64,000 nt of DNA from Macrostomum lignano (GCA_002269645.1 NIVC01002690.1:85474-149473), one strand, 5' to 3'. Counted from the stretch's first letter, positions 1 through 64,000 are shown. Notes: generated by a model not told the origin, from the sequence alone. Numbers and translations are program-made.

Positions 1-574
1 AATGCAATTATAATCAATCATAAAATTATGATTGCTGCCAAAATGACTATTGCTTGTCAACAAAGTGATTAATCTATTATTAAATAAGTAAAATCAACTT
101 TTGAACTTAGCATGCTGGTATAATCATTCAGTGTATCAACAATTTAAAAAGTATTTAAGCTTTCCTCATTATTTGATTTTGCCTAGGGTCAAAATAGATA
201 AATGTTTATAAAATGTGCTCAAATTATAACATACTAATATATGATTATATAATTGGTTTTCAAGTGTTGCAACTAAATTTAAAATGAAAAAATGAAATTG
301 ATATATCATAAAATATGATGCAAAAACCTAGCTCTTTAAAATTCATTTCTTCAAATGTTTTCCTTATCCATATATTATATATATATTGAACTTTGAGCTA
401 CCAATAGATGATTATTACCTTATTTTTATCATTATGAAAGCAAGTTAGATTACAAAAGCATTAGTGAATTTAAAATTCCTGTCAATTTGCCCACATTTCT
501 AAAACAATATTAAACAGCTTCTTATGGATTAACTGATTAAAGCTGAGGGTTTTTTGGCATTAAATAAAAAATAA

Positions 575-4840
<4,266 letters not shown>

Positions 4841-5775
4841 GAATTCTCGGGGCTGGTGCAGGCGTTAATTTGCTTCAACAGTTTTTATCAACTTTTTGCG
4901 GCATTGTAGTTTTTTTTTATTTTAAGTAGTTGTCATTATAGATTTTTATTGAATTCATAATCAGGCAGTAAATTAGATTGGATTTTAGGTCGATTCCATA
5001 ATCATGCCAGTTGAGCAGATCAAGAGGCTACATGGTTGCTACCCATCAAGTGCTAATTCATTTATCCCATTGAAAACGTTACCGTGACAAGAATCGTGAC
5101 CGTTACCGTCATTATTGAAGCGCCCCAAAGTCGCAGACAATAAAAAAACGCTTCAAATTGACTCTTTTAGAGCCGTTTTAAAGTCTGATGGAGTCACTTC
5201 TTGTCTTTTATCATTGTCACCTGCAACACAGTCACTCTGGGACGCTTCTTGGCGTAGTTACCGGTTTAGTGATTTTTATTGCGATATTATTAATCATAAT
5301 TCTTGTTCATTATTAATTTCTTTTTTATTGTCCATCTCTGTAGCGCATATACGCTCGTACAGTTTTTTTAAACAAACAATGCAGTTTGATATTCATTTTA
5401 CTGAAGTGAGCGCAGCTTTTTGTGCATTATGAATTATGAATTTTCTCGTTAGATTGACTGATTAACTGACATTTAATAGGGCAATAACGTATGGAATTTA
5501 TTTTCAATATTCTGTATGCGCTACTTGCGATAGTAGTAGATAGTAGAGAAATATACTGTGTGAGCTCGCCAATATATTGATTCATTTTCTACAGAACAGG
5601 ATATGCTTTGCCATCTTTTGAAGCTGTAAAATTAAGGCAGCTGTTGGTTCTCGATTGCTTTGTCTAATATTTCATCTCAAGAGTCGACCGCATTAACGTT
5701 AACGCTGAGCTAAAAGTACACACTTACTCATCAAAGCCACGGCCCCCTTAGCTTTCATGATATTGCACACAATAT

Positions 5776-6067
5776 ATGGACCATAAACACCAAATCTATC
5801 ACTATCTACAGTATGAGATGGGCCATAGACACCAAGTCTATCACTATCTACAGTATGAGATGGGCCATAGACACCAAATCTATCACTATCTACAGTATGA
5901 GATGGGCCATAGACACCAAATCTATCACTATCTACGGTATAAGATGGGCCATAGACACCAAATCTATCACTATCTACAGTATGAGATGGGCCATAGACAC
6001 TAGATCTATCACTATCTACAGTATGAGATGGGCCATAGACACCTGCAAATCTATCACTATCTACAGT
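5776..6067. repeat. 42-bp tandem repeat (~7 copies) between the convergent 3' ends of HPD and the VFT receptor gene
   Basis: Unit TCTATCACTATCTACAGTATGAGATGGGCCATAGACACCAAA. Confidence 0.93.
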
Positions 6068-6523
6068 ATAAGAATAGATCACAGATAAATTGTTTTCGGC
6101 TGTATGAGATTTAGCAAAACAAAAACTTCGTTTTTATTTTAGGCAAACCTTCTTGGCATGTTGAGTCACCGATTTTATACTGATGATATGTACAATTAAT
6201 GTATCATACTGATATTATGATAGATAATAAAGAATCTACATGTTGAGTGCTAAAAATATCAATTTTTGCACTAAGAAATTAAATTTCGATTTTACCCTCA
6301 GAAAGTTGCTCGGCAAAGCAACAAAAAAGCTAGATAGCTTTACTACCAAAGACTGCATGTGTAAAAATGTACATGTAAGAGCCGTAACATGTATGGCCAT
6401 GGAGTTTTGGCAAAGACTGAACTGTGAAGCCAGTTCAGCACAACTCCATGCAGCTTCAAATGATGCACGGAAGTACAGACGGCGAGCGAATAAACTGCGA
6501 ACTTAGGTGCTAGCCAGCGACAG

Positions 6524-9500
6524 TCAGGTGTCGTTTTCATAGGTGTCAGTTTGCCTGCTGGCTTGGGACTGGACAGCTGCCTCAACCTGCATCTCCGCAT
6601 AGCTGCCACTGGGCCGAGCGCCGCTCCCAGCCGATGCGCCAGTCGACTGTCGCTGACGACGTGGCATGGGTGCCGGCGGCAGCGAGGATGTGGCTGGGAC
6701 TGCCGGTTGCTGCGGCGGCGGCGGTGCTGGCACCGTGGCGACTGAGCCAGGCGGCTGCGACCGAATAGTATCCAGCTCGAAGCTAGGGACCTGCGGCGGC
6801 TGAGGTTGCTGCGACGGCGGCTGCTTCCTGGAATGTTGAGAAGGGAAAATTCCTATCGCGCTTTTTTCTAGTAGTTTCTCTGTGTTCCTACTGACAGTAG
6901 GGTAAAAAAAGAAGTGTTTGATTTTCTTTAAAGGGTATTTCGATCAATGCCGAAATCGCACCGACGAAGAGCCTGAGATGTACTTTTGTCAAGACGACAG
7001 TTAAACCGTAGCCATGCAGCCACATGTACAGTAGAACGGCAAGTAGTCATGCCATTCCACTGACATGTACTCGTACATTGTAAGTATGCAGACACGCTTT
7101 CTCATTGTCAAGGCAGTGTACACAATCTCTGTGGTGCAACTTGAGCAGCCTTGGACCTCACCTGAGCTTCTGGCACTTCTGCCTCATCCAGAGCCAGATG
7201 TCGTTGGAGAAGTAGCCAGCGCAGATTCCGGCGGGCAGGAGCAGCAGAAGCAGCAGGAGCGCCAGGTGCGCATTCGATGCCGCAGGCGGCGGGCTGACTG
7301 CCGGCGTCAGGTTGACGCAGACGACAGACTCCGCGTCGCTGCAGTCGGCTCGCTGCCTGCAGGCCGCCTGAGCTGCCGGCTTCTCCTTGGCTTGAACTGA
7401 GTCCAGACTCCGCTGCATCTGCAGGCCTGCGGCTGCCGAATACTCGCCGATCTGCGCCAGTTCGTGGTGGGGCTTTAGAAAAAAATAATTAGTCCAATTT
7501 TCCTAAACTTTTCTCGTTTGATCACTCTTCAGTTTGTTCCAAGTTCTTCTTTGACTGTTTCAAGGCTGCTCCGAAAATACCCCTTTGCTTTCTACCGAAA
7601 TTCCCTCTCAATTCTTGCAAGATTCTTTCCGAAATTCCCTCTCGATTTTTGCAAGATTCTTTCCGAAATTCCCTCTCGATTTTTGCAATATTCTTTCCGA
7701 AATTCCCTCTCGATTTTTGCAATATTCTTTCCGAAATTCCCTCTCGATTTTTGCAATATTCTTTCCGAAATTCCCTCTCGATTTTTGCAATATTCTTTCC
7801 GAAATTCCCTCTCGATTTTTGCAATATTCTTTCCGAAATTCCCTCTCGATTTTTGCAATATTCTTTCCGAAATTCCCTCTCGATTTTTGCAAGATTCTTT
7901 CCGAAATTCCCTCTCGATTTTTGCAATATTCTTTCCGAAATTCCCTCTCGATTTTTTGCAAGATTCTTTCCGAAATTCCCTCTTGATTCTGGCAAGATTC
8001 TTTCCGAAATTCCCTCTCGACTTTTGCAAGATTCTTTCCGAAATTCCCTCTCGATTTTTTGCAAGATTCTTTCCGAAATTCCCTCTTGATTCTGGCAAGA
8101 TTCTTTCCGAAATTCCCTCTCGATTCTGGCAAGATTCTTTCTGAAATTCCCTCTCGACTTTTGCAATATTCTTTCCGAAATTCCCTCTCGATTTTTGCAA
8201 GATTCTTTCCGAAATTCCCTCTCGATTTTTTGCAAGATTCTTTTCGAAATTCCCTCTGGATTTTTGCAAGATTTTTTTCGAAATTCCCTCTCAATTTTTG
8301 CAAGATTTTTTCCAAAATTCCCTCTCGATTCTTGCAAGATTCTTTCCGAAATTCCCTCTCGATTCTGGCAAGATTCTTTCTGAAATTCCCTCTCGATTCT
8401 GGCAAGATTCTTTCCGAAATTCCCTCTCGATTTTTGCAATATTCTTTCCGAAATTCCCTCTCGATTTTTTGCAAGATTCGTTCCGAAATTCCCTCTCGAC
8501 TTTTGCAAGATTCTTTCCGAAATTCCCTCTCGATTTTTTGCAAGATTCGTTCCGAAATTCCCTCTCGATTTTTTGCAAGATTCTTTTCGAAATTCCCTCT
8601 CGATTTTTGCAAGATTTTTTTCGAAATTCCCTCTCGATTTTTGCAAGATTTTTTCCAAAATTCCCTCTCGATTTTTGCAAGATTCTTTCCGAAATTCCCT
8701 CTCGATTCTGGCAAGATTCTTTCCGAAATTCCCTCTCGATTCTGGCAAGATTCTTTCCGAAATTCCCTCTCGATTCTGGCAAGATTCTTTTCGAAATTCC
8801 CTCTCGATTTTTGAAAGATTCTTTGCGAAATTCTCTCTCGATTTTTGCAAGATTTTTTCAAAAATTCCCTTTTGATTTTTGCAAGATTCTTTACGAAATT
8901 CCCTTTCAATTCTTGCAAGATTCCTTTTGAAATTCCCTCGATTCTTCTAAGATTCTTCCAGTAATTCCGCTTTGATCCATCAAAGATTCGTTTTGATATT
9001 CCCTCGGGATTCCTTCCAGGATTGTTCAAATAATTTCCACAAATCCTTCTCAGCCTTCCCTCTACTTGGGAGATTTTCCCAAGGTAATCCATTGCAGGCA
9101 ATTCATTCATCAAAAGAAGCCCGCCATCAGATTTATCAGCATTGGCTGTCGGGCCGTCACCTTCCGCCAGCCCTCGGCGCCGCTGCCGAACTGCAGGACG
9201 TTCAGCCGGTTCGACCCGGTCCGGTCGTCACCGATTGGCCGATAGTCGCCGAATCGCCGCGGCTTGGCCGACGGGCCTCCTTTGGCGTCGCCGAAAAGAA
9301 TCCGGTTGCCGCGGGCCTTCATCGCCGCCCAGCTCGGATTCTGCAGCAGGGCGTCGCAAGCGGCCGTCGACGTCGCCGCTACGCAGACGTCCCGACGGTG
9401 GCGAGGCCGCCAAGCAGCAGGGCGGCGGCAGCGTTGGCTGCCAGCGGCGCCCGGCTGTCCAGGAAGCCGAGGCCGGGCAGCTCGCCGGGCGAGGCCGGTC

Positions 9501-12500
9501 CGCAGGCGCCGACCGCAGCCGGTTCGGTTCTGGCGAACTCAGTTGCCAGGTAGCAACCGCGAGCCGACTGGAAGTAGCTCACCAGCCAGGGTGGCCAGGG
9601 CTTCTCCGCTGCCGACGGCGGCCGCGCCAGCAGGCTTCGCTGATGCTCGACGAAAGCGGCGCTCTGGCCGGCGTCAATTTCGACGCTTAGGCAGCCGGCG
9701 CAGAGGTCGGCGCGGCCGGCCAGCCAGGAGCCGGCGGAGCCCACGGCCTCGGTGGTCAGCAGGGTCAGCCCGCTAGCGGCCGTCTCGGCTCCAGCGAAGT
9801 CCAGGAAGTTCGTCAGGTCCTCCAGGGAGCCGAGGAACGGCACGTAGCGGACGCGCTGATTTGCGACCATCCGCAGCAGGTTGGCATTGCTGACGGAGTC
9901 CTCGGTGGTGTGCGCGAAGGTCCGGCCGATGCAGATGTCGGCCTCGGCCGCCAGGCTGAGCAGCTGATCGCGCAGCGACCTGCCGTAGTCCGTGTCGGCG
10001 AACACCACGACGATGTAGTCCGCCTGCGGTGGGGGGCGGCTCGAGTTGGCTGGTGGCGGTGCTTCGGGGAAGATTGAGTGTCAGGTAGGGGAGGGTTGAG
10101 TGTCAGGTAGGGGGAGGGTTGAGTGTCAGGTAGGGGGAGGGTTGAGTGTTAGGTAGGGGGAGGGTTGAGTGTCAGGTAGGGGGAGGGTTGAGTGTCAGGG
10201 AGGCGAGAGTTGAGTGTCAGGGAGGCGAGGGTTGAGTGTCAGGTAGGGGAAGAATGAGTGTCAGGTAGGGGAAGATTGAGTGTCAGGTAGGGGGAGGGTT
10301 GAGTGTCAGGTAGGGGGAGGGTTGAGTGTCAGGTAGGGGGAGGGTTGAGTGTCAGGTAAGGGGAGGGTTGAGTGTCAGGTAGGGGGAGGGTTGAGTGTCT
10401 GGTAGGGGGAGGGTTGAGTGTCAGGTAGGGGGAGGGTTGAGTGTCAGGTAGGGGGAAGATTGAGTGTCAGGTAGGGGGAGGGTTGATTGTCAGGGAGGCG
10501 AGGGTTGAGTGTCAGGGAGGCGAGGGTTGAGTGTCAGGTAGGGGGAGGGTTGAGTGTCAGGTAGGGGGAGGGTTGAGTGTCAGGTAGGGGAGGGTTGAGT
10601 GTCAGGGAGGCGAGGGTTGAATATCAGGGAGTCGAGGGTTGAGTGTCAGGCAGGGGTAGGGTAAGTGTCAGGAAGTGGACGGGTTTAGTGTCAGGGAGGA
10701 GAAAGGTATTCAGCAAGGATTGAATGCCATGGAGAGCTGGGTGTCAGTCAGGCAGTACAGCAATCCCATTGTACCTGCAAGAAGCGCAGCAGCTGCACCA
10801 TGCTCTGCACGATGACTCTGTCCGTGACCACAGTCCTGGCGAAGCTCGGGTACTCGACCGTGTCATTCAGCACAGTGGAGGTTGAGCCGTAGGACACGAG
10901 CGGCAGGCCGAACTGCTTGAGCAGCTCGGCGGCAGCCATGGAGCTGGTGCTGGACAGGGCACCAACAAAGCCCAGCAGTTTTGAGTAGTGAAAGCCGGAA
11001 GTCTCCGCTGCCAGCTGGCCGCTGAGCAGCAGGTTGAGGTTGCGGCCGGTGTACGCCCCGAGGTAGCAGGAGTCGATGATGACGTAACCGAATTTCGGCG
11101 CCTGGCCAGCCCTGGCCGAGGTGGCCGAGGCAAGGAGGGCCCGCAGAGCAGCCAGGAGCTGCTGGTCCATCAGGTTGCTGTTGAAGCCCGCAGGTGGCGC
11201 TGAGGACTCGGTAGCCAGGTGGTTCGCCGCCTGAGATCGTTCAGTGTCAGGGAGGGTTGATGGCTCAGTGTCAGGGAGGGTGAATGGTTCAGTGTCATGG
11301 AGGGTGAATGGCTCAGTGTCAGGAAGGGTTGATGGCTCAGTGTCAGGGAGGGTTGATGGCTCAGTGTCAGGGAGGGTTGATGGCTCAGTGTCAGGGAGGG
11401 TGAATGGCTCAGTTTCAGGGAGGGTGAATGGCTCAGTGTCAGGGAGGGTGAATGGCTCAGTGTCAGGGAGGGTGAATAACTCAGTGTCAGGGAGGGTTGA
11501 TGACTCAGTGTCAGGGAGGGTGAATGGCTCAGTGTCAGGGAGGGTGAATGGCTCAGTGTCATGGAGGGTGAATGGCTCAGTGTCATGGAGGGTGAATGGC
11601 TCAGTGTCAGGGAGGGTGAATGGCTCAGTGTCAGGGAGGATGAATAGCTCAGTGTCAGGGAGGGTGAATGGCTCAGTGTCAGGGAGGGTGAATGGCTCAG
11701 TGTCATGGAGGGTGAATGGCTCAGTGTCAGGGAGGGTGAATGGCTCAGTGTCAGGGAGGGTGAATGGCTCAGTGTCATGGAGGATGAATGGCTCAGTGTC
11801 AGGGAGGGTGAATGGCTCAGTGTCATGGAGGGTGAATGGCTCAGTGTCATGGAGGGTTGATGGCTCAGTGTCAGGGAGGGTTGATGGCTCAGTGTCAGGG
11901 AGGGTTGATGGCTCAGTGTCAGGGAGGGTGAATGGCTCAGTGTCAGGGAGGGTGAATGGCTCAGTGTCATGGAGGATGAATGGCTCAGTGTCAGGGAGGG
12001 TGAATGGCTCAGTGTCAGGGAGGGTGAATGGCTCAGTGTCAGGGAGGGTGAATGGCTTAGTGTCAGTGAGGGTGAATGGCTCAGTGTCAGGGAGGAAATC
12101 ATCTTGCAGCCACTAAATCTAGTATGCAATTTTCAGCTATTCCAATTGCAATTTTAAGCTATTCCAATTGCAAACTTCTCACCTGCAGAATGAATTTAAC
12201 AGCCAAGGCGAACTGGTAGCCGCCCTCCCGGGCGCCTCTCAGAGTCCCATCTGAGCAGTAGAATCGGTCATTGCCGGGGTAGCGCACCGGAGCGATCACT
12301 CCGATGTAATAATCGCCAGGTGAGAATTCCACAATGCCTGAACTGGTTCCTAGGCAATTAGGACAGACGCCAGAGCACTCAGACTTCAGACTGGGCACTT
12401 CCTGCACGATGCCGCTGCTAGCATTGAGGCCGTAGAACTTGGCAGCTGCGGGACCTCCCAGCTGCCAAGTGACACTTCTCCGAGCTTCATCGCCCGCGCT

Positions 12501-15500
12501 GTCCACCAGCAGCTCGCCCAGTTTCACCAGCCGCTTGGCGCCCGCGACTTCTTGAACGTTGAACATCTGCGAGATGGAATGGAGAGGTCATCTGAGGTCG
12601 ATACTCTTTTGGTTTATTTTGGACCTATTTTTCTAGGTTATTTAGGGTCACCAGCCTATTTCAAGGTCATTTAGGGTCACCAGCCTATTTCAAGGTCATT
12701 TAGGGTCACCAGCCTATTTCAAGGTCATTTAGGGTCACCAGCCTTTTTCAAGGTCATTTAGGGTCACCAGCCTTTTTCAAGGTCATTTAGGGTCACCAGC
12801 CTTTTTCTAGGTCATTTGTGGGGTCACCGGACATAGGACTTCAAAATTTTTAAAAACATTTTCAGGCTAATATTTTCATTTTTCTGTTTGTCTACATACG
12901 GACTTCCGAAAATCATTTGAAGCTGCAGGCAGCATGCGCTTTTCCCGAACTGTTTTTTTTCTTAAAATTATGAGTTTGCACCGACTTTGAGCGTGCACAC
13001 GCTCACGCAGCGTTCCCGACTTTCTAATCGTCAGGCATTTACAATCTCTGTGCTTTGAGGGTTGAAGTTGAAGAATGTTAAACTCGATTTTCTTAGAAAT
13101 GAGCGCCCCATAGATTCTGGAGACTAAACTTGTACACATTTACGGCATTTAGGGCATCGAGGCTTTCTTAGTCCTTCTTCAGCCAAAGGTTGTATATTTG
13201 CTAGATAGGCCACTCCAGCCGCCTGACCCCAGCGCGGAAACCCCGGGGTTTCGACCATAGACTATAGCTTCTGCTGCTCTCAGAGCAGCTCTTGTATGTG
13301 GCCATATAAACCATCTATGGTTTAAGCTGTCTATGGGGCGGCTTGTGGCGAGAGTCAGACGGGCTACTCTGCTCCCAGTCTACTGCCGCACAGCCGCACT
13401 GTTACTGAGAACATTCTCGTCACCTTGACGGCAGGAGCGGAGAAGCCTCTAGCTCGATGGTAGAGCCCTCTGCTGAACGAGTACCCAGTGTAGTTCGCGT
13501 CCGTGAAAATCCCATAGAATGGCACAGAGCTCAGCAGAGAGGGGGAGAAGCTGAAGCTTCCTGTCGAATTTCGAAGTGCAGACAGCAGGGTACCGTTGGC
13601 GGCCCAGGCTTCCAGTGTCCGGCTGAGCAGCGGAAGCAGGCTGAGCAGCAGGTAGTCATAGTTCAGTGCCGCATCGTAGCACGGGCTGCTGAGCTCGGTC
13701 CAGTTGCACTGGGGGAACTCCGGCGACAACCAGCTCAGGGTGGAGTTCAGGACCTGCGAGACCACCTGGAAGGCCGGATGAAAGGGAACTGAAAAATTGC
13801 GCGTCCTGCATCACCCTCCACTTACCTACACACATTCTACACATTCTCTTTACCATGCTCCCCTCTACCCCTGCTTCCCCTACCCCTGCTTCCCTACCCC
13901 TGCTTCCCTACCCCTGCTTCCCTACCCCTGCTTCCCTACTCCTGCTTCCCTACCCCTGCTTCCCCTACCCCTGCTTCCCTACCCCTGCTTCCCTACCCCT
14001 GCTTCCCTACCCCTGCTTCCCTACCCCTGCTTCCCTACCCCTGCTTCCCTACCCCTGCTTCCCTACCCCTGCTTCCCTACCCCTGCTTCCCTACCCCTGC
14101 TTCCCCTACCCCTGCTTCCCTACCCCTGCTCCCCCTACCCCTGCTCCCCCTACCCCTGCTTCCCTACCCCTGCTTCCCTACCCCTGCTCCCCCTACCCCT
14201 GCTTCCCCTACCCCTGCTTCCCTACCCCTGCTCCCCTACCCCTGCTTCCCTACCCCTGCTTCCCTACCCCTGCTTCCCTACCCCTGCTTCCCTACCCCTG
14301 CTTCCCTACCCCTGCTTCCCTACCCCTGCTTCCCTACCCCTGCTTCCCTACCCCTGCTTCCCTACCCCTGCTTCCCCTACCCCTGCTTCCCCTACCCCTA
14401 CTCTCTCTACCCCTGCTCCCCTACCCCTGCTTCCCCTACCCCTACTCTCTCTACCCCTGCTCCCCCTACCCCTACTCCCCCTACCCCTACTCCCCCTACG
14501 CCTACTCTCTCTACCCCTGCTCCCCCTACCTCTACTCCCCCTACCCCTGCTCCCCTTACCCATTGCTCCCCTCTACCCCTGCTCTTCCTACCCCTGCCCC
14601 CTACCCCTGAGCTACCAAATCGTCTCCCGGGCTGAAGTCCACCACGCCAGGCCGCAGCAGCAGGCTGCCAAGCAGGGAAGTCGCCACTGTTGATGAAGCT
14701 GGGGTTGCCAGCTGCTGGCCGACAAACCGGAAGGCCTCGCCACCGGCCAGGATCCACTGGAACCGACGCTCGGTGTCCGCGTACCGGGCGTCGCCGCCGC
14801 CGCTGACGAGCTGCAACAGGCGGCTGACGGTGTCGGCCGGGGCAGCCAGCAGCACCGCCAGCCGGGCCAGCCTCTTGTCCGAGTAGACGTGCCTCTTCAG
14901 CTGTTCAGCGGCAGCTGTCGCATTCTCGCTGGTGGCCGAGAGCACCAGACCGAGGCAGAGACGTCGGGAGCCCCTGCTAGCGAGCTGTCGAAGCCGGCCG
15001 GCCAGCAGCTGATCGCCTCGGCTGGTGGAAGTCACGACGGCGATGTAAGTCCAGTTGAGCCCCGTGACCAGCTGGTAGGCCGCCTGCCAAGTGTGATTTG
15101 TTGTTAAAAGTACAGTGCGGTGGGTCCTCCAGCGGGCCACCAGAACCTTGGATCCCCCATAAGCACAAAGTTTGGGCTGCATCACAAAGATCACAAACAT
15201 AGGATTTTTATTATCAGTGTATTTTCAGACCTTCATTTTTGTATTTTCGCTAGATGCGCCACGGGCGAGCACTGACATGTCATGGACCACAAAAAATCTC
15301 GTTTGAAAACGATATGTGTCCGAAAACACCCCTACATGCTGCTCATATTCACCCTACATACCGCTCATGTTCATCCTACATACTGCTCATGTTCATCCTG
15401 TATACTGCTCATGTTCACCCTACATGCTTACTCATGTTCACCCTACATGCTGCTCATGTTCATCCTACATACTGCTCATGTTCATCCTACATACTGCTCA

Positions 15501-16933
15501 TGTTCAACCTACATACTGCTCATGTTCATCCTGCATACTGCTCATGTTCATCCTACATACTGCTCATGTTCATCCTACATGCTGCTCATGTTCAACCTGA
15601 CATACTGCTCATGTTCATCCTGCATACTGCTCATGTTCATCCTACATGCTGCTCATGTTCAACCTGACATACTGCTCATGTTCATCCTGCATACTGCTCA
15701 TGTTCATCCTACATACTGCTCATGTTCATCCTACATGCTGCTCATGTTCACCCTACATGCTGCTCATGTTCATCCTACATACTGCTCATGTTCATCCTAC
15801 ATACTGCTCATGTTCATCCTGCATACTGCTCATGTTCATCCTACATACTGCTCATGTTCATCCTACATACTGCTCATGTTCATCCTACATACTGCTCATG
15901 TTCATCCTACATACTGCTCATGTTCACCTACATGCTGCTCATGTTCACCCTACATGCTCATGTTCATCCTACATGCTGCTCATGTTCACCTACATGCTGC
16001 TCATGTTCATACATGCTGCTCATGTTCATCCTACTACTCATGTTCACCCTACATGCTTACTCATGTTCACCTACATTCTGCTCATGGTCTTGATGACAAA
16101 GTAACTTTCAGAGTCGAGCATTGCAAAAGATTCGCAACACCTGCTGCTGCTCACCTCAGCCAAGTCGAACACCGACGGACCCGGCGTGAAGACAGCATCA
16201 GCCGAGCCTGACTCGAATGCCGTGGACATCGGCGCGTCCAGTCTGGACGGGACTGTGGCGAAGACCGGCTGGTTGAGGCGGCTGGTTGAGCCGAAGGACT
16301 CCATTGCCCTGCGGTACTGCAGCAGAAACTCCAGTTGGTATTCACTGTCCAAATTTGTGAAAACTGCAATGTGGCATTGGGACTGGTGGTGGCAGGTGGC
16401 TCATTGTGAGTAAAATTCTCAACTTGTTCAGATTTTATTATAATTTAGCTATGCTTCTGCAACGGAAATGTACTCAAATCTGGTATGTACTCAGAAGCGT
16501 TTTGATGAAGATTACTCAGCATCTTCAATTGCATGTCAAACCCCAGGACTTACCTGAACTCTTTGTCCATCTCTGCCGTTGCGCAGCCGCCACCTGCTCG
16601 GTAGACTGGCAAACCTCAGCCTGGCAAGAGGCTGGAAATGAATGTCAAACATAAATAGATATTTTAGTGCAGTAAATAAGCAGCTGCAGCCCCACAGTTG
16701 ACTTCGCCACGCGACTTACCGCCGAACCAGCGCTGCAAAATGATATTGCTAAGAGCAGCATTAATCCGCGATGAGGCATCCCAGCTGCTGTTGCTGCTGC
16801 TGCAGTTTCTCCCTGTTAGAGTTGGCTGCTGTTTTGAGTTGGACAGAATGACCGCGCGAGCTGCGCAGCTGCTGGCATCTGCAGCCCAGCCGTGTCCGAC
16901 CACGCTGGAGAGGATTAAAACTATGGACAGCAT
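6524..16933 (-). CDS. Type I membrane protein (~1200 aa): signal peptide, degenerate Venus-flytrap (ANF receptor-like) domain, Cys linker, mGluR-like Venus-flytrap domain, one TM helix and a Pro-rich tail. Exons: 16933-16720, 16631-16554, 16363-16155, 15083-14616, 13765-13424, 12566-12183, 11230-10775, 10023-9161 (1-bp deletion near 9392), 7451-7162 (alternative acceptor 7472), 6827-6524.
   Basis: N-terminus MLSIVLILSSVVGHGWAADA with an in-frame upstream stop. VFT1 motifs include LNWTYIAVV. The linker reads SECSGVCPNC. VFT2 motifs are PGDYYIGVIAPV, FGYVIIDSC, FVGALSS..LPLVSYGSTS..YPSFARTVVTD, DTDYG and WRK|IGEY. The TM segment is HLALLLLLLLLPAGICAGYF. All ten exons join with GT-AG and matching phases. 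Confidence 0.85.
7590..8960. repeat. 34-bp tandem minisatellite in VFT-receptor intron 8
   Basis: Unit AAGATTCTTTCCGAAATTCCCTCTCGATTTTTGC; it explains the 34-aa periodic ORFs on both strands. Confidence 0.95.
10074..10695. repeat. 22/23-bp G-rich minisatellite in VFT-receptor intron 7
   Basis: Unit GTTGAGTGTCAGGTAGGGGGAGG. Confidence 0.95.
11242..12095. repeat. 24-bp minisatellite in VFT-receptor intron 6
   Basis: Unit CAGTGTCAGGGAGGGTGAATGGCT; shares an AGTGTCAGGGAGG core with variants of the intron-7 array. Confidence 0.96.
12632..12815. repeat. 29-bp tandem repeat (~6 copies) in VFT-receptor intron 5
   Basis: Unit TTAGGGTCACCAGCCTATTTCAAGGTCAT. Confidence 0.93.
13855..14608. repeat. 14/15-bp C-rich minisatellite in VFT-receptor intron 4
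   Basis: Unit TACCCCTGCTTCCC. Confidence 0.96.
15330..16085. repeat. 22-bp minisatellite in VFT-receptor intron 3
   Basis: Unit TGCTCATGTTCATCCTACATAC. Confidence 0.95.
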
Positions 16934-18678
16934 GACGGATGCTGATCCTGAGTCCGTTTAACAGAATCGAGTTGATGCAGCATGTGTAAACTGTGTAAAC
17001 ACCAACGTTTATACTTGACTAAACACAGCTGCCTCGCCAACTACCTTGCAAAACACAAATGTACACTGCCAATTGTTCGAGAGATACCATTGTGCGCCCG
17101 GTTGTACAGTGAGCGTGTTCTCGCCCGAGTTTTACAGATCTTATTGCTCAGCATCTCTTGTCGGAATTTTTATAGTCCTCTTCTTTTGCTGCGGCCCGCA
17201 ATTTATAAATACTGCGCGCTGTAGTCTACAGGAAAATGTAGTGGAGTGAGAATTATTAAGAATCACAAAGGCCGCAGAGTTGCAAATTTCTATTCCGTTT
17301 GGCTCTAATTCAAGCTCGTAAATTGTTCCTTTTTTCAAGGCTTTAGGATCAGATGAAGTAAAACGTTACCTGCACCAGCGATGCTGTGTATATAGCCCTG
17401 GCTTGAATATCCCCTATTGGGTTTACATGTACGTACATGTACGTGTGTCTTGAGGATTAGTATATGTAATGCAATTCATATGTACAGTATAACGGTGAAA
17501 TTGGGAGAAGCCTGGTGAGATATACATAATTACGAGCTAAGTGTTTGTCAACTTAGTTTGTTATTGTCCAATTGCTGGTGGGACAAATAACGAAGAATGA
17601 ACTAACACTTGGCAGAGGCTAGCTATATTTAGCAACAGGCGGCCAGTGAAAGTTTTAATATTATATGTGAAACTATTAACATTAATCTGTACGAACCCTT
17701 CTATGAATAAATACGCACACAAGCACAAAGTAAAACGGCCCAATTGGGGGCCAACACACGCTGAAATACACAGGGAAAACAGGAAATAATGCAATTTTTG
17801 TCAGTTTATGTGCATAAATCTGACAGTTATGTTAGCATACTTTTTCATTGTCTGGAATATGCATTTGCAAGTTGCACATGCACATGTATATTATGATTAT
17901 ATCAGATCGCAACAACTACATGCACGTACACTAAATGTAATGTAACGTCTGATGCAGACATGTACGTATAATGTACTGTACATAGGCGTGCACAGGTATG
18001 TACACAGTCCTTGTCAGATTAATCTTGCGGCCGATGCAGTTATTTATTTCTATCTAGCAGATTTCATTCTGTGCACAAAATATAGTTCGTAATTAATTCC
18101 ACGGTCGAAGTACGAAAGCAGCCAGACGCGAACACCAACGTAGGGAACGATCGGCGCACAAAGCCATCAAGAAAGCCCTATAAAAAATGTACTTAAATGG
18201 ATGGCTAAAACGAATTTATTTTGACGCAAAAAGTAAAACAAACGATCAAAAACAATTAACGGAAAGCGAAACAATTTATATATAAAAGATAAAAAAGAAA
18301 CCACAAAAGAAAAAATTGGCTCTGTGCAAAACAAACAAGGCGAGCGAAAACAACGCGAGGCATTAAAACCATCGGGGGTGGTGGGTGTGCGCGGGGTAGA
18401 GAGACGGGAGCTAGGAGCTAGGGCCACGATGGAGGGAGAGAATTAGTACAATTGCACACAATTAGGCGTACGGACAGAGCATGAATTAAGGGAGAGAGGG
18501 CAAACGTGTTGGTGCCCTACCGGTTATTAAACCACCGTAAACGTCACCCTAAAAAGGGCTCGCTAACGGGTAATGCATGTGTGAGCAGCAGCCGGGGAGC
18601 ATTCCCCACGATTGATTAACAGCTGCCTTGTTAGAAAGTGTATGCATCTACGTGCTTGTAACGTCGAAAAGCAGGTTA

Positions 18679-18862
18679 TTTCACAAGGTAAAAATTTACA
18701 ACTTCGAAAACTTTAGCAAGGGACTTCATAAGCTTGAAATTTCACATCGAAAGCTGAAAGTACAAGAACCATGAGTGTGTGTGTAGTTTTCATGTTGTGA
18801 AATTTCGACCTTCTATGAAGTCCCTTGCTAAAGTTTTAGACGTTGCAAAAGTTTGTTGTGAA
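18679..18862. repeat. Imperfect inverted repeat with ~70-bp arms (MITE or foldback-like)
   Basis: AAAACTTTAGCAAGGGACTTCATA (18707-18730) is the exact reverse complement of 18814-18837. Similarity extends on both sides with mismatches. Confidence 0.85.
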
Positions 18863-21739
18863 ACACTTATAACTTATGTGGAAATCAGAATATATTTACT
18901 ATTTAGTAAAGTAAAATATTTTTAGTGGCTTAAATAGTTGAAATATGTAAAATGCTTTGTTTTACTCAAGTAAATACAGAAGCAAAAATTTAACTTATAA
19001 TTTTTTACCGGTTTAAAACCAGATTTTCCAGGTATTATTAGATCAACAACAATACAATAGGCAGTGCTAAATTTTATCAGATTAGTAACCCGATGATCGT
19101 ACGCTGCTTCTATACGTCTGTATGACTGTCTGTATTAAAACTGCAGTTTTTTACTCAATATCGACACAGCAGCACAGCACAGGCAGATGCATAAACTATT
19201 AGCCAAACTATTACTAGGCCACTAGGGGCCTATGACAATCACGATTCACGTCACGCTGAAGTTGAAAGGATAGGCTTCTGTAAGGCGCTCTATTAGTGGC
19301 ATATTAGTTTTCGTCTTTAATCTAAATGTAAGGTAGCTATATATTGTTTTGAACCGTTTAAAATATTGCTTGTAATGCAATAGTTTTTTAGTTTTTAGGC
19401 TATCACGTGTGATTAGTAATAATCTTGCCCTTAAAACTAGGCCTATTCTAGATAGATTCTCATTTGACACGACAATCAAAAGATTAACTCTTGCATCCAT
19501 TTACAAGAAATATAAAAACAATCACAACTTATTGCTTCTCTATTATGGAGTCAAAAAATTCTGCTATTGCACCTAGTGTTGATGATAATCATGATACTAA
19601 TAAAAATGGTAAGTATTTATTTAATTAATTTAATAATAATAAATTAGACCTAATGCCCTAAAAGGCCCAGGCCTAATAATCGATAAAATTGGCAAAATCT
19701 GCCTATTAATTAGGCCTAGGCCTAATAATCATTTGTCTTTAAAGCCTCTAGGAGGTTTGAACTTTATAATAATTTTTAAAGTATAATTGTTTTTTTCAGA
19801 CTTCTTGAATTTTAGGTATGTAATAGGCCTAGTAACATATAAAATACTTTCAATTTTCCAATTTCTTTGAAACTTTTGCCAGGCCCAGAGTCTTAGAGAG
19901 TGGTCAAAATGATATTTTGATAATGAAGCAAAAAACTGCAAAAAATATCTATAGGGATAATACAAGCTTGATTTGTTAATTTTCTATGTCTCTTTCCAAA
20001 GGTAACCATAACTGTTGATATTAATTATTTTTGATAAGATTAGGCCCTATTTTCCTGTGTAAATGTTTGATCACTTGCTGAATTTTTAATTTAAGCTTCA
20101 TTGAAATTTCTCTTTAGCCAAGTTTAGGACCCCTAATTGGTATTGGAATTTATTTACCTAATCTTCAATAGACCCCTATTGCCTCTATTGAAGTTTAGGT
20201 AAATAAAATCAGTCCCTATGAAGATTATTCCCAATCTAAAAACCCTTTATTTCTCATGCCCCAGTTGTTAATGATTGTCAGCCCTCCTTGATACTTGTCC
20301 CTGGTCCCCCCTTCCCTAAGACCTGCCTCCCCCCCCCTGAGACCTGCCTCCTTCCTCAGTCTCTAAATTGATCTACCTAATCATCAATAGACCCCTATGT
20401 CTCTATTGAAGTGTTTAGCTTTATTTGATATATAAAATCAATCCCTATGAATATTCTTTCTACCCTAAACCCCCCATTCCCCAATGCCCAATGGTTGGCT
20501 TTATGCTATAAAAAATGAAGCTCAAATTTGAAATCAGCACTATCAAAAACCTGAAAACAAAATTCTATCCTGTTTTAGATCAACTATTAGATTATTTATT
20601 TTGTTATAGGTTTGGCATTATTTTAGACTTAGAAAAATGGTGTCAATTTGGCATTGGAAGTCTAAATCCAAGATGCCAAAATCAAAATGAAAGTCAAGAT
20701 ACCATGGTCCATAGTTTGGATAACTCTATGTACCCTAAAAAACAACCCATTTTTTGGTATCCACCAATGTATGCCAAATATATTACTTTATAAAAAGCTT
20801 CATATCTTCAATTTTGAAATGTTACTATTAGACTAGTGATTTTGATATTTAATTTCAATTAAATAAAGTTCAAATGTTACAGTGATAATTAGATTAGTAT
20901 AATGTTTTGTATATATAGTAAAACAAAAATAAAGTTGACGTTTTATTGAAATTTTAAATCCCTACCTTTTAAAAACATAGAAAACAGTTTTGTATTAAAT
21001 AGTTTTCAAAGTATTCAAATATTAACATTTTTAAATATTTATTAATTTATTAATAATTTTTTTAATATTTTAATATTAATTTTTTTAAATAACAAATTAT
21101 TTAATCATTGCCTTGTTTAAAACTGTTAGCCCTAATAATTTTATTATAGACAATATATAAATTTTACATTTTAAACTTAGTGATAAGCTTATTTGATTGA
21201 CAGTAGAGCAAGACTACTAACTAGCTAACTACTACTAACTAAACTACTGGTGGGGTACAGTGCATGCTAAGAGGTAGTGTAAGGTTATATACAAGTGTTA
21301 CAGGATAGGCAAGCAGAAAAGTAAGCTGCAACTAGCAATAGACAATAGCTCAAGAGCAAAGGCATAGGGGGCTACTGACCAGCCACATATAGTAGATGCA
21401 GCAACTTATCTGCTAGTAAATGGAAATGGTTGTGGGCATAGTTGCAGAGCTATAGGATATTTTTGTAGTTACAGATAAGGATATAGATATAGATAAGGCT
21501 GAAATTACTTTTTGTAGATATAGATATGGATACAGATTAGTTTTTTATTAGAGGCAGGGGGTTGTGTGCACCCTGGCGCACTTTATGCGACATAGGCACA
21601 CAACTGGCAAGAGGCATTACTGCCCATTCCGCCGACTCCCCTGAGCAGGCATACAAGCGCGCAGATACATACACAGGCACACACTCACACAGGAGTGTAC
21701 AGTGGCCCTAACTTTATTTTATTGTTAGGCATGTACACT

Positions 21740-21906
21740 TCACTGCGCCTTAGGGGGTTGGCTCTCAAGGCCATTAATTGCACAAGCAGAGCCAAGCCAA
21801 GATTTCAATTCAGCCCCAAATTAATGTGACTGCACTTGGAATCAAGCCTGGGTCGCTAGCACACCAGGTCACCAGAGCAGCTGCGCTACTGCTGGGCTAC
21901 GGCCCC
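21740..21906 (-). mobile_element. Decayed tRNA-derived SINE-like head
   Basis: The minus strand reads GGGGCCGTAGCCCAGCAGTAGCGC...CCAGGCTTGATTCCAAG, giving box A-like TAGCCCAGCAG and box B-like GGCTTGATTCC (a decayed GGTTCGATTCC). The 3' boundary is uncertain. Confidence 0.5.
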
Positions 21907-23249
21907 CTCTATATGGATACAGATAAGGCTACAATAACTTTTTGTGGATATAAATATAGAGTATAGGAACTTTTTAGATGTGGTGGAACTCTAATTTATT
22001 ATAATCTAAATTCATTTAAGGTTTTCTAGGGTCTATGTGCCATAGCCATAAGCAAAACTATAGCTTATTCCAATCCAATTCTCCATATTCTGTAGCCATA
22101 GAGACCCCAATATTACCACATTCCTGTAGTTCCCATAGCTATAGTTTTAACAAAAAATCTAGGAAACAAAATATTTTGAATCAAGAAAATAACCTGGTGC
22201 TTAAAAACTGCAAATTAGGGTAAAAAATACAACAAACACTCAATTGTCTCTGTAAGATTATATTTTATCCTTTTTACAAAGAGTAACAATACTTAATCAC
22301 TACTGAAAGTACTAATGCTGAACTTTTTCGCATTGATAAAAGTTAGCATTTGCTAGTGTTTTACTTGTATTGTACTTTATTTGGTATATCCTATAAGTTT
22401 CTAAGTCTATAATACAATTTACCAAAGTATCTTTGTTTTACTCTACCTGTTTCTAATATTTTTTAGAGACAACAGAATAAAGGAATCTACGGAATGTGAC
22501 AACAACTACCATATTTCTATAGTCCTAGCCATAAGAGCAGCTATCTACTGTAGGCATATCTATAGTTGCCATAGGCACCTGTTTTACCAAATTTGCCATA
22601 AGATCCTGTAGTTGTAGCTGTAGCTGTGGTGGAACAGTAGTTTATAACCATCTTATAAAATTATTGTGAATAAAAATTTAAGTAATTTATATAAGCATAA
22701 ATATAAAGGCAAATTTTCCATTAAAATACCTGTAATTTGACCATTTCATATGGGAGAAGAAAGACGCTTTAATAAAGTCTTGTCTACTTAGTTTTCAGTA
22801 GTTTGTAAAGGATTGTATGGCTGAAATCTAGTACATTGATTCCAATCTTGTTATTGGGATGCAAAGCTGCCTACCTTGCCATTGGCTAAGGGATTTAGGG
22901 GGAGAGAGGTGACTGCGGTTAGACATGCACTGACAGAGCAGGTCTGGAATTTATAAAAGTAGACAAATGGACTGAGGTTCTGGTAATTCGTCTCCTACTT
23001 GTCTTTCGCATCTAAATGGGAGCTACTGCTTGATTTTGTTGCCAAATGTCTCTGTCTTATATCGCTCGTCAACAACTGTTGACTGACAGCTCAACTGCTT
23101 CAGCGGCTCCTGCTACTATGTACAACAAGATTAGCAACGATGTTATTTATGAAGAAGAGCTTGATAATTTCACTGAATCCATTTTGACCTTGCCCGTGTC
23201 TGTTAGTCTGCCAGGTAGGAATTGCCAAGTCCTCAGATTTCAGTTAAAT

Positions 23250-23600
23250 CTGTAGACTATCTATCAATCAATTGGTCTGTAGACTGTCAATCAACTTTCT
23301 GTAGACTGTCAAATGACTGTAGACTGTCTGTAGACCGTCTGTAGACTTTCAATCGACTGTATCAACTGTCTGCAAACTGTCAATCGGCTTTCTGTAGACT
23401 GTCTGTAGACTTGCAAACTGTTAATCGGCTTTCTGTAGACTGTCTGTCTGTAGACTGTCTGTAGGCTGTCTGTAGACTGTCTGTAGGCTGTTTGTTGACC
23501 GTCTGTAGACCGTCAATCAACTGCCTGCCGACTGACAGTCGACTTTCTGTAGACTTTTAAATGACTATAGACTGTCAAACAACTGTCTGTAGACTGTCAA
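23250..23600. repeat. Degenerate ~11-bp repeat
   Basis: Recurring TCTGTAGACTG units. Confidence 0.8.
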
Positions 23601-24402
23601 TCAATCAGTCAATGAGGGGCTGTCAAACTCCCATTCTCAAGGCGCCTTCAAGACACACGGCAAAACAACTCTTAGTACAAGTCAAGTTCAGACGGCAAAG
23701 TCATCGGGTGATTGGCGAGTCCAAGGTCGGTCCCAATAGTTGCTCGCTCGTACACGGCTCACCCCAAATTTGCTTACCCCCACAGCCGGCTACGAAATGT
23801 AGATTTTTTTCTCACTTCACTTCCTTGTTCCTCATTTGCTTGAGTGCAGATTTCCCAGTCCGCCCCCTGCCTTACCCTGTCTGGTGCCGGTCGCCGGGTG
23901 CAAGGGCAGCGTGCGGTGTTACAAATTCTTGCGAGCGGTCTGGGGATTGGCTTGTAGCTTAAACAGCGGTAGGGATATGGGGAGATGCAAGCGAATGAGA
24001 GAGCACTGTTGAGTTGAAACCGGCTGGCAGGTAGCTAGCCCAGCCCTCTGAGTCACATTTTGTTTGCGCGGAGGCCCTGGGGGGAGGGTGTCTGGCCTGT
24101 TCTATACTTGGCTTGCCGGCATTGGGGTGGGGGGGGGAGCCCATTGTTGTTTGGCCTTCCCGCGTGCCTTGCCTCGCTATCCATTCTTTTCTCCTCTTCT
24201 CGCCTCATTTTCTCCCATCGATGCGTTCAGCCGGGCATTGAGTTTCTCCCCTGACTGCTACTTGAAGCTGACATTTAGCTGGAATTCGCATAGCCAATGC
24301 AGTTTGCAATATATATGTATGTCAAATAGATAGGGCGCTAACTAATTAGCTGACGAGGCATTTTCAGCCATAGTAGTTTTGCTCATTAGTGCGCATCTGT
24401 AA

Positions 24403-41976
<17,574 letters not shown>

Positions 41977-42046
41977 CTCTGCTGACTGTCGCTTGTGCTC
42001 GCTTGCCGTATTTAGTCCATTGTCACCGGCACGAAGTATCGCTAGT

Positions 42047-43250
42047 CTGTGTCTATCTGGCAGGGTTAGAATGGATTGCTAGTCTGTGTCTATCGGTCAG
42101 GAATAGAATGGATTGCTAGTCTGTGTCTATCGGACAGGGATAGAATGGATTGCTAGTCTGTGTCTATCGGGCAGGAATAGAATGGATTGCTAGTCTGTGT
42201 CTATCGGTCAGGAATAGAATGGATTGCTAGTCTGTGTCTATCGGACAGGGATAGAATGGATTGCTAGTCTGTGTCTATCGGGCAGGAATAGAATGGATTG
42301 CTAGTCTGTGTCTGTCGGTCAGGAATAGAATGGATTGCTAGTCTGTGTCTATCGGACAGGGATAGAATGGATTGCTAGTCTGTGTCTATCGGGCAGGAAT
42401 AGAATGGATTGCTAGTCTGTGTCTATCGGTCAGGAATAGAATGGATTGCTAGTCTGTGTCTATCGGACAGGGATAGAATGGATTGCTAGTCTGTGTCTAT
42501 CGGACAGGGATAGAATGGATTGCTAGTCTGTGTCTATCGGGCAGGAATAGAATGGATTGCTAGTCTGTGTCTATCGGTCAGGAATAGAATGGATTGCTAG
42601 TCTGTGTCTATCGGACAGGGATAGAATGGATTGCTAGTCTGTGTCTATCGGGCAGGAATAGAATGGATTGCTAGTCTGTGTCTATCGGTCAGGAATAGAA
42701 TGGATTGCTAGTCTGTGTCTATCGGACAGGGATAGAATGGATTGCTAGTCTGTGTCTATTGGGCAGGAATAGAATAGATTGCTAGTCTGTGTCTATCGGT
42801 CAGGAATAGAATGGATGGCTAGTCTGTGTCTATCGGACAGGGATAGAATGGATTGCTAGTCTGTGTCTATCGGGCAGGAATAGAATGGATTGCTAGTCTG
42901 TGTCTATCGGTCAGGAATAGAATGGATTGCTAGTCTGTGTCTATCGGACAGGGATAGAATGGATTGCTAGTCTGTGTCTATCGGTCAGGAATAGAATGGA
43001 TTGCTAGTCTGTGTCTATCGGACAGGGATAGAATGGATTGCTAGTCTGTGTCTATCGGACAGGGATAGAATGGATTGCTAGTCTGTGTCTATCGGGCAGG
43101 AATAGAATGGATTGCTAGTCTGTGTCTATCGGGCAGGAATAGAGTGGATTGCTAGTCTGTGTCTATCTGGCAGGAATAGAATGGATTGCTAGTCTGTGTC
43201 AATCGGACAGGGATTGAATGGATTGCTAGTCTGTGTGTAAATGGATTGCT
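42047..43250. repeat. 37-bp minisatellite with a trimeric higher-order pattern just downstream of the MAP7 stop
   Basis: Unit GCTAGTCTGTGTCTATCGG(A/T/G)CAGG(G/A)ATAGAATGGATT. Confidence 0.96.
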
Positions 43251-44299
43251 AGACTGGTTTATTTCCACTTTTGCCACCTTCGCTGCCAGGTGACCCCAGC
43301 TGTTCTCATTGTTCTCATTGCAATTTCGGCCAGTTTAAATTTAGCAGTAGTATGTAGCGATTAACGATCTGCATTCGCAAGATTTTACTGCATTCAGTCT
43401 GATTCGAACCGAGCTGAATAGAAGCTTCTTGTTGTTGCGCGATCTCATTGCTTCTAGGAGACGAGCTTCCAAGCTTTAATTAGCCGCGTCTATAGTTAAT
43501 GATGCGTTGGAGCTGCAGCAGTGCAGTCTGCGCCCGCACCCAGTTTAGTCAGAAACAGCTCGCTGCTTTTCTAATCTTATTTACAAACAATATGTGTATT
43601 ATGAACTGCGTATATTGTGATTTCAGCTGTGTTAACTTTTTACTACTGATGGATTTTTGGGGCGAAATTTTCGATATATAAATATTTTTTAAATTCCTCT
43701 CTAGACTTTCGGTTGAATTTAAAAGCTGTATTAGAGAGAATTATGATTTATTATTCATAAATGACATGTTTCCGATTTACCCCCTCCAATCGCCGAACTT
43801 TCGCCCAGCACCTCTTTCGCCTTTTTTGTCTTTAGAAAGAACTTTTTTGCCTGTTCATTTCTGTGATCGATTCTTATTTATTTCATATTAGTGTTCTCCG
43901 GCGTCACTTTTCCATTTATTTGACCCATTACTATATATTACTATTAGTAGTAGTGTGTCTTATATTTGCTTGCTACTGGGCGGCTCATCAGCATTGCTCG
44001 CTTATTAATAATTGTATCTAATTATATATAATAATAAATGCTGAGCATTTCGTGTGCCTCTTTATGCTAGCTAGAGAGTTGTCTGCTCATGGTGTGCTCA
44101 CGCCCATTCTGGTCTGCCGCCCTGCCCCCCCCCCCTGAACTGTCAATCAGACGTTGCTTCTCGGACCTCTTCGATTTTGTGTTTTTTTAAAGACCTGCGC
44201 ATCTGCTGTCAGTAGGTGGCTATCTGGTCGGATCGCTGCGTTTCTTATGTACTTTTATTCTTGGCTCATTTTGCTTCTGCCCATTCATCACAGCCAGCT

Positions 44300-44752
<453 letters not shown>

Positions 44753-45654
44753 AGTGTGTCAATCCAACTCTTCAACCCTGCGCAGAGCAGTGTGCAGAGC
44801 GCTGTGTCTCTCTGCTGCAGTTCCCAGTCTCTCAATCTGTCGCGTCTTTCATGCCCAGTCAGATTCCCATGCGGTTGCGCAGTCAGTTTCTATCTGACTC
44901 TATCTGATCGTGCCCTGTCTGGTATTCAAATTGTTAGTGTATTTATAGCCAGACTTTGTCCTTGTTGAGGAACAAACTGGCTCCTTTGTGTTCATGCGCT
45001 CTGGCAGTTTTGTTATATCTATTTGTTTTTCCTAACGCTGTTTACCTGATGGCCAGTGATAGCTGCGATATTCGCTCACAATTATTCTCAAGTCCTGCCA
45101 GCTCGCTTCAAATGCAAGTTTAGTAGAGTCTGCAGTTTGCACCAAACAGCTGGCCTTAGATCTGTACTGTAATTTCAGGCATAGCTGCAGTGCTGGGGCT
45201 GGTCAGGATTAGTGGGTGTATCTGGCTTTCTCTCTACCTGCCTACTATATTATCCTCATCATGAAAATCGTGCTGTGTCGGCTAACTTCAGCTTTGCTTA
45301 ATTGCTTAATTGTGCTTTAATAACGTATTAGTTATCGCCCTTGTTTACTGTTTGTTTGTTTGTTTGTTTGTTTACTTGTTTGTTGTCCCGCGTTATAATT
45401 GGCTGCCAACTTTCTATTACTAAACACAGTAGTATAATAATACTTATAGTAGTGATAAATAGTATATGCACCAGTGCCAGCCTGCTAGTGCGCGCCTCTG
45501 GTTGCAGGGGTGTCCGGCTTTGCGTCTTACGAAATCAGAAATATAAATAAATAAATAAATTTGCTATTCATTCAGCTGCCATCTCTTACTAGTGCTTGCA
45601 CTTTGTCTGCTTGTTTACCTCTGTTTGCCAATTCTGCTAAAGAGATTTTAACGG

Positions 45655-46490
45655 TAGACTGTTAAGGGAGACAGAGACTGTTAAGTAGACAGGGAGACTG
45701 TTGAGTAGACAGGGAGACTGTTGAGTAGACAGGGAGACTGTTAAGTAGACACGGAGACTGTTGGGTAGACAGGGAGACTGTTGGTAGACAGGGAGACTGT
45801 TAAGTAGACAGGGAGACTGTTGAGTAGACAGGGAGACTGTTGAGTAGACAGGGAGACTGTTAAGTAGACACGGAGACTGTTGGGTAGACAGGGAGACTGT
45901 TGGGTAGACAGGGAGACTGTTGGGTAGACAGGGAGACTGTTGGGTAGACAGGGAGACTGTTGGGTAGACAGGGAGACTGTTGGGTAGACAGGGAGACTGT
46001 TGGGTAGACAGGGAGACTGTTGGGTAGACAGGGAGACTGTTGGGTAGACAGGGAGACTGTTGGGTAGACACGGAGACTGTTGGGTAGACAGGGAGACTGT
46101 TGGGTAGACAGGGAGACTGTTGGGTAGACAGGGAGACTGTTGGGTAGACAGGGAGACTGTTGGGTAGACAGGGAGACTGTTGGGTAGACAGGGAGACTGT
46201 TGGGTAGACAGGGGACTGTTGGGTAGACAGGGAGACTGTTGGGTAGACAGGGAGACTGTTGGGTAGACAGGGAGACTGTTGGGTAGACAGGGAGACTGTT
46301 GGGTGAACAGGGAGACTGTTGGGTGGACAGGGAGACTGTTGGGTGAACAGGGAGACTGTTGGGTAGACAGGGAGACTGTTGGGTAGACAGGGAGACTGTT
46401 GGGTGAACAGGGAGACTGTTGGGTGGACAGGGAGACTGTTGGGTAGACACGGAGACTGTTGAGTAGACAGGGAGACTGTTAGGTAGATAG
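45655..46490. repeat. 20-bp minisatellite
   Basis: Unit GACAGGGAGACTGTTGGGTA. Confidence 0.96.
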
Positions 46491-46544
46491 AAAGACGATA
46501 GACCCCCGATAGTTGGGTAGACAGGGAAACAGACACAAAATAGC

Positions 46545-47065
46545 AGGGTCACAGACACAGGATAGCAGGGTCACAGACACAGGATAGCTGGGTCACAGAC
46601 ACAGGATAGCAGGGTCACAGACACAGGATAGCAGGGTCACATACACAGGATAGCAGGGTCACAGACACAGGATAGCAGGGTCACAGACACAGGATAGCAG
46701 GGTCACATACACAGGATAGCAGGGTCACAGACACAGGATAGCAGGGTCACAGACACAGGATAGCTGGGTCACAGACACAGGATAGCTGGGTCACAGACAC
46801 AGGATAGCAGGGCCACAGACACAGGATAGCTGGGTCACAGACACAGGATAGCAGGGTCACAGACACAGGATAGCAGGGTCACAGACACAGGATAGCTGGG
46901 TCACAGACACAGGATAGCAGGGTCACAGACACAGGATAGCTGGGTCACAGACACAGGATAGCTGGGTCACAGACACATGATAGCTGGGTCTCAGACACAG
47001 GATAGCTGGGTCACAGACACAGGATAGCAGGTTCACATACACAGGATAGCAGGGTCACAGACACA
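46545..47065. repeat. 22-bp minisatellite
   Basis: Unit CACAGACACAGGATAGCAGGGT. Confidence 0.96.
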
Positions 47066-47182
47066 TTGACAGATAAATGGACAGACAGGATCAGTGAGTG
47101 ACCAGGTACATCAGGTATTTCCCTAATCCCTAATCAGCCAGGCGAATCCCCTGTTCATGCAAGTGCACTCTCAGCGCACTCG

Positions 47183-47602
47183 ATGGCCATCTCCGCCGCA
47201 GCGTCCTGCCTGTTCTCCAGCCTGTTCTCCCTGCTGCTGTTCGCCGGCATGCAGCTGTTCAAGGCCCAGCTAGCCGACAGCAAGCTCGGCACCATTCTTG
47301 GCGGCGGCCTTGGCTCCCTGCTATTCATCCTGCTGCTCACGGCTGTGAATAACTTTGAGAACGCCTTCATTCAGCGCGGATTCCAGTCCCAGCTGTTCCC
47401 AGAGGTGGTTGGCAGCCTCGCACTGGCCTGCATCGCCTCTGGCATGGTGCACCGGGTCTGCATCACCACCTGCTTTATCTTCTCGCTGGTGGCTCTTTAC
47501 TATGTCAACAGCCTGTCGCAGAAGATCTACGCTGCTCCCGTTGAAGCCGCCGCCGCTGCCGCCCTCGCCAGCGCCAATTCCAACAAGAAGAAGCGAAAGT
47601 AG
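47183..47602 (+). CDS. KRTCAP2: Keratinocyte-associated protein 2 (KCP2, oligosaccharyltransferase accessory subunit), single coding exon, 139 aa
   Basis: SLLLFAGMQ, TILGGGLGSLLF, NNFEN..GFQSQLFPEV and SGMVHRVCITTCFIFSL match KRTCAP2. The C-terminus is the lysine-rich, ER-retrieval-like KKKRK. Confidence 0.96.
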   Translation: MAISAAASCLFSSLFSLLLFAGMQLFKAQLADSKLGTILGGGLGSLLFILLLTAVNNFENAFIQRGFQSQLFPEVVGSLALACIASGMVHRVCITTCFIFSLVALYYVNSLSQKIYAAPVEAAAAAALASANSNKKKRK

Positions 47603-47679
47603 ACATTTGACCTTCTTTGTCCGGGTTGACTAGGGGCGTTTGGGTAGTTTATTGGTCTTATCTGGATGGTCTGACAGAT

Positions 47680-49097
47680 GTGTCTTATCTATGGTCTGAC
47701 AGATGTGTCTCATCTATGGTCTGACAGATGTGTCTTATCTATGGTCTGACAGATGTGTCTTATCTATGGTCTGACAGATGTGTCTCATCTATGGTCTGAC
47801 ACATGTGTCTCATCTATGGTCTGACACGTGTCTCATCTATGGTCTGACAGATGTGTCTCATCTATGGTCTGACACGTGTCTCATCTATGGTCTGACAGAT
47901 GTGTCTCATTTATGGTCTGACAGATGTGTCTCATCTATGGTCTGACAGATGTGTCTCATCTATGGTCTGACAGATGTGTCTCATCTATGGTCTGACAGAT
48001 GTGTCTCATATATGGTCTGACAGATGTGTCTCATCTATGGTCTGACACATGTGTCTCATCTATGGTCTGACACGTGTCTCATCTATGGTCTGACAGATGT
48101 GTCTCATCTATGGTCTGACACATGTGTCTCATCTATGGTCTGACACGTGTCTCATCTATGGTCTGACAGATGTGTCTCATCTATGGTCTGACAGATGTGT
48201 CTCATCTATGGTCTGACAGATGTGTCTCATCTATGGTCTGACACGTGTCTCATCTATGGTCTGACAGATGTGTCTCATCTATGGTCTGACACATGTGTCT
48301 CATCTATGGTCTGACACGTGTCTCATCTATGGTCTGACAGAAGTGTCTCATCTATGGTCTGACAGATGTGTCTCATCTATGGTCTGACACGTGTCTCATC
48401 TATGGTCTGACAGATGTGTCTCATCTATGGTCTGACAGAAGTGTCTCATCTATGGTCTGACAGATGTGTCTCATCTATGGTCTGACAGAAGTGTCTCATC
48501 TATGGTCTGACAGATGTGTCTCATCTATGGTCTGACACGTGTCTCATCTATGGTCTGACAGATGTGTCTCATCTATGGTCTGACAGAAGTGTCTCATCTA
48601 TGGTCTGACAGATGTGTCTCATCTATGGTCTGACAGATGTGTCTCATCTATGGTCTGACACGTGTCTCATCTATGGTCTGACAGATGTGTCTCATCTATG
48701 GTCTGACACGTGTCTCATCTATGGTCTGACAGATGTGTCTCATCTATGGTCTGACAGAAGTGTCTCATCTATGGTCTGACAGAAGTGTCTCATCTATGGT
48801 CTGACAGATGTGTCTCATCTATGGTCTGACACGTGTCTCATCTATGGTCTGACACGTGTCTCATCTATGGTCTGACACGTGTCTCATCTATGGTCTGACA
48901 CGTGTCTCATCTATGGTCTGACACGTGTCTCATCTATGGTCTGACACGTGTCTCATCTATGGTCTGACACGTGTCTCATCTATGGTCTGACACGTGTCTC
49001 ATCTATGGTCTGACACGTGTCTCATCTATGGTCTGACACGTGTCTCATCTATGGTCTGACACGTGTCTCATCTATGGTCTGACAGATGTGTCTCATT
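47680..49097. repeat. 25/23-bp minisatellite downstream of KRTCAP2
   Basis: Units TCTATGGTCTGACAGATGTGTCTCA and TCTATGGTCTGACACGTGTCTCA. Confidence 0.96.
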
Positions 49098-49986
49098 TGT
49101 AGCATTATTATCCTCTATAGATATGTCTGATCCGGATACAGAGTTCAGCTATTGTACAACAGTTAAGAGAATTCTCATACGAGTTCTGTCTATGAGTTTG
49201 GAAATTACTCTGATCTATATATGAATCAAATTAGGCGTTCAACATTATTAATTATCGCCGTTTTGCTTTATTATCACTAATCCCATTTCTTTATTTATAA
49301 AATTAGAATTCTTTATTCCTGAACAAATTGGCTAATGTTTTATCACTTCTAGCGTTTTCTACAGCATGTTATTCTCTGTTCTGTAGCAAAATGTAACAAA
49401 AACTTGGTTGGTCACATGTTTATTTAATAAGTAGCAATGAATTAGCTAGTAATTAGTTAGGTTTGGCTAAAAATATTTGCCATAATTTCCTTGTCCAATC
49501 GCAATATCAAATTTGATTTCTTTTTGCCTTTTATGTTGAAAATTCTCATCAATATTTGTCTTCTCAGACTACTCAGTTATTAGTAGTCTAAAATGGGATA
49601 TTTTCAAACGAAAGAAACAAATTATAAATTTGAATCGATGAATGCCAAAACGTGCCAATTCTAATGCCGGTTGCCTCACCCTTGCTTGGCGTGAGCCTTG
49701 GTTTCGGTTGACTCGCGCTGAATTTTTTTATCTGGCTGGCTTGAGACCGAGTTTCCTCATCTGGTGTCGGGTGTGCCTAATTTATTATTTGTCATTTCTG
49801 CTCTACTCTTGTCAAGTTTTGTCTGCTATGATACCATTAGCTAGTTTTTGTGTGTCTGTCGGTTCATTTTATTTGGCTAGCTATCGTATAACTAAATATA
49901 AAGCATTCTAGGATTTGCAAAAAAATCGTTTTAATTCTTCTATTTTGTAAGCGATAAATACTTCTAGTCAGGCTTGCCAACCACTC

Positions 49987-50622
49987 TCCCAGATCCTCAG
50001 ACTGAGCAGCCAGCCTCCCAGATCCTCAGACTGAGCAGCCAGCCTCCCAGATCCTCAGACTGAGCAGCCAGCCTCCCAGATCCTCAGACTGAGCAGCCAG
50101 CCTCCCAGATCCTCAGACTGAGCAGCCAGCCTCCCAGATCCTCAGACTGAGCAGCCAGCCTCCCAGATCCTCAGACTGAGCAGCCAGCCTCCCAGATCCT
50201 CAGACTGAGCAGCCAGCCTCCCAGATCCTCAGACTGAGCAGCCAGCCTCCCAGATCCTCAGACTGAGCAGCCAGCTTCCCAGATCCTCAGTTGCTGTGCC
50301 AGCCTCCAAATCCTCAGTTGCTGAGCCAGCCTCCCAGATCCTCAGTTGCTGAGCCAGCCTCCCAGAGTGTCAGTTGCTGTGCCAGCCTCCCAGATCCTCA
50401 GTTGCTGGGCCAGCCTTCCAGATCCTCAGTTGCTGGGCCAGCCTCCCAGATCCTCAGTTGCTGGACCAGCCTCCCAGATCCTCAGTTGCTGAGCCAGCCT
50501 CCCAAATCCTCAGTTGCTGTGCCAGCCTCCCAAATCCTCAGTTGCTGGGCCAGCCTTCCAGATCCTCAGTTGCTGGGCCAGACTTCCAGATCCTCAGTTG
50601 CTGGGCCAGCCTTCCAGATCCT
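49987..50622. repeat. 29-bp then 28-bp minisatellite immediately upstream of PCCB
   Basis: CCTCAGACTGAGCAGCCAGCCTCCCAGAT (~10 copies) grades into CCTCAGTTGCTGGGCCAGCCTCCCAGAT. Confidence 0.95.
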
Positions 50623-50710
50623 GTCCTCCCTCCCCGCCGCTCTGAGCCCTACAAAACTGCATGCAGCGCACAGCCAACGCGTAGAGTTTCCAACGCCCAT
50701 TTATGCCAAA

Positions 50711-53700
50711 ATGCTTCGGTCCGGCATTCGTGGCCTGCTGTCCTTGCCCGGCTCCGCCCTGCCCGGCGCCCTGTCGCTGCGCACCACCTACTCGGCGGCG
50801 CTGACCCTGCGAGTGCGCGAAAAGATCGCGGATACCCGTCGCCGATCGCAAGAGGGCGGCGGCGCCAAGCGAATCGACGCCCAGCACCAGAAGGGCAAGC
50901 TGACCGCCCGGGAGCGAATCGAGCTTCTCATGGACCCTGGCAGCTTTCGCGAATACGACGCCTTCGTTGAGCACGACTGCATCGACTTCGGCATGGAAAA
51001 GTCCAAGACCCCGGCCGACAGCGTGGTGACGGGGCACGGCCTCATCCACGGCCGGCCGGCGTTCGTGTTCAGCCAGGACTTCACCGTCTACGGTGGCAGC
51101 CTCTCACTGGCCCACGCCAAGAAGATTTGCAAGGTCTGCTCGCTGAAAAGTTTTCTTCCGGCATCTTTGTTACATTTTATTTGTGACGTCATTATTCATT
51201 ATGACGTCATTTTTATCTTGGGTTACGTAATCCACCCGTGCAAGCTAAATGGCGTCAAATTTAGAGATTCTTTGTCGAAGTGTCGGACTGTGAATAATTT
51301 TCAGAGAACTATTTCTTTTAGTTAAATCAGGGGTGGGAAAACTCCAACCTGTGGGCCATATGCGGCGCTATATCCGGCACTCAGGTCCTTGGACACTTTA
51401 GACTGGCAATCCGCTCTTCTCAGTTATCTCCTCTCCCCTCCTCCCTCTCCTCTTCTCTCCTCTCATCCCATGTAAACTCTCTTATCTTATCTCCTCTTCT
51501 CTCCCCCCCTATTTCCCCCCCCCCTATCTCGTATCTTTGATGACGTCATTGTAGTTCTTCTATCTATGACATCATCTTTGGCATGTTTTTTGTTGGATGA
51601 AGTCATCGTCGTCTAGTTATGACGTCATCGTGTCTACTAAGTCTCCCCCCATCGCCCCATAGGTGATGGACCAGGCCATGGTGGTCGGCGCCCCGGTCAT
51701 CGGCCTCAACGACAGCGGCGGCGCCCGCATCCAGGAGGGCGTGGCCAGCCTGGCCGGCTATGCCGACATCTTCGAGCGCAACGTGCTGGCCTCCGGCGTG
51801 GTGCCGCAGATCTCCATGATCATGGGACCCTGCGCCGGCGGCGCCGTGTACTCCCCTGCCCTCACCGACTTCATCTTCATGGTGGAGCAGTCCTCCTACC
51901 TGTTCATCACCGGCCCCGATGTGGTCAAGACTGTTACTGGTGAGCCCTGCTGCCCAGCGCCTTCGCCCGGCTCTCTGACTCTCCGTCTGACTCTGACTTC
52001 TCTCTTGCTGACTCTCTGACTCTGATATCCCTCTGTCTGACCCTCAGACTCGGACATCCTCAACCTGACTCTCTGACATCCTTCTACCCGACTCTCTGAC
52101 ATCCCTCTACCTGACTCTCTGACATCCCTCTACCTGACTCTCTGACATCCCTCTACCTGATTCTCTGACATCCCTCTACCTGACTCTGACATCCCTCTAC
52201 CTGACTCTGACATCCCTCTACCCGACTCTCTGACATCCCTCTATCTGACTCGAACATCCCTCTGACTCTGACATCCCTCTACCTGACTCTGACATCCCTC
52301 TACCTGACTCTGACATCCCTCTACCTGACTCTGACATCTCTCTATCTGACTCTCTAACATTCTCTAACTGACTCTGACATTCTCCATCTGACTCTCTAAC
52401 ATTCTCTATCTGACTCTGACATTCTCTATCTGACTCTCTGACATCCTCTATCTGACTCTCTGACATTCTCTATCTGACTCTCTAACATTTAATCTGCTCG
52501 CAGCAATCTTCACAGTTTATTTATCACAAACTCTGGGCCTTATGGTTTGCGTCTCCACCTCACCGTCGCTTCCTTCCCGCCGCACCCAGGCGAGAATGTC
52601 ACCCAGGAGGAGCTGGGCGGCTCCAAGACCCACACCGTCACCTCGGGCGTGGCGCATCGCGCCTTCGAGAACGACGTCGACGCTCTGGCTACCCTGCGCG
52701 AGCTGTACACCTTCTTGCCGCTGTCCAATCGCGACAGGGCCCCCATCCGCGAGTGTCAGGTGAGTCCGTTCTCGGAGTTCTCAACCTCTTGATCAATTTT
52801 CTAGCAGTTTTACACAGTTGTTGACTCGCTGACCCAGTTGTTGGGTCCCCCTGACACAGTTGTTGACTCGCTGACCCAGTTGTTAAGTCCCTGACCCAGT
52901 TGTTGACTCGCTGACCCAGTTTTCGAGTCCCTGACCCAGTTGTTGACTCGCTGACTCACTGTTTACTCACTGACCCAGTTGTTAAGTCCCTGACCCAGTT
53001 GTTGACTCGCTGACCCAGTTGTTGAGTCCCTGACCCAGTTGTTGACTCGCTGACCCAGTTGTTGAGTTCCTGACCCAGTTGTTTACTCGCTGACCCAGTT
53101 GTTGAGTTCCTGACTCAGTTGTTGACTCGCTGACCCAGTTGTTGAGTTCCTGACCCAGTTGTTGACTCGCTGACCTAGTTGTTGAGTCCCTGACCCTGTT
53201 GTTGACTCGCTGACCCAGTTGTTGAGTTCCTGACCCAGTTGTTGACTCGCTGACCCAGTTGTTGAGTCCCTGACCCAGTTGTTGACTCGCTGACTCACTC
53301 TCACTGTTTACTCACTGACCCAGTCGTTGACTCGCTGACCCAGTTGTTGACTCGCTGACCCAGTTGTTGAGTTCCTGACCCAGTTGTTGACTCGCTGACC
53401 TAGTTGTTGAGTCCCTGACCCAGTTGTTGACTTGCTGACCTAGTTGTTGACTCGCTGACGCGCTGATAAATAATAAATAATAAATATTATAATAATAAAA
53501 TAAATATAAATATTTTTATATTAAAACAACATTTAAACTTGTAGGGTATGGTAAGTGCTTGCAGTTCAAAATTCGCAATTCAAATCCTTTGTGGGAGGAG
53601 CAGACAGCTGATTTTATTTAAATCCACGTATATTAAAATAAATAAATAATGTAATAATTATGATTCGTACTGTGTGTGGGTACATATTTGCAATTTGATT

Positions 53701-55466
53701 CGCAAAAATTGCCCTTGACAAATGCATTGGCTTGTCTTAATTGACCTATCCCCTGATTCATTGACCCACTCACTTGCTCATTTATTGACCCAACCACTGA
53801 TTCATTGACCCACCCACTGATTCATTCACCCACCCACTGATTCATTGACCCACCGGCACCCACTGATTCATTCACCCACCCACTGATTCATTGACCCACC
53901 CACTGATTCATTGACCCACCGGCCACTCCCTGATTCATTGACCCACCGGGCACTCCCTGATTTTCATTGACCCACCGGCCACTCCCTAATTCATTGACCC
54001 ACCGGCCACTCCCTGATTTTCATTGACCCACCGGCCACTCCCTGATTTTCATTGACCCACCGGCCACTCCCTGATTTTCATTGACCCACCGGCCACTCCC
54101 TGATTCATTGACCCACCGGCCACTCCCTGATTCATTGACCCACCGGCACCCCTTGATTCATAGACCCACCGGCCACCCCCTGACTCATTGACCCACACGT
54201 TGACCCGCAGGACTCGCCAGACCGCGTGGTGCCGGCCCTGGACACGGTGGTGCCCCTGGAGACGACCAGCGCCTACGACATGCTCGACGTGATTCGCGGC
54301 ATCGTTGATGAAGAGGAGTTCTTTGAAATCATGCCCAAGCACGCCAAGAACATCGTGATCGGCTTCGGCCGGATGCACGGCCAGACGGTTGGTTTCCTTG
54401 GTAACCAGCCCAAGGTGGCCGCCGGCTGCCTGGACATCAACGCGTCCGTTAAGGGCGCCCGGTTTGTCCGCTTCTGCGACGCCTTCAACATCCCGCTGGT
54501 GACGCTGGTTGACGTGCCCGGCTTCCTGCCCGGCACCCAGCAGGAGTTCAATGGCATCATCAAGCACGGCGCCAAGCTGATCTACGCCTACGCCGAGGCC
54601 ACCGTGCCGAAAATTACCGTCATCACGCGCAAGGCCTACGGCGGCGCCTACTGCGTTATGAGCTCCAAGTGAGTTTTGCACGCCTGCTTTTAGTGTATGT
54701 GACTAGCAGACAAGCCCTCCTTTGGGGTTTCTGACGCTTACTCTAGCCTAGTGGTTAGAGCGTTGGACTCACAACTGAGTGGTCGGGGGTTCGATTCTCG
54801 ACCCAGTCGGAACAATTTGTGTCCTCAAGCAAGACACTTAACTCTGCATTACGTCAGTTCACCCAGCTGTAAAATGGGTACCAGCTTTAGCTGGGGTAAT
54901 TCAGGGTGTGTGGCGACCCCCCCCCCAGTCCTTGAATTATATTAATTTATGAAAAAAATCCAATCAGCTTGGTATATTTTTGATACACATCGGCAATAGA
55001 GCCCTCAAAAAGTGTCAATCATCTAGCTATATGCCGTACTGCAAAGTGTTTTTTAGATACATATCGAACATCTTTGCCTAGAGTCTGAAAAAAGGCTTGT
55101 AACATTACAGTATCAAAATCATCTCTCTGTGAAGTATGTTTTCGATACATATCGTCGCAAACTAAACTACGTCTACGTTTCAGGCACCTCCGCGGCGACG
55201 TGAACTACGCCTGGCCAAGCGCCGAAATCGCCGTGATGGGCGCCCAGGGTGCCGTTAAAATCATCTTCCGCGGCAAGGACCAGGCTCAGGCCGAGACTGA
55301 CTACGTTGACAAGTTCGCCAACCCGTTCCCGGCCGCTGTCCGCGGCTACGTTGACGATATTGTGCAGCCGCGCTTCACTCGCCAGCTGATCTGCCGCGAC
55401 CTGGAGCTGCTGCGCACCAAATCCCAGACCAACCCGTGGCGCAAGCATGGCAACATGCCGCTGTGA
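50711..55466 (+). CDS. PCCB: Propionyl-CoA carboxylase beta chain, mitochondrial (536 aa). Exons: 50711-51133, 51663-51939, 52590-52759, 54211-54668, 55184-55466.
   Basis: Presequence-like [12 protein letters not shown]. Motifs [89 protein letters not shown] and [10 protein letters not shown] are present. The frame is intact across all GT-AG introns. Confidence 0.98.
51970..52495. repeat. 19/21-bp minisatellite in PCCB intron 2
   Basis: Unit CTCTGACATCCCTCTACCTGA. Confidence 0.93.
52820..53458. repeat. 20-bp minisatellite with alternating units in PCCB intron 3
   Basis: GACCCAGTTGTTGACTCGCT alternates with GACCCAGTTGTTGAGT(C/T)CCT. Confidence 0.95.
53745..54200. repeat. ~20-30-bp minisatellite at the 3' end of PCCB intron 3
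   Basis: Unit CTGATTCATTGACCCACCGGCCACTCC and shorter variants. Confidence 0.9.
54740..54915 (+). mobile_element. tRNA-derived CORE-type SINE in PCCB intron 4
   Basis: Box A TAGCCTAGTGG (54744-54754) and box B GGTTCGATTCT (54788-54798). These are followed by GTGTCCTCAAGCAAGACACTTAAC...CTGTAAAATGGG, which resembles the MIR CORE domain (GTGACCTTGGGCAAGTCACTTAAC...CTGTAAAATGGG). Confidence 0.8.
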
Positions 55467-56952
55467 TGAGGAATGGACTCCGACCGTCTGCTATGATGCA
55501 GCTTGCGTTAAACTACTGACAGTAGCGTGTTCTCCCCGTAGGCTCTCTATATACGAGTACGAGTAGATAGTTTTTTATTGAGTAATAGTTATTGTCATAT
55601 TTGCACCGCATACTACTGATCCACTTTTTGACATTTTCTAATCCAAATTAAAAGATAATACTCGTTCGCTTTTTATATTACTTTTATTAGATAAAGTTGA
55701 TCAGCAGTATAATATAATTAGTTTGGCATTATAAATTAGCAGCTCCTATCTCTGGCTTCAAAGCCCAATAGCTACAGTTATAGATGTTGTGACGAAGATC
55801 TACTTATTATATCTTGCCATTTTTTGTTCGCTAGCAGCTCAACTTTGAGCACTAAAATAATTGTCAATGCTCCCAGACAGACAACTGACTGTCTCTGACT
55901 CTGTGTGGCTCAGTTCGGACCCCTTCTCTCCCCAATGTGTTTTTGTCTTTGTTCGTTTGCTTTCAGTAGACATCTGTGCAGTCTGTGGCCTAGCTCACTG
56001 CTCTAGACAATATTTATATTTGCAATGGATGGAAAATTCGTTAAACAGAAACACACTGCAACAAAGATCGCAAAGTCTTTGTCCTACTTCTAAAGAATCT
56101 GAATCCTACAGAAAAATACACGACCGCTCCGCATCGTTTCCAATTAGCTGTGTTGTTTTCAAGCTTAGAAGCATTAGTAAAAAAAATATTCAGTATCGGT
56201 CCGTTAGTTTTTTATTTTAAAGGCCCACTAAAAAAGCTTTTAACTATAATCCGTGTGCTTAAAAGCGCTGCATGTCTCAGAGCCGGCAACTTTTCTACAC
56301 CAATAGCAGCAATGCAAAGTCAGTATAAGCTCGATATAGCGTTGATGAGTCCGGGAGGCCGTGGACCCAGTGACCCCGGCAAATATCTGCACTGTGTCCA
56401 GCATGGCTGAGAGGCTGATGAGCGAGTGACCTACCAGTAGATTTAGTAGCTGAAGGCGGGAGTTGGATCCGGCAGGTGCATGCCATGCCATCTTGCAAGA
56501 ACAGCGAAAGCTGGACACCCGAGTATCTTGGTGCCGAACCATGCTGGTAAAATTTGCCTATGGCAGCGACCGAGGGATCTGGCTGGGAAATCCTCGCTGG
56601 TGATCAAGCATTGATCTACAGTATAGAAGTACGATCCGAAGAACGAGCGCCAGTCGATCAGCCGTTTGTACTTTTCGGACGAAACGACGAACGAATAATG
56701 CTTATAATATTATTTATTACTATAGTTAACAATTTTGTAAATAAAACCTTAGAGAATCATAAATAAATGATACGTATCAGGGACGTTCCTGAAAGCAAAA
56801 AAATTACGTATCGGATAGGTAATTTTGCTGCTCTGGCATAACTATATATTACATGAATGTGTGCAGTTACGTGCAGAACTTCGAACCAAGGACGACTTTA
56901 ATAGAAGGCGGGAAACTCCATTTCTTAGAAAATTTTAGAAGGCAGGTTTTCC

Positions 56953-57487
56953 CGAAAATATACACTACGGAGATCGAAGTTTTCATTTTTTCAGTACAAA
57001 AGTACTATTGCTTTTAATAGGATCGAGTGTTCATCTTTTGATATTTTGTGCCTTTCTTATTGCTCTATATATTCATAAAGCTTTTTATTCAATGAATTAG
57101 GATTCTACGTGAATTTTTTATTCTACGTACATTTTCCGTAACTAAAAATCATTAAAATGCATGGCACAGCTTGAATCTTTGGTTTTATAAATCTATTTTA
57201 TCATTCTTAGCTGACTGTATAACAAATATTTGTACCAGATGTGATAAAATAGATTCATAAAACCACAGATTCGAGATGTGCCATGCATTTTAATGATTTT
57301 TAGTTACGGGAAATGTACGTAGAATAAAAAATTCACATAGAATCCTAATTCATTGAATAAAAAGCTTTATGAATATATCAATAGAGCAATAAGAAAGGCA
57401 CAAAATATCAAAAGATGACACTGGATCCGCAATACGATTTTTGTGCTGAAAAAATGTAAACTTCCGATCTCCGTATTGTATTTTTCG
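56953..57487. mobile_element. Foldback/MITE-like element with ~250-bp inverted arms and a 38-bp spacer
   Basis: About 57027-57203 is a near-perfect reverse complement of 57242-57421. Looser pairing extends out to 56953/57487. No TSD was identified. Confidence 0.85.
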
Positions 57488-58672
57488 TAGTTTTATTTTT
57501 CCGTAGTGTATTAATTAAGGTCCTGTTTTAGTTAGAATAAGACAGCTGGCAAAGTGTGAACAGAAAAGTTCTCGAATATCGTAACGTTCATAATTCTGTT
57601 GGTTATAGACCAAGAAACTTTTGCACATTCATGATAACTTTAAATTCTTTGGAGTTAAATCTGAGTTAAATATAACAAAAATGCTTTCTTTTTGGAATAT
57701 GCACTTGTCAAATACTTTTTTAACGAAATTTAAGTAGCTATTTGATTTAATGAAAGTAAAAAATCATATAGTTAATTTATTATTTCCATTGTCAGTGTCA
57801 AGATAAAGGTACCAACTTAGTTTTTTCTGTGCATGCGATTTTTTGTATCCTAGTAGCTTTTGCGACTGTTACTTTTTAGATTTCCATATATTTATTTTAT
57901 GCAATAGAGAAATTTAAGGAAAAAGCTATACACAGGTACTTCAAAGTCTTTTTTCTTAGTCTCGATCTGATAATAAAAATCTTGGATTAAACTGCATATA
58001 AATGTATTCTAACAGAGAGATGCTTAAAAATTAATTTACTATAAGTCCTAAACCAGGTAAGCCTTTTTGGCGAGCTGATGTGGCTTTCAATTGAGGATAT
58101 TGTAGACTAAAAAAATAATTCGTTTTTTGTCCTAACTTCTACATAGCATCATATTCTTAAGAAAAATGACATGTAAAGTATAGTTTTGTTTTAGAATCTA
58201 TTTCTAATTGGCTATATGGCTATATCTATTTGGCTATACTTGTACATTGTACTCTTTGCCTTGAATTGCCTTTTAGAGCAGACAGCTGGCCCAGAACTTT
58301 TCTATAACAAAAATTACTCTGGATTTTTTAATTTTTTTCCTGAAAGTATTTAATATTTATTTTTTATATTTATATTTATATATATCTAAAATTTTCATTT
58401 TATAAATAATAATATATAATATAATATATAAATAATAATATATAATATATTATGAAAATTCTCACTCTTTAAAAAAAGTTTTATTGTTATTAAAATAAAT
58501 TTGTTTTATTCAAATTTTGCTAAATAATATTTCATTAATTTTGAAGCAAAAATTAAAACAGCTAACAAAAGATCAAAAAAATGAACACACAACTTTTAAA
58601 CAAGTATACAAATTGAAACCTTCAGTAATTTTTTAATTTCTTTTTAAATTTTTTATTGAAATTTTTAGCCTA

Positions 58673-61600
58673 ATGGACCAGTCTTCACGTCCGGAATTGC
58701 CTGTGGATTTCTATTCCGCCCTGCAAGAATCAAAGCAGAGCCTTGACACTGAATTTGAGAACAATACAAATCTGCGGCACCATGTGCGTCAGCTGGTGCA
58801 AGCTTTGAAGTGCAGGACAGATGATGCGGCAGCTGCAAGGCAGCGCATGGCAGCTGCCATTGCTGCTGAGAACATCCTGCCAGACTTGAGCAAGCTGTCG
58901 ATGGCCTGTCTTAGCAAAGGTGAAATGGCAGGATTATAATTTATTTTTAGACTCCTTCATTCGCTTGAAGGGGTGTGTATGGCCTACAGCAGGACCACCA
59001 ATAACATCTAGTTTGACACCTGGTCTGGTGCCCCTGTCACTTGATCTGACTCTTCTGACACCTATTTAGCAGTCCTGACACCTGATTTAGCAGTCCTGAC
59101 ACCTGATTTAGCAGTCCTGACACCTGATTTAGCAGTCCTGACACCTGATTTAGCAGTCCTGACACCTGATTTAGCAGTCCTGACACCTGATTTAGCATTC
59201 CTGACACCTGATTTAGCAGTCCTGACACCTGATTTAGCAGTCCTGACACCTGATTTAGCAGTCCTGACACCTGATTTAGCAGTCCTGACACCTGATTTAG
59301 CATTCCTGACACCTGATTTATCAGTCCTGACACCTGATTTAGCAGTCCTGACACCTGATTTAGCATTCCTGACACCTGATTTATCAGTCCTGACACCTGA
59401 TTTAGTAGTTTTGAAGCCCAATTTAGCATTCCTGACACACCCGGTCGGTAGTTCTGACATCCTAGTTGTCTCCTGACGCACCCAATTTGGCACTCCCGAT
59501 CCCCCTATAATCTGACAACCTGTGAACCCCAAACGCAGCTGGTCAGCAGCAGCTCACCAAAGGCGAGTTCCAGCTGCTGCTGTGCACCCTGCACCTCTGC
59601 CACACCTGCACGGACGCCAGCCCTGAGTTCTCGGCTCATCTGGTCGGCTCGGGTGACGCTCTGCAGCTGCTGAAGTCCCTGCTGGCCGCGTGGGTGCAGC
59701 CACACCTGGAGAAACGGCTTGAGCAGCAGTCGGTCAGAGGCCTCAAAAGCTGCTTGAGCACCGTGTACAACGCGCTGTGGCAGGGCGAGGCCCGTGAACT
59801 CTGCAGCCTGCTGGCACTGAAACAAATCGGCATTGTGGAAGCAGCCAACCAGCTGTTTCAACTGTCTGACAATAAGTACATCGTCCAGTTCAGCTTCCTC
59901 ATTCTGGTGTACAGCTGCTCGGATGATGAGGCAGCCAGATTCCTGCAGCCGGGCGACTCCGGCCAGCAGCAGGAGCGGGTCGGGCGCCAGTTGCGCCAGC
60001 TGGTGGCCGGGCTGGGCCGGGCCTGCGCCGCCAAGCACCTGAGAACAGAAGACGGCTTTAGCATGGATGAGCTGCTTGCCTGTTAGCGGCGGGTCTCTGT
60101 GGAATCTTTGTTGTTGAGTTGCAGACTTTGTAGTTGAGCTTGGACAAGCAATAGACTCTCCGGTGGTGCATAAATATTTGTAGAAGCTGGGCTCTGTTGG
60201 AGTCGAAAAATGAAGACAGTTGATTGAGTGGAAAATTCCGCACATTTATTTACTACTCTACTAATAGCAAAAATACAGGGATAAAAGCGTTAAATAAAAC
60301 ACGAGTACATAATGCAAGTATTTTCTATATGCTACTAATATAAAATTTTCCAGTGAATTTTCTTAGAAATTAATCTGCACTACACGGCCCCACTTTCCCG
60401 CCGCAGGCGTCCGGCGGTTCAGCCGCCGCCCCGACCACCGCCCGCTGGTGCTCCGCCAGGACTGTCTGGCTGAGCTGCAGCGGCTGCTGCAGACGGCGGC
60501 CGAGCGACCCGCCAGTCAGATCGTTGCCGCCCTCGAAATCGCGCTCTCGCTTTCATTGCACCCGACATGCGTCGACGCAGTCAGGCGGAGCCTCGGCTCG
60601 GAGCTGCAGTCGCTGGTAGTTGAGGGCGGCGGGCGGCTGGCGGACGCTGTCCGGTGCCTCTTGGGTGAGGATGATGGACAGCTGCAACCAGGGCGTCGCC
60701 ATGGACTTTATGGTGGTGGGAAACAGTCGGGAATTCTACATGACTAAATTCCTACATTAATTTGGGAATCGGTGTTGTTGGCACTCATTTTGGCGCCGCA
60801 GGCACTCATTTTGGCGCGACAGACAGGCACTCATTTTAGAGATAGGGATTAGAGAGGAATAGAGATAGGATTGAGATAGGAAGCTGTCGGTTTTACAAGA
60901 ACTATGATTGGGCATTGCCAATTTCTCACAGTTTGAAAAAAATTGCTGTTTTTTCTTTTGCTTTCTACTTAAAGTAGTCTGTCGCTGATTATTTTAGAAT
61001 CGCCAGAGTCTGACTCGAAAGAGCAGCCGCGGTGGACAACTGATGCTTTTTCCGGTCCAAATGAAGGTCAGCCATCGCTTTCGCTTTGTCGAGTCGATTG
61101 TTGAATGTTTTTAGATAAGTTGTTTAATCAAGTTTTCTGATACCTGGTATTTTAGAACTCCGAACTTCACAACGCAAAGCAAGGAGCATAAATGAGAGAC
61201 AGTCGAATTCTCAGGCATCAGGTGAGAACTGGGAAAGAACTGGGTTTTTTTCTTCTCAGAACTTCTCAGAACTGGGTGGGCCCTGTCTTCGTTTCAACAA
61301 GTTAGCGGACTCAAAACGATCTGCTTTAGACTGCGGGGCTCCGTAAAGCGAGGCTGTAACTATACTGTAAACGAAGCTGTAGCTTCTCTACGCGAGGCTG
61401 TTGCACTGTAGACAAGGCTGTAACTGCTGTAGCTAAGCGAGGCTGTAACTACTGTAATCGAAGATTTAATTGCTGTAGGCGAGGCTGTAATTCCTGTAGG
61501 CAAGACCGTAACTACTGTAGGTAAGGCTGTAACTACTTTAGGTGAGGCTGTAACTACTGTAGATAAGGCTGTAACTACTGTAGTCGAGGCTGTAACTACT

Positions 61601-63109
61601 GTAGACGAGGCTGTAACTACTGTAGATAAGGCTGTAACTACTGTAGTCGAGGCTGTAACTACTGTAGTCGAGGATAGGCTTACTATCTGCTGTCACGCAC
61701 CGATCATAAAAGCCTACCAATTGAATCGATTCCCAGGCCAGAAACCCAGCGTTCTCCCATTGGAAAATGGCGCAGCCAGCGCCTACCTGGTGCTGAGCTG
61801 GTCCAGACAAGATTCCGATGCCGCATTTGCCAGATGGCTGGTCGCTAAGCTGAATGAAAACTGGCATCGGGTGAGCGCAGAGAAATCCACATCGTATTGA
61901 AGCTGTCTAGCCAGCCTGCAGTTGTCCGGGTCTGTCTAGCCAGCCTGCGGTTGTCCGGGTCTGTCTTAGTTAGCTTGTAGCTGTCCGAGTCTGTCTTAGT
62001 TAGCTTACAGCTGTCCGAGTCTGTATTAGTTAGCTTACAGCTGTCCGAGTCGGTCTTAGTTAGCTTACAGCTGTCCGAGTTTGTCTTAGCTAGCTTTCAG
62101 CTGTCCGAGTCTGTCTTAGTTAGCTTACAGCTGTCCGAGTTTGTCTTAGCTAGCTTACAGCTGTCCGAGTCTGTCTTAGTTAGCTTACAGCTGTCCGAGT
62201 TTGTCTTAGCTAGCTTTCAGCTGTCCGAGTTTGTCTTAGCTAGCTTTCAGCTGTCCGAGTCTGTCTTAGCTAGCTTACAGCTGTCCGAGTCTGTCTAGTC
62301 AGCCTATAACCATTCGCTTGTTTTTGCTCTCCAATTACTTTGTAGCAACGTTTCAAAACAATAGTTCCTTTGGCCTTTTTCAAATATTTCCCCAGACTAT
62401 CGACTTGAGCACAGACTCAACTGCCGGACTCATCGATGGCTGCCGTGCCGTGATTCTGTGCGTCTCCAAGCCATACGAATTAAACAGCCTGTGCGAGTTT
62501 GGTGAGCTCGGCATCCTTGATAACTTACTTCAATCTGAATTATTATTTTCTCATAAAAAAGAAACAATACGCTAAAAAGCTACTTGTTAGTAGTTAACTC
62601 GCTCACTAAATCGGTAAAATCTGGAATTTTTAATTTCCAGAAGCGCACCGGGCGGAGGTGCTGGAAAAACCGCTGGTGCCTCTGCTGTGCGGCGAAGGCT
62701 ACCAACCGGGAAGCTGGCTGAGCCCCATCCTGGCCAGGTACTCAGCTCAGGCCGACCTGCTAATTGACTTCTCTAAACAGAGGGACCGCGCCAAGTCATT
62801 CAGCACTTTAATCGGTCGCCTTAACGTCAGCTTGTCGCCACGTGGACAAAGACTGCTGCGCCAGCAGTTTCAGCAGTAGCTGTCGGTGACTTCAGCGGCT
62901 GGAGCTCCGCCGAGGTCGGCAGGTGGCTGTCCGGGCACCAGCTTCCAGCTCAGCGGCTGGGCTACCTGAACGGCCGGCACCTGGAATTCCTGGTGGAGCT
63001 GAAGCGGGAAGCGCCCGAGGCATTTTACAGGATGCTGCGAGAGGACCTACGGCTGGACAACTTCGAGTTGGTGTTTCGCTTCACCACTGCGGTGAAGAGC
63101 CTCGGCTGA
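58673..63109 (+). CDS. ARM/HEAT-like helical region, TIR domain and C-terminal SAM-like domain (~630 aa). Exons: 58673-58919, 59539-60081, 60407-60664, 60998-61066, 61156-61221, 61737-61870, 62396-62501, 62641-63109 (1-bp deletion near 62838).
   Basis: Leu-rich helical N-terminal exons. TIR elements are YLVLSWSR, FARWLVAKLNENW, GCRAVILCVSKPYELNSLCEFEAHRAEVLEKPLVPLLCGEGYQPGSWL and LIDFS. The SAM-like region reads WSSAEVGRWL..LNGRHLEFLVELKREAPEAFYRMLREDL..FRFTTAVKSL. All splice phases are consistent. Confidence 0.82.
59070..59460. repeat. 21-bp minisatellite in TIR-gene intron 1
   Basis: Unit AGTCCTGACACCTGATTTAGC. Confidence 0.95.
61345..61672. repeat. 21-bp minisatellite in TIR-gene intron 5
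   Basis: Unit ACTGTAGACGAGGCTGTAACT. Confidence 0.9.
61905..62300. repeat. 30-bp minisatellite in TIR-gene intron 6
   Basis: Unit CTGTCCGAGTCTGTCTTAGTTAGCTTACAG. Confidence 0.94.
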
Positions 63110-63134
63110 GAGGGCGCTCGGAAATGTAGATGAA

Positions 63135-64000
63135 GATGGGAAGCTGGGGAAGATGTGACGAGAGGGAGATAAAAGGATGAAAGAGATGGGAGGATGAGTG
63201 AGATGGGAGGATGAGGTAGATGGAAGGATGAAGGAGATGGGAGGATGAGGTAGATGGGAGGATGAGGGAGATGGGAGGATGGGGGAGATGGGGATGAGGG
63301 AGATGTGAGAATGAGGGAGATGTGAGAATGAGGAGATGAGAGGATGAGTGAGATGGGAGGATGAGGGAGATAGGAGGATGGGGGAGATGAGAGGATGAGG
63401 GAGATGGGAGGATGAGGGAGATGGGAGTATGAGGGAGATAGGAGGATGAGAGAGATGAGAGGATGAGGGAGATGGGAGGATGGGGGAAATGAGAGGATGA
63501 GTGAGATGAGAGGATGAGAGAGATGAGAGGATGAGGGAGATAGGAGGATGGGGGAGATGAGAGGATGAGGGAGATGGGAGGATGGGGGAAATGAGAGGAT
63601 GAGTGAGATGGGAGTATGGTTGAGATGAGAGGATGAGAGAGATGAGAGGATGAGGGAGATGGGAGGATGGGGGAGATGAGAGGATGGGGGAGATGAGAGG
63701 ATGAGGGAGATGGAGGATGGGGAGATGGAGGATGGGGGAGATGAGAGGATGAGGGAGATGGGAGGATGGGGGAGATGGGAGGATGGTTGAGATGAGAGGA
63801 TGAGAGAGATGAGAGGATGAGGGAGATAGGAGGATGGGGAGATGAGAGGATGAGGGATGGGAGTATGAGGGAGATAGGAGGATGGTTGAGATGAGAGGAT
63901 GAGAGAGATGAGAGGATGAGGAGATGGGAGGATGGGGGAAATGAGAGGATGAGTGAGATGGGAGTATGAGGGAGATGTGAGGATGGTTGAGATGAGAGGA
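63135..64000. repeat. 17-bp purine-rich minisatellite running off the window end
   Basis: Unit GAGATGGGAGGATGAGG and variants. Confidence 0.94.

What the first reader, a model, noticed from the sequence alone, without database searches (positions are those of the whole stretch)
58673..63109. ARM-like/TIR/SAM-like protein: SARM1-type parts in a different order
Seen: a helical N-terminal region, a low-complexity linker (two micro-exons of 69 and 66 nt), a TIR domain and a C-terminal SAM-like domain. Established: SARM1 is ARM-SAM-SAM-TIR, with ARM autoinhibition and SAM oligomerisation activating a TIR NADase. ARM-TIR proteins have been reported in other invertebrates but are functionally little characterised. 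Inference: this is a candidate oligomerising innate-immune or cell-death effector. None of the supplied ORFs show the TIR because it is split across three exons.
Basis: partly seen in the sequence, partly recalled or inferred. Interest (0 to 1): 0.72.

Follow-up and report, generated by a model that had tools for sequence, protein, structure and literature searches.

The report
Flatworm ARM–TIR–SAM-like gene, frameshifted copy
This is a real eight-exon gene of the flatworm Macrostomum lignano that encodes an armadillo-repeat, TIR and SAM-like protein from a widespread but uncharacterised animal family; it is already in GenBank as a hypothetical protein, and in this contig a one-base gap, probably an assembly error, cuts off the SAM-like end.

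Summary
There are eight GT–AG exons from 58673 to 63109 on the + strand, including the 69-nt and 66-nt micro-exons, and the TIR is split over three exons.

The window is the last 64 kb of contig NIVC01002690.1 of the Macrostomum lignano assembly Mlig_3_7. Read as it stands, the gene gives the deposited 553-aa protein PAA55904.1 exactly. That protein has ARM and TIR but no SAM, because one G is missing at 62825/62826 and the TIR frame stops at TAG 62877-79. Restoring that G gives the deposited 630-aa protein PAA46322.1 exactly, from a near-identical sister contig. The two contigs differ almost only by small indels, mostly bases missing from the window. The frameshift is therefore most likely an assembly error.

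Profile and structure searches confirm all three domains:
- **ARM:** classical armadillo repeats.
- **TIR:** a TIR fold with the catalytic glutamate (E475) conserved.
- **SAM-like:** a C-terminal domain that matches SAM domains only at family level.

The same architecture occurs in molluscs, a brachiopod, amphioxus, a hemichordate and a brittle star. It is not a SARM1 orthologue.

The most likely function is an NAD+-cleaving TIR enzyme that is regulated by ARM and assembled by SAM. This is inferred, not shown. The finding is a new member of a known kind, of modest interest.

The parts
58673..58919 (+). Exon 1: start codon and first ARM-region helices (aa 1-82 plus one base)
   Evidence: ATG at 58673 and donor GTGAAA at 58920. 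The model translates exactly to P0180/PAA55904.1.
59539..60081 (+). Exon 2: ARM-repeat region
   Evidence: Acceptor cag|CTGG and donor GTTAGC. It is 98.9% identical to the L001 exon. The AF2 helical repeats have pLDDT of 80-96.
60407..60664 (+). Exon 3: end of the ARM-repeat region (the ARM fold spans about aa 10-336, 58700-60624)
   Evidence: Acceptor cag|GCGT and donor GTGAGG. Foldseek matched ARM-repeat proteins.
60998..61066 (+). Exon 4: 69-nt micro-exon, phase 1-1, part of the disordered linker
   Evidence: Flanked by tag| and |gtcagc. It encodes SPESDSKEQPRWTTDAFSGPNE, which is present in P0180, P0181 and P0001. pLDDT is below 50 over aa 346-376 and 389-408 and low between them.
61156..61221 (+). 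Exon 5: 66-nt micro-exon, phase 1-1, part of the disordered linker; skipped in two older UniProt models
   Evidence: Flanked by tag| and |gtgaga. It is absent from P0003 and P0184, which read SGPNE|GQKPSV.
61737..61870 (+). Exon 6: start of the TIR (strand A and helix A: AYLVLSW...AKLNENWHR)
   Evidence: Pfam TIR_2 matches aa 414-531. The AF2 strand and helix pattern fits.
62396..62501 (+). Exon 7: middle of the TIR (strand B to helix C), ending with the first base of the Glu475 codon
   Evidence: It is 100% identical to the L001 exon.
62641..63109 (+). Exon 8: rest of the TIR, a short linker and the SAM-like domain. As it stands the frame breaks at 62825/62826. The TIR frame stops at TAG 62877-62879 and the SAM-like frame stops at TGA 63107-63109.
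62501..62642 (+). Codon of the predicted catalytic glutamate E475, split by intron 7 (G at 62501, AA at 62641-62642)
   Evidence: E475 is invariant in the 29-sequence family alignment. It aligns with SARM1 E642. Table S2 of preprint 10.64898/2026.04.20.719644 calls it the active-site GLU187 of A0A1I8IT36.
62825..62826 (+). Site of the missing G (ttaac-gtcagc here, ttaacGgtcagc in L001 and L002), which separates the TIR frame from the SAM-like frame
   Evidence: Alignments. Restoring one G gives P0181/PAA46322.1 exactly.
62885..63106 (+). SAM-like domain (aa 557-630 of the 630-aa form), intact as an ORF but out of frame in this contig
   Evidence: The family C-terminal profile matched PDB SAM domains (SMS1 3e-5, Shank2 2.5e-4, ETV6, SARM1 8e-3). 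Weak Pfam SAM_3, SAM_1 and SAM_2 hits occurred in 20, 14 and 10 of 39 homologues. AF2 gives a helical bundle with pLDDT of about 95.
59055..59438 (.). 21-nt tandem array (about 18 copies) inside intron 1
61349..61673 (.). 21-nt tandem array (about 15 copies) inside intron 5
61919..62303 (.). 30-nt tandem array (about 13 copies) inside intron 6

Best explanation
The region is one copy of a Macrostomum lignano gene (locus tag BOX15_Mlig026716g2) for a cytosolic three-domain protein. The domains are about 330 residues of armadillo repeats, a roughly 60-residue disordered linker encoded mainly by two cassette-type micro-exons, a TIR domain that keeps the catalytic glutamate, and a C-terminal SAM-like helical domain. 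The protein belongs to a bilaterian-wide family of ARM-TIR proteins that carry this same C-terminal domain. The one-base deletion that separates the TIR from the SAM-like domain in this contig is most likely an assembly indel, so the real product is the 630-aa form.

Proposed mechanism (inferred). The TIR is an NAD+-cleaving enzyme that produces cADPR-type nucleotides and/or depletes NAD+. It becomes active when TIR domains are brought together. The SAM-like domain provides self-association, and the ARM repeats bind a ligand or partner and hold the TIR in check until it is triggered. The logic is like SARM1's, but the lineage is separate and the domain order differs. M. lignano lacks Toll-like receptors, so the protein would act independently of them.

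Confidence differs by layer: about 0.95 for gene identity and architecture, about 0.8 for the frameshift being an artefact, and about 0.4-0.45 for the enzymatic, oligomerising mechanism.
For: Gene and identity. The window from 52673 to 64000 is 100% identical to the end of NIVC01002690.1. The as-is translation equals PAA55904.1, and the translation with one G restored equals PAA46322.1. The exon structure equals the annotated P0001 gene in L001.

Artefact. The sister contig L002 is 99.8% identical over 11.3 kb. In the base-by-base listing of 17 difference sites, most are small indels and most of those are bases missing from the window next to a base of the same kind. Only one lies in an exon. 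The window is at a contig end. The SAM-like ORF is intact, with 0 nonsynonymous and 2 synonymous differences from the L001 copy. Three of the four annotated copies are 630 aa.

Domains. TIR_2 matches at E = 8.9e-6 over profile positions 3-121 of 122, and 40 of 40 homologues hit TIR_2 while 23 of 40 hit Arm. The full-length AF2 model has pLDDT 79, and Foldseek matched SARM1 and ARM-repeat proteins. The TIR-SAM model has pLDDT 82, and its top 50 hits are all TIR domains. The family profile matched Vac8 at 8e-27 and beta-catenin and APC. The C-terminal profile matched SAM domains.

Catalysis. E475 is invariant and aligns with the catalytic Glu of SARM1/TIR-1 and with Cat1 and RPS4. The preprint's structure-based call for this very protein fragment is GLU, at 0.2 A C-alpha distance. 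An oyster TIR that makes cADPR in a Glu-dependent way matches the family profile at hhalign probability 99.9%, E = 9e-37.

Breadth. 284 cluster representatives reach E <= 1e-3, and most matches run from the TIR to the C-terminal end. Taxa include molluscs, a brachiopod, a flatworm, amphioxus, a hemichordate and a brittle star. TLRs are absent from M. lignano (PMC8609888).
Against: No activity, oligomerisation or expression data exist for this protein. Four isolated TIR domains from the main cluster of the family (amphioxus, gar, ascidian, Chlamydomonas) gave no detectable product in the E. coli assay of the preprint. The M. lignano TIR is a divergent member: it scores below the Pfam gathering threshold on its own (26.6 against 28 bits), has a BB-loop/helix-B region about 7 residues shorter, and has a 5-residue insertion before strand E. 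The SAM assignment for this sequence rests on family profiles and a predicted structure; it has no direct Pfam or PDB sequence hit, and no Foldseek test of that domain alone was possible. The ARM domain shows no specific similarity to the SARM1 ARM. The two gene copies differ by 19 nonsynonymous and 6 synonymous changes, which shows no clear purifying selection on the ARM region. The frameshift could be real in this copy.
Confidence: 0.6

Rival explanations
1. The frameshift is real. This copy (BOX15_Mlig026716g2) is a recently disabled or neo-functionalised paralogue that makes a 553-aa ARM-TIR protein without the SAM-like domain, for example a non-oligomerising, dominant-negative or decoy form.
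For: The sequence as deposited and annotated reads this way. M. lignano carries several near-identical copies of the gene, so loss of one would be tolerated. A second change (C to T at 62877) creates the TAG in the shifted frame.
Against: The window and L002 differ almost only by small indels, mostly bases missing from the window in short-repeat or homopolymer contexts, which is the pattern of long-read assembly errors near a contig end. The T at 62877 is also present in the intact copy P0181, where it simply encodes Val554, so it is not a linked disabling change. The SAM-like ORF carries no damaging change.
Confidence: 0.18
2. The TIR is a non-enzymatic scaffold. The protein is an adaptor that nucleates TIR-TIR or SAM-SAM signalling assemblies, as MyD88 and MAL do, rather than cleaving NAD+.
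For: Four isolated TIRs of the main family cluster were inactive in the bacterial assay. Foldseek hits include the scaffold TIRs MAL, MyD88 and TRIF at scores similar to those of enzymatic TIRs. The BB-loop is shortened in the M. lignano protein.
Against: The catalytic Glu is invariant across the aligned family and was called structurally for this protein. The best PDB sequence matches are enzymatic TIRs: Cat1, SARM1/TIR-1 and RPS4. An oyster homologue is active. M. lignano has no TLRs to adapt. Isolated TIRs often need forced oligomerisation to be active (established for SARM1 and plant TIRs; my own knowledge).
Confidence: 0.3
3. It is the flatworm SARM1 orthologue with shuffled domains.
For: Full-length human SARM1 is the top Foldseek hit for the whole model. 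The family profile touches both the SAM and the TIR of SARM1/TIR-1.
Against: The domain order and number differ: one C-terminal SAM-like domain instead of two central SAMs. TM-scores to SARM1 are only 0.22-0.25. The ARM profile matches Vac8 and beta-catenin far better than it matches anything in SARM1. The TIR matches SARM1 only at hhalign E = 1e-6, against 9e-37 for an oyster ARM-TIR. The same architecture coexists with true SARM1 in other phyla: ARM-TIR and SARM are counted separately in oyster and Aplysia.
Confidence: 0.03

Closest known systems
Invertebrate 'ARM-TIR' proteins. These are counted in oyster and Aplysia immune-gene surveys (PMC4346834, PMC9334734). They correspond to the large TIR cluster represented by Arion vulgaris A0A0B7AZE4 in preprint 10.64898/2026.04.20.719644, and probably to one of the 'ecTIR-DC' families of Gerdol et al. 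2017, a paper that was not readable here.
   Same: N-terminal armadillo repeats are followed by a TIR_2-type TIR with the motif ...S..C..EA... that carries the catalytic Glu. The proteins are cytosolic. Homology is contiguous from the ARM through the TIR to the C-terminal domain. Other M. lignano paralogues (A0A1I8GCB8, A0A1I8H3D3) sit in that cluster.
   Different: This gene is a divergent branch. It has only 17-26% identity to other members, its TIR forms its own 40%-identity cluster in the preprint (A0A1I8IT36), its BB-loop is shorter, and it lacks the MG...S N-terminus that 26 of 40 relatives have. The published surveys do not annotate the C-terminal SAM-like domain; Table S2 lists only the 'TPR' clan for these proteins.
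SARM1 / TIR-1 / dSarm (ARM-SAM-SAM-TIR NAD+ hydrolase)
   Same: The same three kinds of domain occur in one cytosolic polypeptide. The catalytic Glu of the TIR aligns. SARM1 is the top whole-model Foldseek hit. The regulatory logic is plausibly the same: ARM restraint, SAM assembly, TIR catalysis.
   Different: The domain order is ARM-TIR-SAM, with a single SAM-like domain at the C-terminus. The ARM is of the classical Vac8/beta-catenin type. Sequence similarity is weak. It is not an orthologue.
Crassostrea (Magallana) gigas A0A8W8J0Z4, a 639-aa TIR protein shown to make cADPR (preprint Table S4)
   Same: Its TIR matches the family profile over its full length (hhalign probability 99.9%, E = 9e-37). 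Its size and TIR position (369-497 of 639) are similar. There is apparently an intron at the catalytic-Glu position, as in this gene.
   Different: It belongs to a different TIR cluster (representative K1QUY0). I could not retrieve its full sequence, so its N- and C-terminal domains were not checked.

Membership tests
TIR domain superfamily (Pfam TIR_2, PF13676) | Profile match over the whole domain | tested here: met
   The window protein scores E = 8.9e-6 and 26.6 bits, just under the 28-bit gathering score, but covers profile positions 3-121 of 122. All 40 aligned homologues hit TIR_2, with a best E of 5e-26.
TIR domain superfamily (Pfam TIR_2, PF13676) | Flavodoxin-like alternating strand/helix fold | tested here: met
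   The AF2 TIR-SAM model has pLDDT 82. All top 50 Foldseek PDB hits are TIR domains, with a target-normalised TM-score of about 0.6 to TIR-only chains.
Enzymatic (NAD+-cleaving) TIRs | Conserved glutamate on helix C in the catalytic pocket | tested here: met
   E475 is invariant in the family alignment. It aligns with SARM1 E642. It is called 'GLU 187, 0.2 A' for A0A1I8IT36 in preprint Table S2.
Enzymatic (NAD+-cleaving) TIRs | Demonstrated NAD+ consumption or cADPR-isomer production | not testable with these tools
   This needs biochemistry. In the preprint the cluster of this protein is marked 'not tested', four TIRs of the main ARM-TIR cluster were inactive, and one oyster homologue was active.
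Armadillo-repeat proteins | Tandem three-helix ARM repeats forming a superhelix | tested here: met
   The protein has no Pfam Arm hit on its own. However, phmmer alignments run contiguously from the N-terminal region into homologues that do hit Arm, in 23 of 40 cases. The family profile matched Vac8 at 8e-27, plakoglobin, beta-catenin and APC. Foldseek of the AF2 model matched designed ARM proteins and APC-ARM with a target-normalised TM-score of 0.54-0.59.
SAM domain superfamily | Sequence-profile match to SAM families | tested here: inconclusive
   The window sequence alone has no Pfam or PDB hit. The family C-terminal profile (39 sequences) hits SAM domains in the PDB: SMS1 3e-5, Shank2 2.5e-4, TEL/ETV6, SARM1 8e-3. 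Of 39 homologues, 20, 14 and 10 weakly hit SAM_3, SAM_1 and SAM_2. The assignment holds at family level and is transferred to this protein by alignment (23-40% identity).
SAM domain superfamily | Compact five-helix bundle of about 70 residues | tested here: inconclusive
   AF2 predicts four DSSP helices over aa 564-629 with pLDDT of about 95.
SAM domain superfamily | Self-association (polymer or ring) | not testable with these tools
   This needs SEC-MALS, cryo-EM or a multimer prediction.
SARM1 orthologues | Architecture ARM - SAM - SAM - TIR | tested here: not met
   The order here is ARM - linker - TIR - SAM-like, with a single SAM-like domain.
SARM1 orthologues | Closer in sequence to SARM1 than to other TIR or ARM proteins | tested here: not met
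   The TIR matches SARM1 at hhalign E = 1e-6, against 9e-37 for an oyster ARM-TIR. The ARM profile's best hits are Vac8 and beta-catenin, not SARM1.
Invertebrate ARM-TIR family (with C-terminal SAM-like domain) | Contiguous homology across ARM, TIR and the C-terminal domain to members from other phyla | tested here: met
   phmmer found 284 representatives at E <= 1e-3. For example, Lingula P0066 aligns over query 60-620, and many others over 446-629. Taxa are listed.
Invertebrate ARM-TIR family (with C-terminal SAM-like domain) | Assignment to a numbered ecTIR-DC family (Gerdol et al. 2017) | not testable with these tools
   The defining paper and its sequences are not in the library.

The most novel reading that the evidence does not exclude
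The C-terminal SAM-like domain, which current domain pipelines do not annotate, is a genuine oligomerisation module. If so, the ARM-TIR-SAM family would be a second, SARM1-independent and bilaterian-wide lineage of self-assembling TIR NAD+-processing enzymes with a permuted domain order. In a TLR-less flatworm it would act as a stand-alone sensor and effector for immunity or cell death. The four 'inactive' isolated TIRs in the 2026 survey would then be explained by the missing SAM-driven assembly.
Probability: 0.3. Interest if true: 0.6.

Novelty: new member of a known kind. Interest (0 to 1): 0.3.

Why it matters
TIR domains are turning out to be enzymes across bacteria, plants and animals. 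So far the only animal TIR with a worked-out mechanism of autoinhibition plus oligomerisation is SARM1.

If the family described here really combines an ARM sensor or brake, a catalytic TIR and a SAM-type assembly domain in a different order, it offers an independent natural test of how such enzymes are switched on. It would also offer a candidate TLR-independent immune or cell-death effector in a regenerating flatworm that is experimentally tractable by RNAi and transgenesis.

There is a practical point too. The GenBank model for this copy (553 aa) is probably truncated by an assembly indel. The SAM-like domain is also missed by standard annotation across the whole family.

Tried and rejected
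- **Direct searches with the window protein:** a single-sequence PDB search found nothing, and Pfam found nothing on the isolated SAM-like peptide. Family profiles were needed.
- **Rescuing the frame by splicing:** I listed every GT..AG pair between 62700 and 62905 that joins the TIR and SAM frames. I rejected them all. The 23-71-nt candidates lie in GC-rich, coding-like sequence with poor signals. The 101-167-nt ones would delete strand E and helix E of the TIR, which are conserved in the family. The annotated paralogues show an uninterrupted exon here.
- **Word-indexed homologue search with the family alignment:** this returned only 3 proteins, so taxonomy had to come from cluster look-ups.
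- **Full-length sequence of the cADPR-active oyster protein:** the search gave only exon-sized ORF fragments, so its architecture was not checked.
- **Literature searches:** the locus tags gave nothing. Gerdol et al. 2017 (ecTIR-DC classification) is not in the library.
- **SARM1 orthology:** considered and rejected; see the rival explanations.
- **Prokaryotic tools:** the promoter/terminator scan and the tRNA and Rfam searches were not used, because this is a spliced animal gene.


Full report
**What is in the sequence**

The region 58.6-63.1 kb has GC-rich blocks separated by AT-rich or repeat-filled stretches. Joining the blocks at GT-AG boundaries gives eight exons:
- 58673-58919
- 59539-60081
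- 60407-60664
- 60998-61066 (69 nt)
- 61156-61221 (66 nt)
- 61737-61870
- 62396-62501
- 62641-63109

The TIR is indeed spread over exons 6, 7 and 8.

**Source and existing annotation**

A protein search identified the organism as the flatworm Macrostomum lignano. Window positions 52673-64000 are 100% identical to the last 11.3 kb of contig NIVC01002690.1 of assembly GCA_002269645.1. The window therefore ends at a contig end, inside a 17-nt tandem array.

The spliced translation of the window as it stands equals GenBank PAA55904.1 (BOX15_Mlig026716g2, 553 aa), residue for residue. A homeologous locus, L001 on NIVC01000022.1, is about 93-95% identical across introns and flanks and 95-100% identical in exons. 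It has the same exon structure and encodes the 630-aa protein P0001. The gene model is therefore real and already deposited, named only 'hypothetical protein' in GenBank and 'TIR domain-containing protein' in UniRef.

**The frameshift**

In the window the TIR frame runs into TAG at 62877-79, and the SAM-like ORF, which ends at TGA 63107-09, is in a different frame. Compared with L001, the window lacks one G (ttaac-gtcagc against ttaacGgtcagc) at 62825/62826. Putting that G back gives a 630-aa protein identical to PAA46322.1 (BOX15_Mlig004768g1), which is encoded on a third contig, L002.

Several observations bear on whether the deletion is real:
- L002 and the window are 99.8% identical over 11.3 kb.
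- The alignment lists 17 difference sites. Most are small indels, mostly bases missing from the window beside a base of the same kind or inside short repeats.
- Only one of these sites is in an exon, and it is the frameshift.
- The window lies at a contig end.
- The SAM-like ORF is intact, with 0 nonsynonymous and 2 synonymous differences from L001.
- Three of the four annotated copies are 630 aa.

Together these make an assembly indel the most likely cause (about 0.8). A real, very recent truncation of this copy cannot be excluded without reads. No plausible intron rescues the frame.

**Domains**

*TIR.*
- Pfam TIR_2 matches aa 414-531 over the whole profile, at 26.6 bits against a 28-bit cut-off.
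- All 40 aligned homologues hit TIR_2.
- An AlphaFold2 model of the TIR-SAM part has pLDDT 82. Foldseek returned TIR domains for all top 50 PDB hits, including Hydra TRR-2, SPARTA TIR-APAZ, MAL, SARM1, RPS4, RUN1 and MyD88.

*ARM.*
- The protein itself has no Pfam Arm hit.
- phmmer alignments run contiguously from about residue 60-140 through the TIR into homologues from molluscs and Lingula, and 23 of 40 such homologues hit Arm.
- The family profile matches Vac8 (8e-27), ODAD2/ARMC4, plakoglobin, beta-catenin and APC.
- The full-length model (pLDDT 79, pTM 0.69) matches designed ARM proteins and APC-ARM. Full-length human SARM1 is the top hit, but at a low TM-score.

*Linker.* Residues 346-408, encoded by the end of exon 3, the two micro-exons and the start of exon 6, are predicted to be disordered.

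*SAM-like.*
- The sequence alone hits nothing.
- A 39-sequence profile of the C-terminal 80 residues hits SAM domains of SMS1 (3e-5), Shank2 (2.5e-4), TEL/ETV6, liprin-beta and SARM1 (8e-3).
- Twenty, 14 and 10 of the 39 homologues weakly hit Pfam SAM_3, SAM_1 and SAM_2.
- The model shows a compact helical bundle with pLDDT of about 95.

I accept 'SAM-like' at family level. The fold of this domain alone was not searched.

**The family**

An exhaustive phmmer search found 284 cluster representatives at E <= 1e-3. In most of the best 150, the match runs from the TIR to within a few residues of the C-terminus. Named members come from several phyla:
- other M. lignano paralogues
- gastropods and bivalves
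- the brachiopod Lingula
- amphioxus
- a hemichordate
- a brittle star

All are 'uncharacterized'. These correspond to the 'ARM-TIR' proteins counted in oyster and Aplysia immune surveys.

In the 2026 preprint on animal TIR enzymes, other M. lignano paralogues fall in a large cluster whose only extra annotation is the TPR/ARM clan. The preprint's pipeline did not report the C-terminal domain.

The M. lignano protein studied here is a divergent branch, with 17-26% identity to relatives. Its BB-loop/helix-B region is about 7 residues shorter, and it has a 5-residue insertion before strand E. It also lacks the MG...S N-terminus seen in 26 of 40 relatives.

**How it probably works**

Shown:
- The helix-C glutamate E475 is invariant in the family alignment.
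- E475 aligns with the catalytic Glu of SARM1/TIR-1.
- The preprint independently called it the active-site residue, at 0.2 A C-alpha distance, for A0A1I8IT36. That entry is a fragment model of this same gene or a near-identical copy.
- Among solved structures, the closest by sequence profile are the enzymatic TIRs Cat1, SARM1/TIR-1 and RPS4.
- An oyster TIR that makes cADPR in a Glu-dependent way fits the family profile at E = 9e-37.
- M. lignano has no TLRs.

Inferred: the TIR cleaves NAD+, the SAM-like domain self-associates and so brings TIRs together, and the ARM repeats sense or restrain.

Against:
- Four isolated TIRs of the main cluster were inactive in E. coli.
- The TIR here is divergent.
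- Nothing is known about expression.

I put the enzymatic, oligomerising model at about 0.4-0.45, a pure scaffold role at about 0.3, and the rest as unknown.

**Comparison with SARM1**

The protein works like SARM1 in outline, but it is not a member of that family. The domain order and SAM number differ. The ARM is of the classical type. TIR similarity is weak. True SARM genes are counted alongside ARM-TIR genes in other lophotrochozoans.

**Verdict**

- The gene is already in public databases, and its class (ARM-TIR) is known.
- The modest new points are the conserved C-terminal SAM-like domain and the probable mis-annotation of this copy.
- I rate the interest at 0.3.

Noticed in passing
window 50800-55466 (+): The upstream neighbour is a multi-exon propionyl-CoA carboxylase beta-chain-type gene (Carboxyl_trans). 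An older UniProt model (A0A1I8IYH0, P0002) fuses its frameshifted C-terminus to the N-terminus of the ARM-TIR gene. This is either an annotation artefact or read-through.
   Followed up: partly
window 62501 | 62641-62642: The codon of the catalytic Glu475 is split by intron 7. Genomic ORF fragments of the cADPR-active oyster homologue begin right at the equivalent 'EAAYASS', which suggests that the intron position is conserved between flatworm and mollusc.
   Followed up: partly
window 60998-61066 and 61156-61221: Both micro-exons are multiples of 3 and phase 1-1, so they are cassette-type. Two older UniProt models (A0A1I8IT36, A0A1I8F3X2) skip the 66-nt exon, so the linker length may be varied by alternative splicing.
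   Followed up: partly
alignment A1 (family members from other species): Twenty-six of 40 family members start with MG[SACTG]xx[ST/C], an N-myristoylation-type (often also Cys-containing) N-terminus. The M. lignano protein starts MDQSS. The best PDB sequence match of the family's ARM region is Vac8, which is itself an acylated ARM protein (my own knowledge).
   Followed up: no
window 58673-63109 compared with L001 6001-10682: The two gene copies differ by 19 nonsynonymous and 6 synonymous substitutions. Seven of the nonsynonymous changes are in the first 51 codons, and none is in the SAM-like region. The numbers are too small for a test, but there is no sign of strong purifying selection on the ARM part.
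   Followed up: partly
window 58667-58672: An AG acceptor preceded by a T-run lies 4 nt upstream of the start codon (tttttag|cctaATG). This would suit an SL trans-splice site, which M. lignano is known to use (my own knowledge). It was not tested.
   Followed up: no
whole window, e.g. 26702-30087, 2173-3326, 7595-8968, 24675-25965, 36616-37950, 47666-49096, 63134-64000: The window is packed with long minisatellite arrays of 14-59-nt units and 3.4 kb of (CTGT)n. Three introns of the ARM-TIR gene each carry a 21- or 30-nt array. The contig ends inside a 17-nt array.
   Followed up: no
window 56360-63919 compared with L002: The sister contig NIVC01004930.1 differs from the window almost only by 1-4-nt indels, mostly bases missing from the window. 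The end of this contig looks less well polished, so other frames in the window may also be broken artificially.
   Followed up: yes
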